Of a stretch of 64,000 nt of DNA, positions 1 to 64,000 are shown piece after piece (position 1 is the stretch's first letter; every line of letters starts with the position of its first letter). Location of the stretch: positions 496,001 to 560,000 of the forward strand of contig MU008151.1 in NCBI GenBank assembly GCA_010909165.1, read 5' to 3'. This DNA is from Anthoceros angustus. Taxonomy: Eukaryota > Plantae > Anthocerotophyta. Below the pieces are notes generated by a model that had not been told where the DNA came from, made no database searches, and worked only from the letters and a program-made list of their open reading frames with translations. The translations under genes and the position numbers were made by a program.

Positions 1-12
1 CCTTTTATGCAG

Positions 13-168
13 CTGGGACCGAAGGCGGAGGATGTGCAAGCTCCTTCCAATCCCCTGTTGTTTCTCTACCGATTTGTGATTGGGAACTTGGCAGCCTTTT
101 ACTACGTCTTGGTACCAATCTACATGTGGATCAAGGATTTTATCACTCCTAAGGGTCAGCCCATCTAG
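13..168 (+). CDS. VTE3: Terminal exon of MPBQ/MSBQ methyltransferase (tocopherol/plastoquinone synthesis); gene begins upstream of the window
   Basis: Manual translation after ttttatgcag: LGPKAEDVQAPSNPLLFLYRFVIGNLAAFYYVLVPIYMWIKDFITPKGQPI*, matching the characteristic VTE3/APG1 C-terminus (LGPKxED...PIYMWIKD..PK.QPI). Confidence 0.85.
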   Translation: MGPKAEDVQAPSNPLLFLYRFVIGNLAAFYYVLVPIYMWIKDFITPKGQPI

Positions 169-743
169 GGGCCAGACAATGTACGATTTTGCTGCTCATC
201 TTAGTTACCTGCGGCGTAATTTTGGGCTTGAGCAACTGACTGACGCGGTTGCTGTCGCTTTCCATTCCGTCTCAACAGACTAGTTGGCGACGTCCATCCT
301 TTCTGTAGCAACATGTTCGTGTTGCGAGTATCAACTTTGGGTCGAATTCATGGTCCGGCTAATTACAAGCATTCGCATCCAACTTCTGACTCTGTGCCGA
401 GATCCAACACCGCCTCACCAATGGGATAACTTTACCGATTATCTCCAATGTCGGATGTAGCAAGTCGTCCTGTGGAGCCGAGCCGCATTCCATCTCATCA
501 TGCACAGACTGCGGCTGCTACTCAGCTTTCTTTGCAAAGTAGGTGAGAAAACATCACTGGAAATTCTAGGTCTGTCACTCAACCAGCTGCTGCTGCCGCA
601 TAGCCAATTTCTGGTCGAAGTATCAAGATATACACACATATGTAAATCTTTTTCTTAGGAATTGCCCAAGGAGGTAAACCGACAAGCGATCAAGCCTCTG
701 CACATGACCATGGTATAAGCATGAAGTCCCCTCGTCCATCTCT

Positions 744-3458
744 ATGGAAGTTTCATGTGGCGGTTTGGAGCTGGGTTTAGGGTTCAGGCTTAACTCCATA
801 GCGCAGGCTTGTGCGAATCTCAGAGTTGGGCACAGAGGGCGACATGGCCTCTTATTGCAACAGCTTTTATGCACCCGTCAGACACAAATTGGTGAGAACA
901 TATCAGGTCTTTTAGGAAAAGCTATCGGTGGCCTGTCTTCAGGGGCTGAACTCTTAGCAAACAAGGAAGCCTCGAGTGGCAGCAGGCTTCCAACCAATTC
1001 ATCTCGTCCGGGAGAATGTCTGGTTGGGGAAAGGAATGGTGGGCGCCAGGAGCTCTTGTTGCCAGAGTCTTTTCTGGACCACAAACTTTGGTACAAGCCA
1101 CCTTTGGTGGACGCTCAGCTAGCTGCTCTGGATATGCAGGTGGGTCGTCGTGGTCGTGGTCCTGGCCCTACATCTCAATCGGGGCTGCTGGATGAATTTG
1201 ACCTTAGCAGGCCTGCAGGTGCAGTAACTGCTCAGACGGTATGCAGACTATGTGAGCAGGGGCAGCTCACTGAGGCTGTTGAGGCTCTGGGAGTACTGGT
1301 GGAGACAGACTGTCGAATTTTCCAGTCCCTCTTTTATACTGTGCTGAAAAAATGTGCGGGTAAGAAGGATCTGGTTCTGGGTCGCCGTGTCCATGCCCTT
1401 ATCGTAAAAAAGGGGCATGAGTCGGACACTTTCCTGTGCAACCACATCCTGCGGATGTATGCTTCTCATGCCCGGTTGCAAGACGCGATGGATGTGTTCA
1501 CCATGGTGCTCAACCCAGATGCGTTCACGTGGTCTGCCATAATCTCTGCCCATGTTCAGCATGGGCAAGGTAGAAGGGCCATAGAACTGTATTATCAGAT
1601 GGGCAGGTCGAGTGTGAAGCCAGATGGCCATGTGTTCATAGCAGCTCTTCAGGCGTGTGCCAGTGTGGGAGACTTGAAAACGGGGCAACAGGTGCATGCT
1701 GATGTGGTGGCCAGTGACGTTGAGCCTGGTTTGTTCCTTTCTAGTTGCTTGGTGGACATGTATGCAAAGTGCGGCAGCCTCGAGGATGCGCAGGGTGTGT
1801 TTGATGAACTTGGCCAGAAGGATGTGGTGACATGGACCAGTTTGATAACAGGATATTCTCAGCAGGGCATGGGTCAGAAAGCTCTTCATCTTTACAGTTC
1901 AATGCAAGAAGAAGGCGTGGTGGCACCTGATGCTGTTACATTTGTGTCCCTCCTCCAGGCATGTGCAAGTGTGGGTAATTCGGGCTTGGAGATGGGGAAG
2001 CAGCTTCATGCACAGATTGGAGAGCAAGGTCTTCAGGCTGATGTAGTTGTGGGTTGCAGCCTGGTGAACATGTATGCAAAATGTGGCAGCCTTAAGGATG
2101 CCCAGAGCGTGTTTGACAAACTTTCTCAGAAGAATGTGGTGACGTGGAATGCCATGATAGCAGGATACTCCCAGCAGGGCATGGGACAGGAAGCCCTTCA
2201 TCTTTACGGTGTTATGCAACAAGAAGGCGTGATTGCACCTGATTCTGCCACCTTTGTTTCCCTCCTGCAGGCATGTGCAAGTGTGGGTAACCCGGCTTTG
2301 GAGAGGGGGAAGCAGCTTCATGGACGGATTGGAGAACAAGGACTTCAGGCTGATGTGGTTCTCACCAACAGTTTAGTGAACATGTATGCAAAGTGTGGCA
2401 GCCTAGAGGATGCTCAGGGTGTATTTGATGGACTTGAGCAAAAAAATGTGGTGACATGGACCACTCTGATAGGAGGATATTCCCAGCAGGGCATGGGTCA
2501 GGAAGCCCTTCGTCTCTACAGTCTTATGGAAGCAGAAGGCATCGCTATAGCCGATTCTGTCACATTTGTATGCCTCCTGCAGGCTTGTGCAGATGTGGCA
2601 GCTCTGCATCGGGGAAGGGAGCTTCATCTTGAGATTCAAGAGCAAGGGCTCCAATCTGATGTGTTTGTGGCCATCAGTTTGGTAAACATGTATGCAAAAG
2701 CTGGGAGCATGAGTGATGCACAGCAGGTGTTTGATGCATTGCCCGAAAGAGACATTGTTGCCTGGAACGCCCTGATTGCTGGATACACCCGTCAAGGAGA
2801 CAGTAAGCTGGTCTTTAAGTTGATTCACCGGATGAAGGAGAATGGCATACCGCTAAACGGGATCACATTCCTCAGTATACTTACAGTGTGCAGTCATTCA
2901 GGTCTAGTCGACAAGGGGCAAGAATTTTTTGACGCTATGAGCAGACACCATGGCATTACTCCCACCCTGGAGCACTACACGTGCATGGTGGATCTCCTGG
3001 GTCGTGCAGGCCAACTCGACGAAGCACTAACAATGGTGAGCACGATGCCTGTACCGCCTGACGCTGCAGTTTGGCACACTTTATTGGGCGCCTGTGCAAA
3101 GTGGAGCAACGTGGAGATGGGACGCCGTGCTTTCGATAAAACAGTGAAGCTAAACGGAAGTGATGCTGCAGCATATGTGTTGATGTCAAACATATATGCC
3201 GGTGCCCAGATGTGGGACGAGGCAGAGAAGATGCAGGCCTGGAGAAAAGGAATTGGGGCATGGAAGCCACCAGGCCAGAGCTGGTGGACAGATTTGGGTG
3301 GACTGGTGCATACTTTTGTGGTTGGGGATGTCAAGCATCCCGAGAGTGCAGGTATATATGCAAGGCTTGAACAGCTTGGTCCCAGAATGAAGGAAGAAGG
3401 GTACGTCCCACATCTGGACATGTCATCGGGGGACATGTTTATGTTCACCAACTTGTGA
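744..3458 (+). CDS. PLS-class PPR protein with E1/E2 domains and a truncated WW-type DYW N-terminal part (E+-like); organellar RNA-editing factor family
   Basis: 904-aa single ORF with P-L-S triplets (VVTWNAMIAGY / TFVSLLQACA / LVNMYAKCGSL), P2-L2-S2 (HYTCMVDLLGRAG), E domains and the box KPPGQSWW..HTFVVGD..HP..GYVP. It stops before any HxE/CxxC motif. Confidence 0.93.
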   Translation: MEVSCGGLELGLGFRLNSIAQACANLRVGHRGRHGLLLQQLLCTRQTQIGENISGLLGKAIGGLSSGAELLANKEASSGSRLPTNSSRPGECLVGERNGGRQELLLPESFLDHKLWYKPPLVDAQLAALDMQVGRRGRGPGPTSQSGLLDEFDLSRPAGAVTAQTVCRLCEQGQLTEAVEALGVLVETDCRIFQSLFYTVLKKCAGKKDLVLGRRVHALIVKKGHESDTFLCNHILRMYASHARLQDAMDVFTMVLNPDAFTWSAIISAHVQHGQGRRAIELYYQMGRSSVKPDGHVFIAALQACASVGDLKTGQQVHADVVASDVEPGLFLSSCLVDMYAKCGSLEDAQGVFDELGQKDVVTWTSLITGYSQQGMGQKALHLYSSMQEEGVVAPDAVTFVSLLQACASVGNSGLEMGKQLHAQIGEQGLQADVVVGCSLVNMYAKCGSLKDAQSVFDKLSQKNVVTWNAMIAGYSQQGMGQEALHLYGVMQQEGVIAPDSATFVSLLQACASVGNPALERGKQLHGRIGEQGLQADVVLTNSLVNMYAKCGSLEDAQGVFDGLEQKNVVTWTTLIGGYSQQGMGQEALRLYSLMEAEGIAIADSVTFVCLLQACADVAALHRGRELHLEIQEQGLQSDVFVAISLVNMYAKAGSMSDAQQVFDALPERDIVAWNALIAGYTRQGDSKLVFKLIHRMKENGIPLNGITFLSILTVCSHSGLVDKGQEFFDAMSRHHGITPTLEHYTCMVDLLGRAGQLDEALTMVSTMPVPPDAAVWHTLLGACAKWSNVEMGRRAFDKTVKLNGSDAAAYVLMSNIYAGAQMWDEAEKMQAWRKGIGAWKPPGQSWWTDLGGLVHTFVVGDVKHPESAGIYARLEQLGPRMKEEGYVPHLDMSSGDMFMFTNL

Positions 3459-4153
3459 GCCGGAATGTCGACGCTTTCACAAGTTTGTACACGTCAATTC
3501 TCGTCTCCCACTTGGATTGAGTAGTGATTTTTGACCCTAAGCCACGAGACATGACGTGATCCATAGGGAGGCATCCGCACCTTCTTGTTCCCTACGCTTC
3601 GGCTACCTCGGCTAGCGGAGACAAACAGAATGGACAAAAGGGAACAGAGCTGGAACGGGAGCTCATTTTCAGATAAGTAGTTGAACAAGAACAAGAACAA
3701 GAACAAATTGGTGAGTATTCTTTCGCTGCGATATAGAACTTCATCTGAACTGCCGAGCTGCTGCTCGTCCCATCTTGATTTCAGATGCCGCTAGTACTGT
3801 AAAGCAAAATGACACCTAGTATGTACCGCTCACACTGCCTAGGAAGGGATCTCAGCAGTGCGTCAGAGCTGCACATGTATGAAAAAACGGCGATCAGCAC
3901 ACTTGCATCTGATCGAAATACGGGAGCTGGACAGGGCAAGCCTGGCTGCACAAAATAAACTCCCGTTTCACAATCTGCAACCTGATCAATACGCGCTTAA
4001 ACTGATGCGGACGTCCTTGAAGATGTTGGCTACCACACCATCGGCTGCCATGGCCAGCCGCGCGAAGCAGGAGAGCAGCAGCACGGGCAACGGCGGCCAG
4101 GGGCAGGGGCAGCACCACGAAGCGGGAGGCCATTAAGCCAGCTGCTGACCACC

Positions 4154-4236
4154 ATCTAGCCGTATCCGAGCTCTGGAAGCTTCACCTGTAGAAGCTACCG
4201 TGTCGTGAAACTTCCAGCGCTCGGATATGGCAAGAT
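4154..4236 (+). other. Imperfect inverted repeat / pre-miRNA-like hairpin (~32-bp arms, ~19-nt loop)
   Basis: atctagccgtatccgagctctggaagcttcac pairs with gtgaaacttccagcgctcggatatggcaagat, with 3 mismatches and a G:U pair on the + strand. Confidence 0.6.
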
Positions 4237-4320
4237 CGTCGTCAAACTCGTATCCAACACTCCACCCTTCGTTGAGTCTCGAACTTTGCGCTAGTCGTCC
4301 CAGGGATGGGCGCCCCGGCC

Positions 4321-4374
4321 TCTTATAAATGTGTGTCCAAATGGCTTAGGCCAAATGGACACACATTTATAAGA
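4321..4374. repeat. Near-perfect palindrome (19-bp perfect arms)
   Basis: tcttataaatgtgtgtcca ... tggacacacatttataaga, with inner quasi-palindrome tggcttaggcca. Confidence 0.85.
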
Positions 4375-4574
4375 ACGCCGTGATTAAGGATCTGAGCTTA
4401 GATCGGTACTTAGATGGGGTGCTTAAAGGGCGTGGATGCCCTTGGTGCAATTAGCTTAGGCACACCATGGTACAAGTTGTTAAGTACAAAGTCCATGACG
4501 GAAATCCGTCCTTAGTGGACTTAAATAAAATTCTTTTTCTTCTTCTCCCCTGTGTAAGTTCTTCCGTCTGAAAC

Positions 4575-5247
4575 GACATGGATAGCACCTCATTCTAGTA
4601 CTGATCCATTTTTAAAAGGCCATAAGACAAGGCGGGGACAGCACCCCATTCGAGTACTGATTCCTTCCTAAAGGCCATAAAACTGGACATGGATAGCACC
4701 TTATTCTAGTCCTGATCCACCTCATTCTAATACTGATCCATTTCAAAAGGCCATAAAACAGGGCGGGGATAGCACCCCATTCGAGTACTGATTCCTTCCT
4801 AAAGGCCATAAAACAGGACATGGATAGCAGCTTATTCTAGTACTGATCCTTTCCTAAAGGTCATCAAATACCGTACCCCGAGGGGTGATTTGACATTAAT
4901 CAATTAAAATTAATAAAATTTGAAAATCTCAAAATTATTATACTTAAAATGTTGAATATGTAAACATTTATGAGTTTAAGATGTCGAAAACAAGAAAACT
5001 AGGGTTTGTGTGGAAAATTAGGGCATGTTTAAGGGAGGTCTATACATATCCATTGGTTTTATATATATACCTATGTATTTTAATAAATTCTAAAATTTGA
5101 TAAAATTATTTTTCATAAATATTGAATATTTGAAAAATATAAATATTTATCTTGAACCTTTTTTTCAAAAAATAATTATTTCGGCATTATCCTGTTGAAC
5201 CACCCCTCGGGGTACGGTAGACATGCATAGCACCTCATTCTAGTATT
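4575..5247. repeat. ~55-bp minisatellite (alternating A/B units), interrupted by a MITE
   Basis: Recurring gatagcacc(t/c)cattc(t/g)agtactgat...aaaggccataa with spacing 55-56 nt; the unit resumes after 5219. Confidence 0.8.
4871..5217. mobile_element. MITE (Tc1/mariner-pogo type), 347 bp, TA target-site duplication
   Basis: ta|ccgtaccccgaggggtg ... cacccctcggggtacgg|ta: 17-bp perfect TIRs, AT-rich non-coding interior, TA on both sides. Confidence 0.88.
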
Positions 5248-5504
5248 CTTCCGTCCATAAAGAAATTGTGAACGGTTAATTGTGGAGTTCTTATGGACTC
5301 ATTTGTGTGTCCCTCCATTGTAACCTGGAGACTTCATCATGAAAAAGAGATTGGGAAACCCATCTATCCATGGGGAACAACCCGTAGGAGGGCACAACCC
5401 TTAGGAGAATGTGGAGACTTTATAAAAAAACGAGATGGAAAATCTCATCTACCCCCAGGCAAAAGGGGACAACCCACGACAGAGCAATATGAAGTAGGAC
5501 TATA

Positions 5505-5729
5505 TATGCATGTCACATAAGTTAAAGAATCCCCTTGTAAAGGGCACCTGGGCTTGAAAATTATCTCCAAAACGATGATCCTTAGATAAAGATAAAGAGG
5601 GAAAATGTAGAAGTGATATGCATGTCACATAAGTTAAAGAAGCCCCTTGTAAAGGGCACCTCGGCTTGAAAATTATCTCCAAAACGATGATCCTTAGATA
5701 AAGATAAAGAGGGAAAATGTAGAAGTGAT
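5505..5729. repeat. ~112-bp direct tandem duplication
   Basis: tgcatgtcacataagttaaaga...gggaaaatgtagaagtgat occurs twice back to back, nearly identical. Confidence 0.9.
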
Positions 5730-7329
5730 CACCTTTTCCATCTCAATCCTATTCTATCTTCATGGTACTTAAACTTCGAATTTTTTTTTAATTTTGGTAT
5801 CTACACACATAAATCATCTCCATCTCAGTCTTATTCCACCTTCTTGACATTTGACCCCGATATTTTATATTTATTCTGATATGTACACATGAAATCATTA
5901 GCTTGTGAACTACTTCACTTTCAATCGTATTTTAGTTATGGTTGAGCTTTCAACCTAAATTTTCTTATTTTATTTTTATGCTATTTAAAAGGTATTAAAA
6001 AGGATTTATCCTTTTTTTATTGCATGCGAGAAGTCAATTACTCTTTTTCTTCACGAAGTGAAGATATTCACTAGCAAAGTGTATATATGTGATGCTTAGA
6101 CTTCCATTTTGTATTGCATTTTGATGACCCCATTTAGTATAGAATATATAGTTGATTGTTACTCGGTCTTTTTCCTTTTGTGCAAGACTTGTTTCATGCT
6201 CATAGTGTTCATTTTGCCCATGTTGTTCTTGGTATCTTGGTTTGTTCTTTGTAGATTTTCTCCTCCTACTTCCTTGGAGTTTTCCTACTTCCATTCTTTA
6301 GGAGTCCTTTAGCATTAAAAATTACCTGCCTAAACTATTTCTTCTCGTTTTATTTCTTTTGCTCATGAATACGAATACTTACTCTTCTAAACATTAGTAT
6401 GGCATCCACATTTCTTTGCATAGGTTGTCTAGCACCAGGTATTGCTTCTCGTAAAAGAAGTCATGAGGTTAAGAGGTTCCCCAATGGAGACTTAATCCCG
6501 CACTTGGAGTTCCTTGTGCTGAAGGGGCTTAGGTGGTATGTTATTTGATCGTATTGGGATGGGCTATGTAATTCTTGAGAGCTTAAGGCATCCTTATTAA
6601 GAGGGGATAAGAAGGCCTCACTCCATCATGATCAGATAAAAAGAGTATCTAACCCTTTTATCACAAGAAACGTCCCGGTGAATGGATTAAACTATAATTG
6701 GGGACTTCTTGCCACTATGAAGCCTTTCCACGAGACTATCTTATACAGGTCATGCCATTACTCAGTAGAAATGGAGTGATGAGGTTGAGGGTTCTCAATT
6801 GAGACATATCCCTCAATTACTTAGGACCCTTGCGCACTACCAGCAGTTTGGAAGCTTAGTTCGGCCATTTCGGTTTAGTTCCAAGCCAAGTTCGCATCGA
6901 GTTGAGCTCGAACCGGTGCACGGATATAATCCGTCGTGACAACCACCTCACTGACAATGTGCTGACGTAGAAAGTAATGATTGGCTGCCAGTTCGGTTTC
7001 TTCCATTAGAGACCCCAAATTGAACCGCCATAGATTACCCACGGTTCATACGAGCTAAGATGAGGAAAACAATAGCCGTTGTCTCCTTCGTTGTTGAGAC
7101 TATAGATGTGAAAACCGGTGGAGCGAAGCGTATAACATACCATCGGCCTTTGGTAAACACCCGACGAATAATATTGAAGAGAGTACATCAAATACTCTTA
7201 CCCTTTTACAAATGAGGGTCAAGAATTATCATCCATAGTGTCGAGTTAGTGGGCCGAGGAATGGAGGATTCCTAGAGAAGAGCCAAGTGCGCCTGCCCAT
7301 AATGCTTCTCCAGGATGGACGTTTGAAGC

Positions 7330-8400
7330 CCACACAGCCCAACCTCGGGGAGCGAGGAAAAATGAGGCAGAGTAATCCTAGTCTCTAAGGATAAAGATCC
7401 CCTGGCCAATCTTAAGCACGTCTGCAGGGAAAAAGCTCCTGTCTCAACGCCTGAGACGAAGGCCTCCAAGATACGTGAATCCAGGATTAAGAAACGGGAG
7501 GCCAGGATGGGGTAGAGAGGGCCCCGCTCCCTAAGGAAGTCGCCGGCGTGTGTAAAGGCCTCCGTAGCCCAGCAGACCAGTGCCCCCAAAAGCAAAAGGG
7601 AAAGGGAGCAGGTTCCTGGATTCTGGTCTGGCCCAGTATCCAAGTATTCCGCATCGCACCATCAACATTTTCTTTTTCCACTGCGATAAGATTTCACTTA
7701 GGTTTGGTCCAACCTCTTTCTCAACATGTAGCTATGGGGGCCCCGCTCGACGACTATAGAACCCACCTGGTTGGCTGTCCCGTTGGTGGGAAGCGCATTC
7801 CTACACATGATGCCGTTCGGGACGTCATGTTCTCGATGGCTAAGGAGAGTGAGTTCTTTCCCTTTAGAGAGTGCGCATACACCCTACTCAATAACGTTTC
7901 TCTCAGGTCTGACCTATGTTAAATCCGAGGGGACCAGGGTTCGGTTGTTGATGTGGTGGTAACAAACCCTACCCAGGATAGTGTCTGCTAGCATGCAATC
8001 CTCAACCCTCCGGGTTGGGCGGCGGAGGGATGCGCGACAGCAAAGGTCCACAAGTACTCTCACATGTAGCATAAGGATGGCCGCACCTTTATCCCTTCTG
8101 GCATCGAGACTCACAGGACTATGCATAAGGATTTTTCTAGGTTCGTCAAGGCCTATACCAAGGCTTTCCACAATCGCAAGAATGAGGGTGGTCTCCCCCT
8201 TTCTTATATTGTGGCTTTCTTCAGCAATAGATGTCCATCGCCCTGTAGAGGGCGTTGGCGAATGCGGTGTACGGGACAGCGGCAAGCGCTGGGATGTGGC
8301 ATCTTCGGCCCTTGTGGTAAGTAGGCTTTTTCATATCCCTAACCACGAAATTCTTCGCACTGTAAGTAATTTCGGGATGAGCGATCACAGGGGTTAGTCC
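7330..8400 (+). mobile_element. Degenerate 3' part of a CRE-like (RLE-class) non-LTR retrotransposon
   Basis: Fragments GAGSWILVWP..FRIAPSTF..AIRFHLGL, HLVGCPVGGKRIPTHDAVRDVM (Cys/His..HD.VRD motif preceding the restriction-like endonuclease) and DVVVTNPT..FIP; stops and frameshifts present. Homologous to the minus-strand element at 9.2-15.9 kb. Confidence 0.7.
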
Positions 8401-8579
8401 CCCTTGGTACAGTGCTCTTTTTGGGTTGTTCCCCCCTTTTTTGGGGGTAGATGGGATTTCCTATTTCGTTTCTTTACCTAAAGTCTCCACATTCACGAAT
8501 TAGCAACTAAAATATAAGGTCGAAAGTGCCTATTATAGTTTTTGTTAATTTTGTGGCTTGCGATGATCAGTCTCGGCTC

Positions 8580-8731
8580 TATTTTAGATGACCATTGGTT
8601 GCCATTGGTTGCCATTGGTTGCCATTGGTTGAAGACTCCCTGGAATTGTTCAAAGTATTTTAGATGACCATTGGTTGCCATTGGTTGCCATTGGTTGCCA
8701 TTGGTTGAAGACTCCCTGGAATTGTTCAAAG
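8580..8731. repeat. Two ~76-bp units, each containing four copies of the 10-mer ccattggttg
   Basis: attttagatga(ccattggttg)x4aagactccctggaattgttcaaagt occurs twice. Confidence 0.9.
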
Positions 8732-9179
8732 TCCTCAACTGCCACCCTCCTGATTAGAGCTAGGTCCAACATTGGTGTTGGTTTGCGGACCTCTGGGGTT
8801 TTTCGCTCTCTTCCAACGTCTTTGTTCTCTTCGGGATCCTTCTTTCTTGCGGCTTAGTTGGTTATCCTTGTTTTTTGCTTAGTTTAAGATCTTGACCTTC
8901 AGGCTAAGGTGAGAAAGCTCGAAGGAGAAAATTCAAAAGCTTCCTTAAAAGGAACTTTGTACCCATGCCCCAAGATATGGGTATCGTCAGCCACTAATGG
9001 ATACAGGCATCCCCACACCGAGGAGGCAGATAATGACAAAGTCCTGAAGTGCGCCATAACGAAGAGGGCACCCTCCAAAGGTCATCTTGTCTTGTGCCCA
9101 TGTAGATAGTAGAGGTTAAAGGGAGACCTTTAGAAAGAGCTAAGATTCTACCGCTTTGACAGAGTCCTACATACTAATC

Positions 9180-12100
9180 CTTTTTTTTTTTTTACTACCT
9201 ATGTGCGACCTCCATATCGGTGACCTATGTGCGATCTCCATATCGGTGACCTATGTGCGATCTCCATATCGGTGACCTATGTGCGATCTCCATATCGGTG
9301 ACCTATGTGCGACCTCTATATGTGTGACTTATGTATGACCTCATATATGTGTGACTTATGTATGACCTCATATCGGTGATGAAGAAGAAGAATATATTGT
9401 AGTCCACTTGGACCTCTATATCGGTGATGATAGAAACAGTAACTTCCTGTTTTTCATACCGAAATATTTTATTGAGGTGAAAAACGATGGGAAAAGCCCA
9501 TCTAGGAGGGGACAACCAAAGAGGACCAGGGGTCAAGGTGAAGAGGAGCAAATAAGCTCCCTACCTAAAGTCACCCATCGCACCCACAATGTCATATCAC
9601 GGAAGAATAAGCGGCGCAAACCACTTGAGGTAGAGGAAGATCGTCACCTCTTGCCGCCTTGTGGAGGATCGCGTTGAGAGCGCCCGTTGAAGGGCAATTG
9701 AAACCCGCTGTCGGAAGTATCTTTGAAAATCACGAGAGACTGACCCGCTTTGCTACGTGCATGGTAGCTTTACGAGGACTTGACAAATTTGTCAAAGTCC
9801 TCGACCATTATCGTTTCTAGTGCAAGCGGAATAAAGAGGTGGCCGCTTGCATCACGCAATATTGCGGACCTTGAGAGCCGCGGCATAACTGAGCCAGTTA
9901 GTGATGACCGAGCGAGATGGTGTCTCGTAGGATCGGTAACCACCACATACGCCACGACACAGTATACGGACAAGGTATGTCACCGATTGAACGACCAGAC
10001 GGAGAGTATACATCCGCTCCCTCCATGCCATGTAGCCGCTTTAGACGATGGCGAACATGACATCGCGGATGGCGCCGTGAGTGTAACAGTCTGACTTAGT
10101 GGGGACAACGAGCAAGGTGTACCCGTAATCATCGAGGCGAGCCGCACTCGCAAGTAAGGCGAAGAAGCCACGGTGGCGGGCCAGAATCGCATCGCGATGG
10201 TGAAGGTGGTTGGTGCGATGTGAAACCCGTATGCATGGGCGGGCCAATAGCCAAGCACCGCGCCTTCCTGCAACAAGAGCGAGCCGCCTTGTGGACACAG
10301 GGATGGAGGGGTCTGAGGCGGAGCTGGCGGTACTTCTCGGCGAGATGCTCGCAACCCCTGAAACCATCGATAATAAATGTCGAGAAAGGAGGTCCTTGAG
10401 CATCCATGATAACATGTCCCTAACACCTCAAGGACGCTTGAGAGAGAAGGTTCCCTCCTCCACACTGATACGAGATCCTCCGTAAAGGGCCTGCCATGGA
10501 GGATGAACCGAGAAGCCAAAGCAGGGTAGAGAGGGCCCAAGCCTTGAAAGCCGGGGAAGAGACCTCCAGAGCGGAACTGTGCCTCCAAATTGCAGTAGGG
10601 CGCGCCGCCAGGCGAGATCGCCCATAGGGCACTCAAAAGCCCCAGGCCCGGGATGTCCCCGAGTATCCATAATCTTCCTATCAAACCGCAATGGACAAAA
10701 GTGTCGAGGAGGGGTCTGGATGAGGTAACCGGGCGCCTAGCAAAAGCAGGAGGAAAGAATTCCAAAGGCCACTGTGCATCCTCCAGCAAAGGAGGTCCTC
10801 GACATGGGAGAGGTCATGAGAGCCCGTCCAGAAGCTCCGATGAAGTCGGGAACCAAGGGGACCCCCATCCACATGAGTCAGGCGGAGCAATCTCCCAGTA
10901 AAATTGCAAAGTAGGTAGAATCCCGACGGAGACCAGACACTTGGGCGGCTTGACCTTCAAGCCCACGAAAGCTCGCCGAGCCGCCGAGCAGATGCTCGCA
11001 ACCCCTCGAAACCATCAAGAATAAATGTCGAGAAAGGAGGGAAGTCCTTCCGAGCATCCACGATAACATGTCCCTAGCTTGCCTCAAGGACGCTTGAGAG
11101 AGAAGGTTCCTCCACACTGATACGAGATCCTCCGTAAAGGGCCTGCCATGGAGGATGAACCGAGAAGCCAAAGCAGGGTAGAGGGCCCAACCGCCTGTGA
11201 AAGCCGCCGGGGAAGAGACCTCCAAGAGTGCACTGCTCCAAATTGCATGTAGGACGCTTGCTGGGCCGACGCCCATAGGGCACTCAAAAGCCCCGAGGTG
11301 ATGTCCCCGAGTATCCATAATCTTCCTATCAAACCGCAATGGACAAAAGTGTCGGGGATGGAGGCAACAGACGGATGAGGTAACTGTGGCGCCTAGCAAA
11401 ACAGAGGAAAGAATTCCAAAGGCCACCTGCATCCTCCAAAGAAAGGGAGGTCCTCGACATGGGAGAGGTCAGCGAGAGCCCGGTCCAGAAGCTCCCGATG
11501 AAGTCGGGAACCAAGGGGACCCCTAGAACTGCAGCCCCAGAGCCGAGCAATCTCCCTGGAAATTGCAAAGTAGGTAGAATCCCGACGGAGACCGACGCAC
11601 TTGGACATTGACCTTCAAGCCCACCAGAAGCTCATGAGAGAAGAGCTCAAAGGCCTCCTTAACTTTGTCCCTGTGCCCGAGGATGTGAGAGTCGTGCCAT
11701 GAAGGGACACACGGTTGTGGGAGGCGGCCCTAGAAAGGGCCCTATAGTGAGCAATGGCGAGAGCACTTCTTTTGTCTTGCACAGTCTGTGATTCCAAGGC
11801 AGGCAAATCCACGAAGAGACGTTCTTGTCTTTGGTAGTAGAGGTTGGAGGACCTCCGGAAACGGACAAAAGGTATAAGGCTCCCGGGCACGCCATCCCTA
11901 AGCTCCTCGATGGCCCTAGAGATGGTATTGAAGGCGTTCTCGACATCAACTGTAAGACCACCCACTCGGGTGGGTATCAAGGCATGCCTTCACTCCAAGC
12001 ACCATGCACTCACCCTGAGTGGCAATGCCAAATTGAAGGGGTTGAGGTCTTCTTGAAGAAGAGGCGGCTGAAGGGCAATTGAAACCCGCTGTCGGAAGTA

Positions 12101-15100
12101 TGCCGTGAAGTACGAGGGATCAAGACCGGTTCTACGCATGGTAAGCTGGCAGACTTGACAAATTTGTCAAAGTCCTCACCATTGCCCCATACGCTTTAGT
12201 GCAAGCGAATAAAGAGGTGGCTTGCATCCCGCAATATTTGCGACCTTGAGAGCCACCGCCTCAGCCAACCTCGGAGCTAGTGATGACCGAGCGAGATGGT
12301 GTCTCGTAGGATCGAACCACCACATCCGCCATCAAACCGTCGACAAGGTATGTCACCGATTGAACGACCAGACGGAGAGTATACATCCGCCTCCTCCATG
12401 CCATGTAGTGCCGATGGCGAACATGACATCGCTGGATGGCGCCGTGAGTGGCAATGCGATGACCGAGGGACAACGAGCAAGGTGTAAATCATCGAGGCGA
12501 GCCGCACTGCAAGTAAGGAGCGAAGAAGCCACAGTCGAGCAGCCAAGACGGAATCGCATCGCAGAGTGAAGGTGGTTGCGCGATGTGAAAACCCCGATGC
12601 ATGGGCGGCCAACAGCCAAGCACCGCGCCTTCCAACAAGAGCGAGCCGCCTTGTGGACCTGGGATGGAGGGGTCCCGGAGGGCGATCGAAAGCTCGCCGA
12701 GCCGCCGAGATGCTCGCAACCCCTCGAAACCAAGAATAAATGTCGAGAAAGGAGGGAAGTCCTTCCGAGCATCCACGATAACATGTCCCTAGCTTGCCTC
12801 AAGGACGCTTTGGAGAGAGAAGGTTCCCTCCACACTGACACGAGATCCTCCAGAAAGGGCCTGTCATGGAGGATGAACCGAGAAGCCAAAGCAGGGGCAG
12901 AGAGGGCCCAACTGCCTAGGAAAGCCGCCGGGGAAGAGACCTCCAGAGCGCACTGGCTCCAAATTGCATGTAGGACGCTTGCCGGGCCGACGCCCATAGG
13001 GCACTCAAAAGCCCCGAGCCCATGATGTCCCCGAGAGTATCCATAATCTTCCTATCAAACCGCAATGACAAAAGTGTCGGGGACGGAGGCAACAGACGGA
13101 TGAGGTAACTGTGGCGCCTAGCAAAACAGAGGAAAGAATTCCAAAGGCCACCTGCATCCTCCAAAGAAAGGGAGGTCCTCGACATGGGAGAGGTCATGAG
13201 AGCCCGTCCAGAAGCTCCGATGAAGTCGGGAACCGGGGGGGACCCCTAGAACTGCAGCCCCAGAGCCGGAGCAATCTCCCTGGAAATTGCAAAGTAGGTA
13301 GAATCCCGACGAGACCGTGACACGGCACTTGGGCCTTGACCTTCAAGCCCACCAGAAGCTCATGAGAGAAGAGCTCAAAGGCCTCCTTAACTTTGTCCCT
13401 GTGCCCGAGGATGTGAGAGTCGTCACAACAAGGGAAGACACAACCTGGCTGAGAAGGCGGCCCTAGATAGGGCCCTATAGTGAGCAATGGCGAAGAGAGC
13501 ACCGCCTGTGGGGTCGCCTTGCCCGGTACTGGCCGATTCCAAGACAGACAAGAACTCAAGAGACGTTTGTGCTAGTAGAGGTTGGAGGACCTCCGTAGAA
13601 GCACCGGACAAAAGGTATAAGGCTCCCAACGCCAAGATCCCTAAGCTCCTCAAGATGACGCCCTAGAGATGGTATTGAAGGCTTCTCGACATCAACTCAG
13701 AAGACCACCCACCCGGTGGGTATCAAGGCATGCCTTCACCCAAGCACCATGCACTCACCCTGAGTGGCAATGCCAAATTGAAGGCTGAGGTGTCAAGAAG
13801 AGAGCGCAATCAAGGGCACAGTGCGGCCGAGTAGTCGCATGAAGGCCACGACCGCGAGTGGGCGCACGCGAACTGAGGCGAGCTTGTCCATAGCGACAAG
13901 CACACTGCTAAGAACATGGGAAATCCGGTGGGCGTCTCACCGAAGCCGCGCACGGAGAAAAGAGCTCGGGAAGCCGCTAGATGGATCTTGAGGAGAAAAG
14001 GTCCCCGAGGTGTTCAAACACCATTCCCGACAACCCGGCATGAAAGACGTGGGGTCAGAAGAGAGCGCAATCAAGGGCAATAGTGCGGCCGAGTAGTCGC
14101 ATGAAGGCTTCGACCGCGAGTGGGCGACGCCTGGGCAGCGTGCTTGTCCATAGCGACAAGCCGCTAGCCGCAAGAACATGGGAAATCCGGAGCCTCACCC
14201 CGAGCCACCAGAGCTGGGAAGCCGCTAGATGGATCTTCGGGAGAAAAGGTCCCCGAGGTGTTCAAACACCATTCCCGACAACCCGGCATGAAAGACGTGG
14301 GTCGAGAGAGCTGAGCAAAAGCCGCCCGATCCAGAGAGAAGGGATCCTCCGGACGAGGTCCTGGGGATATGTCGGGGATGGCATCCTTGGGAGCCGGATG
14401 GAGGCACGAGGGCAACAATGGTCTCCTCGAGGCGGGGCTAGGGGAGGGGTCGAAGAGCCTGGCGCCTTGGCTCACTGCAGCAGTTGGTTGCATTACCGGA
14501 CTGCTGCTATGCAGATTCCGCCCGAGCCTTGGCAAGACGCAAAGCCTCCTCGGAGGATGCCCGATCCAGAGAGAAGGGATCCTCCGGACGAGTCGATATG
14601 TCCGGGGATGGCATCCTTGGGAGCCGGATGGAGGCACGAGGGCAACAATGGTCTCAAGCGGGGCTAGGGAGGGGTCAAGAGCCTCGGCAACAAGCATACC
14701 ACCGCCTCGCCAGCCTTGCAACGACGCAGTTTGTTGCATTACCGGACCTGCTCCAACCGGCGGATTCCGCCCGAGCGGCTAACTTCCGGTGCCAGGCCCC
14801 ACCCCTAGAACAGAAGGCACCACCGGGAGAAGCGGAGAAGGCACCAAGCTAACTCGTCCTTGGGATCGGCGCAAGGCGATCAAGGGAAGGCAGGCATAAG
14901 CGGGCATCATCATGAAGGTGGCGGGGAAGGCTGCGGAAGATGCGCGGGCATGGAAAGCGGGTTTCAAACATCCCAAGTATGTGATCCAGCTGACCCCGCA
15001 ACCATTCCCAGGAAGAGAGAGGCACCCCACGATGGACGATACTGGACGCCGGAGCCTGCACTGCGGAACTGGAGGAGGTCGCAATGTGCACTTGGGCAGC

Positions 15101-15890
15101 CCAAGTAGTCTGGTCGAAATCTTTATGCATGTGCCCAATGTGGGTTTTCACCCCCTTGACACCGCAGCAGAGTTGAGCACAGACAGGACACTCCGTGTCC
15201 TTAACGGTCACAGGAGGTGTAGACCGCCCCATTGGTACTAAAAGAACCCATAAGCGGGTCGCGGCAGGGCAGGAGGGGCCAGGACAAATGACCCGGGCTG
15301 GTGTGAGCTCCGTATGGCGAACCCCAAAAGGCCGGCCAAAGAGCTCTGCCTAGAGGGACTGCAACCCACAGAACCACTGCCGACCCACCAAACTAGCGCC
15401 CGCACCTGCAACTCGCAACCCAAAAGCTGGGGGTAGGAAATCCACCAACTACCGAAAAGGAACTGAACAAAATTGGGAAAAAATAAATTCCCACCGCCAC
15501 CGCAGCAACACACGCACTGGCCGCAACTCCGGTGGCACACTAGCGGCGTGAACCCCAGCCGGGCCCCACCCCTGGAGCCGTAGGCAACCAGGGCTACCTG
15601 CACCGTCTGCCGGACTCCGGCCAACCTGCCCACCCTACCTCCGGAGGCACACCTACCACCGCAGAAGCCGGGCCTTGCCTTCGTCCCGGACAGCCCGGTC
15701 CCGCGGCAGCTGGGACCTGCCCCGGAGCCCTCGCCTCTGCCCTCACCTCGTCCTCTGGCACTGCCACGGTCTGCTGCACACCGCAACCGCGCCCGCACCA
15801 CAATCGCGCCCGGTGGTACCGCACCGTGCCCCCGCCCTTACCGCACGGCGCCCACTTTTTCATACCAGCCGTATACATTAGGGTCCGGCT
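9180..15890 (-). mobile_element. CRE-like non-LTR retrotransposon (N-terminal C2H2 zinc finger, RT, C-terminal RLE), frameshifted, with staggered internal duplications
   Basis: Minus-strand fragments: CPVCAQLCCGVKGVKTHIGHMH (C2H2), VDVENAFNTISR and GQGDPTGGALFAIAH and DDSHILG (RT motifs), THGAIRDVMF, VVVTDPT, FIPLALET, FRQRVSIALQRA (RLE end). A T-run at 9180-9193 corresponds to a poly(A) tail on the minus strand. The 5' boundary is approximate. Confidence 0.85.
9198..9425. repeat. 26-bp tandem repeat in the retroelement 3' region
   Basis: cctatgtgcgatctccatatcggtga x4 plus degenerate copies. Confidence 0.9.
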
Positions 15891-16159
15891 GTATCTATAC
15901 ATATCAAGTATTTACATACCGTACATCGAAACGGTGACACGAAATTGGTTGCACATGCGCGAGCTGACTAACAAGCAGTAGGCGAAAGAGGTGTGCAGAT
16001 CGGCTCGCATCGGCACAGGACTCGGTGCGACTCGCGTCTCGAGATCGGCAGCTGCTGGCGTAGGCTGTTGCGTGCGCGCGGTGGGAGCAGGCAGAGCCAG
16101 GGAAGAGCGCATGTGTGTGGCGAGGCAGAGGCAGCGGTAGCGGAGGCCAGGTTGCGCCG

Positions 16160-16202
16160 CAGCAAGAGCAGCAGCAGCCGCAGCAGCAGCAGCAGCAGCA
16201 GA
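16160..16202. repeat. (CAG)n microsatellite upstream of the KH gene
   Basis: agcaagagcagcagcagccgcagcagcagcagcagcagcag. Confidence 0.8.
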
Positions 16203-16659
16203 AGGACCTTATGTTGCAGCAGCCATGGCCGCGCAGGAAGCAGCTGCGGTGCAGACTCGGAGCCAGTTGCCTCCCCTGGCGGGGAGAGTAGGGTAGGCAG
16301 GCAGTTGCACTGGCGGGAGCCGGAGCTTGCAGTTAGGGTGTCATCCGGTGCCTGGGCGGAGCGGGAGCAGGGTTGGGCCGGGCTGGGCTGTTGCGCGCGG
16401 GGTTGGGGAGGGGCAGGGGGCTAAGGTCGGGGAGAGGGCGGCATAGCTGGGGTTGTGGCTGCCGCACCAGACCACACCAGACCCCTGGGGTTGGAGCTCA
16501 GGACCCGACCGAAGCCTGTGGCTGTTAGGGCAAAGGAATTGCTGCGGTTCCGAGGCCAGGAAGCGCGTCTCGGAGAGGGAAGGAAGGCAGGGAAGGCCAG
16601 GAAGGAAGTTGCAGGAGCAGGATTGTTAGCAGCCCCGAGGATCTCGCAGTCTTGTTGCC

Positions 16660-19600
16660 ATGGATGCGCCGTATTCCGGCTCCTCGGGCCACGCCTACTC
16701 GGGGTCTTCCAAACGGCCGCACCCGCACTACGACCGGGAGCCAGCGGAGCGCAACGGGCGGCACAAGCGGCGGATGCACTACGTGGAGCAGCAGCGCCCG
16801 CCCCCGCCGCCGGTCAAGGCGCCGCCGGCGGAGGACACGGTGTTCCGGATACTGTGCCCGGGGTCCAAGATCGGGAGCGTGATCGGGAAGGCGGGGAGCA
16901 TCATCAAGTCGCTGAGGCAGGAGACGAGAGCGAAGATCAAGATCGTGGACGCGGTTCCCGGGGTGGACGAGCGCGTCATTATCATATCCTGCTCTGAGAA
17001 GGGGTACCGGGAGCGAGGTAAGGATAGGGACGGGGGCAGAGATGGAAGGTCCCGGGACGGGGATAGAGACGATAGTGACCGGGAACGAGAGCCGGGGCCT
17101 AGGGATAGAGACGGCAGGGACAGGGATGGGGACGACCGAGAGGGCGTCTCGCCTGCGCAGGAGGCTCTGTACCGCGTACATGCCCGGATTGTGGACGGGG
17201 AGAGCAACGAGGAGGATGTGGAGGACGAGGATGCTGCGCATCATTTTACTACCAGGCTGCTGGTGCCCAACAACCAGATCGGTTGCCTGCTTGGAAAGGG
17301 CGGCAAAATTATCGAGCAGATGAGGCATGAGACTGGGGCCCAAATCCGGATTCTGCCCAAGGACCAGCTCCCCGGCTGCGCTCTGCCCACTGATGAGCTT
17401 GTCCAGGTCTGTAAGCTTGTTTTTGTTTAGTTATTTTTCGTTTTGCGGGGTGGGCGGTAGTTGGGTTTGTTGGTGTTGCCTACGAGGTGGAGTGTGATGC
17501 AGGTGTATGGCGACCTGGCTGTCGTGAAGAAGGCTTTGCATGCGATCTCAGCTCGCCTGCAGGAGAATCCCCCTAGAGAACGGCTTCAAGGAGCATCTAT
17601 GTTGTCCCATCCGTCCCCGCTGCTTTCGGGGGGTTCCTTGTTATCTTCAGGGAATTTCCTGTCGCAAGTGAATTCTCTCATGGCTCCAGGTAATGGCGGG
17701 AGCCAGGGATTTCATCTGGGACCATCACTCTCCACGTTGGGTAGCCTAGGAGCGGGCGGTGGAGGAGGTTGGCAGTTTCGGTCACCCAATGGCCCCGTCC
17801 TTCCTTCCCGTGGCGGTGGTCCTCTGCATGGAGTGAAGGAGGCATCGGTCGACAACGAGCTCATCTTTCGCATTCTGTGGCCGAATGACAAAATCGGAAG
17901 TGTTATCGGAAAGAAGGGAAATATTATCAGACAACTTAGAGAGGAGACAGGTGCCCGAATAAAAATCGCTGATGCAGTTCCGGGTACAGAAGAACGGGTT
18001 ATTATTGTTTCTGCCAACGAGGTAACTGTTCTTGGAGCATCCCTTGTTGTGCATGACATGGCGGGTTTACCAGTGCTTATGGTGGATGCGGATTATGGCA
18101 CGTTCCAAGAGGTAGCTGACAAAGGGTTTTTGTTGACAGTCTCCAGATGAGGTGGTATCTCCAGCTGTGGATGCTGTCCTGCAGGTGCAAAATAGAGCAG
18201 CAGATTTTGGTGCAGAGAAGGATGGTACAACTACAACTAGGCTGCTTGTCCCCACAACCCAAATTGGTTGTTTGTTGGGGAAAGGGGGAAGCATAATATC
18301 AGAGATGCGGAAAGCCACACGTGCTACTATTCGGATTCTACCGAAGGATGCTTTGCCTCGATGTGCTTTGGAAACAGATGAGCTGGTTCAGGTGGGACAC
18401 CGGCATCTCATCCTTACTGGCTGCTCTCCAATACCAAGGAAAATAAACGCGTTTGAACGATGTATGGCTTAGCTGCGTGGACTTATTTATGCTGGCGTTT
18501 TTGTTTGCAGATTGTTGGTGATCTGAATGTTGCTCGAGAGGCTTTAGTCCAAATAACATCTAAGTTGAGGAGGAATTTTTTCCTCGAGCGAGATACAGGT
18601 GGGGGTGGAGGTAGTTACCAGTCCTCACTTTCTGCTCTTGGTCTTGGTGGTCATATTCCCTCAGGTTACGGAGTAGGACATGAGCCCGGATCACCAGGGG
18701 GAATGTACTCCTCTATGTCTGGATTAGGCTTACAAGGAGGACGGTTATCTTCTGGATACGGCAGTCTAGGCTCTCCTCCCGGATCTTGGGGTGTGCAGGT
18801 AAATCTCTTGCCTCCATAACTTGTATTTGTTTGTTGCCTGTCTGTTTTGTGTCGTGGCTTGTGAAATTCCTTTTGTTGCAAAAGGAGGTCAACGTAAGTC
18901 CAGTCCAGAGAATAGTATGGCTTAAATTTTGGTTAGGGTAAGCTTATCTGACGTTCCCTTGGAATGAAAGGGTGGTGGACTGGGCGACCTTGCCTCATTT
19001 GGTGGAGGTCTTGTGCATCAGATGCAGTCAAGTGGCGGAGGGTATGGAGGGTATGTTTTTTAAATTCATACTCTTGTTCATGCTCTACCTGTGCATGCTG
19101 TGCCTTCTGCATGAGTGATATCATGCTAGCTCAGTCCAATCTCTTAGATATTCGTTATTAGATAGATGCTCCATAAGCCTTCCAGCTGCCCTTTCATATC
19201 CCTTTACTTATATTAGTGTCAAGCCTTTACAGTAGCTAAAAGCTGATTCAAAAATCCAGGGGAGGCAGATCCATTGGTGGCCTTGTAACAAATCTAGCGG
19301 GTACAACCGTGGAAGTGGTGATACCAAATACCGCTGTGGGATCCGTTATTGGGAAGGGAGGGAGTAACATTGCCAATATCCGACAGGTATACACTGTGTA
19401 CTGCGGAGACATTGTTTCCTCTGGGGTGGGTGTTTGAAAACTTCATGATAGGGGTGGTTTAGAAACGCATTGTTGTGCATTAGCCAAAACTCAGCATTAC
19501 TGCTCCTGCAGCTGTCTGGTGCGAAAGTGAAGCTGCATGATCCAAGGCAGGGAACTGCGGACCGTGTCGTTGAAATTTCAGGAACACCAGAACAGACTCA

Positions 19601-19688
19601 TGCAGCACAGAATCTTCTGCAGGCCTTTATTCTCAACGGCCAGTCGCCGTCACTTCCCGGGATGATGTCTTCTGGATATGCTGGCTGA
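16660..19688 (+). CDS. KH-domain RNA-binding protein with five KH domains (HEN4/RCF3-like); about 7 exons
   Basis: Repeated IGSVIGK.G / IGCLLGKGG GxxG loops. GT-AG exons approx. 16660-17406, 17503-18021, 18140-18391, 18511-18798, 18971-19050, 19260-19386, 19512-19688. Confidence 0.9.
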
Positions 19689-21408
19689 TGAGTGGTGCAG
19701 GTAAAGCTTTCTGCTGACAGTCCCAGCTATACCTTCAGTTCTGATTTCCTAGCTGGTTCCTGCTTTTCGATTCCTGCCTTGGCTACAGAACCTATGTTGC
19801 GGACGATGGGTCTGGTTGTTGAGAGCCAGCACTTTGTCGCTCCAGTTTCCTTGTGTCTCAATTGATTTTCACCAAGCCTGCTCATAAAAGTCGCTGCAGG
19901 GCCATTCTGATTCACTGGGTGTACCTTGTGCCTCTTCCTTCCTCCTTTCCTAAAACAGCCGCGATACAAGAAGCCTGGAGCCAGATCACCCCATGCCGCA
20001 GCCTCAACCACTTACTGATGGATTTGAAGACCCGAGCCGTCGAAGCCCATCCTTCCCAAGCTTGAGTTATAGGTGGACCGGCTCCCTCTTTTGAGGAATT
20101 ATTGAAGCCTCATGTGTGTTCTCTTTGGTTTAACCCTCTCACGCTGCCAAGGGGGGAGTGACAGAAGCTTCATTATTCCTTACTCTTCAGGCCTTCTTCT
20201 GCTCTCGGAGACATGGGTTAGACTTGGAACTCAGACTATTTATGTGGCAGCAGGATGGCCATTGTAGATGCACTGCCCAGATAGCAATGTCACTGCTCTG
20301 TCCCAGATAATTCCAGCCAGAGCCAGTGTGAAGTAAAACTTGCAGTGATCGTGTTGCCTAGTCTGGGCCGGTTTGTTTTGTTGACCCTTAATTGGACTCT
20401 AGGACATTGCAATCTAGGCTTGTTATATTGCAATGACGATTTTTGTGTAGCTCTCTCTTGGTCCCACTCAAGCTTCCGTCACTAGTTTGAGGACCAGGGT
20501 TCTGGGAATGTACAGCTTAGAACTTTGTTGGATATGCTTGCCATCTGCCTGCATCATTGTGTTTCCAAGGCACTAGAAATCCCCGTCAATCCCTGTCGGA
20601 GTGGGCTTACGTTTTTTCTTTAACTCTTTCTTGAGATTCTGTGTTATCCTATCCGAACAGTAAAAGGTGCAAGGAGCCGGTATGTCTTGAGTGGAGAAGT
20701 GAGATAGCACAGTCTAAAATGTTTCTTGCTTCCTTCGTGATCTTGCATTTGTCAGTTATGGTTTTGAAATATGTGGCTCTGGTTTCCTGTGTCTTGTTCG
20801 TTTGGCTACAGTGTCACAGGCTTCAGCTGTCCAGTCCAGAGTATTCAGGTGTCTGAGGCTGGAAGGTAAGTGACCAATCTACAACTGAAAGGTGAGTGCT
20901 GTGTGAGGAAGTCTTGGAAATGTACAATGTGACAGGCTTTGGGGCCTTTGATTGTCTTTCTGTTCAGCTTTGTGGTCTAAGTAAAAAGAGTTCTAACCAT
21001 TGCTATGGTGGTGTACTTCGTCGCCCTACGGTGGATTGATCGCGGAGAAATGAAAGCGGATCCTGGGGTGCACTTATGGAGGTTGTCGTTCGGGTTCTTT
21101 GTCGCTTTCTTGCCCGATATTTTTCGGGTTCGAAGTCGTCCCCTCGCTCTGCAAAGTTCTGAAGTTGTTGAAGCGAAGTTTAACCTATGGAGATGTATGG
21201 TGTAAAACTAGAATTGTACAAACAGGATAGGCTTGGGTCCCAGAGGTGCACAATGGGTAAGCTCTCTCACCATTTTGCAACAGGTAAAGTGGCCGCAATC
21301 GTGGTCGGCACTGAATTAGTAAAAAGGAAAAGCGTCGTCTTAACGACGTGGCCGTATTGAAATTCCCGATCGAAACTCAAAGATCAAAAAGGAACAGGGA
21401 TCTTGATG

Positions 21409-22920
<1,512 letters not shown>

Positions 22921-23147
22921 GGCTGGCCGGGACTGTGGGCAAAGCTTAAACCCTTAGGCTAGATACTAATATACACAGGAACACATATAAACTCTTCACA
23001 CAGAAAGAATGAGATGGATAGGAAAAAGCGTGAATCTAGCCTACGCGGGTTACAATGAAACTAAATACAAACTGCTGCAATGCTGCAATGTAGAGGGGTT
23101 CTCTCATCTAGAATTGAGAGGCTGAGCAATGCTGTCTTCAAAGCTGC

Positions 23148-25425
23148 TCATCCGACCGGATTCCGGGCTTGGTTGATTTCGAACTTGAAAGTGTGCTCAG
23201 GTTTTGCTCCCGCTGGTCCCTGGCTGTAGAGATGAGGCAGGTATGCCTTGTATGCAGGCATGTAACGGGACACGAAGTCCTCCACCTACGAGTCACGCAC
23301 GATACACTTGGCAAAAGAGGCAACACCGCGGGTTGTTTCACTTTCATCATCACTGAACTCACAGGTTCTGGAACATACCTCGGCATCTGTCATTCCAGGC
23401 TTCCCCCCGGCTCGCATTGCAATTTCAGCCTGTGGAGCAACCCACATGGGGTCCTGTCAGTAAAAGAAAGCAACCGCAAGAGGTGGTCAGGCTCAGGTTT
23501 TCCCCACGCTGCTCACCTCCAGCCGCCACTGGTAGACCCAGGAAGGATCCTGCACTTGCACGATGATCCAGGAATCTATGAACCGGTGCCATGCCTGTTG
23601 ATACGAATCAAGGAGCCGATTCACAACTGCCAGCTGCGAAGTCCAAAACGCAGCATGTTAGACGTAATTGGGCAACATTTATGGTATGCAACGACGAGTA
23701 CACGAGGGTGGATTCCGGACTGAACAGCTGAGCTTGACCTGAGGATCTACAGCAGTAACTGTGGCTTCGTCTCTCGGTTCAAATCCCAGCATCCATCCCT
23801 CAAACAAGACAACCTGCAAAAGAAAATAAAATTATCTCCAAAAAGCAGAGGCATGGCAACCTTCCATCGCTTGAGACTTCTTCACACAGCAAGATAAAGC
23901 TTCGAGAAACTACCGCAAGGGGCCCCTCCACCTCTGGCCAGGTTGATGGATCCGCTCTGTCTCCCCTCCCTTTGAAGGCAGACTGCAGACAGAAAAAGTA
24001 ATTTACTACTAATTGTGCAGCGTGACATGGAATCTGATCTAAGATGGAAGACGATCAAGACAGAAGAGTTAACACGGTGAATTGCATACCTTATCATACC
24101 GGGGACACTTTGCTCTGGTGCCTGCAAAATCAGGGAAATGATGCTCAGGTAACCACGTAACGTCTCATTTCACACAGCAAAGGTCTGTTAACAGCATGGT
24201 GACCAGTCACCTTTTTTTGTAAGATTGTGGAGGGCATTCAAGGTTTCGGTGCCCAGGTCCAACTCATGGCTTCCTGCATTACCCCGAAGCTGGCCCATTC
24301 ACAACTCATTGAATGCCATGTCTCACTCATCACTGCGATCTGGATCTTACAGACAACAAGCATCCAGACCGGACTACCACACAAACATTTTCAAAAACCC
24401 TACCTCCAAAAGCTTGTTGCCATTATATTGCGTTGACAGCTTAGCCTGCACAGGGTTTGACGTAGCAGAACCTGAGTCACAACGCGGCACAGAAAGCTAA
24501 ATTTCCAAGTTGACTAACGATGAGCGGACTGAGAAGAACCTGATCGGCTGCTGTGAGGTAGAAGTCGTCAATGGATATGGCAGCAGCGTGGCTGCACGAA
24601 AGTAAAACAACGACAACAAATCAAGCACAAACAAGAATACCAGCATACTTCATCTCAAGCAAGCAGCAGTCCACCTACCTGCTAGAGACGTTGAAAAGAT
24701 ACTCCAACGAATCCACAATTGTCGTCTTGCCACAACCTTGAGGTGCGCTTATCCCGATCTGCAGAGCGAAGACGGAGTTTCCACATCAAGCTATAGAAAA
24801 CAGGTCAGCTACTGGCTGGTCTATGACGATCTCCAGCCACACTTTACTTTTCATCTATTAGGACAGCGTAAACGCAAGAGACAGCTTGGAAAACACCCTC
24901 CAAGGAAAGAATTCTCACCACTAAAGGAGGGATGGAGCTTCCAGCAGGCCACCGGGCCCGATGCAGAGACAGCTGCTGGTTACACCACAAGAAGACGGGA
25001 ATGTAGTAGTGATAGATCCGCACTCTCTCCGCCTCCGACAGCAATTCATGGAATCCTAAATGCCGTGCAAGCTTTTTCCCCAGTCCAAGCCACTCCCCAA
25101 TGTTCTCCCGCACACTGTTTGCAGAGGCGCCTAGCTTGCTCAGCAGAGGGCCCTCGCTGATGAAACGCTGCAGATCACTGGCTTCCGCTTCCTTATCCAG
25201 GCTTCTTGCAGCATTTTGGCTTGCGACAACCGTAACATTGCTCCGCCCGTTTCGAAGTCTCAAGGAAACCAGAGCCGGCGCTGAGAGATTCCTCCTCACT
25301 CCGCAGCTTGATCTCCGAGCGGGAAGCAGAGGCAAGCGCGCAATCCGCGCGCAGGCAGCTGGTCCCCCTCCTCTTCCTCCGCACAACTCGAGCGGTCCGG
25401 ACAGCGGCATCAGGAGGGCGTCCAT
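23148..25425 (-). CDS. GLYK: D-glycerate 3-kinase, plastid (photorespiration), multi-exon
   Basis: RIYHYYIPVFLWC, SAPQGCGKTT P-loop, SIDDFYL, and C-terminal DFVSRYMPAYKAYLPHLY..RNPVG*. Confidence 0.92.
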
Positions 25426-25915
25426 AGCCGGAGCACATTCAAAGCTGGATGAAAAACTATGGAATGCGTGGCGACAAGGGACAGTGCCTGAGATGAGAAT
25501 TAATGCTCCATCGCCGTGCGTGTCAGGGCATCGGGACCCGGCCCAGCAGCAGAACGAAATGTCAGGACGTCGGCGGGCAAGGCTGCAAGATTGTCATGAG
25601 GCAAAGAGACAAACGACCTTTATCCAATCTGGGAAAATTATACAAAGGAAGTGAGAAAGGTTGCTTCGCTGCATAATTGCCTATTTCGACTAGTCTAGGT
25701 CTCTATGCGTGTACCTATTCACGCACAACAGTCAACAAGTTCACTGGAATTATAGCAGAGAGTACCTACATAATCAGAGGATTCCAAATAACGCGCTCCG
25801 GGCCAGGCTGTGAGCACCGACTGGTTCCCGGAGAGCAATAACAGATCAAAACAATACATTCTCCCTGGACCTGTTCGTGAAGAAGGCTGCAGAAGAATGT
25901 TCGTCTGCTCCTGCT

Positions 25916-27489
25916 TCACGTAAGGTCATCTTCCTCATCTTCCTTGGCTTTCAGGGCATTCTTTCCGCGGAGGAGGAGAGTGGTTTTCCATTGATCCTGT
26001 GGACAGGCATTCAAGATCATAATTCAACCTCAATACTTCAACTTTTATCAAGCTCGAGGACTTCTTGGGCAGCTTACCAAACGGGTCATAGAATCAAATT
26101 CTTTCACAACGTCAGTGAATTTTCCCACATCCTCTTCGTCAATAGTAGCGGCTAGATCCTGCAACATGCCCAGGCAAAGTGAAATCATGCCACTCACAAA
26201 CTAATAATGGGGTTGCGGGAGGCCCTGTCAGACAACTCACTGCTAAGAATTTGCACTCGCGAGTTGTCTCGAAGCTGGGGTCCCACTCCTGTAAAATGCA
26301 CGGGAATCGGATGACACTGAGAACCAAATCTTTGTCACACTTCCCCGCTGACAGGACAGAAAGCAGGCAAAAATAAACCAGCATGACTTTACCTTATACT
26401 TCTCCACCGCGTTCTGTATGGCAATAGGATCGCAGCCAGCAATGTGGCATAGGCCAGCATTGAGAAAGTAACCCTTCACACTATACTTCAGCAGATTGTT
26501 GTCCAATGACTGCCTTCCCACAAGTTCAAATATCTCGATTGCCCTTGGATAACTGTGACAAGATGCAACACAGAGGTCACGCCACATAGAACCACATACG
26601 TACTACACCAGTTTTCCATCCATTCCAAGACCTGCTAACTCACTCTTCTAGCTGAGCTGCAAGTTGTGCCACTTTAAGCTTGCATTGATTGCTGGAAGTG
26701 TTAACTTCCTCCCCTTGATAGAGTTCAGCTGCTTTGTCAAAGTTGTCTATTGCATTTGCTAGATCATCTTCTTTCTCAAAAAGCTCCCCGATATCCTGCC
26801 AGCAAGAGATCAGACAACGGCTCCATTTCAACTACGACGCCAACTTCTTCTTCAAGATATCGTACCTTATAGTGTTTGGCAGCTAGCTGAAGCCTCCCAG
26901 ACTCCAGAAGATAAGTGATGGCAATGTTCAACGTCCTCACAGCTTCTGCACTCCATGAACTCGTGCACATCATCAGGCACATTCAAAGCACCCGATTCCA
27001 CCCTGTTGCAGCTGGATTTACACCACACAACCTACACACCTTTCGGCTGCGTTTTTTTATAACAATTCGCAGCGTCTACATACGCCGAGGCCGCTTCATG
27101 CTTGCTTTCCGCCTGTTTCAAAAACTCAAAAAACGTCAGCACACGGCTGCTCAGGCCAAACCAGCATGCAGCACCAAATCTCGATCAGGTTCTCAAACAG
27201 AGGCCACTGACTTTGAGATGGCAGCCGGCGAGCTTGACGTAGGCCGCAGCAGCCTTGTCCCCTGCGAGACCGTGAGTGAGAATTTAGGGTTTGCAGCGGA
27301 ATGCAGAGAGGAGGAGGGAAGGGAAAGGGAGGAGACAGACAGACAGGCTTTCCCGAGCTTGTACGAGTTGGCGGCCTTCTCCAGCAGCTCAGCGGCCTCG
27401 TCGTACTTGTTGCCGAAGAGTCCCCAGCCCTTGAGCTTCTTCTCTGCCTTGCGCTCGTACTCGTCGCCCTGCGCCTCCTGATCGCCCAT
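25916..27489 (-). CDS. Alpha-soluble NSF attachment protein (alpha-SNAP), multi-exon
   Basis: [63 protein letters not shown], and C-terminus [17 protein letters not shown]. Confidence 0.94.
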
Positions 27490-27863
27490 CCTTGCCCTGG
27501 ATCCAACTCAACTTCTGCCTCGCACGCAGACTTGGGTACCAAGCCGGGCTACTACGCGGCACGTGCGTGTCAATACTGTGGCCTCGCCAAATTGAATCGA
27601 AATGTTGGAATTAACGTACATAAAGGCCAGTTCACTTGGTACATCGTAAATACATACCATACATATCTGGCACTCTGAAACGCTCACGCTCGTATGCTCT
27701 AGCATGCAACAATCTGTTGAATTTATTATGATTTAATTTGTTTCATTCTGTGGGGTTTCGGGGCTACGATCGCCACACATACATGTTCACATGCGGCAGT
27801 TCACATATACACAGTTTATTTCAGCAATTCTGTGTATATTTCAGCAATTTTGGCCGGCGTGCA

Positions 27864-28013
27864 GGCTTCGCTCTTGCGGGAAGGCTTCACTCTTGCGTGC
27901 AAGCTTCGCTCTCGCGGGAAGGCTTCACTCTTGCGTGCAAGCTTCGCTCTCGCGTGAAGGCTTCACTCTTGCGTTCAAGCTTCGTTCTCGCGTGAAGGCT
28001 TCACTCTCGCGTG
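27864..28013. repeat. 19-bp minisatellite (about 8 units)
   Basis: gcttc(g/a)ctct(t/c)gcg(g/t)gaag-type units in tandem. Confidence 0.9.
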
Positions 28014-28497
28014 ACAGTGGCTACAACATGCACTTAAAGACTATGCACCTAAGACTATTGCATCCTGCAGCATATACGCTCAGCCTAGGTGCGGGTTTAG
28101 GGTCCCTTATCTCCTTTCTCGTCACTCCCCTTCATCACATAGCATCTGATGGCCTGGAGAAGGCATCCAGACCACGCTGGACAACCTTCATGCCTTGTCC
28201 AGGCCATCAGAAGCATTTGAAGTGATACACCCAATTTCAAACAAAAAGAGGTCATGCTTGCGCAATTGCAGGCACAAAAACAAGGCACATGTTCAAGTTT
28301 GCGCTCTCACCTCATGGTGGGAGCTCTCAAAACGTGCCTATAGTGGCTGGCAGAACCTAACCACAAGTGGGCAAGAGAAAAAAAGTTTGTGTGCAGTGAA
28401 CGCCGATGTGGTCATATGTGACAAATAAATAGTCCCACAGCGAAGGCCAATGTGGTCATCTGAGAACAAATAAATAGTCCAGCCGTATGCTGTTTAG

Positions 28498-28810
28498 CTT
28501 TTCTCCATTATCATGTAGTCTTTTTATCTTTTCACCATGGTCATGTGATCTTTTCATCTTTTCTCCAGTGTCATGTGGTCTTTTTCATCTTTCAACCATT
28601 GTTATGTGATCTTTTCATTTTTTTTTCTCCATTATCATATTCTCTTTTTCATGCTTTCTCAATTCTAACGCAACATGTAATAGGGTAATGATTGCGTCTT
28701 TTCTCCATTATCACATGGTCTTTTTATCTTCTCTCCTTTTTCAAGCAACAGACTCGACAATTCTTCTCCATTGTCGTATAGATAGTCTTTCCATGTTTTC
28801 TCACCACCTG
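28498..28810. repeat. Degenerate ~30-bp tandem repeat
   Basis: Recurring ttctccatt(a/g)tcatgt(g/a)gtcttttt(c)atct-like units. Confidence 0.65.
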
Positions 28811-29415
28811 GGCTTGCAATAATAAATGCAACTATACGAAATACAGGTCCGAAGTAAGCCACTAGCTTTATTTGAGCTTAATACCATACGATAAGCTCAT
28901 ACAAAGTGATACAAGTATCATTGTAAGTGCATATAGTCTCTCTCGGCGGGCTGGACTCAGGAGTTCGCTCGGAACTCTGAGCGAGTTCTCAAACTCCCCG
29001 GAGCGAGTTCTTGTGCGCGAGACATTTTCTTCATAGGCTACCTTGACTCATGTGACAAGTTAGTAAAAATTACTCTTGTCATACTAACACTTTTTCGCCA
29101 ATGCCATGTAGTCTTATCTTTCCTCCATTCTCATGGAAGAGGTTAGTGATACTTGTTGGATGAGGCTGATAATACATGCTCACCAAGCCTGGTAATACTT
29201 GCTCAACAGCCTCTCATTTCGATATAAGGAAAGTTTTGGATTACTAGGTCTAGACATATATTCTGTTTTTATTACCAATACCTTCATGGTCAGTCTCCAA
29301 AATGTTACTCAGGTTTATGGTACATTTACTTTGGTTTCAAAATTGGAGTAAGGGTTATGGCGGAGTGTCATGACTGAAGTTCAGTAACTAAAAAGTGACT
29401 TGAAGTTGAGTGACT

Positions 29416-31496
29416 TCAGTTTGTCTTTCGTTGTTTTCTATTTTGACCTTTCCCTTGACTACCTGGACCTGGTCTCTTGGCTCCAAAAGATGGCCTAGGA
29501 GGTGCAGCCACCGGCCTTGAAGCATTCACTGTCTGGACGAAGCGATGCAATCTCCACAAAGTGGCCGGGTCCTGAGACGGAATGAAAGAAGGGTTAAGTC
29601 CAAGGATGATTAGAAAGCTGGAATAGATTAATTCATAAGAGGAATGGTCGGATGGCGTACCAAAGTGGTAATGTCCACCACCACCTCCTCTCCAGCAGCA
29701 TCAACGTCTGGGTGCTTTTGAGCGACAATATAAATGACCTTATTCAGATGTTCTGCGCTCAGCTTGCCCAGGATGTAACCCAGCTGCCTTTTCTCCTTGA
29801 CAGACATAGCCCTGCCCTCGACAACAAGTTCAGCTCAGGCTAGGAATAAGATCCAGGTTAGGCGCAGGGCACAGCGTCTTAATTAAGCAGTCATATATTG
29901 TTGCAGATATTACAATATATGACTGCTTAATTAAGCAGTCATATATTGTAACATCTGCAGCAGTTCTCAAAGATCAAAGCTGAGGAAAAGCCACAAGAGT
30001 GCTTCACACTGAGCTGTAGAATAGTAAGAATCCAGCTCTGAAAGAGTAACGACAGGAAGTCAGGTGCACACACACGAATTCCACTCCTGTTATCGCCCTC
30101 GTATCTATATTGAACTCTGGGAGTTTGTCAAAGGAGCTACACACCTGCATTTGGGACCGGCTTGCTGCTGTAGGTCTTCTAATTCCCTGTCCAGCTCGTC
30201 CAGCTACAAGTCCAAATGCACCTATGATGAAGCTGCAAGTGGGGTAATTCACAAGCAAAAGAAGCAGCAGGTAGCCATTCACCTGCCGGCTGAGTTCATC
30301 GACCATAATTTCTGTTGTTGCTCCTTCTGCCAGCGGAATGGATGTCTCTCTCTCAGGTATTTCTGATTCTTCCTGCTTTTTCTTAGCTTCCTGAACAAAC
30401 AGCCAGCTCAATGATCCAGTGAAATGAAACTTAAACAGTTGCTAAATGAACCTACACAGGACAACCAAAATCAGACCTGGGGGCTTGAAGAACCACTTAC
30501 TTCCTCGACTACTTTTGCCTCAAAAACTCTCCATTTCTCCTCAAACTTAGTTGACAGGGTCTTGGCCATTGTGTGCACATCAGTTCCCTCCTGGTTGTAT
30601 GTCATAGCATTACTGAACACTAGTCGCACATCCTCGCAAATCTCTTGGAAGTTGTTGTATCCTTTGCCATCCTTTGCATCCATACGATCCCGAATGGTAC
30701 CAAGATCCATAGGTTTCTCAACTATCTGCAGAAAGGATGACCAGGTAAGCTATCCTGTCAGCTTCAACAGCTAAGTCTCGCATTGCAGAGGTTACGACTT
30801 ACTTCAAAGTAGTCAGTCAGGCCTAGGCCTTCCACGTCCACCGGCTCCAAAAAGGGCCAGGCCCACCTATGCTGCATAATCTGAAACCACACACGTTGCA
30901 ACCATCAGCTAACTCCAGAAAGAAACCCACGGAACATTCGAATGCAGCGGCAATTCCATCATCAATCTAAATGAAACCTGACGCAGTATAGAGGCAAACT
31001 GGCGAGTGAGCTCGGCCATCCGCTTGGTCCAGGCAACTTCACGACGAAGTGCATCTGATCGTCTAGAGACTACTGTCTTCTCCTTGTCTTGCTCAGCAAC
31101 CTTGCTACTATTCTGAAGCTTGCTCTGCTGTAATAGAGCTGCGCGCATACGGTTCACCTCATATACCTGCTTCTCTACCTGGACAACAGCATGAAAGCTC
31201 AGACCAAAACAACAAGCATGTTTTTAGCATCATCTCAACACCAAGCATGTTTGACATCCCCCATACTTCACGAGAAGCCTCTGGGCCTAGCCTACCTCGT
31301 CTACAGTAGCAGTCAACTCCAGCACCTTCTTCCTAAGCGCATCCCTTTCAGCCTGAGTTGCAGGAGCAGGAGTAGCAGGTAGAGAGGCAGACCCGTCTTG
31401 GTCGCTTGTGCTGGCTTGGGAATTGCCTCTAGCCACAGCTGTGCCAGAGCCTGAGGCTTTCTTTGCACTGGATCCCATCCCACCTCGACGCATCAC
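29416..31496 (-). CDS. BET-family bromodomain + extra-terminal domain protein (GTE1/IMB1-like), multi-exon
   Basis: HRWAWPFLEPVDVEGLGL.DY, KPMDLGTI, DVRLVFSNAMTYN (bromodomain); EKRQLG..LGKLS.EHLNKVI.IVAQ..VVDI..LDPATLWRL (ET domain). Confidence 0.9.
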
Positions 31497-31859
31497 AGCA
31501 CTGCAGCACCATCAGTGAACACCAGTGCAAAGCCAAGGCCCCGAGGTCCTATGATGCGCTTTCGTAAACCACCTGTTATATGCCATAGCTGCCCTCATGC
31601 CATTTCCCATGCTCCCAAGCCTACAGACCGAGAATCCACCGAGACTCAGAACACACCGACACAAAGGACAGAATTAGGGCTCGGCAGCCATCGCACCCGC
31701 TCATCAAGTTCACCAGTTCTCTAGTTTGTTGCTAGCTGTGGAACGAAAATCATACATTACTCGTTTGCCAAGGTGATTGTACTGTAGTAGAATCGTAGAT
31801 CGCTTGTACGAGCTTCGGAAGCTTGAAGTTTATGAAGTTTTCCATACCAGAAAACTCAA

Positions 31860-32033
31860 TATGGTCACTTCTCTTCAGTGTTCCGGACTTGGGAACAAAG
31901 GATATGGTCACTTCTCTTCAGTGTTCCGCACTGGGAACAAAGGATATGGTCACTTCTCTTCAGTGTTCCGGACTTGGGAACAGAGGATATAGTCACTTCC
32001 CTTCAGTGTTCCGGACTTGGGAACAAAGGATAT
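31860..32033. repeat. 43-bp tandem array (4 copies)
   Basis: atatggtcacttctcttcagtgttccggacttgggaacaaagg x4. Confidence 0.92.
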
Positions 32034-32111
32034 GTGTGTAGCTGTGTGATACACACATCGTTCTTGCACACAGCTACACACATATCATATCCTTGGTTCC
32101 CAAATCCGGAG

Positions 32112-32284
32112 CACTCAATGCAAGGAGCTTGTGCTTGGAGGAGAACGGACTTGGGAACACTCAATGCAAGGAGCTTGTGCTTGGAGGAGAACGGACTTGG
32201 GAACACTCAATGCAAGGAGCTTGTGCTTGGAGGAGAACGGACTTGGGAACACTCAATGCAAGGAGCTTGTGCTTGGAGGAGAAA
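32112..32284. repeat. 46-bp tandem array (~3.7 copies)
   Basis: cactcaatgcaaggagcttgtgcttggaggagaacggacttgggaa repeated identically. Confidence 0.92.
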
Positions 32285-33101
32285 GCCAGCATGTTTGAAT
32301 GGCGTATGAATGAATTGTGCTTCAATCACGTCCTGGCGAAGAAGTTGCAACTTCCACATTAGCGCGAGCTGGAGAACTTAAGGAGAGGCCACAGCCTTTT
32401 GGACCATGCACTCGTCACGGTAATTCTGTTCCTTTCAACAACCTCTAACAATGGACTTTAGTCTCATTCTGCACTAAGATCTCTTACGTTACGTGAACTT
32501 GCGGCTGGTGTGGCAGTTTCTTGTTTATAGAGACGTGGTGTGGCAGTTTCTGCGGCTGCACAGACTAGGATGGGATCACACAGGACCTTAAACCCTCAAC
32601 CCCTGGTCCAACTCACTGGAGAAGTAGGAAGTTGGCATGAAACAAGTCCTGGATGTGCGGATAGCAACCATGTCCAAAACCATGCGCTGCCACATGCTGC
32701 AAGAGCTCATAATCTTGTAGTCCTGAATCTGGTCCGGGAACAAACCAGGCTCACATCAGACTTGCCTCGACGTGTCTAGGGAGTAGGTAGAGATTTTGAT
32801 ACCATGAACATGAAGATCTGAGAACGAACATACTGTGAAGACGAATATTCCACATCGCCTAGAAACACAGCACGATGGGATGGATGCACTGCATCCAGCA
32901 AATGCATCTTGTCTTTCGATGACACCACCCGTCAAGGGTTTGCAGTGAAGGGGAGGTGCCTTGTGTATAAAAGTGAGGTTTGAAAGCAACCTTGCACGCC
33001 CTAAAATGTTTGACAAGCTCTAATCTAAAAACGGCTCCACTTCAAGGGCGGAGGAACCGGCGAGAGACATGTAACGTCCGTGGCTTCAGGCGAAGATCGC
33101 A

Positions 33102-35687
33102 ATGGGCGGGATGCCGGGTGTTCGCAGAGATGTGCTGCAGTGGCTAGTAGCCTTGAATCTGTCCTTCCCGATTCGCAATCTCAGGAGGTAACGCAGATTT
33201 TTTTTTTTTTGGGGGGGGTTTTGTGGCCCCGGAATGAAGGCGCAACTCTGGATGGAGTTGATGCTCGGTGTCACGGAATGCGCAGAGATTTTTCCAACGG
33301 GTTCCTGGTGGCAGAGATTTTTTCTCGCTACTTCCCAAGCAGTATACAAATGCACTCCTTTGACACCGGGACTGGCATAGCGAAGAAGAGAAACAACTGG
33401 TCCCAGCTTGAGAAGTTCTTCAAGGCAAGATGGGCAATTCTGGCTGGGGCTGCCACTGCTTTCACGAAAAAGGGGACTCCGACTGGGCTTGCCGCATCTC
33501 ACATGCTCTGCCCCATGCTCTCACCTGCAGAAGAAGAATTTCCATGTTTTGAAAGAGGAGATTGAGAATATCATCAACTGCGATGCAAATGAGGGAGCTG
33601 GTCCGCTGCTTGACCGCATGTACGGGTTTCTGACACATAAGAGGTATGACATTCCTGGAATGGCTCTGGGCACTAGTGCATCTCGGTTTGGTTTGGTTTT
33701 GAGGTTTCTGTGTCGTTCACCGGTGAGACGTCTGCAATTTCTTTTTGATTACAAATTTGTGGCTGTTTTCCTGGCGGCATGTGAGCAATTGTGTCAGCTT
33801 GTCAGCTAGCCACATAAAATGATTTTTGACCTTCACGTTTTAGGCTTACACCAATGGATTGTGTGGGTGTTGAAACCTGGGTCACATCTTCCCTTCTGCT
33901 GAATCTTGTTGTGAGAACGATGAACTGTCAATGTTAGTGACACAATACCATTAGGGAGATGTTCTTTAACGCCCTCTAATATTGTGCAAGACTGTTCTGC
34001 ATGAGATCTAATGGTTCGTTTATTCTAACAATGAGATGCAATGTTGTCAAAGATGCACTCCAATCCGAATTGATGGCAATGGTCAAGATCTGTGGTCAGG
34101 ACTTCCTGATTCTGCAGAAGAACCACCAGCATGTAAGATTGACAACTGTACTAGGGAGCAGACTGAAAACTGTTGCGTCAATCAGGGATACTATGAAAAT
34201 GGTTACGGGTATCATTATGACAACTACGAGGGAGACCACGACTTTAGAAGCTCTGAGAAACTAAGAGAAGAGGATGATGAGAGGAGAAGATATCACGGAG
34301 AGAGTATTATCAGAACAGGCGCATATAGACAGGACAGAGCTCGAGATCCTCGTGGTTCCTGTTATGACTTGTCCCAATCAAGATCAAGTTCAGGATACTC
34401 AGAATCCAATCCAGTTTTAAGTGCAGACAGTCTTGTCCATTACAGAGACTCAGTAGTTTGCCCTCAAAGCTCTGATGTCAATCATTCTTCACTTGTAGTC
34501 TATGATCAGCAGCGGAGAGAGAACGACGTCTATCCTGCCAATGTTACTGATGGGCATGAACCAAATGTCATGTCATGTCGGGATGAAAATAACCTGTCGC
34601 TTCTGAAAAGTAAGGTTAACCGTAGGGAGTCACCCAAGAAAGCAGTCGTACTAAGTGCTGTTGAGAGGGCAAGGTTGAAGGAGAACAAACGGATAAAGAA
34701 GTCAATAAAAGACAATTTAAATCCTAGAATAGTAGAACTCAAAGGACTTCGTTGGAGGGAAGAAGCCAATAAGCATGAAGGTCTTGCTTTCCGTAGTCCA
34801 AATCGCCAGGTTTGCGTCTCAAAGTTGTACCTGATGCTCCCTGTCCGTTCAGCCTGCTGTGCTGTCTGCTAACGCGTGTCTGTTTTTTTGAGTGCCTTGC
34901 AGAGACAGTTCCGGTCATACACCATCTCAGACTGGAGAAAGCAACAGAATATGACGGGGCATGTTCATCTTGGTGGTCTCGGTCCTAAGAACACAGTGGA
35001 GCTATCATTGCAGGTCAGCAGGACAGCAGTGCCTCTGCATGTTCAGTTTTGGATTGCAGGCCTTCTGTGTGCCTAACATATAGCCTCTGCAGAAGGAGGT
35101 ATATCAGAAGGTCAAGCAGTTTGCACGCTCCGTTCAGGCAGCAAACTCATCAAAGGTCCTTGACACACTTTCAAATGCTCGCAAGCTCACTTTTGATTCA
35201 TGTCAAACAACTTTGATTACGCGGCTGACGCTTTGCAATTGCTGAGCAAAGCAGGATTTTGAGCCGAAGAAGCAGAAGGCAAACAAACTGCTTTCAAGTC
35301 GTGCCAAGGTACTCCTGGTGTGCATGTCGTACTGAAGTGGGTTCAAACCTGTCAGTAGCTGGTATGCCAATTTCCGGGCATCTGCCTTGTGTGTCGTAGG
35401 CAAAGGAGTTTGCAATGAAAATCCCAAAACCAAAGATCAAGAAGGTTGCTACCTGTGAAGGGCATGACGAAGCTGACGGATACACCCACATTCCATCTGA
35501 ATTGGAGATGCTCGAAACCCAGCATCACGCCGACAAACAGAAGTTTGAGGTGAGTCCGAGGAACTACCCCTACCCTCTTCACACTGTCAGAGATATATGC
35601 CGAGTGTTTCCTTCCTACGGGCTGTTGATCGCCACTTCCTCCTGAGCGCAGGCTATGCGACGGGACTTGGAGCACTTCTTGAGATGA
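33102..35687 (+). CDS. Ciliary-type protein: N-terminal SPATA4/SPEF1-like calponin-homology domain plus C-terminal JHY (DUF4591)-like region; one fused gene or two adjacent genes
   Basis: Spliced N-terminus [62 protein letters not shown]-terminal exons give [66 protein letters not shown]. Confidence 0.75.
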
Positions 35688-36350
35688 AGCTGTTGTCGGC
35701 CGAGTCGTTTGCGTTACGTGAATGAGACTTTTACTTTGTCAGTACTTTCCCACGTTGCGCTGCCCACAATTCTAACATCAGCCGCATCTGTAAGATTGTG
35801 AGAGAACAACAGGTTGACGAGTGTAACTTGAACAAGAATCCTGTCGCCCACAAACACTTGAACAAGAACCCCTGACAGCGTTGCTTGTCTCGGGTTGTGC
35901 AACCGCAGTGCATGAGGGACATGAGCATCAACAACAAGGCGGCCACGGCAAAGCTGCCCTCCTACTCCATGGACTTGATCCAACTCTCGATGCTTTCGAG
36001 CCTCTGTAGACTGCACACACAGCACATTCCAGCTCCGATGTGCAGCTCGGCAATGTGACATATAACCCGATACCACAGCGCTCTCAGGCCCCTAAGCTGA
36101 AGGTGTATGTGGACAGGTGGGCCAATGTCTCACTTCCTCAGGATGGACTTGTCTTCATGGCCGCTTGCGGAGACTACGAGCCTCGTCACTTCACCCGGGT
36201 CTTGGAACGGGTTTATCCATACATGCTTCAGAGCATTCGTGTTGACGAGACGTCATGGGGTTGGATGAGGCGGACCAAAGGGACAGGGACAGGGATAGAA
36301 AAGAAGGGGATCAATTGTTAACTAGGACATGGTTGGTCTAGTTGCGTAGT

Positions 36351-36529
36351 GCATTTTGAGTTCATTCAACACCACATTGTATGCACCCTTCAAGTTTCAA
36401 GCTATAGATTGATGTCATTTATGTTCTTAGTGAGCTCGCATTTTGAGTTCTTTCAACACCACATTGTATGGACCCTTCAAGTTTCAAGTTGGATCATAGA
36501 TCGACGTCATTTATGTTCTTAGTGAGCTC
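36351..36529. repeat. ~88-bp direct duplication
   Basis: gcattttgagttc..caacaccacattgtatg..cccttcaagtttcaag..gtcatttatgttcttagtgagctc occurs twice. Confidence 0.85.
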
Positions 36530-36919
36530 TAACTTGGTACCGGATGTTTTTTAAGAGAATTCAAAATTTTTTAGAGAATTTTTATAGATATTTTAAGTAT
36601 ACATCTTTTATATATATACATTTTAAGTAACATGTAGGGCAGATGTATGATTACCTCGATCACCCCAGCAGTTAAGTGCAGCGAAAAATGTTCATTGGAC
36701 GAGGAAGAGGTTTTGAAGACACTTGTATGAATCGAAAGCCTCCATCAAGTCAGATCCGTGGGTGAGAACAAAACAAAGATCATAGGACGAGAAGAACGAG
36801 CGACTTTCCTAAAGGGGAATTTGTAAGCTCACAGGGTGGCTCACTTGCGTGAAGCTCGACAAGCACTTTCAAGTACCTGGTGTGAAGCTCGACAAGGTGA
36901 ACGTCGACCGTATTTCATC

Positions 36920-37274
36920 ATGGCGGCGCATGGGCCTGCTCGAGCAGCTGTTGTTGGGAGAGCTGCGGCAAGAGAGAGACCCAATTTGTTGAAAGAGATC
37001 TTCTATGGGCTGTCGGTGGCCGTCTTCGGTGATTCTCCTCCCTTGTTTGGCGCATGAGCGGCTTCCATGTCTGCAACTAGTCTTCTGCATGCTCACTTGG
37101 TCCTGTGCATGGAGCGCTGTGGTTGCCCTCCCTGTGGTTGCCTGTGTTCTGAGCTTTTCTGTGTTGCCAGGAGCCAGCTTTTTCAAAGTGCACCACCTGA
37201 ACGAGAGGCGGAAGGTTGAGGAGTTCTATGACAGGGTGGAGAAGGGTGACATTAGTGTTGAAATTGGAGACTGA
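36920..37274 (+). CDS. COX5C: Cytochrome c oxidase subunit 5c (exons 36920-37028, 37171-37274)
   Basis: Spliced product MAAHG..RPNLLKEIFYGLSVAVFGASFFKVHHLNERRKVEEFYDRVEKGDISVEIGD matches the plant COX5C pattern (P...KE..G...K.HH.NE.RK...FYD..E.G.ISV). Confidence 0.88.
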
Positions 37275-40200
37275 TGCTGAAGCAGCGATGTGTCTTGTAC
37301 AGACTGTGAATAGCTGGGTGCTCTATGGATTTTGTATCAAACGCCTGTCTGTGAAATTGTTTAAGTTTGTCAAAAGCAGCGAGGCACTACACCGTTTGTT
37401 CACTAGAATAGAGTTTCGTAGCCGATATTGTCACTTCAGCTTTGGAAGGATCAAATAATCTTCCATTCCGGGCATTCTGAAATTGTTAGCTAGGAGATGG
37501 ATTGTCCCAAGGCTCCAGCCGAGAGGCATTTCTGAAGGCTCAACTCAAAGCAGACTTCGCTATGATGATACAGCTTATAACCACCAAATGATTTCCCGGC
37601 AGAATCATGGCCGAAAGGGCGCTGAAGCATCCTGCCTCCCTTTCGCAGCAGGCTTTCATGTTTCTTCAAAAGCTGCCCATCTTCCACGCGGTTGCATCGG
37701 ATGCTGCCATCTCTAAAACACCTCATCCATCAGCAGCCTGGTTCACATTGAGTGCCTCCACGCAATAACCAACTTCATCGGCCTGTTCAGCCTCGTCTTC
37801 ATAACCTTGCTTACAACACCCGCTGCGTCTGTTCAGCTTCGCTACCGCAACGTATGGCTCCCAACATGCGCAACCCCAGCAACCGACTGTCTTACACAAT
37901 GTCCGTTCGACATATGCCTTCAACTTCAGCTCAATAACGTCCTGCGTTGAGGCGGCTCACATGTGCAGTTGATGCAGTTGCTTTCAATTTTTTTCTTGGA
38001 AATATCTCTAGCTTCCATTGCCAAGCACACTCTGCTACTGCTTGTGCCCTAGTAGCCGTTCGTGAAGGAGATCCTCATCCCTCAACCTCTTTGCTTCATT
38101 GAAACTTCATTTCATCATTTGCAGACAGGCTTGGTTAAGTCGTTTGGAGAGAGCTGGGATTCACGGCATGTGATCGACCAATGCTCCCCTTGTCCAAAAG
38201 CTTGAGCAGCAATCTTCTGAAGCGTCTTACTCCAGTCCAAGTCATGTGCCAGAGTATTCCCGTTCCACTTCCCCACAGAACAGGAGAATAAGCACAAACA
38301 ACAGAGGAGACGAGTGGGAGCGCTAGCAGACCACACTGCAAGAGACCTTACAAACGAAAACGAAAATCGTATGAAGGCAGACAACGATTTAAAACAGAAA
38401 ACTGTGGAAGCATGGTAGAGAGACTCCCTGCATGGCACTACACCAGCTCACACATTCTCATCCAAATTCTCTTCGCTCTCAATTTGAACACTTCACATAA
38501 GGCTGGTGCCGCGGTGCATTGGTCACCACCTGCCCTCATCCAGTCGCCACCATGGCTGTCAGCACGTCCTGGCTTTGACAGTGTGCACTTCCCGGTTGTA
38601 CAGTGCTGACTAGTGATTTTGGAGCTCATGATCAGGAGCTTCAGAACTTGCCTTCCTACTCTATGATCCAGGCCAAGAACCTCAGCTCTTCACTTATGCG
38701 ACTCAGTCATCACTTGCTGCCGACTTCATTGCAAACCACAGGACTTGTCGGTATCGGCAATCCGTATTGTATCTGTCCGGTTCAAGTCCAGTTCAGCAAG
38801 ATGGTCAAAAGACCTGACCAGATCTACTAGGCTAAGCTGTCTCCTTCCAATTTCAACATTGTTCATGTGCCAACCATGTGCAAGCTGTTGGCAAGCTATA
38901 TGCACCAGATCAACGAGAAAACAGGCTGTGGCGAACAGAACCGCCGTGGCCACAAAATTTTCAAGCCTGCTACTGTAAACGTTGCTGCTCCAGTTGACTG
39001 TCCCTTATACCCCTCAACACCAGGGAATGCTCCAGGATCGGCGTCCAAGAGGCCTCTCGCGCTTGGGCTAGGGGTTTAGGTCTGCGAAACCAGGAAACGG
39101 TGTGGCAAGGGACGGAAACGTTCAATGTCTCAGTCTTCGATCGCTTCCTTCTTCCACATCGCTCCTTAGCATCCAAGAAGAACTTCGGTTATTCGAAGCT
39201 GTGGTAATGAGCTTCCAAAGGAAGCACAGATGGTTGAGAACAATTCGCGCCGGAGTTTTATTCTTGGAGATCAGGCATGGGCAATGTAGACATTCCAGGG
39301 ACCACAGGATTAGTTCTGGTGCTTCGTGAAAATATTTTCCTTGTTTTTTCTTTCTTCTTCATGGCAAGTTTATATCAGTAAGAAGCCTTGCATGATGATC
39401 TAGTTAATAAGTTGTAAGTAGTGATGGTAAAACTTAGCTTAGTGCTTAAGGAAGATAGTCTGCTTTTAGCAGTTACTTTTTAAAATCTAAGGATAGGACT
39501 TTGGAGTCTAAAGGCTTTGGGAGCCTTGAGTGTGAGCAATGTCTAGAAGGATCCTAGCACTTGGGAGCTACACTCTTGTGAGAATAGGACTGTGGTGCTT
39601 AGAGGCCTTAGGAGCCTAGAGTGTGAGTGGCTAGAGGAGAGTTGTTGAGGAGGAGATTGAGGGGAGAGAGCTAAGCTCCTAGATTAGGCAAAGATGGGGA
39701 GCTCTCTGTGATCTCTCATGTATTCTTGTTGACTCTTGCTGGAATAAACAGCAGCGGCAGACATGCTGACTCCGAGTCGTCCCGTGGAAGGACGGCGGGC
39801 TACTTAGAGGCCTAGTGCTGGTGTTTGGTGATGTTTTTGTCGTTAAATGCATGACTTCCCCACCTCGCCGAAAAGGGGGTGTTACTATACCTCTCGTATT
39901 CGTTTTTCATTTTCAGAGATGTTAATCGGAGTAACTAATAGATATAGTTTAATTAAAATAACTAATAGATATAGTGTGGAATTGAGGAATTGCGGAGGAG
40001 ACGAGTAGCAAGGTGCGAAAGGGAGGCAGCGGTAGCAAAACGGGAAGGGTGATTATGTACAAGTGGGTGCTTCTGTCCATAATTTTCCATTACTATGGTT
40101 CTATTATTTATCTTGGGTCAATATGGTCTGATTCCTATTTTCGGAGGGCACGTTGATTTTCCTAGGGAGACCTCCAGCGTGTATCAATCAATATGCGTAC

Positions 40201-40434
40201 AACATGTAATCAACTCAGTATGTGCACCCCCTAGAACAAAGGTGTTATATCCAGTTGAGACCCCAGAACAAGCGTGCACATACTTTAGCTAAGATAAGAA
40301 CTCTACAATTAAGTGTCTACAGGTATATTAGTGCCAAGATGGGTGCCATCCCCTTGGATATTAGAAACGTTTGTATATCATTTTATTATCTAGGTTGTCG
40401 ATCTCCCTCGACCTCGTGCTAGCTCTAAAGAACA

Positions 40435-40672
40435 AAGATCGCCTTGTTGATAATGATAATTAATCAATCGAAGACAATGAGAACCGAAAGCCACCTTAAG
40501 CTCCCGCGTACTAGGTTAAAGCGCAAGATCGCCTTGTTGATAATGATAATTAATCAATCAAAGACAATAAGTACCTAAAGTCACTTAGAGCTCCATAAAG
40601 CGCAAGATCGCCTTTGTTGATAATAATAATTAATCAAACAAAGACAATGAGAACTTAAAGTCACTTAGAGCA
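40435..40672. repeat. Three ~80-90-bp tandem units
   Basis: aagatcgccttgttgataatgataattaatcaa..aagacaat x3. Confidence 0.85.
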
Positions 40673-40923
40673 CCCTGAATGAACTTGAGACTTGGAGAAT
40701 CTTCATGAGGTTGATGGAAAACCATCTACGAGTTTTTTAGCAACAAAAGATGTCAGATTAATAAGAAAGCACAAAAATGAAAGTTTCGCATGGAGACTAG
40801 AGACAATCAATGCATATACCAAGTTGGAGTCGGAGAACACAGGGTTCGATTGAGCCAAGCCAAGCAACGATGAAGGAACTTCAAAAGCTGGGACAGGGGC
40901 TGCCCAACCAAGGCAAAGACAAC

Positions 40924-41718
40924 CTATTGGTGAATCTTGGATGAAACTTTGGTGCCCACTACGTCACTGATGTGCTGTATTACGGGCTCAACCTGCACCA
41001 AAGGAGCATAGTGTATTCCATCATACACGACATTAAGAGACATAGACCAGTCATTCACATCTATAACCTTTTTGTCCCCAGTATCGTTATCATGATTTTC
41101 ACTACCACCATTCAAGCCGTCTTTGCTACCATACTCTTGTATTATAACTAACTTATTTTTTGAAGATTTAGCCCATATGCAGATATGTCTTTGTAACCCA
41201 ACACTTAACCATTGTGTGGCAAGTGCGTCTCCCCATAAGCCAATTTCATTTCTGGATAGTTTGTTATTGCCATCTTCCTCACCTCGATTCGCCCTAGATA
41301 TAATACACGCAATATCTTCTTTTGCTGCTGCAGATAACCTCATTTTGTGCATATAAGTAGCCATATCACTTACATCATGAGTTTCTTGTAATATTTCTGG
41401 AATATATTGCTCTAAATTATCAAGAGCAATAGGGTCTTGCATTTGAACCCTCATTTTAAACTCATCCATCGCCAATTCTCTTAATCTTGAAGATGAGATT
41501 TTTCCTTGTAACAAATAGGATATTGCATCAAACAAGCAGTCTCCAATATTATACACAAAATCCTTAGGCACCACAAGTGTTTGAAACTCAGCCATTATAT
41601 CGTCTTTCTCAACACCCTTTGCACACGCTAGCTTGTGAATATGAAAGGATGTGTAAATGTTAAACTTAAAAAATATGAAAACTGTATCACATATATAGTA
41701 GCTGAAGGATAAAACCAT
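40924..41718 (-). CDS. OTU-like cysteine protease (deubiquitinase-fold) ORF, AT-rich, probably mobile-element-borne
   Basis: GDCLFDAISY (catalytic Cys box), LRELA, WGDAL, ICIW, and YDGIHYAPL (catalytic His box). True start and exon structure uncertain. Confidence 0.72.
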   Translation of the reverse strand: MVLSFSYYICDTVFIFFKFNIYTSFHIHKLACAKGVEKDDIMAEFQTLVVPKDFVYNIGDCLFDAISYLLQGKISSSRLRELAMDEFKMRVQMQDPIALDNLEQYIPEILQETHDVSDMATYMHKMRLSAAAKEDIACIISRANRGEEDGNNKLSRNEIGLWGDALATQWLSVGLQRHICIWAKSSKNKLVIIQEYGSKDGLNGGSENHDNDTGDKKVIDVNDWSMSLNVVYDGIHYAPLVQVEPVIQHISDVVGTKVSSKIHQ

Positions 41719-42963
41719 TGAGTGAATTTGGGTAACGTTTCAAAAGGGCTTGATATTAAATCAAAGATATACATTGAAGATTTAAATATTAAAATATATA
41801 TGTAATCTTTATACTTTGTAATATTTTATAATCAGGGGATCTTGCATATGAGGAGACGTACTACACCTTAAATTCCTGTCCCCAGAATGCCACGACCACA
41901 ATCTGGTTTGTGACAGATCGTTCTCCACGAGAGCACACCTCACTCTCGCTGCCCGATCCATATCATTCTTTGCTTGCCATCGAACATTCTGTGTAATTCC
42001 CTCTCCATGGCCAGATCCTTCTCTTCGAGGAGGCATAACCTCTCCTTTCCCTTGAGCTGGGATGGCATGAGCCACCCTCAGCTATGCTTAAGCCCCAAAC
42101 GGTGACGCCATGGTCAGAGGTGCTTGGAAGATCTACGCTCGAAAAGCTCTTCAAATGTGAAGGAACGAATGTCAAGTTGCAGAAGTCCAGTGTCAAATGT
42201 CAAGTGTTGCGATTACAAGCGGAAAAGCTCTTCAAATGTGAAGGAATGAATGTCAAGTTACAAAAGTCCAAGTGTCGAAAGTCAAGTGTTGCGATTGCAA
42301 GCCGAACCGTACCCTTACATATTAGACTAGTGGGCCGAGATGTAAGTGCGCAACATTTTTCTCCTTTTAGTAACACAAAGTCCCTTCCACATATTTTGTC
42401 CCCATTAAATTTACATTGAAGTTCGTATATATAAATACATTATGCTTTTTGAAAAATAAAAATTAGGGATAACGGTGCTTGGAAGGTCTGTGCTCGGAAA
42501 TCTCTGCAAATGTTTAGGAACGAGTGTCAAGTTGCGAAAGTCCAAGTGTCGGAATTGCAAGCTGTACCGTGCTCTAACTTATTGGAACTGCAAGCCGTGA
42601 CACATGGTCACTGAAGTCCTTTTCCACTTATTTTGCCCCCATTATTGTTGTTCATATTTATAAATGTTTTATGTTTTTTGAAAAATAAAAAATTATCTAC
42701 ATATTCAATACTTTAAAAACGGGTTCCTCGAAATTTTATGTGTTTTCAATGCATCTACAAAGAAGAACAAAATCCAAATTTACCCATGTCAATCTTGGAG
42801 ACCATTTCAACCATTAGTGGTCAACAATCCTTGCTTGCTAAATAAGCACTCTTATTCGCTACAATAAATAAGGACTCGAGTACGTATGCTTTTTGAATGC
42901 TTTGTCTTTTGATCTTTATGATCACGGGTGAGAACGAGAACAACGGATCAAGCGTTCAAAGTA

Positions 42964-43401
42964 ATGGGTGAGGAGGAGTGTGCAGCATCTGCCTTGCGAT
43001 GTTAAGAGAGCATGGGGCAGATGTTTTTGAATTGAAGTAAGCATACTTTCCACAAAGTGTGCTTACTTGAATGGGGCAAACAACGCACTATGTGCCCCCT
43101 TTATCGAGAACCTTTGAACGTTGAAGTGTGTGTTCCAAGGTATCCTAAGAGAAGGCATGCTATGCGGAATGAGTGGAGGGAACTCGCCTTCGAGCCATCA
43201 ATGTATGTGTCCCCTTCACCATCACAAAAAAACGAATCAAACGGAGCTAGGACACAAGCCAGCTCGCGCACGGCCTCACAAGAAGAGCTCGTGCGTAGGC
43301 TGGCTTGCGCCCTAGCTCACGTATTTCGTGTTGTGGGAATTCGGGTTCATATATATTTCGTGTTTCCGGTTTCCGGTTTTTGGAGGTGGCAGGCCTTATA
43401 A
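42964..43401 (+). pseudogene. Frameshifted RING-H2 E3 ligase fragment
   Basis: CSICLAML..VFELK[frameshift]KHTFHKVCLLEW...MCPLYR; the third Cys is lost by a deletion and the last Cys is changed to Tyr. Confidence 0.7.
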
Positions 43402-43419
43402 GAAGTATGACTCTACATC

Positions 43420-43940
43420 ATCTTGTGATGTGAAAATCTCTTTCACCTTTTTAGACTCATTGACATCTACAAAGTCTTGAGTTTATCACATTTTGGTGGT
43501 TTCTAGGATGCTAGAGTCGAGATAGGAGTACTCAGAATAACAATCAAATAATGAATTCCAAATTACCTTTGGTCTATTCTTTTATACTGAATATTTGACT
43601 CTTCATATACTGCACCACCTTGTTATGTGGAAATCTCTATCACCTTGTTAGACTCATTGACATCTGCAAAGTTTTGAGTTTGTCACATTTTGTTGGTTTC
43701 TAGGATGTTGGAGTCGTGAAACGAAAATTTAGAATAACAATCCAATAATGGATACAAAATTCTCTTTGGTTTATCCTTTCGTACCTATGAATAAAATGGC
43801 CCTTCCTATAGCATAACTTTGCACCATTGATCCGACATAACTTTGCACCAATCTCTATCACCTTGATGGACTCAAGGATATTTGCAACCCAAACTTACTA
43901 GACTCATGGATATTTTTTTGGTTTCTTGCTAGGATGCTCA
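43420..43940. repeat. Degenerate ~200-bp tandem repeat
   Basis: ttgt(g/t)atgtg(a/g)aaatctct..cacctt..tagactcattgacatct..aaagt..tgagttt..cacatttt..ggtttctaggatg recurs at ~43423, ~43621 and partially ~43850. Confidence 0.75.
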
Positions 43941-44213
43941 GTCAGGTAGGGGCCTACACTTTTCGGCGTAAATTAAATTATTTTTCATATTTGTTAATAT
44001 TTTTAAATTTTGATAATTATGTATCATGAATAGTGAGCTATGTATACAATTTACGTGAACACTGGAAGGAAACAAGTCTTTTGTGCTGTACATAGACAAC
44101 ATCGACCTTGATGCCATCAAATTCGCGGTAGTCGGGGAGCCGGGTGAAGAGTTTCTTGTTGCCTGATGTGCTTTCCTTCAAGAGTAGCACGAGCAACGGG
44201 GAGAGGGCAACAA

Positions 44214-47711
<3,498 letters not shown>

Positions 47712-47737
47712 TCACAAGATGCGAACACATCTTATCT

Positions 47738-47823
47738 GCAGCTGCGTGGTTCGAACTCGCGTCAGAACATTAAGCTTGAACCCCGCATGGGCATGCGTCT
47801 TAGACCAAGGCAGCCGTTCTCAC
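47738..47823 (-). pseudogene. tRNA(Leu-like)-derived relic / SINE head, copy 1
   Basis: Minus strand: gtgagaacggctgccttggtctaagacg (A-box-like TGGTCTAAG) ... gagttcgaacc (B box); no proper cloverleaf seen. Confidence 0.5.
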
Positions 47824-47944
47824 TTGGAGAGCTCACTGTGGAATCATGACATCGCCACGCGCACTCCACTGTCTCTGTTTCTGCCAAGTGACTGGGCTTA
47901 GCCTCACGAGTGCGTGGATATCTGCAAATATCAGCGGAATTGTT

Positions 47945-48026
47945 GCAGGAGCCGGGGTTTGAACTCACGTTAGAACTTCAAGAATGAGCTATGGACATCC
48001 GTCTTAGACCAAGCGGGCGTTCTCAC
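47945..48026 (-). pseudogene. tRNA(Leu-like)-derived relic / SINE head, copy 2
   Basis: Minus strand: gtgagaacgcccgcttggtctaagacg ... gagttcaaacc; diverged paralogue of copy 1. Confidence 0.5.
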
Positions 48027-48056
48027 CGTAGGGGAATTGAAGTGGAGTCGTTGAAG

Positions 48057-51000
48057 TCAAGACGCGAGGCCCAGTTGAGCAGATAGCTTGGCGCATATGT
48101 TCTTCAAATCCCTGACGTACTCCTCAGGCTGCACAGACTTGACGACGAGGTAGTGCCGCTTAGCATTGGGATGGGTGGATGTCTGCCTTGACAAGCGGAG
48201 CTCGCACAAGAGGTCCCAAGGTCGGTTGTGGCAGGCTTGTAGGACCAGAGCTTTGAGGATGGCCTGTTCATGATGGCTGGTGACTGGCTGCCTCCCTGCT
48301 CCAGTTATGGTAAGACAGGTGCCTCCTGCATCCACTTCCCACCCATCGCTGTGAATGATGATGTGGCCGTGCTTTTGGACTATCCAAGCTGTTTCCAGGG
48401 GGATGGAAGGTGGTGTTCTGGAGAAGGATGGGTCCTGTCCTGGGAAGGTGGAGTAGAAGGTGCCATTAGGTTGGAGGTGATGTCCACCGACTCCTGGGAG
48501 GCCTAGCAGACTGGCTGCTGCATGTCCTGTGGCCCAGCAGACGATGTTCCTGCTCCCGTCGTCGATGGTGAAGCAGCCTGAGATGGGTGCAATGGAGGAG
48601 CCAAGGGTGTTGGGCTTCAGGTCCCTCCACAAGCATGCGCCGCCGCCTTGCCACTGGAATACTAGTTTCCGGACACGGACTACCCTGCCTCGGATTTCAC
48701 ACTTGGGAGGAGGATGTTTACCTGGGTAGCATGGTTGTAGGAGTCTGAGACCTGGGATTGCTTCTTCGGCAAACAGGCTGGAAACTGGGACTTCAGGAAT
48801 GTTGTGCACGGCCAGGACAGTGGCTGATGTACACCTGTAGCAACCGGTGGAGTCTGATGATGCATGTCGCAAAACACGGTGGCAGGTAAGAGTTGCTTCT
48901 TCCCCAAGTCCGGCAGGAAGGCTGGTTCGTGTGACACTGAAAAGAACCTTCGCCGTTTCTGGCCCCTCCAGGTCCTGGACAACAATTTCCACCCATTCGC
49001 TTCGCCATGGAGTGGGCCACGAGCTAGCTTCCTCCTTCGGACATTGCAGCAAGCTAATTTTCTTTACCCTGCCTGTAAATGATACCAGGTTGCCCGACAA
49101 CACGTTCGTTGAAGGAGTGCTAAGAGAACCAACTAGTCCCCTGGGGTACATCTGTGTCTCGTGATCATCGGATGGCTGATGAAGGGCATCCTTAAGGGTT
49201 AACACTCCAAGGACCATTCGATCTGCGACGAGCTTCTTGAAACTGTCGACACCTTCTGCAGGAAGGTTCAATATGACATCGGCTTCTCCTGAAGATGGCA
49301 CAGCCGACAATCCATTGCAGCAGAGGGTGGACGGAGCATGATCTGCTGGCTTCTGAGGTGGCATAGTCACACAGCTTGTGCTTGGAACACCCTGCAAGGT
49401 GGCAACTTGCAAGCTCCATACATGCATCCCAACACCAATGTCAGCTTTCCTCCCGTTCGTCTGTGATCTCTGTGCATGATGGGTCTCTAGCAGGTAGCAT
49501 TCTCCAACCCGCAGGGCCGTGTGATATTCCATAGCTTCCAAGCTGAACTCCAAGAGAATCTTGCTCTTTCTCCTTCCTTCTACGCTGTCACTTATCCTCA
49601 GCATCCCAGACTTACTGGCATGGACATCACAGCCTTCTTGGGCATTTCGATAGTAGTTAGACAATCCCAAACTCCTCTGATGTGAGACGGGGGGAAAACA
49701 GACCGAACACCCAAAGCTTTCAGAACCACGTCTTTCTCCAGTGCCATCTGGCAACATTGTGCTTGAGGTGATGCCGGTAATCTGAAAAGGATTGTCTCCT
49801 TTGCCTAAGAGCACAACAAAGCAGGGAAGAAAAAGGGCCTCTGCCATATACCGAGCTTGGCCGATCCCCTTCCATGTCACTGGGTGCTTGTAGGTGACCA
49901 TCAGGACGCTGAAGGTGCAGCGACCCTCTGTGCAGATAAGTTGCTCCAACACTTGCAGAGTATCCTCTTTTCGAGGACTTGGAGGCCACGGCAATTGCCT
50001 GATCCAAGTTGCTTCCACCAGATGAAAATGCAAGAAGGTTGTCATGGAATCCTCTGTGGAAGATCTGCTGTACAGTTTCCGCTTTAAAATGTTTGTCCAC
50101 GACAAGGGCTGTCCGTCTTCATCACAACCATCAACTGCCTCTTTGGATTTGCTAGAATGGAAACCCTCTACAACCAACAGATAGTTGCGGACCTCGTACA
50201 ATTTGTGCAAGCTCACGACTGAAGAAAAATCTGGGACGACTGCATCAATTGCCCCCGTCGCATCAACCAGCTGTAGCTTCCCTGTAAGTCTAGATACTTG
50301 CAAATATCCCAGAAATATGACACCGAGATCTGAGCCTGACAGTGTTCTGCGCAAGTACCTTCCATCCATGCCATCCGTCTGATTCTCGTTTTGGCCTAAC
50401 TTTGGGCTTACCATTCCGTTATGCCACAACACAGAGGTAGTGTCATGCCAGAAAATTCTCATTTGCTTGAGCACATTGGAAATTGGCGGAATCTGCAAGC
50501 CATGGTTGGTCGGGAACAACTCGCTCAAAGTGCAAGCCTCGTCATGATGCATGAACTCCTTCATATGATTCCGCTTCTTGACTGTCGGAGGGCAAATTGC
50601 ACCGAGAGACAAATACTCCTGGGTGAGGCCGAAACCCTTCTTCGTACCGAAAAGCTCCTCCCGGTTGTAGATGCCCTGAAATTTCGAGCAAAAACTTGCC
50701 ATCACGAGCAAGTACCAAAGTGTTGAGGCAAATGTAAGATGTTCCAGGCGCTTGCTAAGAGTGCTCTGAAAGGGCTCATGGACATGATGGAGGACGTTGA
50801 GAGCAGAGATGCTTTCCACTATAAGATGAGATCGTGAACAAGCACCCAGTAGAACAGACTCGGTGCAGTGATTGCTGATGACGAGTTTGTGTACATTGTA
50901 TGCACTAATGGTGGCTCCAGCTCGAAGGTTGCGCAGCCCAATGTTCCTATGGTGTGTCAGCAATAGCAACACACTCCCATCAATCTCTACCACGGAGCCC

Positions 51001-52133
51001 TGCTCAAACAGACCCGTGACAGTCCCTTTGTAGGATGTCACCGCACCATTACCTACTGCCACGAGCTCTTTAGGCCCCAGCTTCCAGAAACTTCCTTCCG
51101 GAAAACACACACTGCTGCTCCCCTCAACCCGCAGGACCTTTCTCCTCCTACCATCGTCATCATGCCCTACACCTTTCAATCTGCATTCAGCTTCAACAAT
51201 GGTTGAAGGCAGAATCATAGAGGTCCTAGTTGCAACGTAAAAACTGTACATGACTCCATCAGCCTTGAGACTCTTCCTACGGAGTCCAGTTATACCAACG
51301 CATTGGCCCAATGATACCGACAAAACTGGCCGCCAACAAGAGACAGCCTCAGAAAAATACACATGCCACAAATTGCTCTTCTGCCCCTTGGACAGACCAT
51401 CATCAGATAGCACAGCCCCCGATCCTGTGCTCATCCCCGGACACCCACTACTACAAACCGGGCCGGCATCCCCCCTGTCCACCGTACGCCCTTCATCCTG
51501 TGCCCCACAACTCTCCTGCTCATCTAGGAGGCACTGACAGCGGGCCTCATGCCTGCAAGCTCCTAATTCCACCATAAACCCTAGCATCGACTGCTGGGAA
51601 TGCTTCCCCAACCTGTGCTGCCTCGATTGGCAAACAACAGGATCCGATTCTTCAGCCCTGTGCCCCTGGGGAAGGAAAAACGGAGGGCTGATGCACTGCA
51701 GAAATCCCTGAATCTCCAGCCGTTTCCCCTTCCCAGACTTCCCCAGGGGACTCTCCAGCACATGATCCCTGGCATCGGCAGAGCCGGGATCGACACAAAG
51801 AGAAGGAAAACTCTCCCTGGCATAGCTGAAACACGGCCTTCCCACAAGCTCCAGGCTCAGAACCTCCAGCAATCCTCTGCTCTGCTCCAAAACCCCTCCC
51901 GCTGTGTACATCCAGGCCTTGATTCGCACCGTCTGGTTCAAGAGCCGGCAATCAAAGCGGGGAATGTGACAACAAACACTTCCAGAAGAATCCGACAGCG
52001 CCAGACATTCTTCCAAAATCCCGCTGCCCTTATGCCGATTGCAGAGCTGCAGCTTCCCGACAATCCAGCTCTCGGCCTCACCTGAAGAAGAACAGGGCGT
52101 GCTGCTCTCTTCCAGAACCGCCACGGTGACCAT
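48057..52133 (-). CDS. CTC1: CST complex subunit CTC1 (telomere maintenance), single exon
   Basis: ~1360-aa multi-OB-fold-like ORF with plant CTC1 signatures LSDSSGSVCC..FD.R..IKAW, ITGLRRK, YKGTVTG, LRAGATISAYNVH, LLGAC, LQLVDATGAIDAVVPD, IDDGS. First ATG at 52133. Confidence 0.82.
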   Translation of the reverse strand: MVTVAVLEESSTPCSSSGEAESWIVGKLQLCNRHKGSGILEECLALSDSSGSVCCHIPRFDCRLLNQTVRIKAWMYTAGGVLEQSRGLLEVLSLELVGRPCFSYARESFPSLCVDPGSADARDHVLESPLGKSGKGKRLEIQGFLQCISPPFFLPQGHRAEESDPVVCQSRQHRLGKHSQQSMLGFMVELGACRHEARCQCLLDEQESCGAQDEGRTVDRGDAGPVCSSGCPGMSTGSGAVLSDDGLSKGQKSNLWHVYFSEAVSCWRPVLSVSLGQCVGITGLRRKSLKADGVMYSFYVATRTSMILPSTIVEAECRLKGVGHDDDGRRRKVLRVEGSSSVCFPEGSFWKLGPKELVAVGNGAVTSYKGTVTGLFEQGSVVEIDGSVLLLLTHHRNIGLRNLRAGATISAYNVHKLVISNHCTESVLLGACSRSHLIVESISALNVLHHVHEPFQSTLSKRLEHLTFASTLWYLLVMASFCSKFQGIYNREELFGTKKGFGLTQEYLSLGAICPPTVKKRNHMKEFMHHDEACTLSELFPTNHGLQIPPISNVLKQMRIFWHDTTSVLWHNGMVSPKLGQNENQTDGMDGRYLRRTLSGSDLGVIFLGYLQVSRLTGKLQLVDATGAIDAVVPDFSSVVSLHKLYEVRNYLLVVEGFHSSKSKEAVDGCDEDGQPLSWTNILKRKLYSRSSTEDSMTTFLHFHLVEATWIRQLPWPPSPRKEDTLQVLEQLICTEGRCTFSVLMVTYKHPVTWKGIGQARYMAEALFLPCFVVLLGKGDNPFQITGITSSTMLPDGTGERRGSESFGCSVCFPPVSHQRSLGLSNYYRNAQEGCDVHASKSGMLRISDSVEGRRKSKILLEFSLEAMEYHTALRVGECYLLETHHAQRSQTNGRKADIGVGMHVWSLQVATLQGVPSTSCVTMPPQKPADHAPSTLCCNGLSAVPSSGEADVILNLPAEGVDSFKKLVADRMVLGVLTLKDALHQPSDDHETQMYPRGLVGSLSTPSTNVLSGNLVSFTGRVKKISLLQCPKEEASSWPTPWRSEWVEIVVQDLEGPETAKVLFSVTRTSLPAGLGEEATLTCHRVLRHASSDSTGCYRCTSATVLAVHNIPEVPVSSLFAEEAIPGLRLLQPCYPGKHPPPKCEIRGRVVRVRKLVFQWQGGGACLWRDLKPNTLGSSIAPISGCFTIDDGSRNIVCWATGHAAASLLGLPGVGGHHLQPNGTFYSTFPGQDPSFSRTPPSIPLETAWIVQKHGHIIIHSDGWEVDAGGTCLTITGAGRQPVTSHHEQAILKALVLQACHNRPWDLLCELRLSRQTSTHPNAKRHYLVVKSVQPEEYVRDLKNICAKLSAQLGLAS

Positions 52134-52331
52134 GGCGGGCTTGGTGGACGCCACGCGCGATTCATGGATATGAAAAGGGGCTTTATGCGTTTCCTTCTTC
52201 TTTCTGTTTTCGTCATTCGTCGACAAGAGTCCGCCACAAGGAGCCCGGCTCTCAGACGCGACTCAGAAACGACTCAGACACGAGTCACGAGCGAACCAAA
52301 GAGCGAGGTGTTTGCTTGAAGGCGTTCGATC

Positions 52332-54189
<1,858 letters not shown>

Positions 54190-56179
54190 GGGAAGTGTGA
54201 TGTAAACCGGGATGTAGGTTGTCAGATGTAAACTCAGCCTTTTTAATGCGTACACTGTTTTAGCTAGAAAGCCTTGGCCCCGAGGCAGCAACCCAGGTGA
54301 TGTAACTCGAGTTCCAGCGGACATAATCGCTACAAGCTTAGTCCTCACGGTGAGGGCTTAGTCGCCATCCCTCAACGCGAACGTCTCATAACTCGAAACT
54401 TCCATAAAGAAGCAGCCCATTAGGGTCTATTAGTAGTACTACAGTGGCATCTGCAAAATCCGCCACGCTGAATTTCAATCTAGGGAATGCAAGGGAGACC
54501 TACTTGGAATAAAATGTAGTACCTTCATAAGTATGTATGAAATATTGCAGTGCAAAGGGAGTCCATCGTGATATTCAATTTTGCTTCTTCGGCCCTCTCT
54601 AATTGGGGCTACATGGGGGTGGCTATAGAGGTCCCATTAAGAGAGGTCCCCATAAAACTTTTTTCAATTTAAAAAAAGAAAATATTTTTAAATCTCAAAA
54701 AATAAGAAAAATTCAAAGTTCACATAGATAGGTTTCAATAAACCAACCCTCCCTGATTGGGAATTTTTTAAATGGGATTGTTCCCTCTTTGGGACCTTGG
54801 ATCTCACGTCCTTCAATGTACAACGTGAAAAATGGGACTTTTTCTAAATGGATACATGGGACAAATTGAAAGATTAGGTTAAAACATTCAACAGTTGCAC
54901 CTCCTTAAATGTGAATATCAATTTTTATTAAATTAATAAAAATAATATAGAATAGGAATCGAATAGGTATCAAATAGGCATAGAAAATGACAGTGAACTC
55001 TGTCGATATAAGTACATGACGATCAAGAATAGGCTTATATATGTAGAATACTACACACCAAATATTGTACTATCATAAGTGCCATAATAGAGGGAAACAC
55101 CTTCATCTTAAGTAAAGGATACAATCTGCCTTGGATAAATGTATGATATGTGAGTCCACATACAATAAATATTAATCTGTTAACTATATTATTTTTTATT
55201 TATGATAATAATAAATATAAGTATATACTTAAGTAATTAATTCTATCAAAAATCTTATTATAATTTACATAAAATATATTAAATCATATATTATTTACTT
55301 TGCTTCAATTCTTCAATCGCTGAGATGTCAGGAGCTTCCTCAATAATCCCTACAATTTCTCTTCGGCAACAAAATTCTCCCTTTGCCGCACAATCCAGCT
55401 CTCGTCAGCCACATAAGCATAAGTGAATTTCACCATTATGTGTTTCATTGGAAAGAAACTTGACATAAACAACATCACATTAATTCATCAGAATCTGATT
55501 AGAATGTGATTTTGATCTACTTTACCTCAGAATGTGTGCGGTGTCGAGACTCGGGACTCGACCTGAGACTCGCTGGCTCGGATGAGCCCCGGGGAGCGGG
55601 ATGCTGATAAGCGTGAAGGGCTCGGGCAGCTATGTCTGGGAGAAAGCGCCATTCAGCCATTCACTGCATTGGCCCATTTTGGTGCACAACTGTGTGACAT
55701 GACAACAACGACGAGGCAGCAGAGGTGCAGCACGATTCTGACATGGAGGACGAAAACCACGACGACATCGTTGCCGCGGTTGCGCTCTGTTCAAGGATGT
55801 TGTCACGCTGCATCTCAAGGTGCCATCTCATCCACCAGACAGGTGCCAGAGACAGAATCAGTGACCTATGCAGCTGCTTGGCATCCAGCAAAGCTCCCAC
55901 ACTGGCCCATGCTTGAAGGATGCAAATGCGACTTCACGCGATTTTCATAACCCTAATTCCAGCTAGCCCTGCTCATGTAACAGGAAGTCCAGACCGACAG
56001 GAATGAATGCAATGGAACCTAATTCCACCACCAGCTTTCGGAAAGACTGCGAATCATAAAACTTCCGTGCTGATTGTCGCAGGTGAAATCTAAGCTCCAA
56101 TGACCGTGATCTCCAAAAATCTGTAGGTGTGAGACAGCAGCAAGTTGTCCGAAATGTATGCAACGTGATCATCTCTTTG

Positions 56180-56530
56180 CCGAAGTGAGATTGGACAAAC
56201 GACTCCATCTTGCAGCTGTCCATGAAGCTGTTGACGGAGCCGGACGCAAACCATTCCATAAGACTCTCCTGACAGAACATCACCACCGTGTTTGAGGGTT
56301 GTATTCTGGACCAATAGAGTAAAGAGAATTCCGCTTCCCTTATCCAAACTGTATTCAAGTTCTGTCCCTTTGGCATGATCCGTGGAGTTGGCCTCCGATG
56401 CTTGAAGCTGCCTTCAAATCTTGAAACTGCAACGCAAGGACCAGCAATTAGCTCCTCGTCCTACAAAGGAGTTAGATGTACATTTGACCGACATGACAAC
56501 TCAAGTTGGGGAAACTCACCTCAGCCACAT
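56180..56530 (-). repeat. Diverged paralogous copy of the PPR gene upstream region (59850-60155)
   Basis: Shared collinear blocks ttgacggagc..gcaaaccattccat, cttatccaaactg.attcaa, ctttggcatgatccgtgg.gttggcct, tgaaactgcaa, acatttgacc..catgacaactca, aaactcacct. Confidence 0.75.
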
Positions 56531-56818
56531 GCATTACATTCTCAACAGGCACAAAAAGACAGCATGCAAAAACTTACAAATTCGTTCATCTTGCTAGGGC
56601 AAGCGGAGCCCCGATTCCTGATCTCTCTGAACCAGCCAGATCGCAAGCGAGTCCACAGGAAGCATACGCTGGCCGTGGAAGTTTCCCCCGCGCCGCTTGA
56701 TTCTGATTCTTTCAGGTATGATGAGAGGTGCAAGGATCGCTGTTAGCCATCCATGTCCATGTCTCAGTTTGGACAGGAATGGAGTTAAGCAAGCAGAGTC
56801 ACCCTGAAAGCAATATTC

Positions 56819-59723
56819 TCACGGTCGACCCTTACAACTGCAACAACCAGCTGCGAATCGATGCACACGGTACCCATCCCTTACAACGATGTCTCTCTGT
56901 TCAAGCCTTGACATGATCTCCGTGGAACTGTGGCAGTCACTGCACATGCGTAGATTCTTTGTTACTACCAGAGGTGTCCCACTCGGAGTGTTCAAGAGTC
57001 CAAAAGCCAGAGCTAGTTTCTCAGCATGCCCACAAAGCGCATCTTCCTTTTCCTTCTCACTCAGTGGCTTCAACACCAGTCTTGTGTGAGGTACATGGCC
57101 TCCCTCCTGCTTCAGACGTGCATTCGTGCTCTCCACCTTTAGCGCAATATCATGTCTCCTTTCTCCCACCGCAAATGTATGTACCTGCCTCTTCACCTCA
57201 ATGGTCGCCACTGCAGGTTTCTTGTTAGCTCCTGCTACCATTCTTTGCGTTTCAATCCTGTCTGCATCGCTCCACCTACCTGCATCTGCGTAGGCATTGG
57301 CCATGAGTACGTATGCGGAGGCCTGCTGAGGTCCAGCCTAACAATGCTTTCAAAGCACCACATCGCCCTCTTTATATCGCCGTGACTTTTGCAGGCATTC
57401 AGCAAAGACATCAAGCCCACAACATTACTTTGGCCCGCACATGATAGGAGCATATTCTCGGCCTCATCTAAATGGCCTGCACGCCCAAGAAGATCAATCA
57501 TGCAATTGTAATGCTCAGTTGTAGGTTTGATGCCATGCTGTTCAGCCATGGAATTAAAGTGCTTGCGACCCTCATGGACCAGTCCTCATGACTGCATGCT
57601 ACTAGAAGGCAAGTAAAAGTAGCATCATTAGGCTGAACACCGGCAACTAACATCTCCTCAAAACAAGCTAGTGCCTTGTGACCTTCATCACAAGTACCAT
57701 ACCCAGATATCAGGGCATTCCATGTCACCACATCCTTTGTGTTCATGCTGTCAAAAACCTGGCGTGCATCTTCCAGTTCACCACATTTTGCATACATGTC
57801 TACCAGGCAGGTGCCCACCACTATGTTATCCAGCAGTCCTCTTTCGACAATCTGTGAGTGCAGCTGCCTGCCCTTCTGTAAGGCACCAGTGCTTGCACAG
57901 GCCTTCAGAAGGCAAGCAAAAGTAACATGGTCAGCCAAAATGAGGCCCTCCTGCTCCATTTGTCCATACAACAAGCGCCTCTGGCCGAGTCCTTGCTGTG
58001 CATACCCAGCAATCAGGGCGGTCCATGTCACCACATCCTTTGCGGCCAAGCTGTCAAAAACCTGGCGTGCATCTTTCAGTTCACCACATTTTGTATACAT
58101 GTCCACCAGGCAGTTGCCCACCACTATGTCATCCAGCAGTCCTCTTCCGACAATCTGTGAGTGCAGCTGCCTGCCCTTCTGTAACGCACCAATGTTTCCA
58201 CAGGCCTTCAGAAGGCAAGAAAAAGTAACATGGTCAGCCAAAATGAGGCCCGCCTCCTCCATTTGTTCATACACACCAAGCGCCTCTTGGCTGAGTCCTT
58301 GCTGTGCATACCCAGCAATCAGGGCATTCCAAGTCACGACATCCTTTGTGTTCATGCTGTCAAAAACCTGGCGTGCATCTTCCAGTTCACCACATTTCAC
58401 ATACATGTCCACCAGGCAGGTGCCCACCACTATGTTATCCAACAGTCCTCTTTCAACAATCTGTGAGTGCAGCTGCCTGCCCTTCTGTAAGGCACCAGTG
58501 CTTGCACAGGCCTTGAGAAGGCAAGCAAAAGTAACATAGTTGGCCAAAATCAGCCCCTCCTGCTCCATTTGTGCATACACAACAAGAGCCTCATGTCCAA
58601 GGCCTTGCTGAGAATACCCAGCGATCAGCACCGTCCATGTCACCACATCCTTGGCGGCCATGCTGTCAAAAACCTCGTGTGCATCTTTCAGTTCGCCACA
58701 TTTTGCATACATGTCCACCAGGCAGCTGCCAACGAACAAGTTAGTAGGAATACCACTCTGCACCACATCATAGTGCACTCTCCTGCCAGATTCCAAGTCG
58801 GCGGCTAGTGCACAAGCTCTAAGCGCAGCAGCAAAGACATGCGCATCCGCCTTCACTCCTGACCTACGCATGTCATGGTACAGTTGTACGGCCTCCTTAG
58901 GTTTCCCATGCTTAGCATATGCAGAGATTATGGAAAACCACATGAAGGCATTTGGTTTGCCCACCGTGGTGAACACATCCATGGCCTCCTGCAGACTACC
59001 TCCACATGCATACATGCGCAAGATATGGTTCCCCAAGTATGCATCGGACTCGTACCCGAGTTTGACAGTGAGGTCATGAACTCGTCGCCCCACAACCAAA
59101 TCCTTCTTAGCTGTACACAGTTTCAGCACAGTGCAAAACAGAGACTGAGAAATTGCAGAGTCTGTCTGCGCCAGAGATTCCAGGGCTCCAACGGCCTCAG
59201 AAAGCTTCCCCCGCTCACACAACGTCCTCACGGTTACAGCCGTAACGACGCCCATGTCCGAACCTCCACGCCTGCCAGGTTCAGGCCTATCCGAAGAGCT
59301 GGACTCGGAAGGAGAGGCACCAATACCCATCTGCATATCCAAGGAAACGAGCTGCTCATCAACCCAAGCTGGCTTAAACATGTTGTCTAACCACAGCACC
59401 TCGCCAGACCCCTTACGACGGAAGTCAGGCGAACGGGAGCTCTTCTTCTCTCGTCTATTGTCCCACCACATGGCAGGGTCCAGAAAAAATTGCTGCCACA
59501 ACTGTTCCTGCTCTTGGCGACGACCATCCTTGGAAAACCCATTTCGAGCCGCACATTCTGTCGGAAGTGGAAGTGCTTGGGTCCTTACACTGCTGCACCT
59601 GGAGCCTTCGTTTGCCAGGGCTTGACTCCCTGAGATCAGGTGAGCAGGAGCTCCTCCTAGAATCCCTGTACGCACATCAATTTGCTGGGTCCAAAACGGA
59701 TCGGGCTGCCATATTGTCGTCAT
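56819..59723 (-). CDS. PLS-E-DYW:KP (GRP-terminated) PPR protein, candidate U-to-C RNA-editing factor; interrupted by single-base indels at ~57584 and ~57331
   Basis: Three overlapping ORFs (57498-59723, 57235-57549, 56819-57304) join into PLS array, P2L2S2, E1, E2, KKPAVATIEV box, GHAEKLALAFGL, KNLRMCSDCH, HRF..CSCKGRP*. Confidence 0.9.
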
Positions 59724-60464
59724 CGTTCAGGGACCCTGTCGGAAGTGAATCTAACAACCGACTATGGCAGAATGGCAGGATTGTTACTGCCACCCCGTAA
59801 GTAACTCTTGCAGTGATCAGTAACACACACTCGTCAGTAAGTGTGCATGGGGTGACTTTGCTTGACGGAGCATGAAGCAAACCATTCCATCAGAGAGAAC
59901 TCTCCTTAAAGGACAACACCAGCGTGCCATTCTGGACTGATGGAGTACAGATGACTCCGCTTGACTTATCCAAACTGGATTCAAATACAGCTCTTTGGCA
60001 TGATCCGTGGGGTTGGCCTTCAAATCTTGCAACTGCTTTCAGATTTTGAAACTGCAATGTCAGGATCAGCTACCTATTGGCTCCTCCCCCTACAAAAGCA
60101 TTAAATGCACATTTGACCAGCATGACAACTCATGTTGCTGAAACTCACCTGAGCTACAAGCTTTACACTGTCCAGCGATGAATCGATTTTCTCTCAAGAG
60201 AGGGAGAACGCTGTGGAGATCAGCAGCACTGCTTCTAACAGAGAGCTCCTGCTTTACACGCTCAGAATTCGCCCCATCCTTGTCAATCTGCCGGTCCAAA
60301 CTGGCAGCCGTGAGCAACTCAACTTCCGTCACGTCTAAAGAAGCTCCGAATCTTGCTACTTCGAACTGGTTGCACTGAAAGAAGAAGAAAAAAAAAACTG
60401 GATCTGTCCGCTATACACCTCCTCTCAAGCCGACCGAGGTCCTCAATGCGCTTTCGACATGAAC

Positions 60465-62321
60465 ATGGCGTCCCGTGTTGCGAATGGCAAGAAAGTGCAG
60501 AAGCAGGGATGGATGGAGTTTGTGGCAGCCTTGTTTCTCGTGTTCCATGATTGGGTTGTGCAGAGGCCGCACACCAGGCATCTGCCGTCGCGGCTGAAGC
60601 TGCCCTCGCTTGCCAACTTTTCTTGCATTGTGACGGGCTCTACCAGCGGCATTGGCCTGAACGTGGCATGGTTGGTGGCCTTTATGTCTTTCCTGAATTG
60701 CTGATCTTGGTGTAATGGCTCTCACGCTCGGGAGTGTTGGCAGGGAGCTGGCCAAGGCGGGGGCCGACGTCGTGATGGCTTGCCGCAACACTGCGGCTGC
60801 CGACGACCTGATCAGGGTATGGCAGAAGGAGCAGGAGGAAGCAGGTGGCGCTCCTCTGCACCTTGAAGTACTTTCCTGTCCCTCATCTTTTGCAATCCTG
60901 GGATTTGCAGCGCGTTCTTGGTGTGGTTTTGGTTTCCAGTAGTTTTCCTCATGACACCAACTAATGTGTGCCGTTGCTGATGCCGCTGCTGCTGGTGTTG
61001 GCTATGGTGTGGCAAGCAGGTGATGAAGTTGGACCTTTTGTCGTTGGCTTCTGTGAAGTCCTTTGCTAGAGACTGGGAGGACCAGGGACGTTCTTTGCAC
61101 CTCCTGGTTAACAATGCAGGCATCTTCTCTATGGGAGGTACTTCTCGTCCTGGTTCTTTCCCTGCTTGATGTGAGACTGCGGCCACTGTGCTGCACGTTT
61201 GCATGGTGTGCTGGAATTTCCTGATCTTTGTGCCTTTGGTGACAGTGACATAACGTGTCTCTGGCAGCCCCTGTGAAGTACTCGGGAGATGGCTTCGAGG
61301 AGCATCTTCAAGTCAACCATTTGGCACCTGCTCTCCTGTCTCTGCTGCTAATGCCATCACTGCTCAGAAGCGGTCGAGCCCGGATCGTGAATGTGAACTC
61401 TGTTGTATGTCCCTGACTTAGCAGAGTCGTGTTTTGCTCTCGGTTGCAAAACTTGTGTGTAATGCTCACGTACATAGTTTTTCCCAGATGCATAAAGTTG
61501 GGTTCAACTACACAGAAGACTTAAACTTCAGCAGCGGGCAGAGGAGATATTCAAGTACAGCAGCGTACAGCGGGAGTAAGCTATCCCAGGTTGGGCATCT
61601 ACTTAACTGTGCAACAGCTTTGCCTGAAATTGTAAGAGTGTGTAGCGGATTTGGGTTGTTTCTTGGAGAGTGACCACCTGCAGTCTGTTTCTTCTCTGCA
61701 ATGGCAGCTTCTATTCAGTCGCGTACTGCAAGGAAAACTGCAAGAATACGCTGGGGTGCACATTGTTTCGATACATCCTGGAGACGTGTTGTCCAATGTG
61801 GTCAGCTCTTTGACTATATGAATGCTGAGCAACCACCATGCTCTCACTCACTGACCGTTACCATTTCATCTGGGCAGATCCGAACTCTGCCAAGGGTGTT
61901 CCAGTTATCTACTCGGTTGCTGGGTCCCATATTTCTGTTCAGTCCCGCTGAAGGTCTTATGTACTACATGTTTTCACTGTAGCAGCGTCGTTGCCTGTTT
62001 ATATGTCATCTCTGGAACTCTGCAGCTGTGGCTGCCATGGAGCTGCGACATTAACTCATTATTCCATTTCACTTTCTTGCAGGAGCCAGAAGTGTTCTCT
62101 TCTGTTGCACGGATGGCCAAGTGGAGGAGTATGTGCACACTCTGAGAAAACTTGATTTTCCCTACGCTCCTTATTACTCGTATTCTTGCCGGCCAGCAAC
62201 TCCTGGCCGATATGCAAGGGATAAAGAAGCCTCTCTCGAAGTATGGGACCGGACTTTGGAGATGCTTAATCTCACAGAAAGTGATGTCCAGTTATTGTTG
62301 ACAGGCAATGCCTGCTCGTAG
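60465..62321 (+). CDS. Short-chain dehydrogenase/reductase, FOREVER YOUNG-like (multi-exon)
   Basis: GWMEF, CIVTGSTSGIG (TGxxxGxG), LVNNAGIF, QVNHLAPALLSLLL, YSGSK (YxxxK), FSPAEGARS, CRPA.P, VWDRTLEM; follows the Arabidopsis FEY layout. Confidence 0.88.
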
Positions 62322-62517
62322 TGACGAACCAATGCATTCTTATTCTTTGCACAGATCCCTGGTTTCGGGTCTGTCGCACCAACGGTTTTCAGTTAACCAG
62401 ATATATTAGGCTGAGTACTTTTACACGAGATGTAGATACAAAATTGCCAGGTCCAAGAAGTTGGTCAATCTTCGACATTGTTCAGAGGAACCATACGGAC
62501 AACCAACTCTCGACTAC

Positions 62518-63661
<1,144 letters not shown>

Positions 63662-63777
63662 TCAACAGCGGCAGCTGGGAACAGTGTCGGATGCCTCTGC
63701 CGCTACGCTCCGCGCAGAGACCGCAGCAAGGGCGGCTATGGCGGACGCCCAATGCTGTCCAAGCCGAAAGGAAAAGC

Positions 63778-63894
63778 GCGGGAGATGTCCTTTCCCGCCA
63801 GGTTTGCTAGAGAAGAGTTTAGGGCTATGTACCTCCATTAACTTCTTACGTAATTTATGTTCAGACTCGGGAAAAATTAGGGGAAAATTGGCGG
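63778..63894. promoter_or_regulatory. E2F-binding sites upstream of PCNA
   Basis: TTTCCCGC at 63791-63798 (canonical), GCGGGAGA at 63778-63785 (inverted variant) and ATTGGCGG at 63887-63894, 130-245 bp upstream of the ATG. E2F control of plant PCNA promoters is established. Confidence 0.7.
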
Positions 63895-64000
63895 TATCGT
63901 TGGGTGCCAAAGCTCCCTACTCTTGGAACGGGACCTAGATGGGGGGCCTAGCAGGATGCCTATGGTGCTGGTTCTAGTAGCCTGGAGATTCTATTGACCT

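What the first reader, a model, noticed from the sequence alone, without database searches (positions are those of the whole stretch)
59349..59501. OSB-type PDF ssDNA-binding-like motif fused N-terminally to the editing PPR
Seen: LWQQFFLDPAMWWDNRREKKSSRSPDFRRKGSGEVLWLDNMFKPAWVDEQL lies in frame ahead of the PPR array. Established: WWDNR..K...PDF..K..GE.LWL...P.WV is the PDF motif of plant organellar ssDNA-binding (OSB) proteins. Inference: a PDF + PLS + DYW:KP architecture could tether the editor to nucleoids, transcription bubbles or R-loops (co-transcriptional editing), or act as a built-in general nucleic-acid-binding cofactor in a lineage without MORF proteins. It may correspond to a conserved N-terminal extension already noted in hornwort PPRs, but I know of no demonstrated function.
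Basis: partly seen in the sequence, partly recalled or inferred. Interest (0 to 1): 0.8.

Follow-up and report, generated by a model that had tools for sequence, protein, structure and literature searches.

The report
OSB-type PDF domain on PPR editor
[quoted passage not shown] The pairing is old, common in seedless plants and apparently undescribed, but it is not special to U-to-C editors, its job is untested, and this copy has a broken reading frame.

Summary
The 51-residue peptide is at 59349-59501 (-), residues 75-125 of a 741-aa ORF that continues into a PLS PPR array.

It is a true PDF domain:
- Exhaustive phmmer gave 643 hits, including named OSB1 and OSB3.
- A profile built only from OB-fold-bearing OSB proteins matches it end to end (78 bits, E 1.6e-23), and it is the only match in the window.
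- AlphaFold gives a compact helix-three-strand-helix module (pLDDT 95) between a disordered N-terminus and a flexible linker.
- No solved structure resembles it.

- N-terminal PDF-PPR fusions also occur in mosses, a liverwort, lycophytes and ferns, and many of those proteins end in canonical DYW. The fusion is therefore not tied to DYW:KP.
- Every named fusion came from a seedless (MORF-less) lineage, but the sampling was biased.
- The window gene carries two 1-nt frameshifts (57584/5 and 57330/1) plus a garbled in-frame stretch, while 10.4 kb of other long ORFs nearby are intact. It is probably a young pseudogene.

The function proposed (an auxiliary binder of single-stranded nucleic acid) is inferred, not shown. 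No searched paper describes the fusion. This scan has noted the same fusion on other pieces of this genome. Read evidence could not be obtained.

The parts
59532..59723 (-). N-terminal about 64 residues ahead of the domain: start codon at 59723, probable organelle-targeting or disordered leader
   Evidence: First ATG directly follows an in-frame stop. pLDDT is 40-47 with no secondary structure. It does not align to relatives, whose leaders are of similar length, about 40-88 aa.
59328..59531 (-). PDF domain (residues 65-132).
   Evidence: OSB-only profile E 1.6e-23. phmmer hits to named OSB1 and OSB3. AF2 pLDDT 94.8 alone and 93-97 in context, order helix-strand-strand-strand-helix. Atlas fold matches TM 0.91-0.95 to plant SSB-domain and PPR clusters.
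59244..59327 (-). Ser/Pro/Gly-rich flexible linker (residues 133-160)
   Evidence: pLDDT 53-65 with no secondary structure. Unalignable to P0324 and P0150.
57586..59243 (-). PLS-class PPR array in the same frame as the PDF
   Evidence: Pfam PPR, PPR_1, PPR_2 and PPR_3, E down to 2.5e-78. Collinear with the intact relative P0324 at 56% identity.
57966..57984 (-). Garbled in-frame stretch (GQRRLLYG): apparent -1 and -2 deletions 13 nt apart
   Evidence: Comparison with the two sister repeats of the same gene and a 1-aa gap against P0324. This is an inference from paralogous repeats.
57584..57585 (-). Frameshift 1: a GG run where relatives need one more base. The 741-aa ORF ends at 57498 because of it.
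   Evidence: Direct reading. tblastn of P0150 and P0324 switches frame here.
57330..57331 (-). Frameshift 2: a CC run where relatives need one more base
   Evidence: Direct reading. tblastn switches frame here.
56819..57329 (-). E motif plus DYW:KP deaminase-like domain ending in GRP, in a third frame
   Evidence: Pfam DYW_deaminase 1.2e-33 and E_motif. KKPA box, HAEKLA, CSDCH, terminal GRP. 73% identity to P0324 with no stops in the corrected frame.

Best explanation
Shown: residues 65-132 of this gene product form a genuine, independently folded PDF domain. This is the roughly 50-aa module that gives plant OSB proteins their single-stranded-DNA binding. It sits between a disordered N-terminal leader and a flexible linker of about 28 residues, ahead of a PLS pentatricopeptide array. 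The gene ends in an E/DYW:KP (GRP-type) deaminase-like domain. The fusion is an old, recurrent architecture of PLS-class editing-type PPR proteins in seedless land plants, on C-to-U-type and KP-type proteins alike.

Inferred: the PDF keeps the OSB module's biochemical activity, because every signature residue is conserved at least as strongly on PPR proteins as on OSBs. It would act as a sequence-nonspecific grip on single-stranded nucleic acid on a flexible tether. PPR arrays bind RNA N-to-C along 5'-to-3', so the PDF would lie near the RNA 5' of the PPR footprint, or near exposed ssDNA of the nucleoid. It would raise local concentration and residence time while the PPR array supplies specificity and DYW supplies catalysis.

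For this locus: the copy is most likely a young pseudogene, or at best encodes a truncated PDF+PLS protein. Two 1-nt deletions separate the array from E/DYW.
For: Homology.
Fold and domain boundaries: and 52 (TM 0.91 to a plant SSB-domain cluster, 0.85-0.95 to PPR and DYW clusters).
Conservation: signature residues are 91-100% conserved in 77 PPR-attached and 229 OSB-attached non-redundant PDFs. The PDF is 61% identical to the nearest intact relative against 56% for the whole protein, while leader and linker do not align.
Distribution: 15 of the 150 best representatives are PPR proteins, always with the PDF N-terminal. Taxa are Sphagnum, Ceratopteris, Adiantum, Pteridium (transcript-derived ORF), Selaginella and Diphasiastrum. 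39 of 42 hits to a lycophyte PPR's PDF are further PPR proteins, the query itself aside. 27 of the 119 nearest PPR relatives carry it.
Literature: the PDF motif is responsible, and in AtOSB1 sufficient, for ssDNA binding, and OSB1/2 prefer ssDNA over dsDNA or RNA (PMC6963530, PMC4166229, PMC6451138).
Pseudogene reading: frameshifts. Three other long ORFs in the window (904, 1161 and 1389 aa, 10.4 kb) are unbroken.
Against: No binding, localisation or editing data exist for any PPR-attached PDF.
OSB proteins are reported to prefer ssDNA over RNA, so an RNA-side role needs a shift in preference that nothing here shows.
PDF-less synthetic DYW:KP editors work (PMC9478123), and moss editing factors are routinely assayed without their N-termini (PMC10482289). 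The PDF is therefore at most an enhancer or recruiter. I could not check whether PPR56 has a PDF at all.
The other PPR-E gene in this window (744-3458) has no PDF.
All four indels are deletions in short runs. That pattern also fits long-read assembly error, and I could obtain no reads.
The leader is not a textbook presequence, with several acidic residues.
Confidence: 0.5

Rival explanations
1. Nucleoid, transcription-bubble or R-loop tether. The PDF keeps its ssDNA preference and holds the editor on single-stranded DNA of active organellar chromosomes, so editing happens co-transcriptionally.
For: The only measured activity of PDF motifs is ssDNA binding, preferred over RNA (PMC4166229, PMC6963530). 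Signature residues are unchanged on PPR proteins. A flexible linker would allow reach from DNA to nascent RNA.
Against: No localisation or DNA-binding data. Editing factors work on RNA in E. coli and human cells without such a tether (PMC9478123, PMC10482289). Not every PPR editing-type gene in this genome has a PDF.
Confidence: 0.2
2. Protein-protein or oligomerisation module. The PDF recruits the editor to OSB, RecA, Whirly-type or other editosome partners, or multimerises editors, rather than touching nucleic acid.
For: PDFs occur in 1-13 tandem copies in OSB-type proteins and 1-3 on PPRs, a pattern also seen for interaction modules. AtOSB2 is reported as a tetramer (PMC6963530). Most conserved residues are aromatic and could be core or interface.
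Against: The literature assigns ssDNA binding to the motif itself. Conserved R and K positions fit phosphate contacts. No partner is known.
Confidence: 0.12
3. The gene is really intact and the frameshifts are local assembly errors. The locus would then encode a full PDF-PLS-E-DYW:KP protein of about 910 aa.
For: All four indels are deletions inside short homopolymer or dinucleotide runs. The shifted parts have no stops in their proper frames and stay 54-73% identical to P0324, with catalytic motifs intact.
Against: 10.4 kb of other long ORFs in the same window carry no such breaks. At the rate seen here, about 1.4 per kb, that would be very unlikely under uniform error.
Confidence: 0.3
4. Chance resemblance, or a segment lost from the mature protein with the targeting peptide or by splicing.
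For: No read or proteomic evidence for this locus.
Against: E 1.6e-23 to an OSB-only profile. A confident independent fold. Conservation in the same place across bryophytes, lycophytes and ferns, including a transcript-derived Pteridium ORF. The PDF lies in one uninterrupted ORF with the PPR array. A cleaved leader would not keep a folded domain's signature residues.
Confidence: 0.02

Closest known systems
PDF motif of plant organellar ssDNA-binding proteins (OSB1-4; Zaegel et al. 2006, as summarised in PMC6963530, PMC4166229, PMC13393729)
   Same: Same length (about 50-60 aa) and same signature: W, WWDxR, K, PDF(K/R)xK, LW, PxWV. There is an end-to-end profile match (E 1.6e-23) and the same predicted fold (TM 0.91 to a plant SSB-domain cluster).
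   Different: Here it is N-terminal, single, and followed by a PPR array, not C-terminal to an SSB-like OB fold. The protein has no OB fold. The hornwort/fern PPR-attached copies carry Lys before the invariant Pro (KPxWV) and Asp after WV, where seed-plant OSBs have D/T/N-P and K. Binding has not been tested.
PLS-class PPR-DYW:KP proteins, GRP subgroup (candidate U-to-C editors of hornworts; Gerke 2020 and Gutmann 2020 as cited in PMC9478123)
   Same: PLS array, E motif, a DYW-like domain with a KP(A) box in place of PG, HAE and CxDCH zinc motifs, and terminal GRP.
   Different: Descriptions found in the searched library do not mention an N-terminal PDF. This copy is interrupted by two frameshifts.
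Accessory factors of seed-plant editosomes (MORF/RIP, ORRM, OZ)
   Same: Possibly analogous in role: a non-specific helper that improves RNA binding or recruitment of a PLS PPR.
   Different: Unrelated folds, acting in trans rather than fused. MORF is seed-plant-only (PMC13386178), whereas the PDF-PPR fusions seen here are all from seedless plants. The analogy is a hypothesis only.
Phage hypothetical proteins, Phage_gp49 (PF25690) and Rad52-type annealing proteins
   Same: Atlas fold search lists two phage clusters at TM 0.69-0.73 over 57-61 residues and a Rad52 cluster at TM 0.44. The language-model search lists Phage_gp49 clusters at 0.77-0.82.
   Different: No sequence support: PHROGs, tblastn against phages, Pfam, BFVD Foldseek and PDB are all negative. 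For a 63-aa domain these scores are leads only.

Membership tests
PDF domain (OSB-type) | About 50-aa motif with the conserved Pro-Asp-Phe signature and flanking W/R/K positions | tested here: met
   All near-invariant columns of a 124-sequence alignment are present in the window copy.
PDF domain (OSB-type) | Significant match to a profile built from PDF motifs of bona fide OSB (SSB-fold plus PDF) proteins | tested here: met
   78.1 bits, E 1.6e-23, profile positions 1-59 of 60. The source proteins carry PF00436, and two are named OSB1 and OSB3.
PDF domain (OSB-type) | Same fold as the PDF of OSB proteins | tested here: met
   AF2 pLDDT 94.8. Atlas TM 0.91, rmsd 1.2 over 62 residues, to a Streptophyta cluster that is 97% PF00436. 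Both sides are predictions, and no solved PDF structure exists.
PDF domain (OSB-type) | Binds single-stranded DNA | not testable with these tools
   Needs EMSA or anisotropy with recombinant domain.
OSB protein family | SSB-like OB-fold domain N-terminal to the PDF motif(s) | tested here: not met
   Pfam finds only PPR/TPR-type families in the 741-aa ORF and nothing in residues 1-158. The PDF is followed by PPR helices. It shares a domain with OSBs but is not an OSB.
PLS-class PPR DYW:KP editing factor (GRP subgroup) | PLS PPR array followed by E motif and DYW-family deaminase domain | tested here: met
   Pfam PPR families, E_motif, and DYW_deaminase at 1.2e-33. Collinear with intact P0324 and P0150.
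PLS-class PPR DYW:KP editing factor (GRP subgroup) | KP box instead of PG box, HxE and CxxCH zinc motifs, C-terminal GRP | tested here: met
   KKPAVATIEV, HAEKLA, CSDCH...CSCKGRP*. The GRP subgroup is as described in PMC9478123.
PLS-class PPR DYW:KP editing factor (GRP subgroup) | One uninterrupted coding sequence | tested here: not met
   Frame changes at 57584/5 and 57330/1. Whether they are real or assembly errors is not settled.
PLS-class PPR DYW:KP editing factor (GRP subgroup) | U-to-C editing activity at a defined organellar site | not testable with these tools
   No organelle transcriptome or assay available.

The most novel reading that the evidence does not exclude
The N-terminal PDF is the ancestral built-in helper of PLS editing factors in all MORF-less land plants (bryophytes, lycophytes, ferns). 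It would be a tethered single-strand clamp that either holds the RNA 5' of the PPR footprint open or anchors the editor on displaced ssDNA, so that editing is coupled to transcription. On this reading it became dispensable when MORF proteins arose in seed plants. That would make an unrecognised third functional module of plant editing factors directly testable, and useful for designer editors.
Probability: 0.15. Interest if true: 0.85.

Novelty: new variant of a known kind. Interest (0 to 1): 0.6.

Why it matters
Plant organellar editing factors are described as PPR array plus E/DYW, and their N-termini are usually treated as targeting peptides and removed from constructs (for example PMC10482289). 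A conserved, folded, nucleic-acid-binding-type domain in front of many of them, in every seedless land-plant lineage sampled, would be an overlooked module.

It offers a concrete hypothesis for how MORF-less plants with hundreds to thousands of editing sites achieve efficient site engagement. It suggests a link between genome-maintenance proteins (OSB) and RNA editing. It also offers a small (about 65 aa) add-on to test on synthetic C-to-U and U-to-C editors.

It does not explain reverse editing as such. This locus is probably a dead copy, so the value lies in the family-level architecture.

Tried and rejected
1. Pfam on the N-terminal 158 aa found no family, so PDF is not in Pfam.
2. Word-index search with the window motif among proteins of 408-1297 aa found 5 candidates and no hit. 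This was a sensitivity limit, not absence, as the exhaustive search showed.
4. Exact-product look-ups of the 741-aa and 161-aa ORFs found nothing on record.
5. PDB by sequence gave only E 0.5-1.2 noise. PDB Foldseek gave nothing. VIA-align wide gave best Z 3.5, non-specific helical matches. BFVD gave nothing. PHROGs gave nothing for the window copy and isolated E 0.02-0.07 for other members. tblastn against phage genomes gave no match.
6. A tree of 124 PDF segments has too few columns (63), with 3 starred branches. PPR-attached PDFs cluster (6 changes against 17.1 in shuffles) and a single origin is not excluded, but neither origin nor direction can be claimed.
7. dN/dS was not attempted, because the nearest relative with DNA is 46-56% identical and synonymous sites are saturated.
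8. Group-specific residue differences between PPR and OSB PDFs are confounded by the Diphasiastrum-heavy sample, so I drew no functional conclusion from them.
9. The original OSB1 paper (PMC1785405) is not held, so its statements are cited second-hand from reviews.
10. A census of seed-plant PPRs for PDF was not possible. Only the best 150 of 643 hits are listed, and the other searches are biased to the query's relatives.
Full report
OBSERVATION. They are residues 75-125 of a 741-aa ORF (57498-59723, minus strand). Its first ATG directly follows an in-frame stop. Pfam assigns its remainder to PPR families, with PPR_2 at 2.5e-78. Pfam has no model for the N-terminal 158 residues.

IS IT A PDF MOTIF? 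I ran an exhaustive phmmer search of residues 68-130 against 1.84 billion representatives. It found 643 proteins at E<=1e-3, 169 at E<=1e-10 and 16 at E<=1e-30.
- Most hits are 260-500 aa with one to several matches in their C-terminal halves.
- Ten that I scanned carry the SSB/OB-fold family PF00436 ahead of the matches.
- Two are named by their sources as OSB1 (Populus) and OSB3 (Euphorbia).

The alignment of the window segment with OSB and PPR copies is collinear over about 60 columns. Invariant or near-invariant positions are W, F, P, W-W-D-x-R, K, P-D-F, K, L-W and P-x-W-V, and all are present here.

To avoid circularity I built a profile from 16 PDF segments of nine OB-fold-bearing OSB-type proteins only. 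It matches window residues 72-130 over positions 1-59 of 60 at 78.1 bits, E 1.6e-23. It finds nothing else in the six-frame translation of the 64-kb window.

FOLD AND DOMAIN LIMITS.
- With a 124-sequence alignment, AlphaFold2 predicts the 63 residues at mean pLDDT 94.8, in the order helix, three short strands, helix.
- In the context of residues 1-210, residues 1-60 are unstructured (pLDDT 40-47).
- Residues 65-132 are the PDF domain (pLDDT 93-97).
- Residues 133-160 are a low-confidence Ser/Pro/Gly-rich linker, and PPR helices start at about 161.
- The ESM-Atlas fold search returns plant PPR and DYW clusters (TM 0.85-0.95) and a plant cluster that is 97% PF00436 (TM 0.91).
- No solved structure matches by sequence, by Foldseek or by VIA-align over 48,161 chains (best Z 3.5).
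- BFVD, PHROGs and tblastn against phage genomes are negative.
- Two phage clusters at TM 0.69-0.73, a Rad52 cluster at 0.44 and Phage_gp49 clusters at feature score 0.77-0.82 remain weak leads for so short a domain.

THE GENE AROUND IT. Downstream of the 741-aa ORF the coding sequence continues in two other frames.
- tblastn of two intact relatives changes frame at 57585 and at about 57330. The relatives are P0150 (753 aa) and P0324 (950 aa), both PDF-PLS-E-DYW ending in GRP.
- Reading the DNA shows GG at 57584-57585 and CC at 57330-57331, where the conserved protein needs one more base each.
- A third lesion is in frame. Compared with the two sister repeats, one L-motif reads GQRRLLYG. This is explained by a 1-nt and a 2-nt deletion 13 nt apart, near 57982 and 57968.
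- The last frame encodes an E motif and a DYW-family domain (Pfam 1.2e-33) with a KPA box, HAE and CxDCH motifs and the terminal GRP. This is the GRP subgroup of DYW:KP described for hornworts (PMC9478123).

All four lesions are deletions in short runs, which could be long-read assembly errors. However, three other long ORFs in the same window are unbroken over 10.4 kb. They are a 904-aa PPR-E gene, a 1161-aa GH2 beta-galactosidase-like gene and a 1389-aa CTC1-like gene. At the indel density seen in this gene, that would be very unlikely under a uniform error rate.

I therefore read the copy as a young pseudogene (about 0.65) rather than an assembly artefact (about 0.3). It is young because the shifted parts have no stops in their proper frames and stay 54-73% identical to P0324.

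HOW WIDESPREAD IS THE FUSION? Among the best 150 representatives, 15 are PPR proteins, and in all of them the PDF is N-terminal, starting at residues 2-87. Named ones come from:
- Sphagnum compactum
- Ceratopteris richardii
- Adiantum capillus-veneris
- Pteridium aquilinum (a transcript-derived ORF)
- Selaginella moellendorffii
- Diphasiastrum complanatum (all)

A word search with the PDF of a Diphasiastrum PPR found 42 proteins. Two are SSB-domain OSB-type proteins and the other 40 carry PPR families: the query itself, about 30 further Diphasiastrum genes, seven Sphagnum proteins and a Calypogeia (liverwort) PPR-DYW. Many have two or three tandem PDFs, and many end in canonical DYW with a PG box.

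Of the 119 nearest full-length relatives of the window ORF, 27 carry N-terminal PDFs. None of these 27 comes from the seven seed-plant entries in that list (Ginkgo, Cryptomeria, Dioscorea). The fusion is therefore old, found in all seedless land-plant groups sampled, and not tied to DYW:KP.

That it is absent from seed-plant PPRs is only 'not seen' in biased samples. In a tree of 124 PDF segments the PPR-attached copies cluster (6 label changes against 17.1 in shuffles). The window copy pairs with P0150 (SH-aLRT 93). With 63 columns neither a single origin nor its direction can be established.

CONSERVATION. In 77 non-redundant PPR-attached and 229 OSB-attached PDFs the signature positions are 91-100% conserved in both sets. 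Several (second W, H, K after PDF) are more conserved on PPRs.

Between the window and P0324 the 51-aa motif is 61% identical against 56% for the whole alignment. The leader and linker do not align at all. A stretch that was merely part of a cleaved targeting peptide would not behave like this.

MECHANISM (INFERRED). Reviews citing Zaegel et al. 2006 state that the PDF motif is responsible, and in AtOSB1 sufficient, for ssDNA binding. They also state that OSB1/2 prefer ssDNA to dsDNA or RNA (PMC6963530, PMC4166229, PMC6451138).

The established geometry of PPR-RNA binding places N-terminal repeats at the 5' end of the footprint and DYW at the target. A PDF on a flexible linker of about 28 residues would therefore sit upstream of the cis-element. 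My best reading (about 0.5) is a sequence-nonspecific single-strand grip that increases recruitment or residence. The rivals are:
- a protein-interaction module (about 0.12)

The PDF is not needed for catalysis, since synthetic PLS-DYW:KP proteins without it edit U to C (PMC9478123). Moss factors are also assayed without their N-termini (PMC10482289), although I could not check whether PPR56 has a PDF.

KNOWN OR NEW? No paper in the searched library combines the PDF motif or domain with PPR proteins, and none notes an N-terminal extension of hornwort PPRs. A 2026 kingdom-wide survey of editing-factor domain fusions does not mention OSB or PDF. The 2026 OSB family study required both OB fold and PDF and so would have excluded these proteins.

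The primary papers by Gerke 2020 and Gutmann 2020 are not in the library, so prior mention cannot be excluded. This scan has recorded the same fusion many times on other pieces of this genome. I used those notes as leads and re-tested the points I rely on.

VERDICT. It is a known domain in a new, apparently undescribed architecture, which I class as a new variant of a known kind. The KP-specific and nucleoid-tether interpretations are unsupported or untested. This copy is probably non-functional.

Noticed in passing
window 57584-57585, 57330-57331, 57966-57984: The PDF-PPR-DYW:KP gene carries four small deletions (-1, -1, and a -1/-2 pair), all in short runs and with no premature stops in the corrected frames. 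This is either a very young pseudogene or local assembly error.
   Followed up: partly
window 744-3458 (+): A second, intact PPR gene (904 aa, PLS array plus E motif, no DYW) lacks any PDF. Not every editing-type PPR of this genome carries the domain.
   Followed up: partly
window 44214-47699 (-): An uninterrupted 1161-aa ORF encodes a complete LacZ-like GH2 beta-galactosidase (Glyco_hydro_2_N, Glyco_hydro_2_C, LacZ_4, Bgal_small_N). A single 3.5-kb exon is unusual for a plant gene of this family, so it may be a retrogene or an acquired gene.
   Followed up: no
window 48057-52226 (-): A 1389-aa single ORF has CTC1 (CST telomere-maintenance complex) domains and is also intronless as read.
   Followed up: no
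window 62518-63649 (-): A PCNA gene in at least three exons (PCNA_N 2.9e-54, PCNA_C) lies about 3 kb from the PPR gene. A KH-domain ORF is at 16660-17430 (+) and an OTU-like ORF at 40924-41718 (-).
   Followed up: partly
P0054 (Coptis chinensis, 1526 aa): A kinesin-motor protein model carries three PDF motifs (about residues 187-395) ahead of the motor domain. This is either another PDF fusion in a seed plant or a merged gene model.
   Followed up: no
P0001, P0003, P0009, P0011: Some OSB-type proteins hold 9-13 tandem PDF motifs, far more than the one to five described in the literature I read.
   Followed up: no
Fold search atlas rows 5 and 7; Two clusters of phage (Uroviricota) hypothetical proteins of 187-199 aa match the PDF model at TM 0.69-0.73. 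Phage_gp49 (PF25690) clusters are the nearest by language-model features (0.77-0.82). There is no sequence-level support.
   Followed up: partly
P0124 (Selaginella moellendorffii PPR): Selaginella is listed as having no OSB gene in PMC4166229, yet its PPR proteins carry a PDF. The domain outlives the OSB family there, or the OSB was simply missed.
   Followed up: no
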